Origin: Planctomycetaceae bacterium
GTDB taxonomy: Bacteria > Planctomycetota > Phycisphaerae > Phycisphaerales > SM1A02
Reading direction: 5' to 3'
NCBI GenBank assembly: GCA_027483065.1
Contig: JAIXVI010000304.1
Location: 1 to 58,139 of the forward strand
DNA length: 58,139 nucleotides
Both the position numbers and the translations under genes were made by a program. The notes beneath the pieces are model-generated. The model was not told where the DNA came from. It searched no databases and worked only from the letters and a program-made list of their open reading frames with translations. Shown here in pieces: positions 1 to 58,139 of this stretch. Each line of letters begins with the position of its first letter. Position 1 is the stretch's first letter.

Positions 1-155
1 CCCCGAACATCGGCGGTCGTTCATGCGATCGAACCCGATGCGCGACTCTCCCGCCAAGCCGCGCGAGTTCCAAAGGCCGCTCTCGAGATCCTCCCAGTCG
101 TCTCGTCTCGCCTCGTCTCGCCACGCACCGCTCCCTGTCATTCAGAGAACTCTCG

Positions 156-2447
156 ATGGACCGATTCCCTACCCCGTCAATGCGCCTCTTGCAGAATCCA
201 AACACCCGAGAGACCGCCCCGGGCGGCAAACTGGCGCACGGTGGCCTCCTCCTGTGGGCAGCGAAGCGTTCGTGTGGCGGTCGCGCCCTCGCGTGCGCCG
301 TGGCCTTGGCCACGTTCGTGCCTGGTGCTCGCTTCGCGACCGCCGGAGGCTGTCTCGGTGACGTCGATTCCAACGGCGAAGTTGGTGGCACCGACCTCGC
401 GGCGCTCCTGAGCGCGTGGGGTGGCACCGATTCGGCGGCGGACATCGACGGCTCCGGACTTGTCGACGCGGCCGATCTCACCGTACTCCTCGGCGCTTGG
501 GGACGGTGCCCGGCAACCGCGCCCGTTGCAACGGAGCTCGCGAGCATTCAAGCAACGGTCGCGCCCTACGCGATCTACCTCGATTCGTTCAACGTCGGAG
601 CGACGGTCAATCTCGCAGTGGACCCGCTGAAGTTTCCTGATCTCGCCGGCGACGTCGTTGACGTGTACGTGGTTCCAAACCGAACAGCTGCGGAGTGGTC
701 GGCTTCTTCCGCGCTGATCGACGTGCGGGGTGCATCGCAAACGGTCGCTCTTCCCGCAAACCCAACAACGCCAAACATCGCGCTCACGATGACCGGTGTC
801 ACCGGCGGCAATGGGCTCAGTCCCGGCCGCGGGTTTGATCTCGTCGTCGATGCGAATCGCGACGGCGTGCTCGGCGATGGCGATCTCATTGATGGCGCAG
901 GCGATGAACCAGGCTTTTGGTACGTCGTCGACCTCGCGGCGGCAGGTCCGCTTGCTGTGTCGCAGATCGCGTCGTACGACGTCAACGACCCCGACATCCT
1001 CGACACGATGGAGCTCGAGCGGATCTACTACCCGACGTCGATTGCGACGCTCGGCGTGCGTCCACTCGTCGTGATTTCGCACGGAAACGGCCACAACTAC
1101 GCGTGGTACGACTACCTCGGCAATCACCTCGCGAGTTGGGGCTATGTCGTGATGAGCCATCAGAACGACACGGTGCCTGGCATCGAGACTGCGTCCACCA
1201 CGACGCTTGAACACACCGAGAGTTTCCTCGCGCAACTCGCGACGATCGGCGGCGGCGTTCTCAACGGTCGCGTCGATGGCGACGTAATCGTCTGGATCGG
1301 CCACTCGCGCGGCGGTGAAGGCATCGCCCGCGGCTACGACCGACTCTTCGACGGTACGTTCACATCGCCGAACTACCAGATCGGCGACATTCGTCTCTTG
1401 ATTTCGATCGCGCCAACCGACTTCCTTGGAACCGCGAGCGCGAATCCGCACGGCGTGCCGTTCATGCTGATGTACGGCGCCGCGGACGGCGATGTCTGCG
1501 GATGCCCCGACTCCGACATTGCAGACAGTTTCAACATCCTCGAGCGCGCCGAAGGGTTGCGTCAATCAACCTACGTGCACGGAGCCGACCACAATGACTT
1601 CAACTGCTGCGGCTTCAACGATTTCGCGGGCCCAACAGGGACAGCGATCGGAAACGCCGAAGCGCAGGACGTGATGAAAGCGGCGTCGCTCGCGATGATC
1701 CGTCGGGTCGTGGAAAACGACTCTTCCGCTGAGGAATACCTCTGGCGTCAGTACGAGAGTTTGCGTCCAATCTCGGTCGCGTCGACGACGACCGTCATCA
1801 ACGAGTGGATCGCGGCACCTGCCGATCGCATCGTGCTCGACAACTTCCAAACCAACACTTCGACTACGGTCTCGAGCTCTGGTGGAGCGGTGACGTTGGT
1901 CGGAGTGGCGAACGAGGTCGAAGGCCTGCAGAACGACAACAACACGGCATTTACCTGGGTGACGACCGATCCGATGAATGGCGCCACGCGCGGCCGCACG
2001 ACCGACCTCACACGCGCGTTTGTCTTGAATTGGACGATCGCATCGTCGATCAACTGGACTGTGCCGCCCGATCGCCGCGACTTCACGCAAGGCAAGTTCC
2101 TCTCGATGCGCGCTGCGCAGGGAACGCGCCACCCGCAGACCATTGCATTGCTCGGCGACCTGACCTACACCGTCACGCTGATTGATGAACTCGGCGAAGA
2201 GACATCGCTGCAGATTTCCGCCTTGGGCGGCGGTGTTGAGGAGCCCTATCAACGCACAGGCTTTGGAACAGGAACGGGTTGGCAGAATGCCATGGAAACG
2301 ATTCGGCTTCCATTGAGCGCGTTCACCAGCGGCGGAAGTGCCATCGATTTGACGCGCATTGCATCGGTGCTTGTCCAGTTCGGCGGAACGTCTGGGTCTG
2401 CGCAAGGCCGTCTTGTCATCGACGATCTTCAAATCGAGAAGAAGTGA
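156..2447 (+). CDS. Secreted alpha/beta-hydrolase-fold protein with an N-terminal dockerin-like repeat pair
   Basis: Long ORF with a hydrophobic leader. It is followed by GDVDSNGEVGGTDLAALLSAWG...DIDGSGLVDAADLTVLLGAWG (two dockerin/EF-hand-like repeats). Further on come VVISHGNGHNY and WIGHSRGGEG, a G-x-S-x-G nucleophile elbow. The start is uncertain (Met at 156 or MRLLQ 8 codons later). Confidence 0.7.
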   Translation: MDRFPTPSMRLLQNPNTRETAPGGKLAHGGLLLWAAKRSCGGRALACAVALATFVPGARFATAGGCLGDVDSNGEVGGTDLAALLSAWGGTDSAADIDGSGLVDAADLTVLLGAWGRCPATAPVATELASIQATVAPYAIYLDSFNVGATVNLAVDPLKFPDLAGDVVDVYVVPNRTAAEWSASSALIDVRGASQTVALPANPTTPNIALTMTGVTGGNGLSPGRGFDLVVDANRDGVLGDGDLIDGAGDEPGFWYVVDLAAAGPLAVSQIASYDVNDPDILDTMELERIYYPTSIATLGVRPLVVISHGNGHNYAWYDYLGNHLASWGYVVMSHQNDTVPGIETASTTTLEHTESFLAQLATIGGGVLNGRVDGDVIVWIGHSRGGEGIARGYDRLFDGTFTSPNYQIGDIRLLISIAPTDFLGTASANPHGVPFMLMYGAADGDVCGCPDSDIADSFNILERAEGLRQSTYVHGADHNDFNCCGFNDFAGPTGTAIGNAEAQDVMKAASLAMIRRVVENDSSAEEYLWRQYESLRPISVASTTTVINEWIAAPADRIVLDNFQTNTSTTVSSSGGAVTLVGVANEVEGLQNDNNTAFTWVTTDPMNGATRGRTTDLTRAFVLNWTIASSINWTVPPDRRDFTQGKFLSMRAAQGTRHPQTIALLGDLTYTVTLIDELGEETSLQISALGGGVEEPYQRTGFGTGTGWQNAMETIRLPLSAFTSGGSAIDLTRIASVLVQFGGTSGSAQGRLVIDDLQIEKK

Positions 2448-2547
2448 CGCGCTGCACGCTTGAAACTCCTTTGATCCTTTCACCCCTCCGAACTTCAAAT
2501 CTCACATTGAAACTCTGACGCGCACACGCGCTCATTCAGGAAGAACC

Positions 2548-3252
2548 ATGCAGACGACTTCTTTCATGCGCACGACATCCAACTTCCGCGGCCTCAGCGC
2601 GGCGTTCATGGCGCTCACGGCATGCATCGTGTCGAGCTCGACGTTTGCGCAAGAAGTGACGGCACCGACGAAGGCTCCAACGCAGCAAGTTGGCATGCCC
2701 GCAATGCCGGTGACGCCGGCCGCCGCCGCAGAACTCATCGAAGTCATCCCCTTCGAACTTGCGCAGCCTTTCACGCACTCGATGCGGCGCGAGCGCCCTG
2801 AGTACACCCGCGGTCACGTGTTGGTGCTGCGCGCACCAGAGGCGTACCTCGTGCCGCGGCAAGTGGCAGAGCCCGTGCTTCTCGTCGGCGGGCAGACGGC
2901 GGAGCGCATCAACGCGGGTTACGCAAGCGGCTTCCTCATCGTGGTGGTGCCAGAATGGCGCGAGCGCGGAGCGGATGGAGTGGAGCGTGCGGGTGATCCA
3001 AGCACGGCGCGCATTTGGTTCGCGTCGCCAGAACTCCCTGAGCGTGTCGACGCAGCGTGGATCGATGCGGCAGCGGCTTCAGCGAGCAAGGCGGGGTTGG
3101 CTGCAGCCGCACCTCGCGTCGCTGGCTTTGCGCCGGCGAAGGCAGAGCGCTTCGAAAATCGTGATGCGCTCGGTCGGTTCCTGGCGGACATCATCGCGAA
3201 GCGATCGCCATCGGAGACCGATGTGATTGACACGCTGCGGGCGACGAACTGA
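2548..3252 (+). CDS. Hypothetical secreted protein
   Basis: ORF preceded by AGGAAG. The N-terminus (FMALTACIVSSSTFAQE) looks like a signal peptide. No recognisable catalytic motif. Confidence 0.5.
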   Translation: MQTTSFMRTTSNFRGLSAAFMALTACIVSSSTFAQEVTAPTKAPTQQVGMPAMPVTPAAAAELIEVIPFELAQPFTHSMRRERPEYTRGHVLVLRAPEAYLVPRQVAEPVLLVGGQTAERINAGYASGFLIVVVPEWRERGADGVERAGDPSTARIWFASPELPERVDAAWIDAAAASASKAGLAAAAPRVAGFAPAKAERFENRDALGRFLADIIAKRSPSETDVIDTLRATN

Positions 3253-3300
3253 CGCGTGTCATTCCGCCGAGCGCGACCGCAATCCGTTACGCTCGGCGAC

Positions 3301-3828
3301 ATGAACGCGACGAAACACGCGAGGTTTGAAGTCACACGCGCCCATGCACGTGCCCATGTGCGCACCCATGTGCGCACCCATGTACGCACCCATGTACGCA
3401 CCCATGTACGCACCCATGCACGAACAGCGTGCGGAGGGCTCTTCATGCTCTGCGCCGCGTCGCTCGTCCATGGCGCGATTTCAGGTTGTGCGAGTTCGCC
3501 GCGCACGAACAGCGCTTCACGCGACATGCCGGCGCCGCTCCAACATGTGGTCCTCGTCGATCTCGCCGATGACAACGACATCGCCGCCATGCGTGCGGCG
3601 AGCGACGCGATGCTGCCAACGATTCCGATGGTGAAGGGTTACGTGTGCGGCGCCCCTGTCGACATCGGGCGCGCGAACGTGCACAAAGACTACGACCTCG
3701 GCATCATCGTTCAGTTCGATTCGGTGGAAGACTACAAGGCCTACCTCGAACATCCGATCCACGTCGAACTCGTACAGACATGGCGGCCGAAGTGGAAGAA
3801 GTCGTTCATCGTCGACTTTGCGCCGTAA
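3301..3828 (+). CDS. Dabb (stress-responsive alpha/beta-barrel) domain protein, probably a lipoprotein
   Basis: The C-terminal ~100 aa (HVVLVDL...DYDLGIIVQFDSVEDYKAYLEHPIHVELV) match the Dabb fold family. AISGC resembles a lipobox. Start is ambiguous: GTG 3256, ATG 3301 or ATG 3445. The first two would translate the 12-nt repeat as (HVRT)n. Confidence 0.7.
   Translation: MNATKHARFEVTRAHARAHVRTHVRTHVRTHVRTHVRTHARTACGGLFMLCAASLVHGAISGCASSPRTNSASRDMPAPLQHVVLVDLADDNDIAAMRAASDAMLPTIPMVKGYVCGAPVDIGRANVHKDYDLGIIVQFDSVEDYKAYLEHPIHVELVQTWRPKWKKSFIVDFAP
3338..3421. repeat. 12-nt tandem array x7 (gcacccatgtgc / gcacccatgtac)
   Basis: Direct reading: seven head-to-tail 12-nt units with 1-2 substitutions each. 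Confidence 0.9.
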
Positions 3829-3855
3829 GTGGACCGAGTTGCGATGGCGCGGACT

Positions 3856-5199
3856 TCACGCGCCCTTCAATATGGTTTTCCACTCCTGTGAGATGCGATC
3901 GATCGCTTCGTCCAGCACTTCGCGTGTCGTTGCGAGGCTGAAGCGCAGGTGTCCCGCAGCGCTCGCGCCAAACCAGCGCGGGCTTCCAGGTACGACACGG
4001 ACGCGCGCGATGTGCTCAATGCGACGCGCGAGTTCTTCTTCCGCGATACCGGTTTGCGCGATGTTTGCGAAGAGGACGAACGTCGCTTCGGGCGCGCGCT
4101 CGATCGCGACCCCTTTGAGTCGCGTCAGGCGCCGGATCGCGTGGTCGCGCATGCGACCGCAGTGCTCGAGAAAAGCTGCGCGCCATGCCGTTGTATCGCG
4201 CAACGCCGCGACGGCCGCAATTTGCGACAGCGTCGCGACACCCTCGATGGTCTGGGCGAATCCTTGCGTGGTGATGAAGGTGTCTGCGGCTTTTCGATTT
4301 GGTGCGATGACGGCACCGATACGAAGTCCCGCGATTGCGAATCCCTTCGACATGCCGTGGATGACCCACGCGTGACATTCGTCTTCGCCATGCGCCGCAA
4401 ACGATCGAAACGAGCGGCCGTCGAGCACGACATCCGACCACACTTCGTCCGAGACGATCGTGATGCCGCGTTCGTTGGCTTCGGCAGCAATCGCGCGGAC
4501 TTCGGTCGGCGTCCAAAGAGTGCCCAACGGGTTGTGCGGATGACAGACGAAGAGCGCGCGCGTCTTCGATGTCAGCGCTTCTTTCAGGCCATCGACCGTG
4601 AATCGTCCGTCGGTTGGCTTCCAGAATCGCAGCGTCGCGCCCGCGCGGCGAACACTCTCTGCGACGAGGAAGTCAACCGGATCCTGCACGACAACTTCGT
4701 CGCCTGCTTTGAGAACTTCACGTGCAACGAGCACGATCGCGCTTGCCGCAGAGTTTGTCGCGATGACACGCGAAGGATCGATGTCCGCAGACTTCGTGCG
4801 CGCGAAGTGTGATGCGAGCGCTTGTCGGAACTCGACGAGTCCAGCCGGTGGACCGTATGGGAGGTGGGGCGTCGCAACGTATCGCGCGATCGCTTGAGTG
4901 ACGACCGATGACACGGGGAGATCCGGGTCAGCGGCGGTGAGTGGAATGACGTCGGGCGCGCACTCTGCCCAGCGAAGATTGAACGCGCGCTTTCGGAGCG
5001 CATCGAAATCGGGCGTCGCAGCTGTCACCACGGAACTGCGCAGGTTCGACGGCGATTTGAGCGACACGGGCTCCGGCGAAGCGCGCGGGGTTTGCAGCGA
5101 CGGAGGGACTGCTGCCGTTGTTGCTGCGGCTGTTGTGCGCGCCTCTTGCGCAGCTCGCACAAATGCGCTGACCATGGACTGTGGAATATTGGTGTTCAT
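3856..5199 (-). CDS. PLP-dependent aminotransferase class I/II (MalY/PatB-like C-S lyase type)
   Basis: MSKGFAIAGLRIG carries the PLP-lysine context. NPLGT and VSDEVW motifs are present, and RWAECAPDVIPLTAADPD resembles the PatB/MalY N-terminal motif. Start placed at ATG 5199 (MNTNIPQ), because the longer ORF runs into the upstream gene region. Confidence 0.8.
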   Translation of the reverse strand: MNTNIPQSMVSAFVRAAQEARTTAAATTAAVPPSLQTPRASPEPVSLKSPSNLRSSVVTAATPDFDALRKRAFNLRWAECAPDVIPLTAADPDLPVSSVVTQAIARYVATPHLPYGPPAGLVEFRQALASHFARTKSADIDPSRVIATNSAASAIVLVAREVLKAGDEVVVQDPVDFLVAESVRRAGATLRFWKPTDGRFTVDGLKEALTSKTRALFVCHPHNPLGTLWTPTEVRAIAAEANERGITIVSDEVWSDVVLDGRSFRSFAAHGEDECHAWVIHGMSKGFAIAGLRIGAVIAPNRKAADTFITTQGFAQTIEGVATLSQIAAVAALRDTTAWRAAFLEHCGRMRDHAIRRLTRLKGVAIERAPEATFVLFANIAQTGIAEEELARRIEHIARVRVVPGSPRWFGASAAGHLRFSLATTREVLDEAIDRISQEWKTILKGA

Positions 5200-5338
5200 G
5201 ACGTGACCCGCAGAAGACGAAGGAGATTCGGCGTGCTCGCGCGATGGTTCCCGAAGGTGCGTGTAATCACTTTCAAACGCAGGATTTGCGCTTGTGCACT
5301 CGCGACTGACAACCGAATCACTCCTCACATGAGCCCCC

Positions 5339-6457
5339 TCATGCAACCAATGGAAGCGCCGGGCCGGACGAAGCCACGGGTGCGAGAAATGCCGCGCGAA
5401 GTCGACGACCTTCAAGGAAGAGACGTCGATGGTTCGGCCGTCGCAGCCGCGTGTATTCGGCAAATGCCTCCGACGCTCCTCCCGCCGTGCGGACATCACG
5501 GAGGAGCCGCGCGAGGACTACGGCGTCGACCAGCGCGCTGTTCGCGCCTTGACTCGTGAATGGCAGACATGCGTGCGCCGCATCGCCAAGGAGCACAGCG
5601 TTTCCAAGATGAAGCGCTGAAAGCGGGGGCAGATCGCGGGTTTTCCAAAGGTGCGATTGATGGAAGTCCGTGGTCGAGAGCGCCTCGATGACATCCGCAG
5701 CCCAGCCGTCGAGCGTGGCATCCACGAATGCGGCAAGCGAGGACCCGGATGTGTCGCTCACGCGGTAGCGCGCGGCATCCATCTGCACAAACCACACGAC
5801 GCGGCCATGGCCTTCCGCCAACATGCCGACGGCAAGGCCGCCACGCGGATCGTGGTACTTCCGAAATGTGGTTCCAAGTTCTCGCGCGAGTTCTGGCGCG
5901 TCCGCGATGGAGACGATCTCGTGGATTGCCGCGTCCGACAGTTCGGCCTTCGGGAACAGCATTTTTCGAAAGCGCGATTGCGCTCCGTCGCATCCAAAGA
6001 AGAGCTCGCCATCGAGCGCCTCTCCGGTCTCGAGCATGACTGACTGCACGCGATCGCCGCAGGCGCCATCGGCTGGAAGGGTCGTGCGTTGAGTTACGCG
6101 TGTTCCTTCGAGGATGCGCGCTCGCCCGCCGCCGAGTGCGGTCGTGCGAAGTTGCGAAAGGAAACGTGTGCGCGAAACGCAGAGCGCAGGCTCGAGTGCG
6201 TGTTCGCACAGAATGGAACCATCTGCGGCGCGAAGCGACGCGCGTTCGATCCAGTGACCGGCGTCCGACCAATCGATCGTGGGGGCGAGTTCGCGGAGCG
6301 CTGACAGCCCGTTTGGCATGAGAAGGAACCCCATGCCGCTCGGCGCGTCGGTGGGACGTCGCTCGAGGATGGTGCTCTCCGAGAAGTGAGGCAAAGCACC
6401 GAGCGCGGTGGTCATCGCCAAGCCAGCGACGCCTCCGCCAATGATGATGGAACGCAT
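5339..6457 (-). CDS. FAD-dependent monooxygenase (UbiH/salicylate-hydroxylase family)
   Basis: N-terminal IIIGGGVAGLA dinucleotide-binding motif and LLGDAAHACLPFTSQGANSAL FAD-binding motif. GGAG Shine-Dalgarno lies upstream of the ATG at 6457. Confidence 0.8.
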   Translation of the reverse strand: MRSIIIGGGVAGLAMTTALGALPHFSESTILERRPTDAPSGMGFLLMPNGLSALRELAPTIDWSDAGHWIERASLRAADGSILCEHALEPALCVSRTRFLSQLRTTALGGGRARILEGTRVTQRTTLPADGACGDRVQSVMLETGEALDGELFFGCDGAQSRFRKMLFPKAELSDAAIHEIVSIADAPELARELGTTFRKYHDPRGGLAVGMLAEGHGRVVWFVQMDAARYRVSDTSGSSLAAFVDATLDGWAADVIEALSTTDFHQSHLWKTRDLPPLSALHLGNAVLLGDAAHACLPFTSQGANSALVDAVVLARLLRDVRTAGGASEAFAEYTRLRRPNHRRLFLEGRRLRAAFLAPVASSGPALPLVA

Positions 6458-6607
6458 CTGAAACTCCTCAGGAGAGCCACGTCACTGCTGGTGGACCGCG
6501 CATCGGAACGATGACGCACGGTGGGCAGGCGGGGCTCTTCTCAAGGCGTCCGAACGAGCCGAGCGGTTCTCTCTGCGGCGACTCGAGATTTCGCGAAATG
6601 CCCTGTG

Positions 6608-7642
6608 TCACTTCATGGGTGCACGCTCGCCAGCGCGGATCGTAAGAGCGAGCCGGTTTTGTGCGGGCGGCATCGGACAGGTGGCGAACGGGGTGAAGGC
6701 GCACGGCGGGTTTGTGGCGCGATTGAAGTCGATCGTGGTCTTGCCTTCGACGGGCGCGGGGATATCAAGAAATCGGCCGCCGCCGTAACTCTCACGACCG
6801 TTGGTCGCATCCGCGAAGACGACGAAGAGTCGACCGTTCGCGCCCGCCGTTGCAACGAAATCGATCGGCGTGCCGCGGAGCGTGCTTCGAAGGCGTGCGA
6901 CGACGGGTTGGCTCTCAACGAACCCCGTGACATTCGTGATCGCGATCGTCTCGCCTTCGGTCGGCGCGACCACTTCCGCCTCAACGACGAGTGATGCGTC
7001 GAACGAGAAGAGTTCGATACCGCGGAACTTCGTGCGTGCCGGACTCGCGTTGTCCTTCACACGCAACGCGAGTGCGCCGTTGCGACGGATCGCGGTGATG
7101 GCGAGCGTGCCGTTCCGTACGACGGAGGGAGTTCCTTGATCATCGACGACGAGGGGTACAACGCCGTGCGCGTTCTTGCCGTCGATCGTGATGCCCTCAA
7201 CATCTGCTCGAAAGGCGACTTGGCTCTTGGACGCATCGCTGCCAGTCACGATGAAGGCCCCGCACTGCGGCGCCGTTGCACCTTGGTAGCGAAGCGCACA
7301 CGTCGGTGCAGACCCAATCGTGTGTTCGCCCTCCTCAAGAAAGTCGAGGCCCACAAGCGTCAGCCAGCCATCTTCGGCGGCGAGGGTTTCGAGGCGTTTC
7401 GCGTGCCAGATGTCGCGCGCGGCAGAGTCGGCTTCGGTTTGCTGCGCGTGCGCATCAAGTGATGCGCACCCTTGAAGGCTCAACGCGATGCTGAGCATGA
7501 GTGTGAACAGTACAAGTCCCCAGGCATGACTCTCGGTCAGACTTGTTGGCGTGAGCGACGACGACAGAGGTGTCTCAAGCATGCGGAAAAAGGTACCGCA
7601 CCGAGTGAGGATCCACGCGTGTCGAGTGGGTACGGAGTTCAC
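6608..7642 (-). CDS. DUF1684-family protein, probable lipoprotein
   Basis: C-terminal FADATNGRESYGGGRFLD...DFNRATNPPCAFTPFATCPMPPAQNRL is the characteristic DUF1684 signature. LSLQGC resembles a lipobox. An alternative start is at 7582. Confidence 0.8.
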   Translation of the reverse strand: MNSVPTRHAWILTRCGTFFRMLETPLSSSLTPTSLTESHAWGLVLFTLMLSIALSLQGCASLDAHAQQTEADSAARDIWHAKRLETLAAEDGWLTLVGLDFLEEGEHTIGSAPTCALRYQGATAPQCGAFIVTGSDASKSQVAFRADVEGITIDGKNAHGVVPLVVDDQGTPSVVRNGTLAITAIRRNGALALRVKDNASPARTKFRGIELFSFDASLVVEAEVVAPTEGETIAITNVTGFVESQPVVARLRSTLRGTPIDFVATAGANGRLFVVFADATNGRESYGGGRFLDIPAPVEGKTTIDFNRATNPPCAFTPFATCPMPPAQNRLALTIRAGERAPMK

Positions 7643-7697
7643 GAGGTCGTGCGCGTTCGGTTGTCGCCCTGCGAGACGCGACTGGAACTGACCGACT

Positions 7698-7738
7698 CAA
7701 AAACGCTGCCCCCCGCGGAGGTGGGTTCCGCGGGGGGC
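7698..7738 (-). terminator. Rho-independent terminator (minus strand)
   Basis: Perfect 12-bp stem gccccccgcgga / tccgcggggggc (7708-7719 / 7727-7738) with a 7-nt loop. On the minus strand it is followed by a T-run (plus-strand aaaaa at 7699-7703). Confidence 0.65.
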
Positions 7739-8487
7739 GCAAGCAGGACCTTCGCGTGGGAGGCCCCGTCGTGGTGACAAGGTCGGAAGCACTGTGCGAT
7801 CAGTCGGTTACCCGTCCTGCGCGTGAGGCCGCGCGATTCGGGGAAAGGGCTCTGCGAACTCCGTGCGCGCCCAGTCGTTGCGAGAAGGATCCATCCACTC
7901 GCCAACCTACCTGTCTTGTGCGAGCGTTCGCGAATGCTCCGCGCCGCTCGCAACACTGTGCTGTCCTACGTCTTGGTCGGGTGTGTCGGAGTCCTCAGCA
8001 GACACCCGATCGAAAGGGGACACATTGTTCGGCTTCCATTCCATTCGAGCCGGCGGTGGGTGCCGGCCTGTTGGCCACTTCCTGTGGCGTGTCACCTGTC
8101 GCGCGTCAGGAATTGCCTTCCTGTCGCCTCAAGTTCCTTGTCCGCACACGTTTGGTGACACGAAGGAAGCGTGCGGTCATCCTTCGTGTGTTGTGATGGG
8201 TCACTGGAGGCAGTGGCCGCTGTCGCGGAACTGCACTCGCTGTGTTGAAACTCGTTCCTTGCTCCCCGTTGACCTTTCGCCAGGTTCGACTGGCGATCGG
8301 AAAGCGGGGCGTCATGCTCGATCACTTCATGCTTGAGAACTTGATGCTCGATCACTTCATGCTCGAGGAGACCGGGTCGGTGTTGGTCGGACTGCATCGA
8401 GCAGTGACGAACCATCAGGTCGGCCCGAACTTCTTCGAGTTGCATCATGTCTCTTCGCGACCCATGGGGACGCGAAGAGCACTTCGC

Positions 8488-11400
8488 TCAGCTGCATCCC
8501 ATGCTGTTGCCGCAGTTGAGGCAGCGGTAGCACGTTCCATTGCGCACAGTGATCGAACCGCAGACGTCGCATGCCGGAGCGTCGCCCATGAGCGCAGCGT
8601 TCGAGGCATCCAACGCGTTCGCTGCGACCGACGTGTTCACGGCGGTCTTCGCGATGCGCTCGACCGAAGCGACTGCTTCGATGGTGCGCTTCTCCGAGAA
8701 GGTGGTCTCGGTGATCGTTTCGGTCAGCAGTTCGGTCACTGGAATACGGCTTGTCGCCGTCGTGGTCGTAGTTGCCGTGGTCGAGAAGCCGGTTGCGGCC
8801 GAGACTCCGTTGCCGCGCGTTTCGGTGGCCGAAATCGCCGCTTCGCGACGCGCTGCCCAGCCGCTCACCGTCGTGCCGGATCCGTTGGCACATGAGGCAT
8901 CCTCCTTGATGGTGGTGATGGTCGCTTCTTTGCGAGAGGTCTCACGAGTTGCTTCTGGCGAGCTTGGCTGATCGCCACCGCTCGAACCAGGTCGGCGCGG
9001 TGCATTCAACTCGCGGTAACCGGAGATGAATTGCATGCCGAGCCAACGGAAGATGTAGTCGACGAGGCTCTTGGCGAACGGAATGTCGGCGTTCGTTGTC
9101 ATGCCCATCGGCTCGAAGCGCTGGTGGGCGAACTTCGTGACGAGGCTTTCGACTGGCACGCCGTACTGCAGAGCAACCGAGATCGCGGTGCCAAGCGAGT
9201 CCATCAATCCGCCGATGGTCGAACCTTCCTTCGCCATCGTGATGAAGAGTTCGCCTGGGCGACCGTCCTCGTAAAGACCAACGATGAGGTAACCCTCGTG
9301 GCCTGCAACGTTGAACTTGTGTGTCACCGAGTCGCGCGTGTCGGCGAGCCGACGACGCATTGGACGCTCGATGATCCGCTCAATGACGCGCTCCACGACG
9401 ATTTCGCGAACATCCGCGACAACCGGCTCGCCTGCGAGGGCGATGTCGGTCAGCGTTGTCGTCGTAGCCTCGGCAACGAGTTCGGCCTGCTCGGCCGCAG
9501 TCGTCACCATTTCGCTCTCCTGAACAACGCTCGTCGCGACTTCTTGCATGGAAGCCACGCTCGCCGAGGTTTCGGACTTGTCGTCCTTCTTGTCGTCTTT
9601 CTTGTCGTCCTCTTCGCTCTTGTCGCTCTTCGTCGAGAGCGGCTGCGAAAGCTTGCAGCCGTCGCGGTAGAGCGCGTTCGCCTTGAGGCCGAGCTCCCAG
9701 CTCAGCCGGTAGCACGCACCAATATCTTCAACCGACGCATCGGAGGGGAGATTGATGGTCTTTGAGATCGCGCCCGTGACGAACGGCTGTGATGCAGCCA
9801 TCATGCGGATGTGACCTTCTGGCTTGATGAAGCGCTCGCTCAGCGGTCCGCAACGGTTCGCGCAGTCGAAGACGGGCAAGTGCTCGTCCTTGAGGTGAGG
9901 TGCACCTTCGATCGTCTGCGTGCCGCAGATCGTGCGGTTGAGGACGTCGATTTGCTTTCGTGAAAGTCCGAGTGCGCGGAGTCCGTTGAAGGACATGTCG
10001 TTCTTCGCTGCCGCAGCATCGACGCCGCAGTTTGCGAGGACATTTTCCGGCATCGACCACGCCGAGAAGGCGAAGGCCAATTCGAAGACGGTCGGGAGGC
10101 TGTTCTCGACGGCAACGAGTTGCTCGTGCGAGAAGCCCTTCGCGAGGAGGAAGTCGCGGAAGGTCGTGCTCTTCGGCGTGGAGCTCTCCACCGAACCATC
10201 GACCGCGGGCAAAGACACGTCGAGGCTCAACGTGCCCATCACGTAGGTGACCATGTCATCCGCTTGCTCAGCCGTGTAGCCAAGCGCGCGAATCGCTGGA
10301 CGCAGCGACTGGTTGGCGATCTTGAAGTAACCACCACCCGCGAGCTTCTTGAACTTCACGAGCGCGAAGTCGGGCTCGACGCCCGTCGTGTCGCAGTCCA
10401 TGAGAAGACCGATGGTGCCCGTTGGCGCGATGACGGTGGTTTGCGCGTTGCGGAAACCAAACTTCTCGCCATAGCCGAGCGCGTCATCCCAGCACGCGAC
10501 CGAGCGATCGAGGAGATCAGCGGCGTTCGTGAGATTGATGCGGCCGTTTGCCACGAGCGAGTGATCGATTGGCACTGGACGAATGCGAAGGTTCTCGTAT
10601 TCGTCGCTGTTGCGCGACATACCCATCGCAGCGCGACGGTGATTGCGCACGACCCGCAGCATGGTCTCGCGGTTCTCTGCGAAACCTGCGAATGGTCCAT
10701 GCTCAGCGGCAAGCAACGCGCTTTGTGCGTACGAGCGGCCTGTGAGCACCGAGGTGAGCATGCCGCACACCGCGCGACCTTCTTCGCTGTCGTATGGAAT
10801 GCCCGCTTGCATGAGCATCGCGCCGAGGTTCGCGTAACCAAGGCCGAGCGTGCGGTAGCGCCACGAGAGATCAGCGATTTCCTTCGATGGGAACGCTGCC
10901 ATGAGCACCGACACCTCGAGGACGATCGTCCAGAGGCTGATCGCGTGCTCATAGCCTTCGATGTCGAAGCGACGCGATTGCGCGTCGTAGAACTTCATGA
11001 GGTTGATCGACGCAAGGTTGCAGGCCGTGTTGTCGAGGAACATGTACTCGGAGCACGGATTGCTCGCGTTGATTCGGCCACCCGCGGGGCACGTGTGCCA
11101 CGCGTTGATGGTCGAGTCGTACTGAACGCCTGGGTCGGCGCAGCGCCATGCGGCAAAGTTGATTTCCGCCCAGAGTTCCTTCGCTTTGATCGACTGCGCA
11201 ACCTTGCCGTCGGTGCGGCGAGTCAGGTTCCAATCAGTGTCGGCGTCGAGCGCGTCAAAGAATTCGTCGGGGATACGGACCGAGTTGTTCGAATTCTGTC
11301 CGCTGACGGTGTAGTAGGCCTCACCGTTGAAGTCGTAATCGAGCTTGAGGCCGTACTTCTTCGCGAGTTCCTTCTGATCTTCGCTGAGAACCTTCAGGCC

Positions 11401-12279
11401 TTCGACAAGCGCCGCGACCTTGATTTCTTCGCGTGCCTTCCAGCGAACGAACTGCACCACATCGGGGTGATCAAGATCAAGGCAAACCATCTTTGCCGCG
11501 CGACGGGTCGTACCGCCCGACTTGATGGCGCCAGCGGCGCGATCGCCGATCTTGAGGAAGCTCATGAGGCCAGAGCTCTTGCCGCCACCCGAGAGTGGTT
11601 CGTTCTCGCCACGGCACTGCGAGAAATTGGTACCGGTGCCGGATCCGAACTTGAAGAGGCGAGCCTCTCGCGTCCAAAGATCCATGATGCCGCCCTCGCT
11701 GACGAGGTCGTCCTTCACGGCTTGGATGAAGCAAGCGTGGGGCTGCGGGTGGGTGTACGCGTCGGCTGCGAGCTTCGTCGTGCCCGTGCGGTGATCAGCG
11801 AGCCAGTGACCCTGTGCTGGTCCTTGAATGCCGTACGCCCAGTTGAGGCCGGTGTTAAACCACTGCGGGCTGTTCGGCGCCGCCATCTGCGTGAGCAGCA
11901 TGTAGGCGAGCTCATCGTAAAACGCTTCAGCATCTCGCTTCGTCGAGAAGTAGCCGTACTTCTCACCCCAGTGCGTCCAGCAACCCGCAAGGCGGTGCAC
12001 GACTTGGCGCACTGAACGCTCGGGGCCGAGGACTGGCTTGCCAGCGTCGTCGACAAGCGGCGAACCATCAGTGCCAACTTGCGGCACACCAGCCTTGCGG
12101 AAGTACTTGCTCACGACGATGTCGGTCGCGAGTTGGCTCCACGAAGCGGGGATTTCCGCGTCTTTCATTTCGAAGACGGTGGAGCCGTCAGAGTTGCCGA
12201 TACGGCTTGAGCGCTTGGTCCACTCGATGGTGTCGTAGACGTTTTGGCCGGCCTTGGTGAAGCGTCGCGAGATCTTCAT
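8488..12279 (-). CDS. nrdJ: Adenosylcobalamin-dependent ribonucleotide reductase (class II)
   Basis: MKISRRFTKAGQNVYDTIEWTKR is a typical NrdJ N-terminus, with conserved class II core blocks throughout. The C-terminal CDVCGSITVRNGTCYRCLNCGNSMGCS is a Cys4 tail. Start set at ATG 12279; the longer ORF to 12435 overlaps the dcd 3' end. Confidence 0.9.
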   Translation of the reverse strand: MKISRRFTKAGQNVYDTIEWTKRSSRIGNSDGSTVFEMKDAEIPASWSQLATDIVVSKYFRKAGVPQVGTDGSPLVDDAGKPVLGPERSVRQVVHRLAGCWTHWGEKYGYFSTKRDAEAFYDELAYMLLTQMAAPNSPQWFNTGLNWAYGIQGPAQGHWLADHRTGTTKLAADAYTHPQPHACFIQAVKDDLVSEGGIMDLWTREARLFKFGSGTGTNFSQCRGENEPLSGGGKSSGLMSFLKIGDRAAGAIKSGGTTRRAAKMVCLDLDHPDVVQFVRWKAREEIKVAALVEGLKVLSEDQKELAKKYGLKLDYDFNGEAYYTVSGQNSNNSVRIPDEFFDALDADTDWNLTRRTDGKVAQSIKAKELWAEINFAAWRCADPGVQYDSTINAWHTCPAGGRINASNPCSEYMFLDNTACNLASINLMKFYDAQSRRFDIEGYEHAISLWTIVLEVSVLMAAFPSKEIADLSWRYRTLGLGYANLGAMLMQAGIPYDSEEGRAVCGMLTSVLTGRSYAQSALLAAEHGPFAGFAENRETMLRVVRNHRRAAMGMSRNSDEYENLRIRPVPIDHSLVANGRINLTNAADLLDRSVACWDDALGYGEKFGFRNAQTTVIAPTGTIGLLMDCDTTGVEPDFALVKFKKLAGGGYFKIANQSLRPAIRALGYTAEQADDMVTYVMGTLSLDVSLPAVDGSVESSTPKSTTFRDFLLAKGFSHEQLVAVENSLPTVFELAFAFSAWSMPENVLANCGVDAAAAKNDMSFNGLRALGLSRKQIDVLNRTICGTQTIEGAPHLKDEHLPVFDCANRCGPLSERFIKPEGHIRMMAASQPFVTGAISKTINLPSDASVEDIGACYRLSWELGLKANALYRDGCKLSQPLSTKSDKSEEDDKKDDKKDDKSETSASVASMQEVATSVVQESEMVTTAAEQAELVAEATTTTLTDIALAGEPVVADVREIVVERVIERIIERPMRRRLADTRDSVTHKFNVAGHEGYLIVGLYEDGRPGELFITMAKEGSTIGGLMDSLGTAISVALQYGVPVESLVTKFAHQRFEPMGMTTNADIPFAKSLVDYIFRWLGMQFISGYRELNAPRRPGSSGGDQPSSPEATRETSRKEATITTIKEDASCANGSGTTVSGWAARREAAISATETRGNGVSAATGFSTTATTTTTATSRIPVTELLTETITETTFSEKRTIEAVASVERIAKTAVNTSVAANALDASNAALMGDAPACDVCGSITVRNGTCYRCLNCGNSMGCS

Positions 12280-12421
12280 TGTTCTTGTGCTTCCTGCGCG
12301 ATCAAACGGGCGGAGAGAGAGGTGTCGGAGAGGGGAGTCGGAGTTGAAATCGGAGTGTTGTGCAGAGTGGTTGGCGGTACCGCGGAAACCAGCCGGTTGG
12401 GCAGACGCTTGGTCAAAGGCG

Positions 12422-13105
12422 TCAGTGCGTCCCAACCGGCGAAAGATGTGATTGCGAGAGATGTGATTGCAAGAGATGTGATTGCACGGGTGGCGTGGTC
12501 GCCTGCGAGTGGTTCGGCGCAGAAATGCCGTCCACCATCGGGAGTGTGAGGCCCGCTTGATCTTGGTACTTGCCGCGCTTGTCGGCGTAGCTCGTCGCGC
12601 AAACCCGGTCTGCTTTCAGGAAGACCATCTGCGCGATGCCTTCGTTGGCATAGATCTTTGCTGGCAGAGGAGTCGTGTTCGAGATTTCGATCGTGACCTT
12701 GCCGCGCCACTCAGGCTCAAGCGGTGTGACGTTCACGATGATGCCGCAGCGCGCGTAGGTCGACTTGCCGACGCAGATTGCGAGGACGTCGCGAGGGACA
12801 TGAATCGTCTCCACGGTCTCCGCGAGTGCGAAGGAGTTCGGTGGAATGATGATGTGGTCGCGACCGGTCTCAACGGTGTCGATCGTCAGGAAGAGGTCGT
12901 TGGTGAAATTCTTCGGGTCGACGACCGCGGTACCGCCGGAGGTCGCGTTCGTGAAGATCTTGAAGCGCGTGCCTACGCGAACGTCATAGCCGTAGCTCGA
13001 GACGCCAAAACTGACAGCGCCCGGTCGCTTCTCGTTGGACGCGAACGGTTCGATATGAACCAATTCACGGATCTGCGTATCGCTCAACACAGGCATGGAA
13101 CGCAC
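12422..13105 (-). CDS. dcd: dCTP deaminase with a repeat-containing C-terminal extension
   Basis: [15 protein letters not shown]..., [14 protein letters not shown]..., and [23 protein letters not shown] match Dcd/dUTPase-superfamily blocks. It lies immediately upstream of nrdJ on the same strand. Confidence 0.85.
12444..12488. repeat. 15-nt tandem array x3 (agatgtgattgcgag), in frame in the dcd 3' end
   Basis: Direct reading. It translates on the minus strand as [15 protein letters not shown]. Confidence 0.9.
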
Positions 13106-13299
13106 CGGACGCAGGTCCCACCGACCTGCACGGTCCCCGATCTGCGCGCCACCATGCGGCAGATCAGAGTGTTCGACGTGAAGTGGCTGTCATCCAGTCA
13201 GCCACACTTGTTTGAAGAACTCCAACCAACTTCCGCGCAACTGCCCAGAGGAGCCTCGGTGCTCCGCGCGCGCTACCTCGACGGCTCCTGCAAACCCTG

Positions 13300-13354
13300 T
13301 CGCAGCGGGGTCGCAGCGGGGTCGCAGCGGGGTCGCAGCGGGGTTGCAGTGAGC
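13300..13354. repeat. 11-nt tandem array x5 (tcgcagcgggg)
   Basis: Direct reading: four perfect units plus one degenerate unit. Confidence 0.9.
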
Positions 13355-13966
13355 GTCCAGAAAGCGATCCGTTGCAGGCTTCGCAGCGACGACTGTTTGC
13401 GGACAGTCGGTTCGACAGGAAGGCGAGAGGTTTGACACCGGAACTCGACTTCACCCGTCGGTCGTGCGCATCGCTTGCATCGCGATCCACCGATCAACTT
13501 GAGAACAGATTGTTTGGAACGCCCGAGAACTTCACCATCCCGGCGCGACCGGATCCTACCCCAACCTGTTGGGGTAGCAAGGGAGAACCACCACAACTGA
13601 TCGTTCTTTTCGAAGTTTTTTGGGATTACGTTTGGAAGTGCAAAAAGATGAAATTTCAAACCGAGCCCTCTTGGCTGAAGACAAGTTGAGGACTTGCAGA
13701 ACTCAGGCGCTCGCAGGTCGCGCGACGCAGAGCCTGAGGTGCCGGATGCACAAGGACTTGCGAGCGTTTGTGCATTTGCTCTGACTTGCTTCGGCACGCC
13801 CTTCACAGGGCGTTCCCTTCACTGGCTTTTGCGTCCACAACAGATCGCCCGTTGGTTTCGCGGCTGTGCTCCCTTTTCCACGTTCACGGTACCGATCACT
13901 CCCAACTGACAGAACTGAGCATCTTTGCGGTGGACAACTTGTTCTGAATGTTGGCGACTACGTGCC

Positions 13967-14040
13967 GTGATGCATCCCGTGATGCATCCCGTGATGCATC
14001 CCGTGATGCACCTCGTGATGCATCTCTCGGTGCATCTCGT
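13967..14040. repeat. 12-nt tandem array x~6 (gtgatgcatccc)
   Basis: Direct reading: three perfect units, then progressively degenerate copies. Each unit contains the palindrome atgcat. Confidence 0.9.
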
Positions 14041-14190
14041 GGTGGTCGACGGCGTGCTTCCCGTCGTGCCCATCGCCATGCACTTCTGAGGCGGCGTCCT
14101 CGATGCAGCGCGGCCCTCTCGACAGCTTCGCGTGGCTCGGCCAACGACGTCAGTCCTCAACTTGATCCCCCAACCTAAACCTCCCTCCGC

Positions 14191-14250
14191 GACTCCCAGC
14201 AAGACTCCCAGCAAGACTCTCAGGAGCACCCCCCCAGCAAGACTCCAGGC
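14191..14250. repeat. 12-nt tandem array x~4 (gactcccagcaa)
   Basis: Direct reading: two perfect units plus degenerate copies. Confidence 0.8.
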
Positions 14251-14626
14251 GAACGCCGACGTCCAGCCGTTCGAGCGAGGTCTCGTGACAATTCCGCATG
14301 CACGGACGAGCAGGCCTTGCGAGCGAGCGGCCGGGACGATACCAAACAAAAACCAAACGTCAAGCGCGAACTTGTGGAACTGCGGACACCTTGCCGCGGA
14401 ACTTCCAAACGCGCGTGTGTTGCCGTCCTCCGTTGCTCCCTTCTCGCTCCGTCCCGGCTCCGTCCCGTCCCTTCGCCGTCCGGCTCACCCTCGCTCCGAC
14501 TCAATGCTGCGCGCGGATCACGTCCACATCCTCAGTTGAAAGCGCAATCGCCCGTAGCATCGCGCTCTTCCGCGCCGGCCAAGCTCGGAAGCGCGATCGA
14601 CTCCCTTTACTCCGCCGCACACGCTG

Positions 14627-16909
14627 ATGCACACCCTCGCCGACATCGATCCCGAAACAGACGCGCTCTTTCGCGATCTCACACAGGCGCAGCGCACGGC
14701 CGCCGCGCATGGTTCAGGACCGGCGCTCGTACTTGCGGGTCCTGGTTCAGGGAAGACGCGCGTCATCACGCGGCGTATTGCCGCATTGATCGCGCGTGGC
14801 GTTCCACCGTGGAAGATTCTCGCGCTCACATTCACGAACAAAGCTGCGGGTGAAATGCGCGAGCGTGTCTCGCAACTCGTCGCGCGCGAGGACGGCTCGC
14901 GCACCGGCCTCGTCGTCTCAACCTTTCACTCGCACTGTGCGGCAATTCTGCGTCGATTTGGAGATCGCATCGGTTTACAGCCGGGCTTCTCGATCTACGA
15001 CTCGGGTGATCAGAAGGACGCGATCAAGAGCGCGATCGAGGAGTCCGGCCTTTCAAGCACCCAGTGGACGCCTGCGAGTGTGCTGAGTGAAATCAGCGAC
15101 GCAAAGAATCGCTTGCTCGATGCGAACGGCTATCTCGCAGAAGCGAATGACTTTTGGTCGCGCTCAGTTGCGAAGGCATACGCCGCATACGACGCCGTAC
15201 TCACACGCTCAAACGCGGTCGACTTCGATGATCTTCTCTTGAAAGTCGCGTTGCTTTTGCGCAACGACGAAGAAGTCCGCACGCTCTTGCAACGACGCCA
15301 TGAGTGGATTCTCGTCGACGAATACCAAGACACGAATCACGCGCAGTTTGTGATCGCGCACGCACTCGCCGAGCGTTCGCGCAATCTGTTCGTCGTGGGC
15401 GATCCCGATCAATCGATCTACGGATGGCGTGGCGCAGACATCTCCAACATCCTGGAGTTTGAAGAGCAATTTCCCGGCGCAGTGGTGATTCCGCTCGGTG
15501 AGAACTTCCGTTCGACGTCGCACATCGTGTCCGCCGCCGCGGGGCTCATTGGGCACAATCGACGGAGGAAGCACAAGGAACTCACCACGTCCCTCGGCGA
15601 GGGCGCGCCTGTTCGACTCTTGAAAGCGAATGACGAGTATGAAGAAGCGGATCGCATCGCGGACTTCTTCGAAGAGCGGTCGCGCGCGGGTGTTCCTTGG
15701 CGTTCGATGGCGGTGCTTTATCGCATGAACGCGCTTTCGCGTGTCATTGAAGATGCGCTTCGTCGTCGCATGATTCCTTCGACGGTTGCGCGCGGAACCG
15801 CCTTCTATGACCGCAAGGAAATCAAAGACGCAATCGCCTATCTGCGCGCCTGCGCAAACCCGCGCGATGAAGTGTCGCTGCATCGCATCATCAATTTCCC
15901 CGCACGTGGCATTGGTGATGTCACGGTGCGAAAGATCGATGCGTACGCGGTTTCAAATGGATTGCCCTTCATCGCTGCTTGTGCGCAAGCATCGACTGCG
16001 GGGATTATCTCGGGGAAGACTGCGAAAGCCGTTGATGGCTTCGTCACGATGATTCGCGACTTTGCGCGGAGTTTAGACGAGCGACTTCCTGGCGACCTCG
16101 CGTCGTTTGTGAACGAAGTGCTCGAAACAAGCGGGCTCGATCGACTCGACGATCACTCCACGATCGAAGAACGTGAGCGCGTCGCGAACCTCGAAGAACT
16201 TGTCTCAGCAGCTGCCGATTTTCGCTTGCCGGAGAGCGATCCCGCGGCCGACGCACCTGTCGAGCCCGACTTTGAAGTGGACGGCGCTGCCGACGCGCCG
16301 CTTCCGGCGCAACCGACGCTCGGTGATGCGCTTCGCTTGTGGCTTGAGAGCGTGTCGCTCGTCGCGGATGCTGACGCAGTCGATCCAGAGCAGGGCAGTG
16401 TGACGCTTATGACGATGCACGCGGCGAAGGGACTTGAGTTCGACACGGTCGCAGTGATTGGCGTCGAGCACGGCATTCTGCCGCACAGTCGTTCGAGCGA
16501 AGGTGAAGATGCCGTTGAAGAGGAGCGCCGGCTGCTCTTCGTCGGCATGACGCGCGCGGAACGAGCGCTTTCCGTGAGTTCTGCAGCGGTGCGCACGGTG
16601 CGCGGAGTGCGACAGGCGTCGATCGAGAGTGAGTTCCTGCGCGAGATTCCTGCACAGCATGTTGCGCGAACGGATCTCGTCGAGCGCTTCTCAGGTTCGC
16701 GCATTGAGTACGACGACCCCGAAGCGTTTGGCGATGCGGATGTCGGCGAGATGTTCCCGATTGGCTCGATGGTTCGGCACCCGATCTTCGGTGTTGGAAA
16801 GATCGAATTCCTTGCGCGCGGCTTTGGCGGCACGCGTGCGCGCATTGCATTCCGGTCCGTTGGACTCAAAACGCTGATTGTTGAGCATGCGAAGTTGAGT
16901 CGAGCGTGA
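14627..16909 (+). CDS. uvrD: ATP-dependent DNA helicase, UvrD/PcrA/Rep family (SF1)
   Basis: Walker A AGPGSGKTRVITRRIA, ILALTFTNKAAGEM, VDEYQDTN, GDPDQSIYGWRGA and TMHAAKGLEFD are canonical SF1 UvrD motifs. Confidence 0.9.
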   Translation: MHTLADIDPETDALFRDLTQAQRTAAAHGSGPALVLAGPGSGKTRVITRRIAALIARGVPPWKILALTFTNKAAGEMRERVSQLVAREDGSRTGLVVSTFHSHCAAILRRFGDRIGLQPGFSIYDSGDQKDAIKSAIEESGLSSTQWTPASVLSEISDAKNRLLDANGYLAEANDFWSRSVAKAYAAYDAVLTRSNAVDFDDLLLKVALLLRNDEEVRTLLQRRHEWILVDEYQDTNHAQFVIAHALAERSRNLFVVGDPDQSIYGWRGADISNILEFEEQFPGAVVIPLGENFRSTSHIVSAAAGLIGHNRRRKHKELTTSLGEGAPVRLLKANDEYEEADRIADFFEERSRAGVPWRSMAVLYRMNALSRVIEDALRRRMIPSTVARGTAFYDRKEIKDAIAYLRACANPRDEVSLHRIINFPARGIGDVTVRKIDAYAVSNGLPFIAACAQASTAGIISGKTAKAVDGFVTMIRDFARSLDERLPGDLASFVNEVLETSGLDRLDDHSTIEERERVANLEELVSAAADFRLPESDPAADAPVEPDFEVDGAADAPLPAQPTLGDALRLWLESVSLVADADAVDPEQGSVTLMTMHAAKGLEFDTVAVIGVEHGILPHSRSSEGEDAVEEERRLLFVGMTRAERALSVSSAAVRTVRGVRQASIESEFLREIPAQHVARTDLVERFSGSRIEYDDPEAFGDADVGEMFPIGSMVRHPIFGVGKIEFLARGFGGTRARIAFRSVGLKTLIVEHAKLSRA

Positions 16910-16938
16910 GCTGAGAACCCTACGGATTTCGAGTTCCG

Positions 16939-18387
16939 TCACGCCGCGCGCTTGACTGCGGGCGCCGCGAGTGCAGCGAGTGCGTCAAACGCTGCGACTT
17001 TGTAGAGCTCCGTCAGCGACGGGTAGTTGAAGCATGTCTCGACGAGATGCTGCATGCCGTGCCCGCTTGCGATGGCCTGCTGGCCGAGATGCACGAGTTC
17101 GGTTGCGTCCTCGCCGACGACAGAAACGCCGATGAGTGCTCGCGTGCGACGATCAAAAATCGCTTTCAAAAGCCCGCGATCGTCGCCGAGCATGCGGCCA
17201 CGCGCGTTGTCGCGATAGTGCGCACGACCGACGACCACGTCACGTCCTCCTTCGCGCGCTTCTTCTTCGGTGAGTCCGACGGAACCAATTGCGGGAATCG
17301 TGTAGATCCCCATCGGTACGGTGTCGGCGAGTCGAGTGATGAATGGGATCCCGAACATGTGGCACGCAGCGATGCGGCCTTGTTCCATACTCGTCGAAGC
17401 AAGTGCGGGGAATCCGATCACATCTCCCGCGGCGAACACGCTTTCACAACTCGTTCGATAGTGCGTGTCGACCTTGATGTTGCCGCGTTCGTCGGGTGTG
17501 ACACCAACGGCTTCAAGCCCGATTCCGCGGGAGTTTCCGTTCCGACCGAGCGACCAAAGCACGCAATCAGTGTCGATGGTTTCGCCGTCCGCGAGCGTCG
17601 TCCGAGCGCGTCCATCCGCGAGTCCTTCAACTTTCGCGGCTGCGCGACCGAAGAGGAGGCGAATGCCGACATCCTCCATGCCGCGCGTGAGAATGTCGCG
17701 AATCTCTTCATCGAGAAACCGCATAAGCGTGGCACGCGGTTCGATGAGCGTGACTTCGACGCCGAGTTCGGCGAAGATACTGGCGTATTCGCTGCCAATG
17801 ACACCTGCGCCGACGATCGCAAGTGTGCGCGGCATCGACTCGAGTTCGAGGATTCCGTCTGCGTCAACGATGGCTGGATGCGTGAAATCAACGTTCTTCG
17901 CGCGTGCGGGCGACGAACCCGTCGCGATGAGAATGAACTCGGTGGTGAGTACTTCACGTGAGCCGTCTGCGTGGGTGACGGCGACGGTGTGCGCGTCGAC
18001 GATTTCGCCGCGACCGCGAATGATCTCAACGCCAGCAGCCTCGAGCCCGCCTTCGATGCGATCGTGCTCTTCCATTTGTACGAGCGTGCGTCGCGCCATG
18101 AATCGCTGCATCGAAAGGCCACTTGGAGCGACTGCTTCGAAACCCGGAATCGGTCGTCTTCGCATCGCACTCGCCACGAGCGCGGTTTCTCTCAGTGCCT
18201 TGGAAGCAACGGTGCCGGTGTTCACCATCGCTCCACCGGGCCGCGGCGCCATCTCGACGATCGCAGCGCGGCGGCCGAACTTTGCGGCGACCAACGCAGC
18301 TTTCTCGCCTGCGGGCCCGGATCCGATGGAAATGAGGTCATACGACGGCACGTGGGGGCCATCGGCAGGCCGAGTGCGTGACTTCAA
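16939..18387 (-). CDS. sthA: FAD/NAD(P) pyridine nucleotide-disulfide oxidoreductase family, soluble transhydrogenase (SthA)-like
   Basis: YDLISIGSGPAGEKAA and IVGAGVIGSEYASIF are Rossmann motifs, and a dimerisation domain is present. The usual redox CxxxxC is replaced by GGAMVNTGTVASKAL, as expected for SthA-type enzymes. Assigning it to SthA rather than Lpd is an inference. Confidence 0.65.
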   Translation of the reverse strand: MKSRTRPADGPHVPSYDLISIGSGPAGEKAALVAAKFGRRAAIVEMAPRPGGAMVNTGTVASKALRETALVASAMRRRPIPGFEAVAPSGLSMQRFMARRTLVQMEEHDRIEGGLEAAGVEIIRGRGEIVDAHTVAVTHADGSREVLTTEFILIATGSSPARAKNVDFTHPAIVDADGILELESMPRTLAIVGAGVIGSEYASIFAELGVEVTLIEPRATLMRFLDEEIRDILTRGMEDVGIRLLFGRAAAKVEGLADGRARTTLADGETIDTDCVLWSLGRNGNSRGIGLEAVGVTPDERGNIKVDTHYRTSCESVFAAGDVIGFPALASTSMEQGRIAACHMFGIPFITRLADTVPMGIYTIPAIGSVGLTEEEAREGGRDVVVGRAHYRDNARGRMLGDDRGLLKAIFDRRTRALIGVSVVGEDATELVHLGQQAIASGHGMQHLVETCFNYPSLTELYKVAAFDALAALAAPAVKRAA

Positions 18388-18552
18388 CGGAGCCTCGGAA
18401 ACTCGCAGGTAGGCCGCGGAGTTTTCCTTTGAGCGGCCTCAACGTACGGCAAAAACAGCGCGGACCGCGCGTTGGCGCGGTCCGCGAGTTCCCGAGATGC
18501 GTTGTCGCTGCGGCGCGTGTCGCCATGGTTTTGCAGCGATTTCGTGGCCGTC

Positions 18553-20682
18553 TCAGCGGCAGCAGCCGGTTTGCCACATGACAAACGACCACTGGTCCAC
18601 TTCGTCCTCGATGCGCTTCGCAAGTGGCTTTCCTTGGCCGTGTCCTGCGTCACGATCGACCCACAGCATGATTGGTTTGGTCGTGACGTCGTTCGCGGCG
18701 CGCTCTTGGACGCGCGCGACAAACTTCCGTGCGTGCAACGGGTGAACGCGCGAATCATTCTCGCCCGCGGTCACCAAAAGCGCGGGGTACTGCACACCCG
18801 ACTTGATGTTGTGATAGGGCGAGTACGCGTAGAGCCACTTGAATTCATCGGCGTTTTCACTCGATCCGTACTCCGGCGTCCAGTAGCGCGCGATGAGGAA
18901 ATCTTGGAAGCGGATCATGTCGAGAAGCGGCACACCGACAATCGCGGCAGCGAAAAGATCGGGTCGTTGCGTGCTCGCGACGCCAGTCAAGAGACCGCCG
19001 TTCGAGCCACCTTCAATCGCAAGATGCGCGGGGCTCGTGTACTTCTCAGCGATGAGCCACTCCGCACACGCGTAGAAGTCGTCGTAGACATTCTGCTTGT
19101 TTCCGCGCATACCAGCGCGGTGCCAATCCTCACCGTACTCGCCGCCGCCGCGAAGATTGGCGACGACATAAACGCCGCCAGCGTCAAGCCATGGAACAAT
19201 CGACGGATTGAACGCCGGCGTCAGTGAAACGTTGAAGCCACCGTAGCCGTAGAGCAGCGTGGGATTCGCGCCGTTGCGAGGCATGTCCTTCTTGCGAACG
19301 ATGAACATCGGCACCTTCGTGCCATCTTTCGAAGTCGCGCGGACTTGCTCCACGGTGTACTTCGAAAGATCTCCGGGCACCTTGGTTTCAGCCCAGACGC
19401 GCATCTTTGGATGAATGACGTTGGTTTGATAAATCGTGCGCGGCGCGTCGTAGCTCGTGTAGGTGACGAACGCTTCTGCGCGGCGGTGATCGGTGGAAAC
19501 GCTCGCAGTTCCAAGGCCTGGAAGTGGAATTTCTCGCAGAACCTTGCCGTCGAACGACATCACTTCGAAACGCGAGCAGACGTCTTTCGACCAACTCGTG
19601 ACGAAGCAGTCCTTCGCGATCGAAACACCCTCGAGCACCATGTCGCTGCGCTCCGCGAGGATCGTTTTCCAATTCGCGCGCTCGGGCTTCGCGAGATCAA
19701 TCGCGACAACGCTTCCCTTGGGAGAGCCGAAGCTCGTTGTGATGAAGAGCGTGTTTCCGATGACGTCGATCGGATCGAAGCGTCCATCGAGGCCTTCCGC
19801 GAGCACCGTCTTGCGCAGTTCACCCTTCTCAAGCCAAGGGGCCATCGGCGCAATCCAAAGATCATTCGCTTGCCAACCCTTGGAGAGGCTGCCAAGGAGC
19901 CACTTGCCATCGGTCGATGGGCCTGCGCCTGGGATTTCGCTTGGATTCGTTTGCTTGACGACGATCGCGTCCTTTGCGACGTCGCTGCCGATCATGTGAA
20001 AGCGCGTTTCGCGGGAATACGGATCCTTCACATCACGCAACGCTGAGTAGAAGAAACTCTTCCCGTCGGGCATCCATCCGGAGAAACTCACTTTGCCTGC
20101 GATGGTGTCAGAGAGCCACTTTCCTGAGGAAACATCGAGAATCTGCAATTGGCTCATCTCGCTGCCCTTTTGCGAGGTGCCGAATGCCATGAGCGTGCCT
20201 TGCTCATTCGGACGCCACCAATCGAGGCTCGTGAGACCCTTTACGTCGAGCGTGTTGACGTCAAGCAGCGTGCGCGGTTCGCCGTAGGCTTCGGCGCGGA
20301 ACTGAACAACTGCTTGATTCTGCGTACCGCTCCGCTCGGAATAGAAGTAGCCCGCGTCGGTCATCGTCGGTGCGCCAACCGCGCCGAGCGTCATCCACGG
20401 CTCGAGTGCCTTCGTGAGTTGTTCGCGGCAGGGAAGCGAGCCGAGGACTTCCTTCGTGTAGTTGTTCTGCGTGGTCGTCCACGCTTCCACTTCCGGCGAG
20501 TCCTTTTCGAGCGGCTCGAGCCAACGGTAATCGTCGGTGATGGCAACGCCGTGGACGGTGTCGACGACGGGAGCCTTCTTCGTTGCTGGAGGAGTGGCGG
20601 TCATGCGAATCGGAGTGTTGCTCGCGCAGCCAAGGATCAGCGCTGGTGCGAGCGAGAGTGCGAGAAAGCGTGGCGTTTGCAT
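18553..20682 (-). CDS. Prolyl oligopeptidase (S9A), lipoprotein-type leader
   Basis: DDYRWLE N-terminal signature, beta-propeller region, and GGSNGGLL catalytic serine motif. LILGC resembles a lipobox. Confidence 0.85.
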   Translation of the reverse strand: MQTPRFLALSLAPALILGCASNTPIRMTATPPATKKAPVVDTVHGVAITDDYRWLEPLEKDSPEVEAWTTTQNNYTKEVLGSLPCREQLTKALEPWMTLGAVGAPTMTDAGYFYSERSGTQNQAVVQFRAEAYGEPRTLLDVNTLDVKGLTSLDWWRPNEQGTLMAFGTSQKGSEMSQLQILDVSSGKWLSDTIAGKVSFSGWMPDGKSFFYSALRDVKDPYSRETRFHMIGSDVAKDAIVVKQTNPSEIPGAGPSTDGKWLLGSLSKGWQANDLWIAPMAPWLEKGELRKTVLAEGLDGRFDPIDVIGNTLFITTSFGSPKGSVVAIDLAKPERANWKTILAERSDMVLEGVSIAKDCFVTSWSKDVCSRFEVMSFDGKVLREIPLPGLGTASVSTDHRRAEAFVTYTSYDAPRTIYQTNVIHPKMRVWAETKVPGDLSKYTVEQVRATSKDGTKVPMFIVRKKDMPRNGANPTLLYGYGGFNVSLTPAFNPSIVPWLDAGGVYVVANLRGGGEYGEDWHRAGMRGNKQNVYDDFYACAEWLIAEKYTSPAHLAIEGGSNGGLLTGVASTQRPDLFAAAIVGVPLLDMIRFQDFLIARYWTPEYGSSENADEFKWLYAYSPYHNIKSGVQYPALLVTAGENDSRVHPLHARKFVARVQERAANDVTTKPIMLWVDRDAGHGQGKPLAKRIEDEVDQWSFVMWQTGCCR

Positions 20683-20756
20683 AGAGGTCGTTGCCTTGGA
20701 TGGCGTGTTCGAATGGAACGGTGCGACGAGCCGACGATGGATGTCGGCCCACTCTG

Positions 20757-21569
20757 TTAACCAACAATTTCAGGGAGATTGAACAGACCCTGCGTGAGAT
20801 TGACGGGCCCTTGCGCGGTGACGAGCACATCCGCTTCGTAGTGGACACTCATCGAGCCATCGGCGGTGTACACCGGCCATTCACGGCCATTGGTGCGCGT
20901 CTCTGAAGTCGACACCGCGATCATCGGTTCGACGGCGACGAGAAGGCCTGGCTTGATTTCTTTCCACGCCTCAGGCCACTCGCCGGGGTACGAAGGAACA
21001 ACATTCGAGACAAACGGGGGCCCGTGAAGTTCCTTCCCATAGCCGTGTCCACCGAGGCCACGAATGAGCGCAAAACCGCACTCCTTCTCGACATGTCCTT
21101 GCACAGCTTTCGCGAAGTCGATGAGCGGACGACCTGGCTTCAACGCTGCGACGCCGCGGCGCAAACTCTCGACACCGCAGCGCATGAGCGCTTCGCTGAT
21201 CGCGTCGCGTTCTTTGATGGCGTATGTCCACGCAGCATCGCCAATCCAGCCTTGGTGGCGAACACCGATGTCAATCGAAATCAAGTCGCCGCGTCGCAGC
21301 GGTGACGCGCGCATGTCGTGCGTGCCATGCACGACGCAACTGTTGACGCTCAAGCATGCGTGCGAAGGGAATGGCGGATGGCCGCGAATCTTGTATCCAA
21401 CGAAGCAACTCGGAGCGTCGAGATCCTTGAGCGTCTTACCGACGAAGGCATCGATCTCAGCGAGTGTTTGTCCTTCACGGAGGTACTCGACGAGTCGCTC
21501 GTGCGTCTTCACGACGCACTCAGCAGCCTTCGTCGCTCCTTCAATGTCTGCGGGCTTCGTCACAAGCAT
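20757..21569 (-). CDS. map: Methionine aminopeptidase type I
   Basis: VVHGTHD, DIGVRHQGWIGDAAWTY, GHGYGKELHGPP and VAVEPMIA metal-ligand blocks. Start set at ATG 21569 (MLVTKPADIEGA). The longer ORF to 21962 runs through a tandem repeat and into the neighbouring gene. Confidence 0.85.
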   Translation of the reverse strand: MLVTKPADIEGATKAAECVVKTHERLVEYLREGQTLAEIDAFVGKTLKDLDAPSCFVGYKIRGHPPFPSHACLSVNSCVVHGTHDMRASPLRRGDLISIDIGVRHQGWIGDAAWTYAIKERDAISEALMRCGVESLRRGVAALKPGRPLIDFAKAVQGHVEKECGFALIRGLGGHGYGKELHGPPFVSNVVPSYPGEWPEAWKEIKPGLLVAVEPMIAVSTSETRTNGREWPVYTADGSMSVHYEADVLVTAQGPVNLTQGLFNLPEIVG

Positions 21570-21664
21570 GGGAGGGGAAATGTACCCGTTCCCGCTGGGG
21601 AAAACCGCGGATCTTCGCGTTGCCGTTGGCGCCGTGCACTGCGTGGAATCGCGCGATTTGAGCC

Positions 21665-21729
21665 AAAAATGACATCGCCGTAAAAATGACATGGCCCAAA
21701 AATGACATCGCCTAAAAATGACATCGCCT
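21665..21729. promoter_or_regulatory. AT-rich 16-nt direct repeat x4 (aaaaatgacatcgcct), iteron/operator-like, upstream of map
   Basis: Direct reading: four head-to-tail units, two of them identical. They lie ~95 nt upstream of the map start. A perfect 12-bp palindrome aatcgcgcgatt sits at 21647-21658. Confidence 0.55.
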
Positions 21730-21784
21730 CGGAATCCTCCGGGCGATGTCGCGTGGTGGATGGACTGTCTGGCGCTTGCCGAGG

Positions 21785-22726
21785 TCAGGCGACCGTGCGG
21801 ACCTTCATCGTTGGTCCGCAGTTTGTCGTCGTGCCGCAGGTGCCGTTGTTCGTGTTGCCGGAATTCGTGTTGCAGCCGAAGTTCGACTCGTGATTGGTCG
21901 GCGTGTAGTTGTTCGGCGTGTTGCCGTTCCACGTGTTGTTCGTGTTGACGTTGCCGTTCCAACTATTGCCGTTCCAGCCGTTGCCGTTCCAGCCGTTGGT
22001 CTCGGTACCGTTGTTGCCCGTGAAGTTCGACGAGGTGTTGCCGTACCAGCCGTTGTTCCAGTTGGTGAACGGCGTGTTCACTGGTGCGTTGAACCAAGGG
22101 TTCGTCGCAGCGAACTGACTCCATGCGTTGAACCAGTTCCACGCGGTGTTGTTCCACGCGTTGTTGTTCCAAGCAGAGTTGTTCCACGCGTTGTTGTTCC
22201 AGCTGTTGTTCGTCCACGGCGTATTCCCGCCGTTGAAGTTCGGGAAGGTGTTTCCGCTGTTGAACCACGTTCCGGTCCACGGCGTGTTCCAGCCATTGAA
22301 GAACGTGTTCGGCGCGAAACCGTTGAAGCCGTTCCAACCATGGAAGCCGTTGAAGTTGTTCGAATTCCACGGCGTGTTCCAGCCGTTGAAGCCACCATTC
22401 AAACCGTTGTAGTGACCGAAGCCACCGAAGCTGTTCGTCCACGGATTCGCGTGGAACGCGTTCGTGCGGTTCCAGTTGTTGCTGTTCCAGTTGTTGTTGA
22501 AACTCGCGTTGTTGAACCAGGCGTTCGTCCACGGCGTGTTGCCGCCGAAGAAGTTCGCGAAGTTCGGATTCCAACCGTTGTTCCAACCGTTGTTCCAGCC
22601 GCCAGTCGGTGTGCCGTTCTGGAAACCGTTGCCGCCGCAGCAGTCGCTGCTCTCGAAGCCTGGGCAGTTGTTGCAAGTATTCGAAGGCGTAAAGGGCGAC
22701 CAGCCGTTCGGCATCGTGTTGTACAT
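21785..22726 (-). CDS. Asn/Trp/Gly/Phe-rich low-complexity protein of unknown function
   Basis: ATG at 22726 is preceded by GGAG at about -10. This frame has consistently G/C-ending codons (AAC, TGG, GGC, TTC, ACG, CCG). All other frames are also open, but only because the repetitive DNA lacks stop triplets. Start chosen to avoid overlap with hutI. Confidence 0.6.
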   Translation of the reverse strand: MYNTMPNGWSPFTPSNTCNNCPGFESSDCCGGNGFQNGTPTGGWNNGWNNGWNPNFANFFGGNTPWTNAWFNNASFNNNWNSNNWNRTNAFHANPWTNSFGGFGHYNGLNGGFNGWNTPWNSNNFNGFHGWNGFNGFAPNTFFNGWNTPWTGTWFNSGNTFPNFNGGNTPWTNNSWNNNAWNNSAWNNNAWNNTAWNWFNAWSQFAATNPWFNAPVNTPFTNWNNGWYGNTSSNFTGNNGTETNGWNGNGWNGNSWNGNVNTNNTWNGNTPNNYTPTNHESNFGCNTNSGNTNNGTCGTTTNCGPTMKVRTVA

Positions 22727-22889
22727 GTGAAACTCCGTGGGGACTCTTCGCGCGCCGCGGACCAACCCGCGACCATTGCGTGGCGCAGGGATCGGGCAAC
22801 TCGTGGCGCGACTTTGGTCACCGCTTCGAAAGTTTGGGAAATGACGATTGTGCGGGCAGTCGCCGCGCAGGAATTGCGCTTCAGCGCGA

Positions 22890-24164
22890 TCAGAACAAGA
22901 GTGCGTGACCGGCGAAGACTTCAATCGGTTCAGACATCGCCCACTCGCAGGCGAGTGCGCGCTCGTCGTGCGTCGGAAGCAGGACGAAATGCGCGCGTTT
23001 TCCGACTTCGATCGAGCCGGTTTCGTGCTCGATGCCGAGGACGCACGCGGCGTTGTAGGTTGCGGCAGTGATTGCTTCCGCAGGCGTGAGTCCGCAGAAA
23101 CGCGCCGCGAGCGCGATGATGAGAGGCATCGAGACGATCGGGCTTGAACCTGGATTACAGTTGGTTGCGATCGCGACAGCAGCGCCTTCGTCGATGAGAA
23201 GCCGACCGTTCGCGTAGCGGCCATCGAGCGTTAACCCGCAACCTGGCAGAAGCACCGCCGTCGATTGTGATCGCGCGACGCGTGTGAGCCCATCGCGCGA
23301 TGTTGCCTCAAGGTGATCAACGCTGCGCGCACCCATTTCCAAAGCTGTCTCGAGGAATCCAAGTTCGTTGAATTGATCGACGTGCACGCGCAGCGGGCAA
23401 CCGAGTGCCTGCGCGCGTTCGAAAAGGCGCTTCGTCCATGCGGGACTCCACGCGCTCTTCTCGCAATAGGCGTCGCACGCGATCGGCCCGAACTCTGCGA
23501 CGACTTCAGGCAAGAGTTCCTCGATCACGCGCGTGCAATACGCCGTCTCGTCGCCGTCGATTGCGTGTGCGCCGAGAAATGTCGGCACGAAGAAGCCGTC
23601 TCCATCGTGCTCGGCGTTGTTTCCGTGTGCGCGCACCGCTCTGAGCATTTCAAGCTCGGTCACGCGATCGAGGCCGTAGCCCGACTTCACCTCGATCGCG
23701 AGGCTGCCACGGCGGCGCATTTCATCAGTACGGCGTGCGAGGATGCGAAGGAGTCCTTCGCCGAGTGGATCGTTCGCAAACGCGTCGCGCGTGGCGCGCA
23801 CGGTGGACATGATGCCGCCGCCGCGCGCAAGAATGTCGAGATAGGGGACTCCCGCGAGTCGCTCGGCCACTTCCGCGTATCGGTTGCCGCCCCAGCACGC
23901 ATGCGTGTGGCAATCGACGAAGGCGGGCATCAAGACGCGGCCCTGCGAGTCGCACCACGCGGCCTTGATATTCGCGGGCGGATCGCCCGCACCAACCGCT
24001 GCGATACGGCCGTTGAGCGTGTGCACGTAGCCGCGCTCGATGACGCCGAGTTCGCGCATGGCATATCCACGGCGTGGACCTGCACCGTTCGACGCATCAC
24101 CGCGCGGAGTCGGTTGCGCAAGCGTGAGAATGCGAGCGTTTGTGAAGAGAACCTCGGACGCCAT
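22890..24164 (-). CDS. hutI: Imidazolonepropionase
   Basis: FVDCHTHACWGGNR (HxH metal site), GGGIMSTVRATR, HVDQF and TNCNPGSSP blocks are typical of HutI amidohydrolases. Start set at ATG 24164 (MASEVLFTNARIL). Confidence 0.85.
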   Translation of the reverse strand: MASEVLFTNARILTLAQPTPRGDASNGAGPRRGYAMRELGVIERGYVHTLNGRIAAVGAGDPPANIKAAWCDSQGRVLMPAFVDCHTHACWGGNRYAEVAERLAGVPYLDILARGGGIMSTVRATRDAFANDPLGEGLLRILARRTDEMRRRGSLAIEVKSGYGLDRVTELEMLRAVRAHGNNAEHDGDGFFVPTFLGAHAIDGDETAYCTRVIEELLPEVVAEFGPIACDAYCEKSAWSPAWTKRLFERAQALGCPLRVHVDQFNELGFLETALEMGARSVDHLEATSRDGLTRVARSQSTAVLLPGCGLTLDGRYANGRLLIDEGAAVAIATNCNPGSSPIVSMPLIIALAARFCGLTPAEAITAATYNAACVLGIEHETGSIEVGKRAHFVLLPTHDERALACEWAMSEPIEVFAGHALLF

Positions 24165-24256
24165 GCGGCGATTGTCGCAGATTCGGGCCAATCGGCTACT
24201 GTGCGGCGGTTGTTGTTCGCATGGTTGTCGCTCGCTCGTGTTCCGTGAGGTTTCCG

Positions 24257-24793
24257 ATGGAACTGATTCTCGTCCGTCACGCCAAGGCTTTCGACCGCGA
24301 CGCATCGGCGTGGCCTGACGACAGTCGGCGTCCGCTCACGGCGGAAGGCCGCGAGCAATTCGCGCGTTTCGCCAAGCGTTTACGACGACTCGTCCCAAGC
24401 GTCGATCTTGTCGAGTCGAGCGGATTTGTCCGCGCTTGGCAGACGGCGATGTTGCTCGAAGAACATGCGCGGTGGCCCAAGCCCGCGCGACTCGAACGCC
24501 TCGAGGCGCGAGACAACGCAGAAGACGAAGCAGCGCAACTCAGCGCCATGCTGCGCACGATTGCGGCGCTGCGTGCGATTCCAGTGGTTGTCTGGGTTGG
24601 CCACGAGCCGTCGCTTTCGCGCTTCGCGTCGCTGCTTCTCACAGGCTCGGCAGATGCGATGTCGATCGACTTTCGCAAAGGTGCAGCACTGTCGCTCGAA
24701 ATCGATTCAAGCCGCGAGCGCGACGATCTTCCGCGTGCGCGATTTCGTTGGATGCTGACGCCAAACGTTGCGCGGCGCATTACGAAGCGTTAA
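24257..24793 (+). CDS. sixA: Phosphohistidine phosphatase SixA-like (histidine phosphatase superfamily)
   Basis: MELILVRHAKA (RHG-type motif) and VVWVGHEPSLS (second His motif), with SixA-like length. Confidence 0.7.
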   Translation: MELILVRHAKAFDRDASAWPDDSRRPLTAEGREQFARFAKRLRRLVPSVDLVESSGFVRAWQTAMLLEEHARWPKPARLERLEARDNAEDEAAQLSAMLRTIAALRAIPVVVWVGHEPSLSRFASLLLTGSADAMSIDFRKGAALSLEIDSSRERDDLPRARFRWMLTPNVARRITKR

Positions 24794-24822
24794 ACGGTCC
24801 ATGCACCGCTCTCGCGATTCGC

Positions 24823-25230
24823 TCATGCGAGCAGTGCGTCGAGCTCACGCTGGTCTTTCGCGAAGGTGTAGAGCTTGTCGATCTTCATCATCGTGATGAC
24901 TTGCATCAGTTCCCTCGGGGTTCCGTAGAGGATCGGCTTGCCGCCAGCGGCGTGCGCCTTGTGCCGAAGCGCGATGCAGATACCTAGGCCCATCGAGCTC
25001 ATGAACGTCACCGACTGCAAGTCGATGATGAAGTACTTCAGCGTTTTGCCTGCATCACGAAGGTACGGGTCGACCTCTTGACTGATCAGCGGCGATTCGC
25101 GCTGGCCGATCTGCGGTCCGAGGAATTTGACGTACAGGAGACCAGGCTTCGTCTGAATCTCGACGAGGGTCGTCTTCTTGGTGGCAGGCAGAGAACTCAT
25201 GTGGGCAGATCCTTCTGAGAAGGATCGCAT
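24823..25230 (-). CDS. STAS-domain protein (anti-sigma-factor antagonist family)
   Basis: IIDLQSVTFMSSMGLGICIAL...GGKPILYGTPRELMQVITMMKIDKLY is typical SpoIIAA/STAS architecture. An alternative ATG is at 25200. Confidence 0.75.
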   Translation of the reverse strand: MRSFSEGSAHMSSLPATKKTTLVEIQTKPGLLYVKFLGPQIGQRESPLISQEVDPYLRDAGKTLKYFIIDLQSVTFMSSMGLGICIALRHKAHAAGGKPILYGTPRELMQVITMMKIDKLYTFAKDQRELDALLA

Positions 25231-25246
25231 CCTACATGGTTGTCAT

Positions 25247-25353
25247 GAGGTTGCCGCGAGGTCGCCGTGAGGTCGCCGCGAGATCGCCGTGAGGCGCTCA
25301 TCAGGTCGCCATCAGGTCGTTCGGAGGTCGCGCTCAGATCGCTCTGAGGTCGC
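25247..25353. repeat. ~11-nt tandem array x~9 (gaggtcgccgt)
   Basis: Direct reading: four clean 11-nt units, then degenerate copies. Confidence 0.85.
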
Positions 25354-25373
25354 GAAACACACGGGATCTTGGC

Positions 25374-26528
25374 TCAAATCGTCGCTTCCCCGACATTGGC
25401 GGCGGGCGTGGTCGCCGATTCCTCGGACGGGTTCTCCGCGGGGGCGGGTTGGGCGGGTTCGGACGGAACCTGCGCTGGCGGAGCCACGACGGGTGCCGGT
25501 TCGCGCTTCGCGCGCGCGACGGGGAAGCCGTAGATCACAATGTCGGCAGCACCGCGATCTTCTTCGCGCAGTGTGCGGCTCGAGGCGTCGATCACGGTGA
25601 TCGTGAGCACGCGGTCGCTCGGTCGTCGCGCTTCGTACTGCAGCACGGTGCCGCCGTCACGCTCGATGTGGAAACAGCCCGCGCAAAGGACGACCTTCGG
25701 CGCGCCCTGCTCACGTGCAAGTGCCGCGCTTGCGCCCATCGTTCCGTCCCACACCGATTGAGAAAGGAAAATGTTCGCGAGTCTCTCTCGCGTCGCAGCG
25801 GGATCCGCGTCGTCGTCCGATGACATGATGTCGACGAAGCGATCGAAGTACGCGTTCCATCGTTCGTTCCAGTCGCCAGCAAACGGGTCGTTGCGCTTGG
25901 TGATTGGAAGCTCGAAATCTGCGCGCTCATCGGCTGGCTTTGCACGCATCGCATCGTGGCCGATCGTGCGGGCCTCGCGGACCGCGTCGCGCGGCGCATT
26001 CGCAGCAATCACGGGCGAATCGGTGTCGCGCGCGGCATCAATCATGGGCTGGAAGAACGGCACCCACGTGTCTTTCCCCGCCCAATTTCGGCTCTCAGTT
26101 CCATCGATGAATGTGTCGACGGCAATCTCTCCGCGAAGATAGCGATCGACAAGGGGTTGCTCATTGCGTTCGAGGTGTTCGAGCGCGAGTGCGGTACCGG
26201 GATACCCCGCAGCGAGGTCCTCGAACACCGCGAGTTGCACCGCGTGCGCGACGGGGTCATCGTGTCGCTCGCCAATGAACGTGCAATCGGCCCACGATGC
26301 TGCGGCCATCACGTCAGCCCAGCCGAGCGAACGTCCCGTTGAACCCTCGAACATCGCAAGACTTCGCGGAGCGGCGGGCTCTGAGGGCACGATTGCGCCG
26401 CTTGGATCCGTGAGATTCGGGTCGCTCTTGAAGTACCGCGAGCAGCCGCCGAGTGGAAGCGAGACTGCCGCTGAGAGCGCACCGAGTGCGAAGAAAGCGA
26501 ATGCGGACGAGCGAGCGCGATCGAGCAT
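25374..26528 (-). CDS. ChaN-like (haem-binding/Tiki superfamily) lipoprotein
   Basis: PLGGC resembles a lipobox. FIGERHDDPVAHAVQLAVFEDL resembles the ChaN GE(Q/R)HD signature. The family assignment is from memory of the motif only. Confidence 0.5.
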   Translation of the reverse strand: MLDRARSSAFAFFALGALSAAVSLPLGGCSRYFKSDPNLTDPSGAIVPSEPAAPRSLAMFEGSTGRSLGWADVMAAASWADCTFIGERHDDPVAHAVQLAVFEDLAAGYPGTALALEHLERNEQPLVDRYLRGEIAVDTFIDGTESRNWAGKDTWVPFFQPMIDAARDTDSPVIAANAPRDAVREARTIGHDAMRAKPADERADFELPITKRNDPFAGDWNERWNAYFDRFVDIMSSDDDADPAATRERLANIFLSQSVWDGTMGASAALAREQGAPKVVLCAGCFHIERDGGTVLQYEARRPSDRVLTITVIDASSRTLREEDRGAADIVIYGFPVARAKREPAPVVAPPAQVPSEPAQPAPAENPSEESATTPAANVGEATI

Positions 26529-26634
26529 TCAAGCGAGTGTACCGCTGAGCGCACTTCGAAGTTTGGCTTGCGAAAGTGCGCGAATCAGCGGTTCTTGGCT
26601 TGCGATGGCGTGAGATCGGGCGCACACTCGCGAG

Positions 26635-28989
26635 ATGCTTCTTCCGTTTGCGATTGCACTCCTTCCGACGAGTTTCTTCTTTGGCGCGGCAGCGGATTCG
26701 TCTATCGCGGTCGTGAAGACAAGTTCGCCTGTGGAGCGCGCGGTATCCACGGTGCCCGCTGAACCGCCGTGCTTCCATGACGGTCGCTCCGTCGTTCGTG
26801 CGACAGTTCGAACAACACGTGAACTCCGCACGGTGCTGGCCATCGCATCGGATCTTCTCACGCATCGCGTTGACATTGGTCCTGTCGACTTCATCGTGGA
26901 TGCAAAGGGCCGCGCAGCGCTCGTGTCGAGCGGCGTCGCCTTCGAAGTGCTTGTGGAAGATCTTGGGCCGCTCCTCCGGGCGGAGTACGCCGCACGCGGG
27001 CCGCGTGGTGAATTCCGCGGTCACACGCAAGGCGGTGCGCGAAATGGAGAAGGCGGTGGCGCTGACGGCGGCGTTGCGGGCGACGACTTCTTCACGAACT
27101 TCCGCACGCTCGCCGAGATTGAAGCGAAACTCGACGCGCTTGCCGCCGCGCGACCCGATCTCGTCACGCCGATCACGCTTGGCACTTCGCTCGAAGGTCG
27201 CACGATTCGCGGTGTTCGCATCACGAAAGCGCCGGTCGGCAGCCCCGGCGTACTCTTCAACGCGACGCAGCATGCGCGCGAGTGGGGCGCGACAACGGCT
27301 GTCTCATACATCGCAGCCGAACTCGTTGCGCAGTACGGCGTTGATCCGCGCGTCACGGCGCTGCTCGATCGCGCCTGGGTCGACGTTGTTCCAGTGTGCA
27401 ATCCCGATGGTTATGTCTACTCGTGGACGACGAATCGCTTGTGGCGCAAGAATCGCCGCAACAACGGCGACGGCTCGTTCGGTGTCGATCTCAATCGAAA
27501 CTGGGCGTTTCAGTGGGGTGGCGGCGGCGCGAGCACGATTCCCGCGGATGAAACGTATCGAGGCCCTTCCGCGTTCAGTGAGCCAGAAAGCGCGGCGCTG
27601 CGCGACTACTTCGTGCGCGAAACATCGCTCGCTGGACACATCGACTTCCACGCATACAGCCAACTGATTCTCTCGCCGTGGGGTTACACCACCACGCTTC
27701 CGTCGAATAATGCGGCGTTTCTCGCGCTTGGAAGTGAAATGCGTGCATCAATCGCGCGCACAACGGGCGCGAGTTACATCGCAGGCCCGATCGCAACGAC
27801 GCTCTACATCGCGAGTGGAAGTTCGGTGGATCACGCCTACGGTGCGCACGGCGTACCGAGTTACACGATCGAAGTGCGCGACACGGGTTCCTATGGATTC
27901 GTGATGCCTGCGAGCGAAATCCTGCCGAATGCGCGCGAGAATTTTGCGGCGGCGCTTGATCTCGCGGATGCGACGGTGGATGGCGCGGTGCTTCGACTTC
28001 CTTCGGGTGCGCCCGCGACACTCGAATACGACGGCCTACGCACGATCACGATTGAAGCGCGCGCGATGCGTGGCGCGCTCAGCGCGAATCCCGTGACGCT
28101 CTACGCGCGGGTTGGTTCGAGCGGAGCGTTCACGCCGATCACGGCGACCGCGGGAGTCGCGGGCTCCTTTACTGCGGACCCTCCATTCGACGTGTGCGGT
28201 GCAACGATCGAGTGGTACGTGACAGGTGCGACCACTGTGGGAACCGCGCGGCTTCCACGTGCGCCTGGTGCGACGTTCAGCACAACGCTTGTCGAAACGA
28301 ACGTCGCTTTTGAGGATACGTTCGTGACGAACCTTGGCTGGACTGTTGGCGCGCCGACGGATACCGCAACAGGTGGAATCTGGACGCGCGTTGATCCGGT
28401 TGGAACCGCAGCGCAGCCAGAGAACGACTCGGACGATACTGGGGCGTTTTGCTTCGTCACTGGACAAGGTGCTGTCGGCGGGGCGGTTGGTGCAGCGGAT
28501 GTCGACGGCGGCACGACAACGCTGACTTCGCCCGCACTTGCAGTACCGAGCCCGAACGCGAGCATCGTGTATCGCCGTTGGTACTCGAACAACACGGGCT
28601 CCTCGCCGAACGCAGATTCGATGCCCATCTCGATGTCTGCAAACGGCGGTCCGTTCGTACAACTCGAACTCGTCAGCGAAAACGCGAACGCGTGGATCGA
28701 GAAATCGTTCCGTATCGCGGACGTTGCTCCCGGCGCGACGAGTGTGCGTCTCCGATTTGAAGCGCGAGATCTCGGCGCGGGGTCCGTGGTGGAAGCGGGC
28801 GTTGATCATGTTCGCGTACTTGCGACGGGATGTCCGGTGGTGCCCGGCGATCTCGATCGTGATGGCGATGTGGACGCCGCAGATCTCGCCCTCTTGCTTT
28901 CGGCGTGGGGCGAATCGTCGGGTGACATCAACGGCGACGGAACGACCGACGCCGCCGACCTCTCGATTTTGCTCGGCGCGTGGAGTTGA
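26635..28989 (+). CDS. M14 zinc carboxypeptidase with C-terminal dockerin-like repeats
   Basis: QHAREWG (HxxE zinc ligands), VCNPDGY, DLNRNW and DFHAYSQLILSPWGY (third zinc ligand). The C-terminus is GDLDRDGDVDAADLALLLSAWG...DINGDGTTDAADLSILLGAWS. Confidence 0.85.
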   Translation: MLLPFAIALLPTSFFFGAAADSSIAVVKTSSPVERAVSTVPAEPPCFHDGRSVVRATVRTTRELRTVLAIASDLLTHRVDIGPVDFIVDAKGRAALVSSGVAFEVLVEDLGPLLRAEYAARGPRGEFRGHTQGGARNGEGGGADGGVAGDDFFTNFRTLAEIEAKLDALAAARPDLVTPITLGTSLEGRTIRGVRITKAPVGSPGVLFNATQHAREWGATTAVSYIAAELVAQYGVDPRVTALLDRAWVDVVPVCNPDGYVYSWTTNRLWRKNRRNNGDGSFGVDLNRNWAFQWGGGGASTIPADETYRGPSAFSEPESAALRDYFVRETSLAGHIDFHAYSQLILSPWGYTTTLPSNNAAFLALGSEMRASIARTTGASYIAGPIATTLYIASGSSVDHAYGAHGVPSYTIEVRDTGSYGFVMPASEILPNARENFAAALDLADATVDGAVLRLPSGAPATLEYDGLRTITIEARAMRGALSANPVTLYARVGSSGAFTPITATAGVAGSFTADPPFDVCGATIEWYVTGATTVGTARLPRAPGATFSTTLVETNVAFEDTFVTNLGWTVGAPTDTATGGIWTRVDPVGTAAQPENDSDDTGAFCFVTGQGAVGGAVGAADVDGGTTTLTSPALAVPSPNASIVYRRWYSNNTGSSPNADSMPISMSANGGPFVQLELVSENANAWIEKSFRIADVAPGATSVRLRFEARDLGAGSVVEAGVDHVRVLATGCPVVPGDLDRDGDVDAADLALLLSAWGESSGDINGDGTTDAADLSILLGAWS

Positions 28990-29134
28990 GCTGCGCGGCG
29001 CGTGGAATAGAGCTACGCGGCGCGTGGAATAGAGCTGCGCGGCGCGTGGAGTTGAGCTGCGCGGCGCGTGGAGTTGAGCTGCGCGGTGCGTGGAGTTGAG
29101 CTGCGCGGCGCGTGGAGTTGAGCTGCGCGGTGCG
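28981..29134. repeat. 22-nt tandem array x7 (tggagttgagctgcgcggcgcg)
   Basis: Direct reading: seven exact-period units. The first unit contains the last two codons and the TGA stop (28987-28989) of the carboxypeptidase gene. Confidence 0.95.
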
Positions 29135-29245
29135 TGCGCTTGAGTCGGTCTGTGCGGGTTGTGAGGTTCTAGCAGTCGCGACCCCGTCATTGTCGCCGCG
29201 AACTGTTGGATCCCGGCTGCGTTTGAGGCAGACTCCTCGCGCGGT

Positions 29246-31036
29246 ATGAGGGACGCTCTCCAACCAGTTCAACAATCATTAGAGCAACCAGTTTGCGCCC
29301 CAGCTCAACGGCGCAATTGCGCTGGTTTTGCGGCGTTTGTGCGCTCTTTGGCTGTTGCTCCCGTCGTTGCTCCCGTCGCAGTGCTCGTCATCCTCTGGTC
29401 GACGTTCGTTGCGATGTCGCCCACAGCGCGCGCGCAATCATGCGATCTCTACGCGACCGACTTTGGCATTTTCAGCGGGCCGCCCGATCTCACGGACGGC
29501 GAGTTTCGCGTGCGTTGGTGCCTCAACGGTGCAACCGTCACAGGCTCCAACTTTTGCCCCACGGGAAATGCGCTGAAGCTCGATGCATCGAGCGAAGATC
29601 CGATCATCCTTATCGCGACGGGCGCAGCGAACTGCTCCGCGATTGAGGTCAGTTTCAAGTACGCGCAGTTTGCGGCATCTTCGACGATTGTGAAGTATGC
29701 CCTCACCAACGCAACCACAGTGACTTGCAGTGCATCCACCACGCTGACGCTCGGAGCGCTCACGGCGACTGGTGGCGCATGCACGACCTTCTCTGCGACG
29801 ATTCCGCTCGGGACGTCGGATGGCGTCTACCTTCGATTCGATCACGGCGCGAACACGAACGCCATCACGATCGACGATCTCGTCATTCGTCGCGTGGGAT
29901 GCTGCACAACTGGCCACGCTTGCTGCGAAACAGGCTCGGCGGGATGCGCGGACCCTGCGATTGCAGCGTGTGTCTGCGCGCAAGATCCGTTCTGCTGTGA
30001 GTCTGCATGGGACGCGCAATGCGTTGCCGAGGTTACGCAGTTTGGCTGCGGAACATGCAACGGCGGAGGCGGTGGTGGTGGCGGCACATGCCTCGCGGGT
30101 TTCACACTTGACTTTGGGACGCTCTATTCCGGCGGCTCGATTTGCACGAAGTTTCCAGCGGTTTTCGAGCGTTGCGAAGGCGCCGCGCCGTTCCTGACAT
30201 CGAGCCTCGGCTGTGCCGGATCAGGCGACATGGCGATGCGCTTTTCGCAAGGGTTCCCGTACTCCGCGGCGATTACGAAGTGCGTTTCGCTCGGCACGTT
30301 CAACGCGCCTGCACTCGCGTTCAGTTACTCGAAAGAGACGGGCACGCTCGGCCCGCGCATCGACATCTCGCTCGATGGCACGACGTGGGTGAATGCTTGG
30401 ACAGCGCCGATCTCATTCGTTGGCCCGTGCAAATCACTTCTGCTCGATCTCTCGCCCATCGCGAGCGAACCCGCGGTTTGGTTCCGATTCTCAAGCGGCG
30501 CGAGTACGGCGAATCTCGCGGTTTTCGATGATCTCGCCATCGTCGAAGCGCCTCCGACGACGCACGGATGTTGCGAAGTTGGTGGGCCAAGTTGCGATGA
30601 CGCGAAGACGAGCGCGTGTACCTGTGCGATCGACAACTACTGCTGCGAAACCGCCTGGGACACGTTGTGTGCAGCGATCGCGACCGCGTATTGCGGTGCA
30701 GCGTGTCCTGATCTTCCGGTCTGTGGCTCGCCAACGACGGGCGCGTGCAACGAAGTACACACGACTCCTGCGTGTGCCGATGCAGAGTGCTGCAACGCGG
30801 TCTGCGATCTTGATCCCTATTGCTGCGAAACCGAGTGGGATGCGATGTGCGTCAAAGAGGCCGCGGGTCTCTGTGCGCGATCTGCGGATATCGACGGCGA
30901 TGGCGTCGTCGGTGCGATCGATCTTGCGATCGTGCTTGCGCATTGGGGCGAGGCGTATTTGCCTGCAGATCTCGATGGAAATGGCACCGTCGGCGCAGAA
31001 GATCTCGCGGCGGTTCTGTCGGCGTGGAGTTCGTAG
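29246..31036 (+). CDS. Secreted Cys-rich repeat protein with C-terminal dockerin-like repeats
   Basis: Signal-peptide-like leader ending ARAQS. Two similar ~200-aa halves are each followed by a CC...CVC..D.(F/Y)CCE(S/T)xWDxxC module, then a third module, a G8 linker and a dockerin-like tail. Confidence 0.7.
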   Translation: MRDALQPVQQSLEQPVCAPAQRRNCAGFAAFVRSLAVAPVVAPVAVLVILWSTFVAMSPTARAQSCDLYATDFGIFSGPPDLTDGEFRVRWCLNGATVTGSNFCPTGNALKLDASSEDPIILIATGAANCSAIEVSFKYAQFAASSTIVKYALTNATTVTCSASTTLTLGALTATGGACTTFSATIPLGTSDGVYLRFDHGANTNAITIDDLVIRRVGCCTTGHACCETGSAGCADPAIAACVCAQDPFCCESAWDAQCVAEVTQFGCGTCNGGGGGGGGTCLAGFTLDFGTLYSGGSICTKFPAVFERCEGAAPFLTSSLGCAGSGDMAMRFSQGFPYSAAITKCVSLGTFNAPALAFSYSKETGTLGPRIDISLDGTTWVNAWTAPISFVGPCKSLLLDLSPIASEPAVWFRFSSGASTANLAVFDDLAIVEAPPTTHGCCEVGGPSCDDAKTSACTCAIDNYCCETAWDTLCAAIATAYCGAACPDLPVCGSPTTGACNEVHTTPACADAECCNAVCDLDPYCCETEWDAMCVKEAAGLCARSADIDGDGVVGAIDLAIVLAHWGEAYLPADLDGNGTVGAEDLAAVLSAWSS

Positions 31037-31065
31037 CGCGCGCGGCTTCGGCGCTGAGTCATCGT

Positions 31066-32049
31066 TCAGTGATCGCGCGCGACGACACGATCCGCGAGTT
31101 CGATGAGAAGTTCGCGTGCACCGGTTCGGCGCGTCGTGGGGAGTTCGCGTTTCGCGGCTTCCACCAGTTCGACAGCCTGCAGACGCGCGCGATCGATGGC
31201 GCCCGACGACGTGAGTGCTGCGCGCAACGCTGCACCATCTTTCGCGTCGATTGCATCGAGCGCGGCCGTGCGCGCTGCACCGCTTGTGCCGCGAATGTGG
31301 AGGATCATCGGCAGCGTGAGTTTCCCCTTTTCGAGGTCGCGTCCAATGGATTTGCCGACGGTCGCTTCGTCGCCCAAGAGGTCAAGCAAGTCGTCTTGGA
31401 TTTGGAACGCCACGCCGAGTTGCTCGCCGAATCTGCGCCACGCCGCAACATCCGCCGTCGAGGCGCCTGACAAGCGTGCACCGAGTTCGCACGCCGCACC
31501 GACGAGGACAGCGGTCTTTCGCCGCACGATTTCAAAGTAGGTTTCGGTGTCGAGCGACAGATCGTGTCGACGCGAGAGTTGCACGAGTTCGCCCTCGCAA
31601 AGGGTGTTCGTGACTTCGCCGAGTCGCAGATTGAGCGCAGGATCTCCCGCGCGCGAACAAAGGTGAAACGCGTTCGAGATGAGATAGTCGCCGAGCATGA
31701 CCGCGGTCTCGTTTCCGCGGAGGAAGTTGACGGTTTCGCCGCGTCGACGCACGGCGGCTTCATCGAGCACGTCGTCGTGGACGAGCGTCGCCATGTGAAT
31801 CATCTCGACCGTCGCGGCGATGATGTCGTGCTCGTGACGAAGCGGCGTGCCGTCGTCGGTGGTCGCGAGTCCGGCGACAAGCACAAGCGTTGGCCGCAGC
31901 ATCTTGCCGCGGTAACGCTCGACGTAACGGCAGAGTTCATTCACCGCGGGGAAATCGCTGGCGAGCTGCGCATCAAAGAGCGTCGCAACACGCTGAAGCC
32001 CAGTGAGAATCTCAGGTGCAAGCGGGGAGATGGGGATCGCGGAACTCAT
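31066..32049 (-). CDS. Polyprenyl diphosphate synthase (trans-IPPS, long-chain type)
   Basis: LVHDDVLDEAAVRRRG (first DDxxD) and FQIQDDLLD (second DDxxD). Start set at ATG 32049; an alternative is at 32091. Chain length cannot be read from the sequence. Confidence 0.85.
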   Translation of the reverse strand: MSSAIPISPLAPEILTGLQRVATLFDAQLASDFPAVNELCRYVERYRGKMLRPTLVLVAGLATTDDGTPLRHEHDIIAATVEMIHMATLVHDDVLDEAAVRRRGETVNFLRGNETAVMLGDYLISNAFHLCSRAGDPALNLRLGEVTNTLCEGELVQLSRRHDLSLDTETYFEIVRRKTAVLVGAACELGARLSGASTADVAAWRRFGEQLGVAFQIQDDLLDLLGDEATVGKSIGRDLEKGKLTLPMILHIRGTSGAARTAALDAIDAKDGAALRAALTSSGAIDRARLQAVELVEAAKRELPTTRRTGARELLIELADRVVARDH

Positions 32050-32134
32050 GCGGGGTGGGCGAGTTCGACCAGTCGATGGTCGCGGAGTCATATGGCGCGG
32101 GCAAATCCGTACTTCTTGTCGTTCCTTTTTGCCC

Positions 32135-33166
32135 TTACTTGCTGCGTGCCTTCGCAGAAGAACCGGCGCGCTTTCCCTTGCGCGATGCGGGTTTCGGCGC
32201 GCCCTTCTCCGCAACGATGTACGCAATCCAACCAGCGCAGGCTTCTCCGCGCGTCGATGGCTTGAAAACGCCGTTGCCGCCGCCCGTTTTATGGTCTGTT
32301 CCTTCCCAGTACACCGTCGTCTTCGCGAAGCCCGCTTCACGCATCGCGTCTTGGATTTCGGGCAAACTCCAAAGGCGCCAGCGATAGGTGAATGCACGCT
32401 TCATTTCGCTGCCGTCGGGGAAGCGGAAGTGAATGTGATTGACGACGTCGCCGGTGATCGGGTTGTACTGGTTCTGATCCCACACGTAGGTGAAACCATC
32501 GAGGCTGCGTTCTTCCTCGACTTCGCTGTGCGCTTCGCTGCCGCCGTAGGCGTCGCATAGGAGGAGGCCATCCTTCGAAAGCGACTCAAAACAGCGGCGG
32601 AAATAGGCGACGAGCGTCGCGCGATCCTTGAAGATGAAGTACGAGAAGTTCATCGCGAGGATCGTCTCGACCTCAGGCGTCGCGACGTCGAGCACGTTCG
32701 CTTCGAGAATCGTGATGCGCGACGCAATCGATTCGGGCAAGTGCGCGCGGTGGCGCCGTTCGCCCCAAAGAATGACCGAGCGATCGAGATCGACGCCGAT
32801 CGCGTGATTCGTCGGACGACGACGCGCCCACTCAGTGCACGCTTTCGCAGTGCCGCAGAAATCTTCGCGAATCGTCGTTGCGAGACGTCCACGATGCGCG
32901 CGCCACGCCTTGTCGATGAAATCGCACTCCGCCACGACTTCTTGCACAGCGAGTTCGTAGAGCTCATGACGATCGCTATTTGCCGCAGTGCGCCACACTC
33001 CTGCGCGTCGCGCACGCGGTGCCTTCGCGCCGCGCTTGGCTGCGTTGGCGGGCTTTGCAGTCTTCGCGGGCTTGGATGAACTTCGGCGCGGGTTGCGTGG
33101 CGACTTTTTGGGCATAGGTCGCGAAAGATACCGCCCGACGCGAAGGTCGGGCGGCATGAGGTTCAC
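32135..33166 (-). CDS. Class I SAM-dependent methyltransferase with a basic N-terminal tail
   Basis: REDFCGTAKAC...AIGVDLD resembles the SAM-binding motif I/II region. The N-terminus is K/R/P/A-rich and the start is uncertain. Confidence 0.6.
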   Translation of the reverse strand: MNLMPPDLRVGRYLSRPMPKKSPRNPRRSSSKPAKTAKPANAAKRGAKAPRARRAGVWRTAANSDRHELYELAVQEVVAECDFIDKAWRAHRGRLATTIREDFCGTAKACTEWARRRPTNHAIGVDLDRSVILWGERRHRAHLPESIASRITILEANVLDVATPEVETILAMNFSYFIFKDRATLVAYFRRCFESLSKDGLLLCDAYGGSEAHSEVEEERSLDGFTYVWDQNQYNPITGDVVNHIHFRFPDGSEMKRAFTYRWRLWSLPEIQDAMREAGFAKTTVYWEGTDHKTGGGNGVFKPSTRGEACAGWIAYIVAEKGAPKPASRKGKRAGSSAKARSK

Positions 33167-33206
33167 AGGATGTTCGCTTGTCGAGTGTTCAGTGCTTCGT
33201 CAAAAG

Positions 33207-33283
33207 CTTCGCGCTTCGCTGAGCACTTCGCGCTTCGCTCAGAACTCAGCGCTTCGCCAAGCAATCAGCGCTTCGCCAAGCAA
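33207..33283. repeat. 19-20-nt tandem array x4, abutting the stop codon of the downstream thioredoxin-fold gene
   Basis: Direct reading. The units tcagcgcttcgccaagcaa resemble the real gene end tcagcgctttgctttcgtc at 33284. Confidence 0.85.
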
Positions 33284-34582
33284 TCAGCGCTTTGCTTTCG
33301 TCCAACGCTTGCCGGCGTCGGCACTACCCCCAGCCTTCTGCGTGAGTTGGCGATTGGCCGCGACGAGGCTGTTCATGACATTCGGGTTGAGCGACATCGG
33401 GTGTCCTTGCCAACGAACGATGCCATCCGCGGAAATGACTGCGACGTGCGGAATTCCGCGGATTTGGAAGGCGCTCTTCATGCGTGCCTTGGTGTCGAGG
33501 CCAACGGCGTACTTGAAGTCGCTCTTGCTCAGACGACGCTTGAGGGCGCCTTCTTCGAGATCGCGCATGCTCTCGTCGGTGATGCCGACGCAGGCGACGT
33601 CGTTCGGATACGCAACCGCGATCTCATTCATGTGTGGAATCGCCGCGACGCATGGGCCGCACCACGTCGCCCAGAAATCGATGACAACGAGCTTGCCGCG
33701 CACGTTCGGTTCGCCGTTCCACCAGCGTTCTGCCGCGAAATCAGGCGCCTTCTTGCCGCGCAGATCGGCGGCACTTCCTACGGCTTCGGTGAAGGTGGGG
33801 AACGTGACGTCGCCGTTCGCCGCAACTGGTGCCTCTTCGCGCTTGCGAGGTTCCGCGGTTGGATCGAAGGTTTCTAGAGCGAGTTCCTTCGCCGCAGCCG
33901 TCACGCCAATCTCGGTGAGGCCGGCGTACTTCACGTTGCCTTGGCGATCGACGATGAAGGTGATCGGCTTCTTGAAGGCGCCGAGTTCATCGCAGAACGC
34001 ACCGTCGGTGTCGATCAGAACGTTCTTGTCGAGCTTTGCTTTCTCAAGCGCTGCGCGCGCCTTGTCGGCTGACTCTGGCGTATGCACAGCGAGGAACGCC
34101 GTTTCGTCCGCCTTCAATCCAGCCTTCTCAAGCGCCGCGCGTGACTCCGCAACGACCGCAAGACCGGCAGGCGTGCGCGAGGTGAAGGTCTGAATCACAA
34201 GAATCTTGCCGCGATACTTCGAAACATCCTCTTCCGTGATGCCGATCTTCTCCGCCTTTTCGGGGAACGCGGGCAGGGCGTATCCAATCGCCGCATCGGT
34301 CGCGGCCTTGTCTTCGCGATCAAGCTTCACGAACCACTTTACGCGCTCCTTCGCAGCCTTCTCGGCGGCCTTCTCAGCAGCCTTCTGCGAAGCGCGATCG
34401 GACGCGGCGGGCTTCTCACCTTGCGGTTCGCTCTGCGCGAAGGCGGGTGCCGACGCCAAGCCGCCAAGCAGCAAGCAAGAGGGAATCGCGAGGGCGAATG
34501 TGAGCGCGAGGAGCGAGTTCGTGGGCTGTGACTTGGACTGTGACTTGGGCTGTGACTTGGGTTGTGAACCGAGGTTTGGCAT
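33284..34582 (-). CDS. Secreted TlpA/ResA-like thiol-disulfide oxidoreductase (two thioredoxin-fold regions)
   Basis: FWATWCGPCVAAIPHMNEI carries the CxxC active site. A second AhpC/TSA-like region lies upstream of it. GGAG Shine-Dalgarno precedes the ATG at 34582, and a hydrophobic leader is present. Confidence 0.8.
   Translation of the reverse strand: MPNLGSQPKSQPKSQSKSQPTNSLLALTFALAIPSCLLLGGLASAPAFAQSEPQGEKPAASDRASQKAAEKAAEKAAKERVKWFVKLDREDKAATDAAIGYALPAFPEKAEKIGITEEDVSKYRGKILVIQTFTSRTPAGLAVVAESRAALEKAGLKADETAFLAVHTPESADKARAALEKAKLDKNVLIDTDGAFCDELGAFKKPITFIVDRQGNVKYAGLTEIGVTAAAKELALETFDPTAEPRKREEAPVAANGDVTFPTFTEAVGSAADLRGKKAPDFAAERWWNGEPNVRGKLVVIDFWATWCGPCVAAIPHMNEIAVAYPNDVACVGITDESMRDLEEGALKRRLSKSDFKYAVGLDTKARMKSAFQIRGIPHVAVISADGIVRWQGHPMSLNPNVMNSLVAANRQLTQKAGGSADAGKRWTKAKR
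34526..34573. repeat. 12-nt tandem array x4 (ctgtgacttggg), in frame in the 5' end of the thioredoxin-fold gene
   Basis: Direct reading. It encodes (S/K)QPKSQPKSQSKSQP in the n-region of the leader peptide. Confidence 0.9.
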
Positions 34583-34706
34583 GCGTTGTCTCCGAGGCGA
34601 AAGTGTACCGATGGAAACGCAGGGGTCCGTTGCGCATGACGTTCGGTGCACGGGTTTCACGCGAAAACGTGGGGAAACTTACGGTGCACGTGTCGCGAAC
34701 GTCGGC

Positions 34707-34772
34707 GTGATCGTCTCGTGATCACCTCGTGATCGTCTCGTGATCACCTCGTGATCACCTCGTGATCGTCTC
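34707..34772. repeat. 11-nt tandem array x6 (gtgatcgtctc / gtgatcacctc)
   Basis: Direct reading: two unit variants alternate, and degenerate copies continue to ~34793. Confidence 0.9.
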
Positions 34773-34818
34773 GTGTCGTGTCGCTTCGTGATGAGCGCGC
34801 GGTGTCAACGCCAAACGG

Positions 34819-35667
34819 TCAGCGCCAGATCGTCATCGCCGCATTGTCGATCAAACGGGTAGAACCGAGGCGCGCGGCGATCAGTGCCCGCGAAGGGCGC
34901 TCGAATCCGCGCACTGGAAGGAGCGTTCGTGCGTCGCGTACCACGGCGTACTCGGTTTCGAGGCCGAAAGCGTCGAGTGTGTCGCGCATGAGCCGCTCGG
35001 CGGTCTCAACCCGCTGCGCCGAATGCGCGACCTGCAGCGCTCGCGACAGCGCGAGTGCCGCGTCGCGTTCTTCGGCCTTGAGGTAGCGGTTTCGGCTCGA
35101 CATCGCGAGTCCGTCGCGCTCACGAATCGTTGTACACGGCACCACCCGCAGCGCGCCAAATCGTGCACGTTCGGCGTCGACCATGTCTTCGATAAGCCGA
35201 AGTTGTTGGAAGTCTTTTTCGCCGAAATAGGCCGCCGACGGGCGGACCATGTCGAAGAGTCGGCCGACGACCAGCGCAACTCCCCCAAAGTGCCCCGGAC
35301 GACACGCGTCTTCAAGTCGAGGCTCGGTCGCCACTTGCGGAAGGGGGAGCGCGGCCGCGACGGCGCGAGACGCCTCGAGGCCTTCGGGATAGATGGCCTC
35401 GACCGACGGCACGAAGACGCCCGCGACACCGAGCGGCTCGAGCAGTGCGCAATCGCTGTCGAGCGTGCGTGGATATCGGGCGTAGTCCTCGTTCGGTCCG
35501 AACTGGGTCGGGTTCACGAAGATCGAGACGATCACCGGTCGCCCGTCCACGGACGCGCGTCGCACCAGCGAGCCGTGCCCATCATGGAGCGCGCCCATCG
35601 TTGGGACGAACCCGCAGTTGGCAAGGTCCGGGGCAGCGAGTTCGGCTGGGTCTTCAATGATGCGCAT
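34819..35667 (-). CDS. panC: Pantoate--beta-alanine ligase
   Basis: GFVPTMGALHDGHGSLV (HIGH-like motif), SIFVNPTQFGPNED and FGEKDFQQ are canonical PanC blocks. Confidence 0.9.
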   Translation of the reverse strand: MRIIEDPAELAAPDLANCGFVPTMGALHDGHGSLVRRASVDGRPVIVSIFVNPTQFGPNEDYARYPRTLDSDCALLEPLGVAGVFVPSVEAIYPEGLEASRAVAAALPLPQVATEPRLEDACRPGHFGGVALVVGRLFDMVRPSAAYFGEKDFQQLRLIEDMVDAERARFGALRVVPCTTIRERDGLAMSSRNRYLKAEERDAALALSRALQVAHSAQRVETAERLMRDTLDAFGLETEYAVVRDARTLLPVRGFERPSRALIAARLGSTRLIDNAAMTIWR

Positions 35668-36036
35668 GGGTTCTGAGAGCCATGGAGAGGGCGGTTCGCC
35701 CGCCCAAGCGGCGGGAACGCGTCCCGCGAAGGTACGCGAAAACGTCGACGCGATGCGTGACGCATGACGAGCGTGCCCATTGCGGCTTGATCAACAATCC
35801 GCCTCCACTCCGTTTGTGCCGTCGCACTGCGCACGTCGTTCGGGTGAACGCGGCACCGCGAAAGAAACTTCAAGTTGAACCTCGGCTGCGTCTGTTCTCG
35901 TCGGGCGCGCGAAGCCCTATGATGAGACTCGGTCGCAACGGAGCGGCCGAGCGAGGTTGCGGGACACCCGCTGACCCGCTGACCCTAGAGCCGGCCAAGC
36001 GCCGTCCAAATCAACGCCAAATCAGGAGTGATTCCG

Positions 36037-37275
36037 ATGGCAGTCAAACTGCCCATCTACATGGATAACGCCGCCACGACCCGCACCGATCCTCGGGCTG
36101 TCGAAGCGATGCTGCCGTATTTCACTGAGAAGTTCGGGAACTCTGCCAGTCGCAACCACAAGTTCGGCTGGGAGGGCGAAGACGCCGTCGATCTCGCGCG
36201 TGAGCAAGCCGCTGCGCTGATCGGCGCGAGCCCGAAGGAAATCGTGTGGACGAGCGGCTCGACCGAGTCGAACAACCTCGCGATCAAGGGCGCTGCGCGC
36301 ATGTACGCGAAGGGCCCCGAAGGCACGAAGAACCGCGGCCACATCATCGCGGCCGCGCACGAGCACAAGGCTGTGCTCGACCCGTGCAAGCGACTGCAGA
36401 ACGAAGGCTTCGACGTCACGTTCCTCCAGCCGCCAGCGGACGGCGTGATTACGCGCGCGATGGTTGCGGAAGCGATGCGTGACGACACGATCCTCGTGTC
36501 GATCATGTGGGGCAACAACGAAATCGGCACGATCAACGAAGTGCCTGAAATCGGCGCGCTTTGCCATGAACGTGGCGCGATCTTCCACACCGATGCGACG
36601 CAATGGGTTGGCAAGATGCCGACTGATGTCGAGCGCGACCACATCGACCTGATGTCGTGGTCTGGCCACAAGATGTACGGCCCGAAGGGCGTTGGCGCGT
36701 TGTACGTGCGACGTCGCAATCCGCGCGTCCGATTGGAAGCGATCCAGGACGGCGGCGGCCACGAGCGCGGCATGCGCTCGGGCACGCTGAACGTCACCGG
36801 CATCGTCGGCTTCGGCAAAGCATGCGAGCTCGCGATGCATGAGATGGAAACCGAACGCGAGCGTTTGCTTGGTTTGCGCCGCAAACTCGAGCGCGAACTT
36901 TCGTCGCGACTCGAAGTCGTTCAGGTGAACGGCCACGCAGAGCGCCGTCTCCCGCACATCCTCAACATCAGCTTCGGCTACGTCGAAGGCGAGTCGTTGC
37001 TGATGGGCATCAAGGACATCGCATGCTCGTCGGGTTCGGCCTGCACCAGCGCGAGCCTTGAGCCGAGTTACGTGCTCAAGAGCCTCGGCGTCGGCGACGA
37101 ACTCGCGCACTCAAGCCTCCGTCTTTCGCTCGGCCGTTGGTCGACGGAAGAAGAGGTTGATTACGCGGTCGACGCGATCGTGAAGGCAGTGAACCACCTG
37201 CGCACGATGAGTCCGCTGTGGGATCTCTACAAGGAAGGGATCGACGTCAGCAAGATCGAGTGGCAAACGCACTAG
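36037..37275 (+). CDS. iscS: Cysteine desulfurase IscS/NifS
   Basis: [23 protein letters not shown] (PLP lysine) and SSGSACTS (active-site Cys loop). AGGAG lies 8 nt upstream of the ATG at 36037. Confidence 0.9.
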
Positions 37276-37280
37276 CCTTT

Positions 37281-37448
37281 ACGGATCCGGAAATGGACTT
37301 TCCGGATCCTGGATGTACGGACCCGGAAAAGGACTTTCCGGATCCTGGGGTTCCGGATCCTGGATGTACGGACCCGGAAAAGGACTTTCCGGATCCTGGG
37401 GTTTCGGATCCTGAATGTACGGACCCGGCGAAGTACTCGCCGGGCCCT
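37281..37448. repeat. ~51-nt tandem repeat (about 3.5 units), each unit carrying a perfect or near-perfect hairpin
   Basis: Direct reading. Hairpins are at 37283-37309 (ggatccggaaa/tttccggatcc), 37319-37345, 37370-37396 and 37424-37444 (cccggcga/tcgccggg). Confidence 0.9.
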
Positions 37449-37507
37449 GAGCAAGACAAGCAACGCAACACTTCGCGCGAGAAACGCGCTCTGAAAGGAA
37501 CACCACC

Positions 37508-37939
37508 ATGGCCTACAGCGACAAGGTCATCGACCATTACCAGCACCCACGCAACGTCGGCAGTTTCGGTACTTCGAAAGAAGTGGCGACGCGCAAAGAC
37601 GTCGGCGTCGGCATCGTTGGCGCGCCGGAGTGCGGCGACGTCATGCAACTCCAAATCAAAGTCAGCGACACGGGCGTGATCGAAGACGCGAAGTTCAAGT
37701 GCTTCGGTTGCGGCTCGGCGATTGCTTCGAGTTCGCTCGCGACCGAGTGGATCAAGGGCAAGTCGATCGACGAGGCCCTCGCGATCAAGAACACGCAAAT
37801 CGTCGAGGAACTCAGCCTTCCTCCGGTGAAGATTCACTGCTCGGTGCTCGCGGAAGATTCGATCCGCAGCGCCATCGCGGACTACAAGAAGAAGAACGGC
37901 GTTGCTGCGGAAACTGCAGCGACGGCGAGCGCCCACTGA
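37508..37939 (+). CDS. iscU: Fe-S cluster assembly scaffold IscU
   Basis: MAYSDKVIDHYQHPRNVGSF, GAPECGDVM, FKCFGCGSAIASSS and KIHCSVLAEDSI carry the three conserved Cys. Confidence 0.9.
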   Translation: MAYSDKVIDHYQHPRNVGSFGTSKEVATRKDVGVGIVGAPECGDVMQLQIKVSDTGVIEDAKFKCFGCGSAIASSSLATEWIKGKSIDEALAIKNTQIVEELSLPPVKIHCSVLAEDSIRSAIADYKKKNGVAAETAATASAH

Positions 37940-37958
37940 GTTGGGAAAGGAACACGAA

Positions 37959-38391
37959 TATGCCAGTCACAGTCACTGAAACTGCCGCACGTCGTATTGA
38001 TCAGATCATCGCTGAACACGGCTTCGATGCAGCCACCATGAAGCTTCGCGTGGGTGTGAAGGGCGGAGGTTGCTCCGGCTTCAACTACACCCTCGACCTC
38101 ACCGAAGTCCAGAAGGACTCGGATGAGGCTTGGACGTTCACCTACGCGCGTACGCCGCGCGTTTCTGCCGCGGCTCTCGGCGAATCCGGATCGGACTCGT
38201 CTGGCGGAACGGCAACCGCAACGGCCACCGACGACAATTTCTCGGTGACGATCGTCTGCGATCCAAAGAGCTATCTCTATCTCAACGGCACCGTGATCGA
38301 CTACAAGGACGAAATCATGGGCTCGGGCTTTGTGTTCAACAACCCGAACTCGACGTCGACCTGCGGTTGCGGTTCGAGCTTTAGCGCCTGA
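37959..38391 (+). CDS. A-type Fe-S carrier (IscA/HesB family) with an internal insertion
   Basis: LRVGVKGGGCSGFNY and the C-terminal NPNSTSTCGCGSSF (CGCG motif). Confidence 0.85.
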
Positions 38392-38398
38392 TTTGTGT

Positions 38399-38450
38399 GA
38401 GGGCGAGAGGGTGCGCGTTTGTCGCCGCCCTCTCGCCCTCATCTTTTTTT
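38399..38450 (+). terminator. Rho-independent terminator of the isc operon
   Basis: 13-bp stem gagggcgagaggg / ccctctcgccctc followed by a t-run (38444-38450). Confidence 0.75.
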
Positions 38451-38475
38451 GGGCCATCACGGCGCGCCGAATGCA

Positions 38476-38539
38476 CGCGACAAAATTTTCCCGCGACAAC
38501 GTTTTCCCGCGACAACGGTTTCCCGCGACAACGTTGAGC
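38476..38539. repeat. 16-nt tandem array x4 (cgcgacaacgttttcc)
   Basis: Direct reading. Confidence 0.9.
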
Positions 38540-38680
38540 GTTGGCGTCGTTCCGAGTAACTCGGGAGTGACGATGCTGACCGATGAGGCGCATCGAACAG
38601 CTGTGGAGCGTGTTTTGCCCGGGGAAACTCGTCGCATACACGCGCGAATCACCGCGCGGGCGAGACGTCGTTTGGGCAGT

Positions 38681-39280
38681 TCAAGCACTCGCGCGGAGTG
38701 GCATGCGCATCGCGGCGTACGCGAGTCGAGCCCATTCAGAAGGCAAACCGGCGGCGGCAGCAGCGAGACGAGCGTCTGCTTCCTTCATCGTTTCCGACAC
38801 GAGGAGTCGCCGTCGATACACGATGGAACTTGCTTCGAGGATCGCGAGTGACAACGCCGCGAGTTCTCGTTCGCCCGGATTGCCAGACTCCCGCATGGCC
38901 TCACACGCGATGAGCGCGAGCGTGTAATCCTCGTCGGAGGCAGCGCCATCGTGAAAGAGTTCAACCGGCGAGCCTGGCGCGGAGAGCGGGCCCGATTCAA
39001 TCGAAGTTCGCGTGGGCAACAACCCGTCGCGGCGGCGCGAACGATCCAACACTCGACTGAGGAGTGGATCGGTCTCATCTCCAAGCGAGAGCAGCAAGCG
39101 CATGCAGTCTTGCGATGCTGGCGCCTGAATCGCTTTGGAGGCGACCTCGGAAATGTGATTCTTGATTTCGTTCATGACGTGACTCAAAGACAACTCTTGA
39201 GCCGATCCTCTTGCTTTCCCAGGTTGCGCAACGGTTTCAGTCGTCGCGATCTTTTCACCCGGCTTGTCCGTCGCACTCAT
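38681..39280 (-). CDS. Hypothetical cytoplasmic protein, translationally coupled to the upstream sigma-like gene
   Basis: ATGA start/stop overlap with the upstream ORF at 39277-39280. Codon usage looks coding. No TM segment or recognisable motif. Confidence 0.5.
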   Translation of the reverse strand: MSATDKPGEKIATTETVAQPGKARGSAQELSLSHVMNEIKNHISEVASKAIQAPASQDCMRLLLSLGDETDPLLSRVLDRSRRRDGLLPTRTSIESGPLSAPGSPVELFHDGAASDEDYTLALIACEAMRESGNPGERELAALSLAILEASSIVYRRRLLVSETMKEADARLAAAAAGLPSEWARLAYAAMRMPLRASA

Positions 39281-39996
39281 CCCGGCCGCAAGGCCTTCAT
39301 GAGTCGAGCGATCTCATCATCCAATTCCTCTTCCGTCGCTCCATCCTTGAGGAGGAGATCGACCACGGCTTGTCGGAAGCGAATCGATGCAGTTCGCACC
39401 ATGCTCGCGCTCTGACCGCCAGTCACACTGAATTCCGTCGCCAAGTCCGCGTACGACACTCCCTGAATGAAGTGCCGCTCGAACATCTGCCAGTGCGGAT
39501 CGAAGCCTTCCTGCGCGCAGCGCTCACGCGCGGCGGTCGCGGCGGAACGCACCATGGACGCGGCCCAAATGCGATCGAACTCCTCGACGGCCGTCTGAGC
39601 GTTCGAGGCGGGTTCGTCCACCGCAGAACTCGGCATCGCTTCCGTACGCTCAGACTTTCGGCGTCGGAGCTCTTCTTGCAAGAAGAAGAGGAAGCCGTTG
39701 ATCAGCCAGCGGCGGAGCGGCAGATTGCTCTCGATCCAACGCTCGAAGTACGCGGGTTGCCCAAGTCGCGAGGCGAAGAACCCGGACACAAGGTCCGCGG
39801 GGGTGCCGAGCGAGCGGAAGCTCGATCCGGCGACGTAGTTCCCGAGAGGTTCTGCGTAAGTCTGCATGACGTAGGCATTGATTCGTGCCAAGCCGTCCGC
39901 ACCCTGGGCCAATTGCGCAACGAGCCAACCCCGCTGGGTTGCGGGAAAGGAGTCGCGTTTTGATGCCTGGGTGCTTCGTGCTTTCGTGTCGCTCAT
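39277..39996 (-). CDS. Divergent ECF-like sigma-70 family protein
   Basis: DLVSGFFASRL...PLRRWLINGFLFFLQEELRRR resembles region 2. GVSYADLATEFSVTGGQSASMVRTASIRFRQAV resembles the region 4 HTH. Start set at ATG 39996, because the longer ORF overlaps the upstream peptidase gene. Confidence 0.45.
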   Translation of the reverse strand: MSDTKARSTQASKRDSFPATQRGWLVAQLAQGADGLARINAYVMQTYAEPLGNYVAGSSFRSLGTPADLVSGFFASRLGQPAYFERWIESNLPLRRWLINGFLFFLQEELRRRKSERTEAMPSSAVDEPASNAQTAVEEFDRIWAASMVRSAATAARERCAQEGFDPHWQMFERHFIQGVSYADLATEFSVTGGQSASMVRTASIRFRQAVVDLLLKDGATEEELDDEIARLMKALRPG

Positions 39997-40201
39997 AGAG
40001 GGGTCCGATCTTCCCTGCCTCGCACGCAAAGCGCCGCTGGGCAACGCGCGAGGTGGGGAACTATCGGCAAGCGAACGAACCTTGTTCGCAACCTCCATGC
40101 GAGAAGAGCAAGAGCAGCGAAGTTTCTGCGAACCAACTCCCGCCATTTTCAGGAGTTGTTGGACTTTCCCCGAGAGCAAGCCCTGGGAGCAAGCCCCGAG
40201 A

Positions 40202-42184
40202 TCAGCCGAGAAGCGCAAGTCCTGCGGATGCGTCTGCGGCCAGTGGCGCCGCCGAGACCGGCCCGCCAACAGCCTTGCGCATCCAGAGGTCAGGCGTGAG
40301 GCAGCCGAGGCTTGTGATGCGCTTGGTCTCGCCCGCGAGGTCCTTGCCACGCATATAGGACCTGATCTGATGGCTCATCATGTGCCCGAGGGTGTAGTCG
40401 GGCAGGTAGAGCGGGTGGGCGATCATGTGCTGGTAGGCGGCGAGGATTCGATAGGGGTCTTGGCCGAAGTCCCGTTCGTAGAACCGCTTCCAGAGGTCCT
40501 CGGCGATGCGCAGCACTTCGGTGCGCAGCGCAGCCGGCGTCGCCGTCGGGTTCGCGTAGAGCCAACGCCAAGTGCGCAGTTCGAGGAGCGATGGGCCTGC
40601 GATCTGGCACGCTGAGAGCATCGTTGCGACGGAGTCGACGGCGAACTGTCGATCGGCCGCTGCGGCATCCTCGAGGCCGAGGACGCGCTTTGCGAGCGAC
40701 TGGTAGAGGAATGCGAACGCCTCGGTGCACGCCGTATTCGGCACGCCGCGCAGCGCGGGGCGCGAGACGAAATAGGTCGAGCAGAGTTGCTCGAGGTTGT
40801 GGCCGAGTTCGTGCATCGCGGTGTCGAAGCCGTCCCAGCCGAGTTCGTTCTCGAGACTCGACGTGCGAAGCCACGCGCCGTAGCCCTCGAGGTACGGCCG
40901 CATCGCGTGACCGGCACCCTTGCAAACCTCGGCGCGGACATGCGAACCAAGGAAGTCGGCGTCCTTCGCGTCGAAACCGAGTTCGCGCAGCACCGTTGGG
41001 AGTTTGCGTTCGAAGTCCTTGATGTCCGTGAAACGTGCCTTCACGGCCGCGTTCATCTCGGTCGCTGGCTTTGCCTCGACGACATCGTCGAAGTAGATGT
41101 CGAACGGCTCAAGCGCGCGGCCAAGCTTCTTCGACATGAACGCTGCCAAGTCGCGGCGCACAGGTGCGTCGAGGAGGTCGGTCATGAGCTTCTCGACCTC
41201 GGCCTCTGGCATCTCGCGCTCAAGCGCGAACTTGCGCGCAATCGCAGTCGGTTCATCGGGGTAGAGCGGATCGAACTCGCGCGCCATGCGGAAGTTCGCA
41301 ATCCAGTGTTCGTAGCGCTCGAGACCGAGCAGATCACCCGGATCGCCGTCGGAAACCGTGTTTTTCTCGGGGTTCCAGTCGCGTTTCTCTTCGCCCGACA
41401 TCACGCGCTTTGGAATAGAGCCATCGATATGACGCGCCATCACCCACGAGAGCGCACGCTGCTTGAAGACGCCGTCTGGGTCACCGTAGCCCGCCTTGAT
41501 CTCCTCGCGAACGAGCCAGTGCGCGATGAGTTTGCGATCGGCTTCGAACCAGCGCTTGCCGTTTGCGTCGACGAGCCCGCCGACCGGCACGTGGAAATCG
41601 GCAACGAACTTGCCCGACTCGAAGGAGGTCTTGCGCGCGCGATCCGCGAGCTCAACCGGAATGCGCGGCCCGAAATTGTGCGCAACGCGTGCGGCTGCCC
41701 AATCGGCATCACTCCACGACGTGCCCTGTTCGAGCATCTTGGCGAGTGTCGGCCGCTCGAAGTTGAGGAGCGCGAGGTGCGCGATCTTCTGCTTGTAGAG
41801 TTGCTCTGAGAGATCGGGTGCCGGGTCAAACTGTGCGAGGATGTCATCGACGCCGGGGAACTCGTCGCCGCGAAGATCGTGATGTCGTCGCAGTGTGCGG
41901 CGCATCTCGTAGAGGTGGCCGTCGATTTGCTCGAGCGCCTTCTCAAGCCGCGCAAGCAGGCGCGTGCGTTCCGCCGTGTCCGACACGAAGTGCGTGGCGC
42001 AGAACGCTTCAAACGCGGCGCTGTCGCCGTCCTTCGCGCTCCACCGCGATGCGACGCGCGCGACGCCCTGTTCGATCGCTGTGCGGTTTTGCTCGCCGTG
42101 CGAGGCGACCAATGCGGCGACGGCGCGCGAGGTGCTTTCGGTGAGGTTGAACGGAGCGGCTGCTTCAGCTGTGGCGGGTGTCAT
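40202..42184 (-). CDS. HExxH zinc metallopeptidase (gluzincin, M3/M2-like fold)
   Basis: AMHELGHNLEQ zinc motif in a ~660-aa soluble protein with no signal peptide. The exact family was not determined. Confidence 0.6.
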   Translation of the reverse strand: MTPATAEAAAPFNLTESTSRAVAALVASHGEQNRTAIEQGVARVASRWSAKDGDSAAFEAFCATHFVSDTAERTRLLARLEKALEQIDGHLYEMRRTLRRHHDLRGDEFPGVDDILAQFDPAPDLSEQLYKQKIAHLALLNFERPTLAKMLEQGTSWSDADWAAARVAHNFGPRIPVELADRARKTSFESGKFVADFHVPVGGLVDANGKRWFEADRKLIAHWLVREEIKAGYGDPDGVFKQRALSWVMARHIDGSIPKRVMSGEEKRDWNPEKNTVSDGDPGDLLGLERYEHWIANFRMAREFDPLYPDEPTAIARKFALEREMPEAEVEKLMTDLLDAPVRRDLAAFMSKKLGRALEPFDIYFDDVVEAKPATEMNAAVKARFTDIKDFERKLPTVLRELGFDAKDADFLGSHVRAEVCKGAGHAMRPYLEGYGAWLRTSSLENELGWDGFDTAMHELGHNLEQLCSTYFVSRPALRGVPNTACTEAFAFLYQSLAKRVLGLEDAAAADRQFAVDSVATMLSACQIAGPSLLELRTWRWLYANPTATPAALRTEVLRIAEDLWKRFYERDFGQDPYRILAAYQHMIAHPLYLPDYTLGHMMSHQIRSYMRGKDLAGETKRITSLGCLTPDLWMRKAVGGPVSAAPLAADASAGLALLG

Positions 42185-42405
42185 GGATATTCAGTTTTCT
42201 TCAGTGCTCTTCAATCTTCGATTGCGGCACTGATCGTCGTTGGATCGTCATTGGATCATGGGCGGACGTGCACCGACGTTCGGGTTTGAGCAATCCGCAT
42301 CGAGAGCGCGAAGGGGATCATAAGCCGCGATGGAGCTTTGCTGTTCGACCGCAGAACAAGCGCACACCGCTTGTCGGCCGACGCGGAAGCGGCGAGGATA
42401 GACCG

Positions 42406-42903
42406 ATGCCTCGTTTGTCGTCCCGTGTTTGTTCGGTGTGGTTCTGCGTTGTATCGCATCTCGCTGCGTCACTTTCGGCGGCGTCACTTCCCGTAGCACC
42501 GGTTCTTGTTGCGCCCCTTCTTGCGCCTGTTGTCGCGTCCATTCTTGTTTCGTTCGGTCTTCTGTCTTGCGCATCACAGCAAGTCGTCGATGGCTTCGCG
42601 CGCATCAAGCCCGGCATGACCAAGGACGAAGTGATCGAAATCCTCGGGCAGCCGAGTTCGACGTGGGCACTCTCAACGAAACTCGACGGGGTGCAAGGCA
42701 CACGCCTCCAATGGGGCGATGGTCTTTCGAGCCTCGCGTCGAGCGCGGCGTTTCGCGGCGATCCAGATCGCGCGTACTCGGTCGTCTTCGATGAGAAGGG
42801 GATCGTGCTTTCGAAGGCTCTGCCGCGCTGGACCGAGGACGAGGCCGCTGAAGAAGAGATCCTTCGCGAGCGCCGCATCGAACGTGACAATGAAGTGGAA
42901 TGA
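42406..42903 (+). CDS. SmpA/OmlA (BamE-like) domain lipoprotein
   Basis: Hydrophobic leader ending LLSC, then IKPGMTKDEVIEILGQPSS, typical of the BamE/SmpA_OmlA domain. Start set at ATG 42406. Confidence 0.6.
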   Translation: MPRLSSRVCSVWFCVVSHLAASLSAASLPVAPVLVAPLLAPVVASILVSFGLLSCASQQVVDGFARIKPGMTKDEVIEILGQPSSTWALSTKLDGVQGTRLQWGDGLSSLASSAAFRGDPDRAYSVVFDEKGIVLSKALPRWTEDEAAEEEILRERRIERDNEVE

Positions 42904-42957
42904 CGTGCGCTTCAAACTGCGCTTGGGCAAACTTGGACTCGCGTACGACTGGGATAC

Positions 42958-43743
42958 TCAGGACTTCGAGCGGGTGACGACGCCCGCCACAGCCTTCGCC
43001 CACGTTTCGTAGGCAGCAGGTGAGAGGTGCAGCGCGTCGGGCATCACGTCCTTCGAGATCGATCCATCGGGTGAGACGAATGCATCGCCGATCGCGTGGA
43101 TCGCCAGAGGAGTACGTGCGCTTGCGCGGCCCTTCGCGGTGATCGCGCTATTCGCGACCGGCACCCACGCGCGCAGCGCTTGGTTGATCTGCAGGACATC
43201 GCCGCGCATCGCATTGAACTTCTCGCCGCGCGGGAAGATCTCAATGATGTGAATGGTTGCATCGGGGCATTGCGCGACGAGCAGCTCCGCGACCGCTTGA
43301 ACACCTGCGAGCGTTTCCGCTGCGTTGCTCGTGCCGTGGCCGAGGTTGTTCGTTCCGATGAGCAAGAAGACGTGCTCCGGCGCGAGTCGCGTGAGCGGCG
43401 CTTGCGCAAGGCGATACAGCACGTTTTCGGTGCGATCGCCAGAGTTCCCGAGGTTGACCGCGCCGATCGGTGCGATGAACTTCTCCCACGCAGCCTTCCC
43501 TGGGTCTTCCCATGCTTGCGTGATCGAGTCGCCAACGAAGACGATCTTCGCAGGCGCCGACTCTTTCGCGCGGCGGATGCACTCCTTCTCGCGCGCGATC
43601 GCCCACTCATCCGTTCGCGGCGCGGGGACAAGCGAACTTGGCGGTGCACCAAGCGTGCTCGATGAACTCGGCGCGCTGAAACCGCACGCAAAGAGGAGTG
43701 AGCCAGCGAGTGACGCAGCGAAGGCGATTTGCAGGAGATTCAT
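42958..43743 (-). CDS. SGNH/GDSL hydrolase (secreted)
   Basis: VFVGDSITQAW (block I GDS), NLGNSGDR (block II), IGTNNLG (block III) and DALHLS (block V). A leader peptide follows the ATG at 43743. Confidence 0.8.
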   Translation of the reverse strand: MNLLQIAFAASLAGSLLFACGFSAPSSSSTLGAPPSSLVPAPRTDEWAIAREKECIRRAKESAPAKIVFVGDSITQAWEDPGKAAWEKFIAPIGAVNLGNSGDRTENVLYRLAQAPLTRLAPEHVFLLIGTNNLGHGTSNAAETLAGVQAVAELLVAQCPDATIHIIEIFPRGEKFNAMRGDVLQINQALRAWVPVANSAITAKGRASARTPLAIHAIGDAFVSPDGSISKDVMPDALHLSPAAYETWAKAVAGVVTRSKS

Positions 43744-43828
43744 GCCGGGATCGTAAAAAGAACCGCGCCCGTGTGGTTTGCACACGGGCGCGGCTTGGTC
43801 AATCTCGAGAAGTTCTCTGCTCAGCGCA

Positions 43829-46177
43829 TCACGGGCAGCCGCCCCACGCACTCAAGATCGAGGCGAGGTCGGCAGCATCGACTTGGCCGTTGCCGTCGAT
43901 GTCAGCCGCGCATCCGCTGCATGAGCCCCACGCGCTGAGGACCGAGGCGAGATCCGACGCATCAACCGTACCCGAGCCGTCAAGGTCTGCCGGGCATGGC
44001 ACAGAGTCTGGTTCACAGCTCACCGTCAACGTACCCGTACCACCACTGTTCACCTTGCTTCCGATGCGGATGAAGTACTCCGTACCAGCAGTGACTTCCG
44101 CGATGAGTTCGGTCGTGGTGGTGGGTGCGCACGCGAAGCTGTCGTCGTTGCATGCGAAGACCGGCGTCGCAGCGGTTGGGCAGGTCGAGCCCGCGTACAT
44201 CACGAGGCGCGTATCAAAGCTCGCAGCGCCGCACGTCGAGAACGTTGCGAAACCAGTGCATGGCGCCGTCCAGCGGTACCAGAGGTCGTTGTAGCAATTG
44301 ACGCCCGCACCGTCGAAGCAGCTCGCTGCAACGGACGGAGTGCTGTCGCCAGCGGTCGTCGTGTTGAACGAAACCGTTGGGGTCGAAATCACGAGAGCGC
44401 CCGCGCATTCATCGTTGGCTGGTGGCGGCGACGTGGTCGTCACAGTCATCGAGTAGTCGTTGCGGGTATCTGCCGCGAGATAGACGCGCATCAAGAGCGT
44501 CGAGCCCGAAGTCGAATTCGTCACGGAGAAGACTTCGTTGTTCGTGTTTGCGTTGCGGTCTGCGAGGACGGTGCCGCCGCAGGTTCCGAACACTTGGACA
44601 TCGATGTCGCCGTTCGCGTGGGTGAACGTCATGTTCACGCTCATGCTCGCGCCTGGCGCGACTGGGATCGAGTACCAGTCTTCATCGAGACGCTTCACAA
44701 CGCGCGCGGCGTACGCAGTGCCTGGGGTGATCGCCACGGCGGTTGCGCAGGTGTCGTTCTGCTCGAGGTCGTCGTCCGAACCCGCGGCGAGCAGTGTGCC
44801 GAAGCCACCGGTGGTGACCGCGAGATCCCAGCGGCCGTAGCCGTCGTCGGCTTGCGGCGTCGAGCAGAAGCTTGCGCCGCACGTGAGCACGCCGTACAGC
44901 TTCTTGTCGGAATCGCGATAGATCGCGCTACCCGACGAGCCGCCTTCGGTGACACCCGTGGTGGTCACGCCGTATTGCGTCGCTGGGTTCCACGAGAGGC
45001 TCGACCAGTTGCTGGTCGGGCTGCCGCAGTTGAAACCGTTCGCGTTCTTCACGCCGAACGAGATGCGTTGGTAGCTGCCATCTGGGTGGTGCAAGCCAGT
45101 CGAAGGCGTATTCGTCGTCACCGACGTTCCAAGCCAACCAACCCAGTAAACGCTCGCTGGCAGCGTCGGGCGAATCAGGAGCAGCGTGCAGTCGCTTGCG
45201 AATTGCGTCGCGGAGAGATCGGAGCCCGTGATGCTCGTTCCGGCTGCCGCCGTCGCTGCCGCCGAGCAGGTGTTGCGGCGATAGAAGAAGTTGAACTGGC
45301 AGCTGTTGGCAACCGAAGCGGTCGAGATGCAGTGATTCGCCGTGGAGACGTAGGGCGTCTCATCGGCAGCGGTCGTCGCCGTGAGTTGACCCGAGCAGAG
45401 CGAGCCGGTGAAGATCAGACGAACGGTACCGTTCGACTCGTTCGCCCAGTTGGGGAAGCAGATTGGGTCGAGGTGGCAGGTGCCGACGGCCACGCCGCCT
45501 TCCTCGTCACCCAACTTCCAGATCTCACGATAGCCGTGGTAGTACTCAACGCCCTCGAACGGAAGCGAAGTCACCTTCGCGCCCGTCGGAACGAACCACT
45601 CAATCATGGCTTCGTTGGTTGGCATCGACATGCTCCACGCTTCGCCCGTTCCGAACTCGCCGACGCCTTGGATCGGTCCAATGACCGAATCTTCCCAGCC
45701 TGGCGACGAGAGACGGACTTCTTGGCCTTCGGGCACGTTCAAGCCGGTGATGTGCAGTCGGCAGGTTGTCGCGTTTGCACTCGAGAGAATGACGCGCCAG
45801 ACGTGGCCGCCCTCGACGGGGATCCACTCGCCGTGTGCCATGTCGATCGCGACTGGCACGGGAATCGCGAAGCGCAGCGGCTTGCGATCTTCGGTCTGGC
45901 GGGTGATCTCGTCTTCCGCGAGGTAGAACTCGTTGTCTTGCAACTCAAGTGCAAGCACGGGCGCGGGAATGGCGTCGAATCCGTGGATGGTGGAGAGCGG
46001 CTCGAGTGCTTGCTGCGCAGCCCAAGGCGCGCCGCGCAAACCGTGTCCGTTTGCTTCGAGCACGGCGGGGACGTTGCCCGCCGCGAGCACAGGCTTGGTC
46101 TTTCCGCCGCCGTTCGAGGCGAACAGAGGGCTGCTTGCGAGAAGCAAGAAGGTCGTGGCGACCGTCAAATGGCGCAT
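43829..46177 (-). CDS. Secreted S1 serine endopeptidase (lysyl-endopeptidase-like) with PPC-like domains and a C-terminal dockerin-like tail
   Basis: TANHC (catalytic His context), GGSSGSAIY (catalytic Ser) and DEDWYSIPV (pre-peptidase C-terminal-like). The tail is DLDGSGTVDASDLASVLSAWG...DIDGNGQVDAADLASILSAWG. GGAG precedes the ATG at 46177. Confidence 0.8.
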   Translation of the reverse strand: MRHLTVATTFLLLASSPLFASNGGGKTKPVLAAGNVPAVLEANGHGLRGAPWAAQQALEPLSTIHGFDAIPAPVLALELQDNEFYLAEDEITRQTEDRKPLRFAIPVPVAIDMAHGEWIPVEGGHVWRVILSSANATTCRLHITGLNVPEGQEVRLSSPGWEDSVIGPIQGVGEFGTGEAWSMSMPTNEAMIEWFVPTGAKVTSLPFEGVEYYHGYREIWKLGDEEGGVAVGTCHLDPICFPNWANESNGTVRLIFTGSLCSGQLTATTAADETPYVSTANHCISTASVANSCQFNFFYRRNTCSAAATAAAGTSITGSDLSATQFASDCTLLLIRPTLPASVYWVGWLGTSVTTNTPSTGLHHPDGSYQRISFGVKNANGFNCGSPTSNWSSLSWNPATQYGVTTTGVTEGGSSGSAIYRDSDKKLYGVLTCGASFCSTPQADDGYGRWDLAVTTGGFGTLLAAGSDDDLEQNDTCATAVAITPGTAYAARVVKRLDEDWYSIPVAPGASMSVNMTFTHANGDIDVQVFGTCGGTVLADRNANTNNEVFSVTNSTSGSTLLMRVYLAADTRNDYSMTVTTTSPPPANDECAGALVISTPTVSFNTTTAGDSTPSVAASCFDGAGVNCYNDLWYRWTAPCTGFATFSTCGAASFDTRLVMYAGSTCPTAATPVFACNDDSFACAPTTTTELIAEVTAGTEYFIRIGSKVNSGGTGTLTVSCEPDSVPCPADLDGSGTVDASDLASVLSAWGSCSGCAADIDGNGQVDAADLASILSAWGGCP

Positions 46178-46342
46178 TCTGAATCTCCTAAAAGCTCTTT
46201 GGGTAGAGCGTATTCTGAGCCCCTGATGGGGCGAAAAGGGCGTTTCCCGCTTTGTTCGGGATAGGTGCTCGAAACCGCCAAGGAACGGAGGCGGCGGGAT
46301 TGAGCAACCTAACCCCATTCGCTTGAGAGGCAAGTTGGTTCC

Positions 46343-46376
46343 GAAAAACGCACAACCCCGACCGAGGTCGGGGTTG
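46343..46376 (-). terminator. Rho-independent terminator after atpD
   Basis: 10-bp stem caaccccgac / gtcggggttg with a 4-nt loop, followed on the minus strand by a T-run (plus-strand aaaaa at 46344-46348). Confidence 0.75.
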
Positions 46377-46419
46377 CGACGATTGAAACAATGGTTGCGT
46401 TCGCGGACGTGCGAGCGGC

Positions 46420-48005
<1,586 letters not shown>

Positions 48006-48225
48006 AGCCCTCGAAAAGACTTCTCGGGACTTCGTGACGGATTTCACGGAGGGTCGAGAAGATAGCGGCTTCAACGCGCGGCTGCAAAGCCAACATCGCT
48101 TCGATACGGCAGTTTTTCGGACGTGCGCTCTCGGGCAATGGCAAGAGTCGCGGCCGGTTCCCGCGATCGCGTCAGTCCTTCCCTCGCGCGTCTGTCGAAG
48201 TGTTGGTTTGTCGGCGCGTATCCGC

Positions 48226-48759
48226 TTAGCCGCGGGCGTCGAGGGTTCGGCCGACCGAAAGTCCCGTGGCAACCTCAACTCGATCCGCGGCGCGGGTGTA
48301 CATCGCGTAGGCGGCGGGAGCGGTGGGGCGAGCGGTCGAGGCAGCAGTCGCGGCGGCGGGTGCGTCAAAGCCAGCGCCACGTGCCACTGGTGAATCGACC
48401 TGTCCCGCGACCATCGAGGCGAAATTCGGTGCGAGCGCATCGGGGCGTCGACCAACGCGCATCGGGTTTGCGTCGGCATTTTCGCGCGCAAGCGGGGGAA
48501 CGATGGCACCAGACGCCGTGAATCGCGCGGCGTTCGAGGCCTGCGGCGATGCTGAATTGCTCGGCGAGTTGTTCGGTGCGGTTCCGCGGAGTTCGGCGCG
48601 CGCGTCTGGCTGCGCTTGCGGGCGGAACTGCGGGCGGATGCCCTGTCCGTAGGCCGTTGCTGCTTGCGCCGCGCGGAAGTTGAGTGGTGAAGGCGAGTCC
48701 ATTCGCGTGAGGGAAGATACCAATCGCGCAAGCCGTTGTTCGCTCATCGAGCTGTTCAC
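48226..48759 (-). CDS. Hypothetical Pro/Ala-rich protein downstream of the anti-sigma gene
   Basis: The ORF has genome-typical codon usage. The overlapping Arg-rich ORF (47985-48731) looks like a shadow frame. No motif recognised. Confidence 0.45.
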   Translation of the reverse strand: MNSSMSEQRLARLVSSLTRMDSPSPLNFRAAQAATAYGQGIRPQFRPQAQPDARAELRGTAPNNSPSNSASPQASNAARFTASGAIVPPLARENADANPMRVGRRPDALAPNFASMVAGQVDSPVARGAGFDAPAAATAASTARPTAPAAYAMYTRAADRVEVATGLSVGRTLDARG

Positions 48760-48855
48760 GCGTGGTTGCGAGAGAGAAATCTCTCGACCTCGGCAGGTCT
48801 TGCCTCTTCGCGCGCGTTATCGAGCCGCATCGACTCGCGGTGACTTACTCCCGAC

Positions 48856-49704
48856 TCACTCGCGATCGCTGAGTTCATCCACCGAACGATCAAGCGCGCG
48901 AATCGTCACGTCCTCTTGAAGTCGCGCCCAACGATCGGGGTTGTCTGCCGCTTCGGCGAGAAGCTCGGTTGCCGCGCGTGCGAGCGCCACGGTTGCGCGA
49001 TCTTCTGCGGGCAACTTGGGCAACACGCCTTCGAGCCGATCCACGAGTTCGTCGTAGCGCGCGGTCGCGATGAGTTCTTCGCGACGCGTGCGATCGTCGA
49101 ATGCGGTTCGACGCGCGGCTTCGAGGAGCACACTGGTTGCGTAAAGCGCTTGTCGATCGTCGGAACTCAACGAAGCGAGTTGCATCGATTGCTCAGACGG
49201 AGGCGCGACCCGTGCGATCGTGCTCGGAGCCGGGGTGCCGCCGCGAAGAATTTCACCAGGCCCGAGCGGCGCGAGCGAGGCAGGCGTATTGCCCGAGCGG
49301 AAGAACAGCGTGGCACCCGCAACGGCGGCGAGAACGGCAGCAACAGCCGCAATGCGCGGCATCCATCGGCGACGGTGCTCTGCGCCGACCGCTTCGAGGA
49401 CACCTGCACGGAACGCGCGGAGATCCATCGGGTTTGACGCAAACTCCTCGTCGATCTCGGCAATGTCCGCGTCGAGCGCGGATCGCAGCGTGCGATCCAG
49501 TGTTTCGGCGCGCTCGACGAGTGCGCGGCAATTCCCACAACCGACCAAGTGACTGTCCGCCTCGAAACGCTCGGCGCGGGTGAGTTCGTCATCGAGGTAC
49601 GCCGACAGCGCGGCCTTCATGCCGACGCAATCGATGGGCGCGTGCGTGCGATCATGCGAGTCGCCGCGGGTGTGGTGGTGTGAGTCGTCTCGATGAAGTT
49701 GCAT
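48856..49704 (-). CDS. Anti-sigma factor (zf-HC2 type, single TM)
   Basis: ALSAYLDDELT...SHLVGCGNC carries the H-x3-C-x2-C motif. A TM segment (IAAVAAVLAAVAGATLFF) follows. It lies directly downstream of the ECF sigma gene. Start is at 49704 or 49812; the latter would translate a 12-nt repeat. Confidence 0.7.
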   Translation of the reverse strand: MQLHRDDSHHHTRGDSHDRTHAPIDCVGMKAALSAYLDDELTRAERFEADSHLVGCGNCRALVERAETLDRTLRSALDADIAEIDEEFASNPMDLRAFRAGVLEAVGAEHRRRWMPRIAAVAAVLAAVAGATLFFRSGNTPASLAPLGPGEILRGGTPAPSTIARVAPPSEQSMQLASLSSDDRQALYATSVLLEAARRTAFDDRTRREELIATARYDELVDRLEGVLPKLPAEDRATVALARAATELLAEAADNPDRWARLQEDVTIRALDRSVDELSDRE

Positions 49705-49715
49705 GGTGTCCTGCC

Positions 49716-49775
49716 TTGTCGGAAATATTGTCGGAAATCTTGTCGGAAATCTTGTCGTCTTTGTCGTCGTCTTTG
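49716..49775. repeat. 12-nt tandem array x5 (ttgtcggaaatc / tcgtcgtctttg)
   Basis: Direct reading. Confidence 0.85.
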
Positions 49776-49818
49776 TCGTGCGCGGTCGCCGGTGAACGTC
49801 ATCCGGTTCCACGCGCTG

Positions 49819-50445
49819 TCAATACTCTGCGCGACGGGTCGCGTCTCGAACGCGCTGTGGGTTGAATTCGCTTGGTCGAACAGCGGAACTCGTGCCGTCT
49901 GCGCCTTCGGTTTTCGTGGCGCTTTCGCCCTCGAGTTCACCGAGCAGTGCGAGTCGTGCACGATTCAATCGGCTCATCACGGTGCCAATCGGCACGCCGA
50001 GATGTTCCGCAATGGCTTCGTAGGACAAGCCTTCGTTGACGCGGAGCATGATCATCGCGCGCTTGTCGGGGTCGAGACGTTCGAGTGCTGCCGAGATGCG
50101 CGACACGTCCTCGCGACGCTCGACGTCCGCTTCAGGCGCCGTGGCGCGCAAGTCGTGCGCGGAGCCTGATTCATCGATCAGCGTCCACGTGCGCTTCTTG
50201 CGGCGGATCAGGCTGATGGAGAGATTCGTAACGGTGGATCGCATCCAACTCGAAATGGCAGGCTCGCCACCGATCGGCGGGGTCTTCCACAAACGGACGA
50301 ACGCCTCTTGCACGATGTCTTCAGCGCGCTGGCGATCGCGGCAGATGCCGAAACTCAGGCGCACCAAACCAGGGGTGAGGCGCGTGACCCAATGCGCGAA
50401 CGCCCGCTCGGTGATCGGCTTTCCCACGGTGCCCGCGATCGGCAT
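49819..50445 (-). CDS. ECF-type RNA polymerase sigma factor
   Basis: AEDIVQEAFVRLWK (region 2) and LSYEAIAEHLGVPIGTVMSRLNRAR (region 4.2 HTH). Start set at ATG 50445. The ORF extends to a TTG at 50643. Confidence 0.85.
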   Translation of the reverse strand: MPIAGTVGKPITERAFAHWVTRLTPGLVRLSFGICRDRQRAEDIVQEAFVRLWKTPPIGGEPAISSWMRSTVTNLSISLIRRKKRTWTLIDESGSAHDLRATAPEADVERREDVSRISAALERLDPDKRAMIMLRVNEGLSYEAIAEHLGVPIGTVMSRLNRARLALLGELEGESATKTEGADGTSSAVRPSEFNPQRVRDATRRAEY

Positions 50446-50694
50446 CGCCGGTGGCACCGTGAGCGGAGCGTTCGAAGATGGCTTGGACGGGAGATCCTGC
50501 ACGGGTGCCTCGTTGGCTCGGGGGCGCGGTTCGGCCGCATGGAGCGGCCCGGCAATGACGTTTCGCGACGGACGATCATTCCGGGCCAAACTCGGCCATT
50601 CTGCAGAAACCCAACAGCGCGGGTTCAACGACGTCGCGCGCAATCTGTGACGCGACAGCCGGACGGGTCGTGTCCGGCGTGTAAGAGCAAGGCT

Positions 50695-51984
50695 TCAGCC
50701 GGGTGTGTACCCATAAGCCTTGGCGCTCTCAGCGGTTGGAAGTCCGCGGAGGTCGAGTTTCGGGTCGACGTCGATTGTCTGGGGCGTCTCGACGGTTCCC
50801 GGGAAGGGCTGCCCCGCGTCCCCAAGAAGGGTGAGTGCGGCCGGGAGTTCGGCGCTCCACCAGAGATTCCCGCCGAGCACAAAGCCCTTCGCGTTCGCGC
50901 CCTCGGCGACAACACCGATCCGCCGGAGCGCCCCTGGAGTCCACGCCATCAAACACTCACTCATGCGGAGCGCGGCTCCGGGCCGGCCCGCGGGTGGCAG
51001 CGCGATTCGGTAGATCTCTTCGTGCGCTTCTTGAAGCGTGACGTTGCGCACAGAGGCGTCGGCGACGCTTCCGACATCGAGCAATCGTCGGACACCGGTG
51101 ATTCGGATGTTGCTGATGGTCAGGAATCGCACGAGCGGTTCGCGCGAGGTCTGCGGCGTCGCGGTGGTTGCCTCGTTCGTTGCGTCGTTTGCTGCATTGT
51201 TCGCTGCATTGCCTTTGGGCGTGTCTTGTGAGGGAGCCGACGTTGCAGCGTCAGAAGGCGTGCTTGCGTCGGCGCGGGTGCGCGTTGCGCTCACCAGAGT
51301 GCCTTCCGACGTACCAAGCTCAAATACGGTCACGAATGGCCCTGCGATTTGCAGCTTCTCGATCAGCGTGCTCCAAACGCGTCCTTCCAGCCGCACCGCA
51401 ACACTCGGAGAGAGATCGGTGCGAGCGACAATTTGAACATCAGCAATCGTGACGGCATCGCAATCACCGATCGTGATGGCGGTGTTCTTGGGGTTCTCGA
51501 TGCGGCATCGGCGAATCGCGAGGTCCTTCACGCCGCGTGCAACAATCCCTGATTCTTCGGCAAGTCCCTTGGGTCCGACGATCAGCGCATCTTCGATGGT
51601 GATGTCCGCGGACGCGCCAGGCTTCGTCGATTCGATGAGAATTCCCGCGCGTCGTGGCGAGCGAGACAAGATGCGTTCGATGCGAATGTGGCGGCAATCG
51701 ACGAGCTTGATCGACTCGCGGTCGGCGGCAATCTCCGCGAGTTGGTTCGGTCCACTCGAGCGAATGACAATGGGCGCGAACGGTGCGCCGGATACGCCGG
51801 TCAAAACCGCCGGTTGATGGACACCTTGCGCGAGCACGATTTCGTCGCCGGGCTTCAACTTGGGTGCGAGCGTCTCCCATGAACTTCCTGGGGGCACGTT
51901 GTAACGATCGGCGCGCGCAGTCCGCACGAACAAAAGCGTCAGCGCGATGCTGGTGGTGACAATGAAGAGCCGGAGCAGAGGCAT
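50695..51984 (-). CDS. Secreted right-handed parallel beta-helix repeat protein
   Basis: Signal peptide (LLFVRTARA). Repeated short I/V-x-I/V-x-x-C/N motifs (VDCRHIRIERI, AIRRCRIEN, ITIGDCDAVTIADVQI) are typical of pectate-lyase-fold proteins. The family call is by pattern only. Confidence 0.55.
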   Translation of the reverse strand: MPLLRLFIVTTSIALTLLFVRTARADRYNVPPGSSWETLAPKLKPGDEIVLAQGVHQPAVLTGVSGAPFAPIVIRSSGPNQLAEIAADRESIKLVDCRHIRIERILSRSPRRAGILIESTKPGASADITIEDALIVGPKGLAEESGIVARGVKDLAIRRCRIENPKNTAITIGDCDAVTIADVQIVARTDLSPSVAVRLEGRVWSTLIEKLQIAGPFVTVFELGTSEGTLVSATRTRADASTPSDAATSAPSQDTPKGNAANNAANDATNEATTATPQTSREPLVRFLTISNIRITGVRRLLDVGSVADASVRNVTLQEAHEEIYRIALPPAGRPGAALRMSECLMAWTPGALRRIGVVAEGANAKGFVLGGNLWWSAELPAALTLLGDAGQPFPGTVETPQTIDVDPKLDLRGLPTAESAKAYGYTPG

Positions 51985-52002
51985 TCCGACATTGTCGCGC
52001 GG

Positions 52003-53067
52003 CTACAACGCGCGGTCGAGCGGACTCGCGCAAAAGCAGCGCAAGATGCTCGAATTCTCGTCGAGGAGCACTTCGCCTGGCTCGACATGCGCCGGTCGCA
52101 GGATGGTTGTGCCGGTTGGAGCGTTGATGACACCGGATGAAGTGCGCCATCGCGCGCGGCCTGCGAGTGTCATCCACACTTCGGGAACGCCCGTCGCGTC
52201 GATCGGAATTTCGCTCGGGGAACGCGCGTCGATCCACTCGATTCTGAAGAAATCCGAAGCGCAAAGGCGTCGCGTGGCGAGACCGCCAGCGACAAGTGGC
52301 TCGATCGAGTCAAACCGGACGAAGCCGGGCCGACCATCCGATTGCGCAGCCCCGAACTTCATGCAAGAGAACGCTTCGTCGAGATGGAGCGGGCGTTTTG
52401 GATCGTGGCGATCCCAGTCCCAGACGCGAAACGTCGTGTCGCTTGGTGTTTGCACTTCGGCTGCGAGAATTCCTGCGCCGAGCGCGTGACATGTGCCACT
52501 TGGGAGATAGACGCAGTCGCCGCGCGCGACGATGAAACTCTCGAGGTGTTCGAGCGCACGGCCGTGTTCGACTGCTGCGCGAAACTCAGCGGGCGTTGTC
52601 GATGCGCGAAGTCCGCGGTAGACGCGCGCGCCTGGTTGAGCCGCAAGCACAATCCACGCTTCGGTCTTGAGATGCGCGTTTCGGTGTGCGCGAACGTACG
52701 CAGCGTCGGGATGCACTTGGACCGACAGATTCTCCGCGGCGTCGAGGAACTTGATGAGGAGTGGAAAGCCACCATCAGGTGCTGGCGTCGCGACACCCAG
52801 GAGTTCGTCGCGGTGGAGTTCGCGAAGCTCTCGCAGCGTGCGCCCATCAAACGGCCCACCAAGTACGGTCGACTGACCGCCTTCGATGGTTGTTGGCAAA
52901 TCCGCGATTTCCCATGCTTCACCGATGGATTCGCCGATTCGTTCGCCGGGAAGCCCCGACTTACCGAGCTCACGTAAAAGCGACACGCTTGGGGATGGAC
53001 CCCAAGCGCGGGCTTTGTAGAGCGTGGTGAATCGCAGCGGAGGCAGCATGCGCAGTCGATCCTGCAT
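52003..53067 (-). CDS. manA: Type I phosphomannose isomerase
   Basis: GEAWEIADL and LLIKFLDAAENLSVQVHPD (zinc-ligand block) in a cupin-type enzyme of appropriate length. Confidence 0.75.
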   Translation of the reverse strand: MQDRLRMLPPLRFTTLYKARAWGPSPSVSLLRELGKSGLPGERIGESIGEAWEIADLPTTIEGGQSTVLGGPFDGRTLRELRELHRDELLGVATPAPDGGFPLLIKFLDAAENLSVQVHPDAAYVRAHRNAHLKTEAWIVLAAQPGARVYRGLRASTTPAEFRAAVEHGRALEHLESFIVARGDCVYLPSGTCHALGAGILAAEVQTPSDTTFRVWDWDRHDPKRPLHLDEAFSCMKFGAAQSDGRPGFVRFDSIEPLVAGGLATRRLCASDFFRIEWIDARSPSEIPIDATGVPEVWMTLAGRARWRTSSGVINAPTGTTILRPAHVEPGEVLLDENSSILRCFCASPLDRAL

Positions 53068-53072
53068 GCAAA

Positions 53073-53546
53073 TCAGATCGCCATGCCGGTGATCTGTGCT
53101 TCGAAGACGAGCTTTCCGCGAACGATGCCCTGCGTCTTCGAGATGAACCGACGTGGCGTCGCTTCGATCTCTTCGACGAGGATGAAGAACTCGTCACCCG
53201 GAACGACTTGTCCGCGGAAGCACGTGTCATCGCAGCGCAGGAATCCGAGGAAACCGAGCGCGGGGAAGCGCGTTCGGAAGAGCCAACTCGCGCACTGCGC
53301 GGTGGACTCGATCATCAAAACGCCGGGGTAGAGCGGGCGTCCCTTGATGTGATGCTCACACCAAAACTCGTCCGGCCGAACGTTCTTGATGCCGACACAT
53401 TTGCGAAGGTCCTCGCTCGCCCACACGATGCGATCGCACTGCCGCATTGGTCCGGTTTGCGGGAGGTATTCGTCGAGTCCTCTGCTGTCGCAAATCGTCT
53501 TGGTGAGATCGATCGCGGTGAGGTCAATCAGATGTTTACTTGCCAC
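53073..53546 (-). CDS. fabZ: 3-hydroxyacyl-ACP dehydratase
   Basis: WCEHHIKGRPLYPGVLMIESTAQCA (catalytic His and hot-dog helix), ~157 aa. Confidence 0.85.
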   Translation of the reverse strand: MASKHLIDLTAIDLTKTICDSRGLDEYLPQTGPMRQCDRIVWASEDLRKCVGIKNVRPDEFWCEHHIKGRPLYPGVLMIESTAQCASWLFRTRFPALGFLGFLRCDDTCFRGQVVPGDEFFILVEEIEATPRRFISKTQGIVRGKLVFEAQITGMAI

Positions 53547-53561
53547 GGTTCGTGGGCGGAA

Positions 53562-53747
53562 TTACTCCGCGCCGTCCTCGCTGCCGCGCATTTCAAGCAC
53601 CTTCGTGCGGATCTGCTGGGCGATGTCCTTGATGTCTTGCATCGACTTGCGAACGCGGGTGCCCGCGGCCTTGTTGCCGCCAACCGCCTTCTTCATGTCA
53701 TCCTCAACCTCGCGGACCTTGGCGCAGAGTTGCTCGTACAGTTCCAT
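53562..53747 (-). CDS. Histone H1-like nucleoid protein (Hc1-family N-terminal domain)
   Basis: The 61-aa ORF contains GGNKAAGTRVRKSMQDIKDIAQQIR. This resembles the GNKAAAQRVR core of chlamydial Hc1, recalled from memory. Confidence 0.65.
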   Translation of the reverse strand: MELYEQLCAKVREVEDDMKKAVGGNKAAGTRVRKSMQDIKDIAQQIRTKVLEMRGSEDGAE

Positions 53748-53817
53748 GAATCATCTCCGGGAGAAAGGTGACGGCCCCGCCACCATCACAACAGCATCAG
53801 GGGGCCTGTGAACTCGA

Positions 53818-54396
53818 TCAAGGTAGCGATATTGGGGCGCGAAGTGTCTTGACGACGCCGAGGATCGCGCGGAATTGCGGATGCGCGGCGTCGCCGAGGA
53901 TTTCGTAGCAGGCGCCGAGGACGCCCGACGGTACCGCGCCCGCGCGTTCCATCCGTCGAAAAGCAGGGGAAATCTGGTCTGATCGGCCCGCAGAGATAGC
54001 GTCCGTCAGAAGGTACGGCTGTCGACCGCTCGCGAGGAGATCGAGGACGGTCTGCTGCACGCAGACGTGGGCTTCGACGCCTGCGATGAGTACGTCATCA
54101 CAGCGGCGCGCGGAGAGAAGCGCGTCAACCTCTGGAATCAGCGCGCTAAAGCGGGTTTTCTCGAAGGTTGTGGCATGCCCAGCGGCCGCGGATGTGATCG
54201 GCGGCGCGCTGTGCCCAAGGCCTTTGACGTACTGCTCCGTGACAATCGCGGGAAGGCCCAGTACTCGCGCGGCTTCGAGCATTGCCGCGCAGTTGGTGAC
54301 CACGCGGTCCGCATCGAAAATCGTGGGGAGAAGCCGCTCTTGCACGTCGATGACGAGAAGCGCGGTTCGTTCGAGCGAAAGACGTGGAATGGGCAT
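53818..54396 (-). CDS. Isochorismatase-family cysteine hydrolase
   Basis: TALLVIDVQERL, DDVLIAGVEAHVCVQQTVLDL (catalytic Cys context). Confidence 0.8.
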   Translation of the reverse strand: MPIPRLSLERTALLVIDVQERLLPTIFDADRVVTNCAAMLEAARVLGLPAIVTEQYVKGLGHSAPPITSAAAGHATTFEKTRFSALIPEVDALLSARRCDDVLIAGVEAHVCVQQTVLDLLASGRQPYLLTDAISAGRSDQISPAFRRMERAGAVPSGVLGACYEILGDAAHPQFRAILGVVKTLRAPISLP

Positions 54397-54441
54397 CGTG
54401 GCTCTCGATTGAAAAGGTTCGCGCGACCAAACGCGGGGGCA

Positions 54442-55899
54442 TTACACGCGTAGTTCAGCCTTTGCCGTCAGCGAGGCTGCGTGGCGGTGCCGAACTGGAT
54501 CGACCACCGTCGCGATGAAGCGATCGACCTGCTCGGGCGCGCGTCCCACGAATGTCGCTGGATCGAGCGCGCTGTCGAGATCAACCTTCGCAAAGAATGG
54601 ATCACGCTTGAGGCGTTCCATCAGATCGTTCGCGCGGCCGAATCGCTTCACTTCTTCGGCAGCAGCCATCGAGTGAACGCGAATGACTTCGTGCGCTTCC
54701 TGGCGATCCGCGCCGGCGCGCGTAGCGGCCAACATGATGTTCTCGCTCGCCATGAACGGGAGTTCGGCGGCGAGATTGGCAGCAACCGTTGCTTCCCAAA
54801 CGACGAGACCTTCGGCGACGTTCGACATGATGTCGAGTGCGCCATCAAGCGCGAGGAACGCTTCGGGAAGCACGAGTCGACGGTTCGATGAGTCGTCGAG
54901 TGTGCGCTCGAGCCATTGCGTCGCGTGCGTTTGAAGCGGATCGTTGACGAGGCCCATGACGAAACGTGAGAGCCCACACGCCCGCTCGCAGCGCATCGGA
55001 TTGCGCTTGTACGCCATCGCCGAAGAACCGATTTGGTCCTTCTCAAACGGCTCTTCAATCTCTTTTTTGTTGGCGAGGAGTCGGATATCCGTCGCGCACT
55101 TGTGGACGGCGCTTGCGGCGATCGCGAGCGCGCTGACAACTTGCGCGTCAACGATGCGCGGATACGTTTGTCCGCACACGGAGAGCATGCGCGCTGCAGG
55201 CCAGCCGAGTTTTTCCGCGAATTTCCGCTCGAGTTCGTCGACCTTCGCGCTGTCGCCATCGAGAAGCCCGAGATACGAAGCTTGCGTACCAGTGGCGCCA
55301 CGCAGGCCGCGCAGGCGAAGGGCATTCGCAGCGAATTCCACTTGCTCGAGGGCAATGGCGAAATCTTGCGCCCAAAGTGTTGCGCGCTTTCCAACGGTCG
55401 TTGGTTGTGCCGGCTGAAAGTGCGTGAAACCAAGCGTGGGCAGCGCACGCCAACGTGCCGCGAACGCGCCGAGTCGGTCAATGACGCGCGCGAGTTTGCC
55501 TGCGGTGATCGCGAGCGCGTCGCGGAGCACAAGCGTATCGGCGTTGCACACAACGTCTTGACTTGTCGCGCCGAAGTGAATGATTGCGCGCGCCTCAGGC
55601 GCTGCGTCGCCGAGTGTGTGCACGTGCGCCATGACGTCGTGGCGAAGGCGTTGTTCGTGTCCCGCAGCGGCGGCGAAATCGATGTCGTCGAGATGCGCGC
55701 GAATCGCTTCGACCTGCGCGCGCGTCACGGGCATGCCGAGTTCGTGCTGGCTTTCGGCAAGCGCAAGCCAAATGCGGCGCCACGTCGAGAACTTCTTTTG
55801 TTCGCTCCAGAGTTCGCGCATGGCGCGACTTGCGTTGCGCGTTTCGAGCGGTGAGCGATAGCCCGTAAACTGCGTGCCTGTCGATTGCGTATCAGTCAT
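54442..55899 (-). CDS. purB: Adenylosuccinate lyase
   Basis: HFGATSQDV, GFTHFQPAQPTT and GSSAMAYKRNPMRCE (fumarate-lyase signature). The ATG at 55899 overlaps the plsY stop (ATGA). Confidence 0.9.
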   Translation of the reverse strand: MTDTQSTGTQFTGYRSPLETRNASRAMRELWSEQKKFSTWRRIWLALAESQHELGMPVTRAQVEAIRAHLDDIDFAAAAGHEQRLRHDVMAHVHTLGDAAPEARAIIHFGATSQDVVCNADTLVLRDALAITAGKLARVIDRLGAFAARWRALPTLGFTHFQPAQPTTVGKRATLWAQDFAIALEQVEFAANALRLRGLRGATGTQASYLGLLDGDSAKVDELERKFAEKLGWPAARMLSVCGQTYPRIVDAQVVSALAIAASAVHKCATDIRLLANKKEIEEPFEKDQIGSSAMAYKRNPMRCERACGLSRFVMGLVNDPLQTHATQWLERTLDDSSNRRLVLPEAFLALDGALDIMSNVAEGLVVWEATVAANLAAELPFMASENIMLAATRAGADRQEAHEVIRVHSMAAAEEVKRFGRANDLMERLKRDPFFAKVDLDSALDPATFVGRAPEQVDRFIATVVDPVRHRHAASLTAKAELRV

Positions 55900-56657
55900 G
55901 ACTTCACTTCTGCCGATTTCGTGGCTTCGACTTGCGCGGACGAATGTGGCTTCTTTTGCAGCACTTTGCTCTCGGTACCCGCGCGGATACGAGCGATGTT
56001 TGCGCGATGCTTCCAAACGACGAAGAGGGCGATGAGACCGCTCGCAGCGAGAAATGGCGTTGCATCACGCACGCCTGCAATGCCATGTGCTGAGATCGCG
56101 GCGACGAGCACAGAGCAGGGAACGGAGACGGCCGCGACCAGCGAGGCGAGGCTCACCATGCGGAAAATCAGCACAAGTGCGCACCACAAGATGAGCGCGA
56201 GTGCCGCGGGAACCGTGAGTACAGGCCACATCGCAGCAAGCGCGCCAAATCCTGTCGCGACACCTTTGCCACCTTTGAAGCCGATCCACGGAGAGAGCGT
56301 GTGTCCGACGATCGCGGCGGTGGCGGTTGCAAGCCAGAGCCAGGCGGCCGTCGGCGCAAGCGAACCGGGACTCGCGCCGAGTGCGCCGAGGATCCAACCG
56401 GAGAGGAGCACAGGAATTGCACCCTTCACCGCGTCGAGCACGAAGCAGAGGATTCCCCACGTTTTTCCGAGGGTTCGCCCGAGATTCGTCGCGCCGTAGT
56501 TCTTACTTCCAACCACGCCGAGATCGACGCCGCGCGAGCGAGCGAGGAGATGTGCGGTTGGGAAACTGCCGATGACGTACGCGCCGATGAGAAACCCCGC
56601 CCAGACGAGCGGTTGATTCGGAGTGGTTGATGAGGAGTCGACGAGAGCCAGCAACAT
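55896..56657 (-). CDS. plsY: Glycerol-3-phosphate acyltransferase PlsY
   Basis: GSFPTAHLLAR, GSKNYGATN and FKGGKGVAT motifs in a multi-TM protein. Confidence 0.9.
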   Translation of the reverse strand: MLLALVDSSSTTPNQPLVWAGFLIGAYVIGSFPTAHLLARSRGVDLGVVGSKNYGATNLGRTLGKTWGILCFVLDAVKGAIPVLLSGWILGALGASPGSLAPTAAWLWLATATAAIVGHTLSPWIGFKGGKGVATGFGALAAMWPVLTVPAALALILWCALVLIFRMVSLASLVAAVSVPCSVLVAAISAHGIAGVRDATPFLAASGLIALFVVWKHRANIARIRAGTESKVLQKKPHSSAQVEATKSAEVKS

Positions 56658-56729
56658 GGATCGCGATGATACGGAAAGCGCGCAGGGAACGCGGCGTGCG
56701 GAAGCGTCTTGAGATTCGACGCCACGCGG

Positions 56730-56996
56730 CTATTCGCCACGCCAAAGCGGTGCACCGTGCTTCGCAAGATGCCAACGGCCGGTGGCGCGGCGTACTTCGT
56801 TCGCGATGGCGAGCAAGACCGCTGGCGGAAGTGGAGCGGACAACTCGATGGAGTCCTCGAAGACCTCGACCTGCGGCGCCTCGACGCCATGCCGCTCGGC
56901 AGTTTCGGCCACCGATGCTCGAACCAAGTCCGCGATGGCGGGCGACGCGAGCGAGGTTGGAAATGCCGCGTGCAGCGTGAGGCGATGGGGAGTCAT
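56730..56996 (-). CDS. Hypothetical small protein (88 aa)
   Basis: It is the only ORF with genome-typical third-position G/C bias in the 416-nt gap between the HAD phosphatase gene and plsY. No motif recognised. Confidence 0.35.
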   Translation of the reverse strand: MTPHRLTLHAAFPTSLASPAIADLVRASVAETAERHGVEAPQVEVFEDSIELSAPLPPAVLLAIANEVRRATGRWHLAKHGAPLWRGE

Positions 56997-57072
56997 GACG
57001 TCGTTGCTGCGTGGGGAGTGGTGCGACGGCACGTGCACGTTGTGCGGCGAAGCCTTGTTCAGCGCATCGCGC

Positions 57073-57993
57073 TCAGCCGCGATCGAAGAGCAAGATCGTG
57101 ACGGTGACGAGTTGCAACAATGCCGCGCCAGCGGTCCAACGCACGAAGTTCTCGAAGTCTGCGAGATTGAGGAACGCGATCGCCGCGACCATGATCGCGA
57201 GGAGTTGTACGCCCATCGCCGCCACGCGAATGGCGCCTGTTTCACTGCGACGCAGGCGGAGCGCGCGCACTTCTTCGGTGAGATCCGCAACAGCGCGGCG
57301 AAGTCTTTCGCTTCCGCCGCTTGGCTGTACTGCGCCTCGTGATGAGCCTGTCGTCGTTGTGGCGGGTGTGCGCTCTTTCGAGCGCTTTCGGCGCTTTTTT
57401 CCGGTGTTTGGTTGCGTTGCACGCGACGAAGCCGATTCGTCGCGATGGCGGAGGATCGTCTCGACCGCTTCGCCAAGCGAAGCGGCGGTGAAATCGGGAG
57501 CAGCTTCTGCGATGCGAGCTTGATCGCGTGAAACAAGGATGGTGCGAAGACCCGCGGCACGACCCGCAGCGATATCGCGAGGGCTATCACCCACCAGCCA
57601 CGAGCGATCGAGGTCGAGCTCCATGTCTTGCGCAGCCTGTTGAATCATGCCAGGCTTCGGCTTGCGCCATGGATGCTCGCGCGTATAACCCGGAACGGTG
57701 CCTTTCGGATGGAATGGGCAGTAGTAGAAACGTTCGATCGTGCGCTTCAGGCCGGTCGCGACGTCGATGAGTTCACCGACTTTGGTGTGCACCGCGTCGA
57801 CGTCTGCCTCGGTGAATCGGCCGCGCGCGACGCCGCCTTGATTCGTGGCGACGACGAGGCGGAAGCCAGCATCACGCAAGCGGCGAAGTGCCGCGGGAAC
57901 GCCGTCAAGGATGCGGACATTCGCGGGATTGCCCGCAAACTCGTCATCAGGAACGAGGGTGCCGTCACGGTCGAGGAAGATTGCGGGTTCCAT
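57073..57993 (-). CDS. HAD-IIIA phosphatase (GmhB/histidinol-phosphatase-like) fused to a C-terminal basic linker and membrane segment
   Basis: AIFLDRDGTL (DxD motif I), VVATNQGG (motif II), YYCPFHP and RKPKPGM (motif III), LVGDSPRDI (motif IV). An extra ~115 aa ends in hydrophobic stretches. Confidence 0.75.
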   Translation of the reverse strand: MEPAIFLDRDGTLVPDDEFAGNPANVRILDGVPAALRRLRDAGFRLVVATNQGGVARGRFTEADVDAVHTKVGELIDVATGLKRTIERFYYCPFHPKGTVPGYTREHPWRKPKPGMIQQAAQDMELDLDRSWLVGDSPRDIAAGRAAGLRTILVSRDQARIAEAAPDFTAASLGEAVETILRHRDESASSRATQPNTGKKRRKRSKERTPATTTTGSSRGAVQPSGGSERLRRAVADLTEEVRALRLRRSETGAIRVAAMGVQLLAIMVAAIAFLNLADFENFVRWTAGAALLQLVTVTILLFDRG

Positions 57994-58000
57994 AGTTTGA

Positions 58001-58139
58001 GCGGTCGCCGCTGCGGCGGCTCCCTCTGGTTGTGCCCTTCGGAGTGAATCCTCAGGGCACTGGGTTGTCGTTCTTGATTCGCGGTCGCCGCTGCGGCGGC
58101 TCCCTCTGGTTGTGCCCTTCGGAGTGAATCCTCAGGGCA
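58001..58139. repeat. 59-nt exact direct repeat with an 80-nt period, truncated by the window edge
   Basis: 58001-58059 is identical to 58081-58139. The 21-nt segment between them (58060-58080) does not match the 21 nt preceding copy 1. Confidence 0.9.

Follow-up and report, generated by a model that had tools for sequence, protein, structure and literature searches.

The window, that is, the whole stretch of 58,139 nucleotides analysed here (contig JAIXVI010000304.1 of a Phycisphaerales genome), contains an open reading frame so rich in asparagine and tryptophan codons that two questions arise: whether it is a gene at all and, if so, what a protein of such composition might do. The frame lies at 21785..22726(-), with the stop codon at 21785-21787, and encodes 313 amino acids; re-translation reproduced the previously quoted sequence exactly. 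The product contains 92 Asn (29.4%), 43 Gly, 38 Thr, 30 Trp (9.6%), 27 Phe (8.6%), 19 Pro and two Gln, one each of Leu, Lys and Asp, and no Ile. The mean over 12 other genes of the window is 3.2% Asn and 1.8% Trp. Seven cysteines are placed at both ends (residues 18, 21, 29, 30, 285, 297, 303). Lys, Arg, Asp and Glu together account for 7 of the 313 residues, and the net charge is -1. The window protein has 19 WN, 7 GF and 4 FG dipeptides. The GRAVY value is -1.09, and the top Kyte-Doolittle mean over 19-residue windows is -0.08, with no signal peptide or transmembrane segment detected by this measure. The preliminary description of the locus was accurate on the missing or single Ile, Leu, Lys and Asp, on the terminal cysteines and on the lack of a signal peptide and transmembrane segments.

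Searches for homologues yielded about 20 orthologues of 171-430 amino acids, all of them in MAGs of one narrow Phycisphaerales clade; the hosts are uncultured, mostly freshwater bacteria, and several of the MAGs come from Lake Mendota. All loci share the gene order STAS, His_Phos, amidohydrolase, Asn/Trp-rich gene, map, S9 peptidase. The position of the gene between the hutI-like amidohydrolase and the M24 family map, noted before for the window, is constant, and the neighbourhood is a housekeeping one that offers no functional hint. An exhaustive HMMER search against 1.84 billion representatives returned only two fragments and P0001, and no relatives were found among viral contigs. A profile built from the two terminal modules alone (alignment A8) scores known members locally at E 1e-9 to 1e-16; its search against a collection of 5.8 billion proteins was empty and, as it missed the known members too, uninformative.

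The window protein has no matches in Pfam and NCBIfam at E≤10 and none in PADLOC, only weak compositional matches in PHROGs, and no significant match in sequence and profile searches of PDB. The sole Pfam match of seven other members is a weak compositional one to Collagen (E 0.03, below the cut-off). Across these databases, queries with the window protein and with up to seven relatives produced no usable match. The literature on Asn/Trp-rich bacterial or planctomycete proteins yielded no description of the family. The earlier statement that no characterised family has this architecture thus stands, and the Asn/Trp-rich proteins form an undescribed orphan family of one narrow clade.

The reading frame itself needs justification. 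The region has several further open frames, one of them a 441-aa ORF on the opposite strand, and some database entries (P0002, L004, L007) are frame-scrambled. However, 21785..22726(-) is a genuine protein-coding gene, present in a single copy and equipped with a conserved upstream element and a terminator of its own. Firstly, all six indels between the window and the 82%-identical orthologue L002 are multiples of three. Secondly, substitutions between these two loci are concentrated at the third codon position (3, 7 and 23 at positions 1, 2 and 3), resulting in 21 synonymous and 11 non-synonymous codon changes. Thirdly, GC3 reaches 0.863 in this frame only, compared to 0.66-0.69 in the neighbouring genes, which also adhere less strictly to preferred codons. 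Finally, this is the sole frame free of stop codons in all 16 complete orthologues, whereas the antisense frame is interrupted in L006 and L016. The protein termini are conserved where the identity of the flanking DNA is 75%. Even the scrambled L004 and L007 end again in the conserved tail, which indicates assembly errors in the repeats. Thus the frame proposed previously is the coding one. Gene callers can easily mis-frame such a gene, because almost all its frames are open.

The orthologue alignments show that the conserved parts of the protein are its two termini and not the repeats, a feature that the preliminary description had missed. The N-terminal module of the window protein, residues 1-34 (22625..22726(-)), reads MYNTMPNGWSP-x6-C-x2-C-P-G-F-E-S-S-D-C-C-G-G. 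In the family it spans 30-35 residues and contains four invariant cysteines in the pattern PNGWSP…C-x2-C-P-G-x5-D-C-C-G; positions G8, W9, C18, C21, P22, S26, D28, C29, C30 and G31 are invariant in all members (alignments A4, A7, A8). The GG after the cysteine pair is not invariant, as P0009 reads CCGNG. A double-glycine leader ending in …DCCGG was rejected by inspection, given this exception and the absence of the hydrophobic pattern. The C-terminal module, residues 280-313 (21788..21889(-), alignment A8), has the form C-x11-C-x5-C-G-P-T followed by the tail MKVRTVA (21788-21808). The tail, [MV][KR]VR[ST]VA-stop in general form, closes the protein in all 18 loci reaching the 3' end and occurs on no other ORF in 246 kb. 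In the variant MKVRSVA it resembles the N-terminus of ribosomal protein L36; seven residues are too short a match, and the gene order does not fit. The C-terminal module usually has two or three cysteines, with none in P0009, and the cysteine totals are odd in many members (7, 5, 11, 13).

Between these modules lies a hypervariable low-complexity core of Asn, Trp, Phe, Gly, Thr and Pro, residues 35-279 (21890..22624(-)). In the window protein it contains tandem units of four and five residues (WNNG, AWNNx, GWNGN) and the motif (G/W)NTPW, and Tandem Repeats Finder identifies DNA periods of 12 and 15 nt. The motif G[GW]NTPW[TN], described earlier as continuing into xxxFN, does occur four times (residues 61, 115, 145, 166); the continuation holds for three copies, and the fourth is followed by xxxWN. 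The NTPF variant was found at residue 217 and the AWNN run at residues 178-203, both as described, and a GWNG run occupies residues 244-259. The orthologues do not conserve the five-residue AWNNx run, nor is the length of the repeat unit constant in the family: in L018 a unit of 22 residues occurs 12 times. L011 has 27 GF dipeptides, and some members carry tandem identical units, e.g. five or six copies of ATPWN. The number of PW dipeptides per member varies from 6 to 25, and the Pro content from 6 to 13%. Copy number differs even between near-identical orthologues (L014 and the window; L018 and P0008, the latter two with 12 and 5 repeats). The core is 100-350 residues long and cannot be aligned, while the termini are invariant (alignments A4, A5, A8).

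The unalignable cores keep the N/W/F/G/T/P bias, a near-zero net charge and evenly spaced aromatic residues. The net charge is between -2 and 0 in all 18 members, and W+F+Y make up 11-22% of residues. These retained properties support the earlier proposal that the composition is under selection. The spacing of the aromatic residues is more even than in shuffled sequences (z = -3.76 for the window protein; z = -3.4 to -4.1 in its clade, 500 shuffles), which is partly due to the tandem-repeat origin of the core and is no independent proof of selection.

The gene is flanked by conserved non-coding elements. The Shine-Dalgarno box GGAG, already noted ahead of the ATG, is located at 22733..22736(-), 6 nt upstream of the start codon, and (C/T)GGAG is present in 13 of 14 aligned leaders. 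It belongs to a conserved upstream region, 22727..22817(-) (alignments A3, A9), consisting of two promoter-like boxes, CCAAAGTC and CCCGAT, with a variable 13-nt spacer between them, and of a GC-rich leader, likewise conserved and about 65 nt long, CCTGCGCCACGC…GCGGG…TCCGCGGCGCGCG.AGAG. In a regulon search no such leader or promoter-like motifs were found elsewhere in the window, so the element is unique there. A riboswitch or another structured RNA was considered and rejected: the leader has no Rfam matches at E≤1, no compensatory changes among 22 predicted pairs, and a minimum free energy no better than that of shuffled sequences (z = +0.56). It now reads as a candidate promoter-like or operator-like sequence element.

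Downstream of the gene there is an intrinsic terminator, 21714..21750(-), with the hairpin GACATCGCCCGGA-GGAT-TCCGAGGCGATGTC followed by ATTTTT. All orthologous loci have this hairpin, with position and loop unchanged (fold z = -3.26 against shuffles). A tandem array of four 16-nt units, 21665..21729(-), is found by Tandem Repeats Finder (period 16, 4.0 copies, 89% matches). The preliminary description had called it iteron-like. The repeat is indeed present downstream of the gene, but it does not consist of iterons: the unit, GGCGATGTCATTTTT, coincides with the 3' arm of the terminator and its T-tract, and there is no replication gene nearby. The number of copies is four in the window, three in L014, L015 and L016, two in L011, and one in L002 and all other loci. 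The array is thus the terminator's own 3' arm and T-tract, duplicated in tandem. Taken with the strict codon preference, the strong terminator dedicated to this gene suggests that expression is high.

What does this gene encode? Two AlphaFold2 runs gave mean pLDDT of 40.8 and 39.7 and no secondary structure except one helix in the second clade; these low values rest on an alignment of nine sequences, are no proof of disorder, and a repeat-based β-solenoid could be missed. The idea of a folded glycan-, ice- or crystal-binding face, suggested earlier, is not supported: no fold is predicted, and the window's clade shows no enrichment of N-x-S/T sequons (12 observed, 15.2±3.1 expected). Given the latter numbers, a role as N-glycosylation substrate was rejected. 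An antifreeze or ice-binding face, with no fold predicted, lacks at least one defining feature and was rejected as well. The other earlier suggestion, a low-complexity, amyloid- or condensate-forming protein, fits the absence of a predicted fold and the prion-like and FG-like composition, and is compatible with the models but unproven.

Our preferred reading, a tentative one, is that of a cohesive disordered protein of the sticker-and-spacer type, similar to an Asn-rich FG domain or a prion-like domain, with the ends serving metal or redox capping and docking or turnover. The core would be an intrinsically disordered chain with Trp and Phe as stickers and Asn, Gly, Thr and Pro as spacers. It might bind itself or a multivalent partner through contacts of Trp and Phe and hydrogen bonding of Asn, and the outcome could be an intracellular dense gel, a condensate or an amyloid-like assembly, as in Asn-rich FG and Q/N-rich prion-like domains. 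If the chain self-associates through stickers, selection would act on composition, sticker spacing and length rather than on the exact sequence. The cysteine-bearing ends most likely bind a metal, or else cap the chains or join them to one another through redox-sensitive cross-links. The basic, β-strand-like C-terminal tail may be recognised by another protein, as a signal for docking or for turnover. End-to-end pairing of cysteines is not general, because P0009 has no C-terminal Cys. On the other hand, the Pro content noted above disfavours classical amyloid and counts against the sticker-and-spacer reading. So does the strict conservation of the termini, which suggests a specific partner or a specific chemistry. 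A bolder variant, which we consider rather improbable, is a bacterial equivalent of a cohesive aromatic-repeat 'selective phase', or a self-templating element made of protein. The Trp/Phe-Asn chain would then form a gel, condensate or heritable aggregate in the cytoplasm of these free-living Planctomycetota. Assembly would be controlled by the invariant N-terminal Cys4 knuckle, a metal or redox switch, and by the invariant MKVR[ST]VA tail, a handle for docking or degradation.

Several other explanations have to be weighed. Trp and Asn are typical residues of carbohydrate-binding faces, and fast repeat turnover is common in surface proteins. One possibility, in our opinion an unlikely one, is a matrix or adhesive protein, exported or located on the cell surface, that attaches to polysaccharides by Trp stacking and Asn hydrogen bonds, leaves the cell by a non-classical route via a terminal module, and forms disulfides outside the cytoplasm. 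Both termini are conserved in the way sorting signals are, and the second clade is mildly enriched in sequons (15 observed in L001, 7.9±2.3 expected). However, the sequon counts in the window's own clade show no such enrichment, there is no signal peptide, lipobox or transmembrane segment and no secretion genes nearby, the odd cysteine counts do not resemble simple disulfide pairing, and no predicted fold offers a binding face.

The repeats could also stack into a functional amyloid or β-solenoid with ladders of Asn and of aromatic residues, as in curli CsgA and HET-s, making a fibre and not a liquid or a gel. The coils of known solenoid amyloids have 19-23 residues, close to the 22-residue unit repeated 12 times in L018. 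A high Asn content also favours amyloid (PMC7865556). Nevertheless, the repeats of the window protein are short (4-5 residues) and irregular, the unit length varies across the family with two or three Pro per unit, AlphaFold2 shows zero β-structure, and there are neither a Sec signal nor accessory genes of the curli or Fap type nearby. We regard this reading as doubtful.

Far less probable is a RiPP-like precursor, with the N-terminus as the leader, cut into small Trp-containing peptides, e.g. after each Pro by the S9 prolyl oligopeptidase. This enzyme is encoded two genes downstream in every locus, the X-P-W motif recurs throughout the family, and some members have tandem identical units. However, constant synteny in a narrow clade, where map itself is 87-99% identical across the loci, says little on function, and the inter-Pro fragments of the window protein are very unequal, from 3 to more than 50 residues. 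The S9 peptidase of the window starts with a lipoprotein-type signal (…LILGCASN) and thus would not share a compartment with the Asn/Trp-rich protein. It and map are the sole peptidases near the gene. Next to the gene there is no radical-SAM, cyclase, YcaO or ABC-exporter gene. Maturase-type genes, a defining feature of RiPP loci, are absent both from the flanking 8 kb or so on each side in the window and from the called genes of L001, L012 and L013, and the precursor reading was rejected. Finally, we give next to no weight to the reading that no functional protein exists, the ORF having arisen incidentally from a repetitive DNA element, or a different open frame being the real gene, as the evolutionary pattern described above has in practice already refuted it in spite of the open frames and scrambled entries.

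If the sticker-and-spacer reading is correct, this would be a whole stand-alone protein of that kind in a bacterium, and among the most extreme natural ones based on aromatic residues and Asn (about 20% aromatic, 30% Asn, essentially uncharged). It would add a Trp-based example to the biology of bacterial condensates and prions. The orthologues would then form a ready-made series, in which repeat type and number vary while composition and termini are kept, for relating sticker identity (Trp or Phe), spacing and valence to material properties. Partners could be sought for C-x2-C-P-G-x5-D-C-C-G and for MKVR[ST]VA at the C-terminus, which would both be new as short conserved modules. If it is not, the family is still a clean case of a lineage-restricted orphan gene. 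Its distribution, one narrow uncultured clade, sets the limit of its significance.

Among known systems, the pentapeptide-repeat proteins (PF00805) resemble the window protein in its run of five 5-residue AWNNx units. However, Ala there immediately precedes the aromatic residue instead of standing two residues before it. A pentapeptide-repeat β-helix was rejected on this difference in register, the absence of Pfam matches at E≤10 and of a β-helix in the model, and the lack of conservation of the run. Curli CsgA and other β-solenoid functional amyloids share Asn/Gly-rich imperfect tandem repeats, and one orthologue, L018, has the long unit described above. The window protein differs from them in having no Sec signal, no csg- or fap-type accessory genes and no predicted β-structure, and in its unconserved repeat length. 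A curli-type functional amyloid was rejected, as the N-terminus is not hydrophobic, the repeat periods are 4-5 residues instead of the 19-23 of curli repeats with their conserved Ser/Gln/Asn ladders, and the neighbours are amidohydrolase, map, S9 peptidase, STAS and His_Phos genes in place of dedicated secretion and nucleator genes. In cnidarian minicollagens, which are secreted and oxidised, a repetitive middle of biased composition is flanked on each side by a short, conserved Cys-rich module. The general plan is the same and suggests end-to-end cross-linking, although the sequence, the cysteine pattern and the organism are unrelated and the window protein has no export signal.

Another comparison is with the Q/N-rich prion-like domains, such as those of yeast Sup35 and Ure2 and the candidate ones of Rho and SSB of Clostridium botulinum. 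They too are Asn-rich and of low complexity, with oligopeptide repeats, few charged or aliphatic residues and some aromatic ones; the window protein is likewise poor in charged and aliphatic residues and is predicted to be disordered (pLDDT about 40). The densest stretch of 80 residues in the window protein has 29 Q+N; over 18 members this maximum ranges from 19 to 35, with 29-35 in many of them. The census of Michelitsch and Weissman in 2000 reportedly required about 30 or more, so the window protein lies at the threshold. The differences are that the window protein is low-complexity throughout, with no attached domain of switchable activity, is almost devoid of Gln, and has about twice the aromatic content and abundant Pro; Trp is rare in known prion domains. 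In amyloid-prone prion-like domains Asn is the preferred spacer, aromatic residues promote assembly and charge inhibits it (PMC7865556), and prion propagation does occur in bacteria (PMC10523482).

The last comparison is with the FG-repeat nucleoporins (the N-terminal part of Nsp1, the GLFG domains of Nup100 and Nup116) and PEX13 with its Tyr/Gly-rich domain. In the hydrogels that Asn-rich FG domains form, the chains make β-sheet contacts (PMC8311347), and a Tyr/Gly-rich domain makes a selective phase in peroxisomes (PMC9795577). The host here is a bacterium, the main aromatic residue is Trp and not Phe or Tyr, and FG domains have no counterpart to the Cys-bearing terminal modules and the conserved C-terminal heptapeptide. 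The window protein has no known anchoring domain or pore scaffold. Pfam and AlphaFold revealed neither nucleoporin homology nor a folded anchor domain; hence the resemblance to FG domains is functional at most. It consists in a charge-depleted, probably disordered chain in which the composition is kept and the sequence is not. Indeed, the window protein has aromatic-Gly motifs on a charge-poor, N/Q/S/T-rich chain with predicted disorder, aromatic residues are regularly spaced among Asn, Gly, Thr and Ser, as in the FG and PEX13 domains, and some orthologues are largely made of (N)GF repeats.

The translation of the ORF at 21785-22726 (minus strand) is identical to the 313-residue sequence given in the preliminary description. 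The composition of this protein is truly unusual: it contains 92 Asn (29.4%), 43 Gly, 38 Thr, 30 Trp (9.6%), 27 Phe and 19 Pro residues. In 12 other genes of the window the averages are 3.2% Asn and 1.8% Trp, so the bias is approximately nine-fold for Asn and five-fold for Trp. A residue count bears out the reported absence of Ile, the single Leu, Lys and Asp residues, and the seven cysteines (residues 18, 21, 29, 30, 285, 297, 303). The recurrent motif described as G(G/W)NTPW(T/N)xxxFN lies at the positions reported, but xxxFN follows G(G/W)NTPW in only three of the four copies, the fourth having xxxWN. The Shine-Dalgarno box GGAG is located 6 nt upstream of the ATG. The protein has neither a signal peptide nor a membrane segment, as had been reported, since the highest 19-residue Kyte-Doolittle mean is -0.08 and GRAVY is -1.09.

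Because of the codon composition, nearly all frames are open across the gene, for example a 441-aa ORF on the opposite strand (21746-23071, plus) and a 278-aa ORF (21963-22799, minus). With long ORFs open in several frames, the coding frame needed proof. The window gene was compared with L002, which is the most similar (82% identity) of the full orthologues recovered by the genome-collection scan. Each of the six indels has a length divisible by three (3, 12, 15, 15, 15 and 36 nt). There are 3, 7 and 23 substitutions at codon positions 1, 2 and 3, respectively, and 21 synonymous and 11 non-synonymous differing codons. The third-position GC content is 0.863 vs 0.66-0.69 in the flanking map (M24) and amidohydrolase genes, and the preferred codons take a larger share than they do in 12 background genes (AAC 89% vs 73%, TTC 96% vs 78%, CCG 68% vs 40%). 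The Asn/Trp frame is the only one without stops in all 16 complete orthologues; the codon-aligned antisense frame is usually open as well and is interrupted in loci L006 and L016. From these patterns of indels, substitutions, GC content, codon use and stop-free reading, we conclude that the Asn/Trp frame is translated and is under purifying selection. A non-coding ORF, or a wrongly chosen frame, is extremely improbable, being refuted by the codon comparison with L002 and the stop-free frame across the 16 orthologues.

The gene is badly handled by gene callers and assemblers. A public relative entry, P0002, is a frame-scrambled product, and the assemblies of two loci (L004, L007) have frameshifts or N runs within the repeats. 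The entry of the window protein itself was not found in the protein collection searched.

The first word-indexed search produced one match, P0001, which has the first ~30 and the last 8 residues in common with the window protein and a different middle. Nothing but fragments was added when 1.84 billion representatives were searched exhaustively with HMMER. A profile search, together with pattern scans over collections of genomes and metagenomes, raised the total to about 20 members of 171-430 residues, all annotated as hypothetical or having no name. No match was found in Pfam, NCBIfam, PADLOC, PHROGs or PDB, in line with the earlier remark that no characterised family has this architecture; judged by these searches, the protein is outside every described family. 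No relatives were observed in the viral contigs searched, and no second copy of the gene within the window. The analyses yielded neither a function nor a partner for the family.

Nearly all members come from MAGs labelled Phycisphaerae, Phycisphaerales, Phycisphaeraceae or Planctomycetaceae, several of them from Lake Mendota and ponds. The family is limited to one uncultured clade; low-complexity orphans restricted to a single lineage are not rare. Contigs L007 (JASGCF010000033.1, "Limnohabitans sp.") and L008 (CAYMSD010000003.1, "uncultured Klebsiella sp.") also carry the six-gene Phycisphaerales block. The flanking genes on both show 88-92% identity to those of the other loci (88-92% for map compared with that of the window), and thus these contigs have probably been mis-binned into MAGs of other phyla.

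The gene order is the same in every locus: STAS, His_Phos_1, amidohydrolase, the Asn/Trp-rich gene, map, and S9 prolyl oligopeptidase. The map proteins are 87-99% identical across loci, and therefore the clade is narrow and synteny is a weak guide to function. There is an 85-nt overlap between the longest ORF of the hutI-like amidohydrolase (22890-24305, minus) and the divergent His_Phos_1 ORF (24221-24793, plus), and the amidohydrolase ORF opens with ~47 residues rich in Arg and Ser. Translation probably begins at an internal Met (MASEVLF…), giving about 424 aa, close to the 418-447 aa called in relatives. The S9 prolyl oligopeptidase of the window (18553-20682, minus) has a lipoprotein-type signal at its N-terminus (MQTPRFLALSLAPALILGCASN), and thus is likely exported to a compartment other than that of the Asn/Trp-rich protein.

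In family alignments the conserved portions of the protein are its two ends. Firstly, there is an N-terminal module, M-Y-N-T-(M/T)-P-N-G-W-S-P, followed by a short variable linker and C-x2-C-P-G-(F/L)-(D/E)-S-S-D-C-C-G-G, where G8, W9, the four Cys, P22, S26, D28 and G31 are invariant. Secondly, the C-terminal module usually contains two or three Cys, as (C)C-x5-C or C-x11-C-x5-C (none in the divergent member P0009), and ends, after a Gly/Pro turn, in the invariant tail (M/V)(K/R)VR(S/T)VA. All 18 loci extending to the 3' end carry this tail on the Asn/Trp-rich gene, and it is absent from every other ORF in the 246 kb of sequence scanned. A second clade has one additional charged helix and a more complex C-terminal region.

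The core between the modules cannot be aligned between clades and retains the same residue alphabet. Among its units are WNNG, AWNNx and GWNGN, all of the window protein; elsewhere there are, for example, five or six ATPWN, five NGWNNTPNTNWN, long (N)GF runs or a 22-residue unit. Repeat copy number differs between near-identical strains: locus L014, whose protein is 95% identical to that of the window, has six WNNG units against three in the window, and the 22-residue unit occurs in 12 copies in L018 and in five copies with the same flanks in P0008.

Approximately 90 nt upstream of the ATG (22727-22817, minus) are conserved in about 14 distinct loci. This element occurs once in the window and has a promoter-like layout with boxes CCAAAGTC and CCCGAT, separated by a spacer of variable sequence and fixed length (13 nt), then a conserved GC-rich leader and the Shine-Dalgarno box. 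It has no Rfam match, no compensatory pairs or covariation among loci, and a fold not more stable than shuffles (z = +0.56). We read it as a candidate sequence-specific element (promoter or operator), not a structured RNA; it may combine an operator with a promoter for an alternative, possibly ECF-type, sigma factor.

All loci share a strong terminator hairpin followed by a T-tract (21714-21750, minus, in the window; fold z = -3.26 vs shuffles), with the loop GGAGGATYCC conserved in nearly all of them. What had been called an iteron-like array, four 16-nt tandem copies at 21665-21729 (minus), in fact repeats the 3' arm of this terminator together with its T-tract. There are four copies in the window, three in the closest relatives (L014-L016), two in L011 and one in L002 and all others; with the array, the hairpin has a choice of up to four arms with which to close. 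That the gene has an upstream element and a terminator of its own suggests a separate transcript. Read-through from the amidohydrolase gene is possible, since its stop codon is followed by a 5-bp palindrome without a T-tract. This palindrome, GCGCA-N5-TGCGC (22865-22879, 11 nt past the stop codon), has almost invariant arms and a variable centre (AATTC or GAATC) in 12 loci. Lacking a T-tract, it does not look like an obvious terminator, and a protein-binding site is one possibility. Directly upstream of the map start codon all loci have a conserved motif, G-n-TACA-n-TTCC or GCTACAGTYCCGC (21570-21590 in the window, with equivalents in L001, L006, L008-L013 and L021), which may be a translation or promoter signal of map.

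In all 18 full-length members the net charge is -2 to 0, and the W+F+Y content is 11-22%. Compared with 500 shuffles per core, the aromatic residues lie at more even intervals (z = -3.4 to -4.1 for the window's clade, -1.3 to -2.6 elsewhere), this being partly due to the tandem-repeat origin of the core. Per 80 residues, Q+N peaks at 29 in the window protein, and the peak values range over the family from 19 to 35. The window's clade shows no enrichment of N-x-S/T sequons (12 observed vs 15.2±3.1 expected). For the window protein, AlphaFold2 with an alignment of 9 sequences predicts no secondary structure (mean pLDDT 40.8); for P0001 it predicts one helix (39.7).

We tentatively suggest, at somewhat less than an even chance, a disordered cohesive sticker-and-spacer chain with functional ends. 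This is suggested by the translated and conserved single-copy gene, the invariant Cys ends, the absence of a predicted fold, and a core that drifts in sequence and length but keeps its composition, neutral charge and aromatic spacing. Cohesion would come from contacts between Trp/Phe residues and from hydrogen bonding by Asn. In a cytoplasmic protein, a small metal site or a redox-sensitive cross-link would be the most likely role of the four invariant Cys at the N-terminus and of those usually present at the C-terminus. The tail MKVR[ST]VA, with its alternating hydrophobic and basic residues, might be a strand docking into another protein, such as an anchor, a shell, a PDZ-type domain or a protease. 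Both roles of the ends are conjectural.

An exported glycan-binding or adhesive matrix protein is unlikely, as the export signal is absent and the Cys counts are odd. A β-solenoid functional amyloid, suggested by the 12 copies of the 22-residue unit in one orthologue (L018), is doubtful as well: repeat length is not conserved across the family, Pro is abundant, and no β-structure is predicted. A peptide precursor cleaved after Pro by the nearby S9 peptidase is very improbable, given the very unequal inter-Pro fragments, the absence of a maturase and the lipoprotein-type signal of the enzyme.

The sticker-and-spacer reading has parallels in known systems. Cohesion is documented for Asn-rich, charge-poor, aromatic-containing prion-like domains (PMC7865556), Asn-rich FG domains form hydrogels with β-sheet contacts (PMC8311347), a similar phase is formed by a Tyr/Gly-rich domain of peroxisomes (PMC9795577), and prions have been shown to propagate in bacteria (PMC10523482). 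By analogy, we would place the family, which is a natural variant series, among the low-complexity self-associating proteins. The likeness to cohesive FG and prion-like domains would be at most one of the mode of working. Unlike them, the family consists of stand-alone bacterial proteins with Trp as the main sticker, almost no Gln, and two conserved terminal modules.
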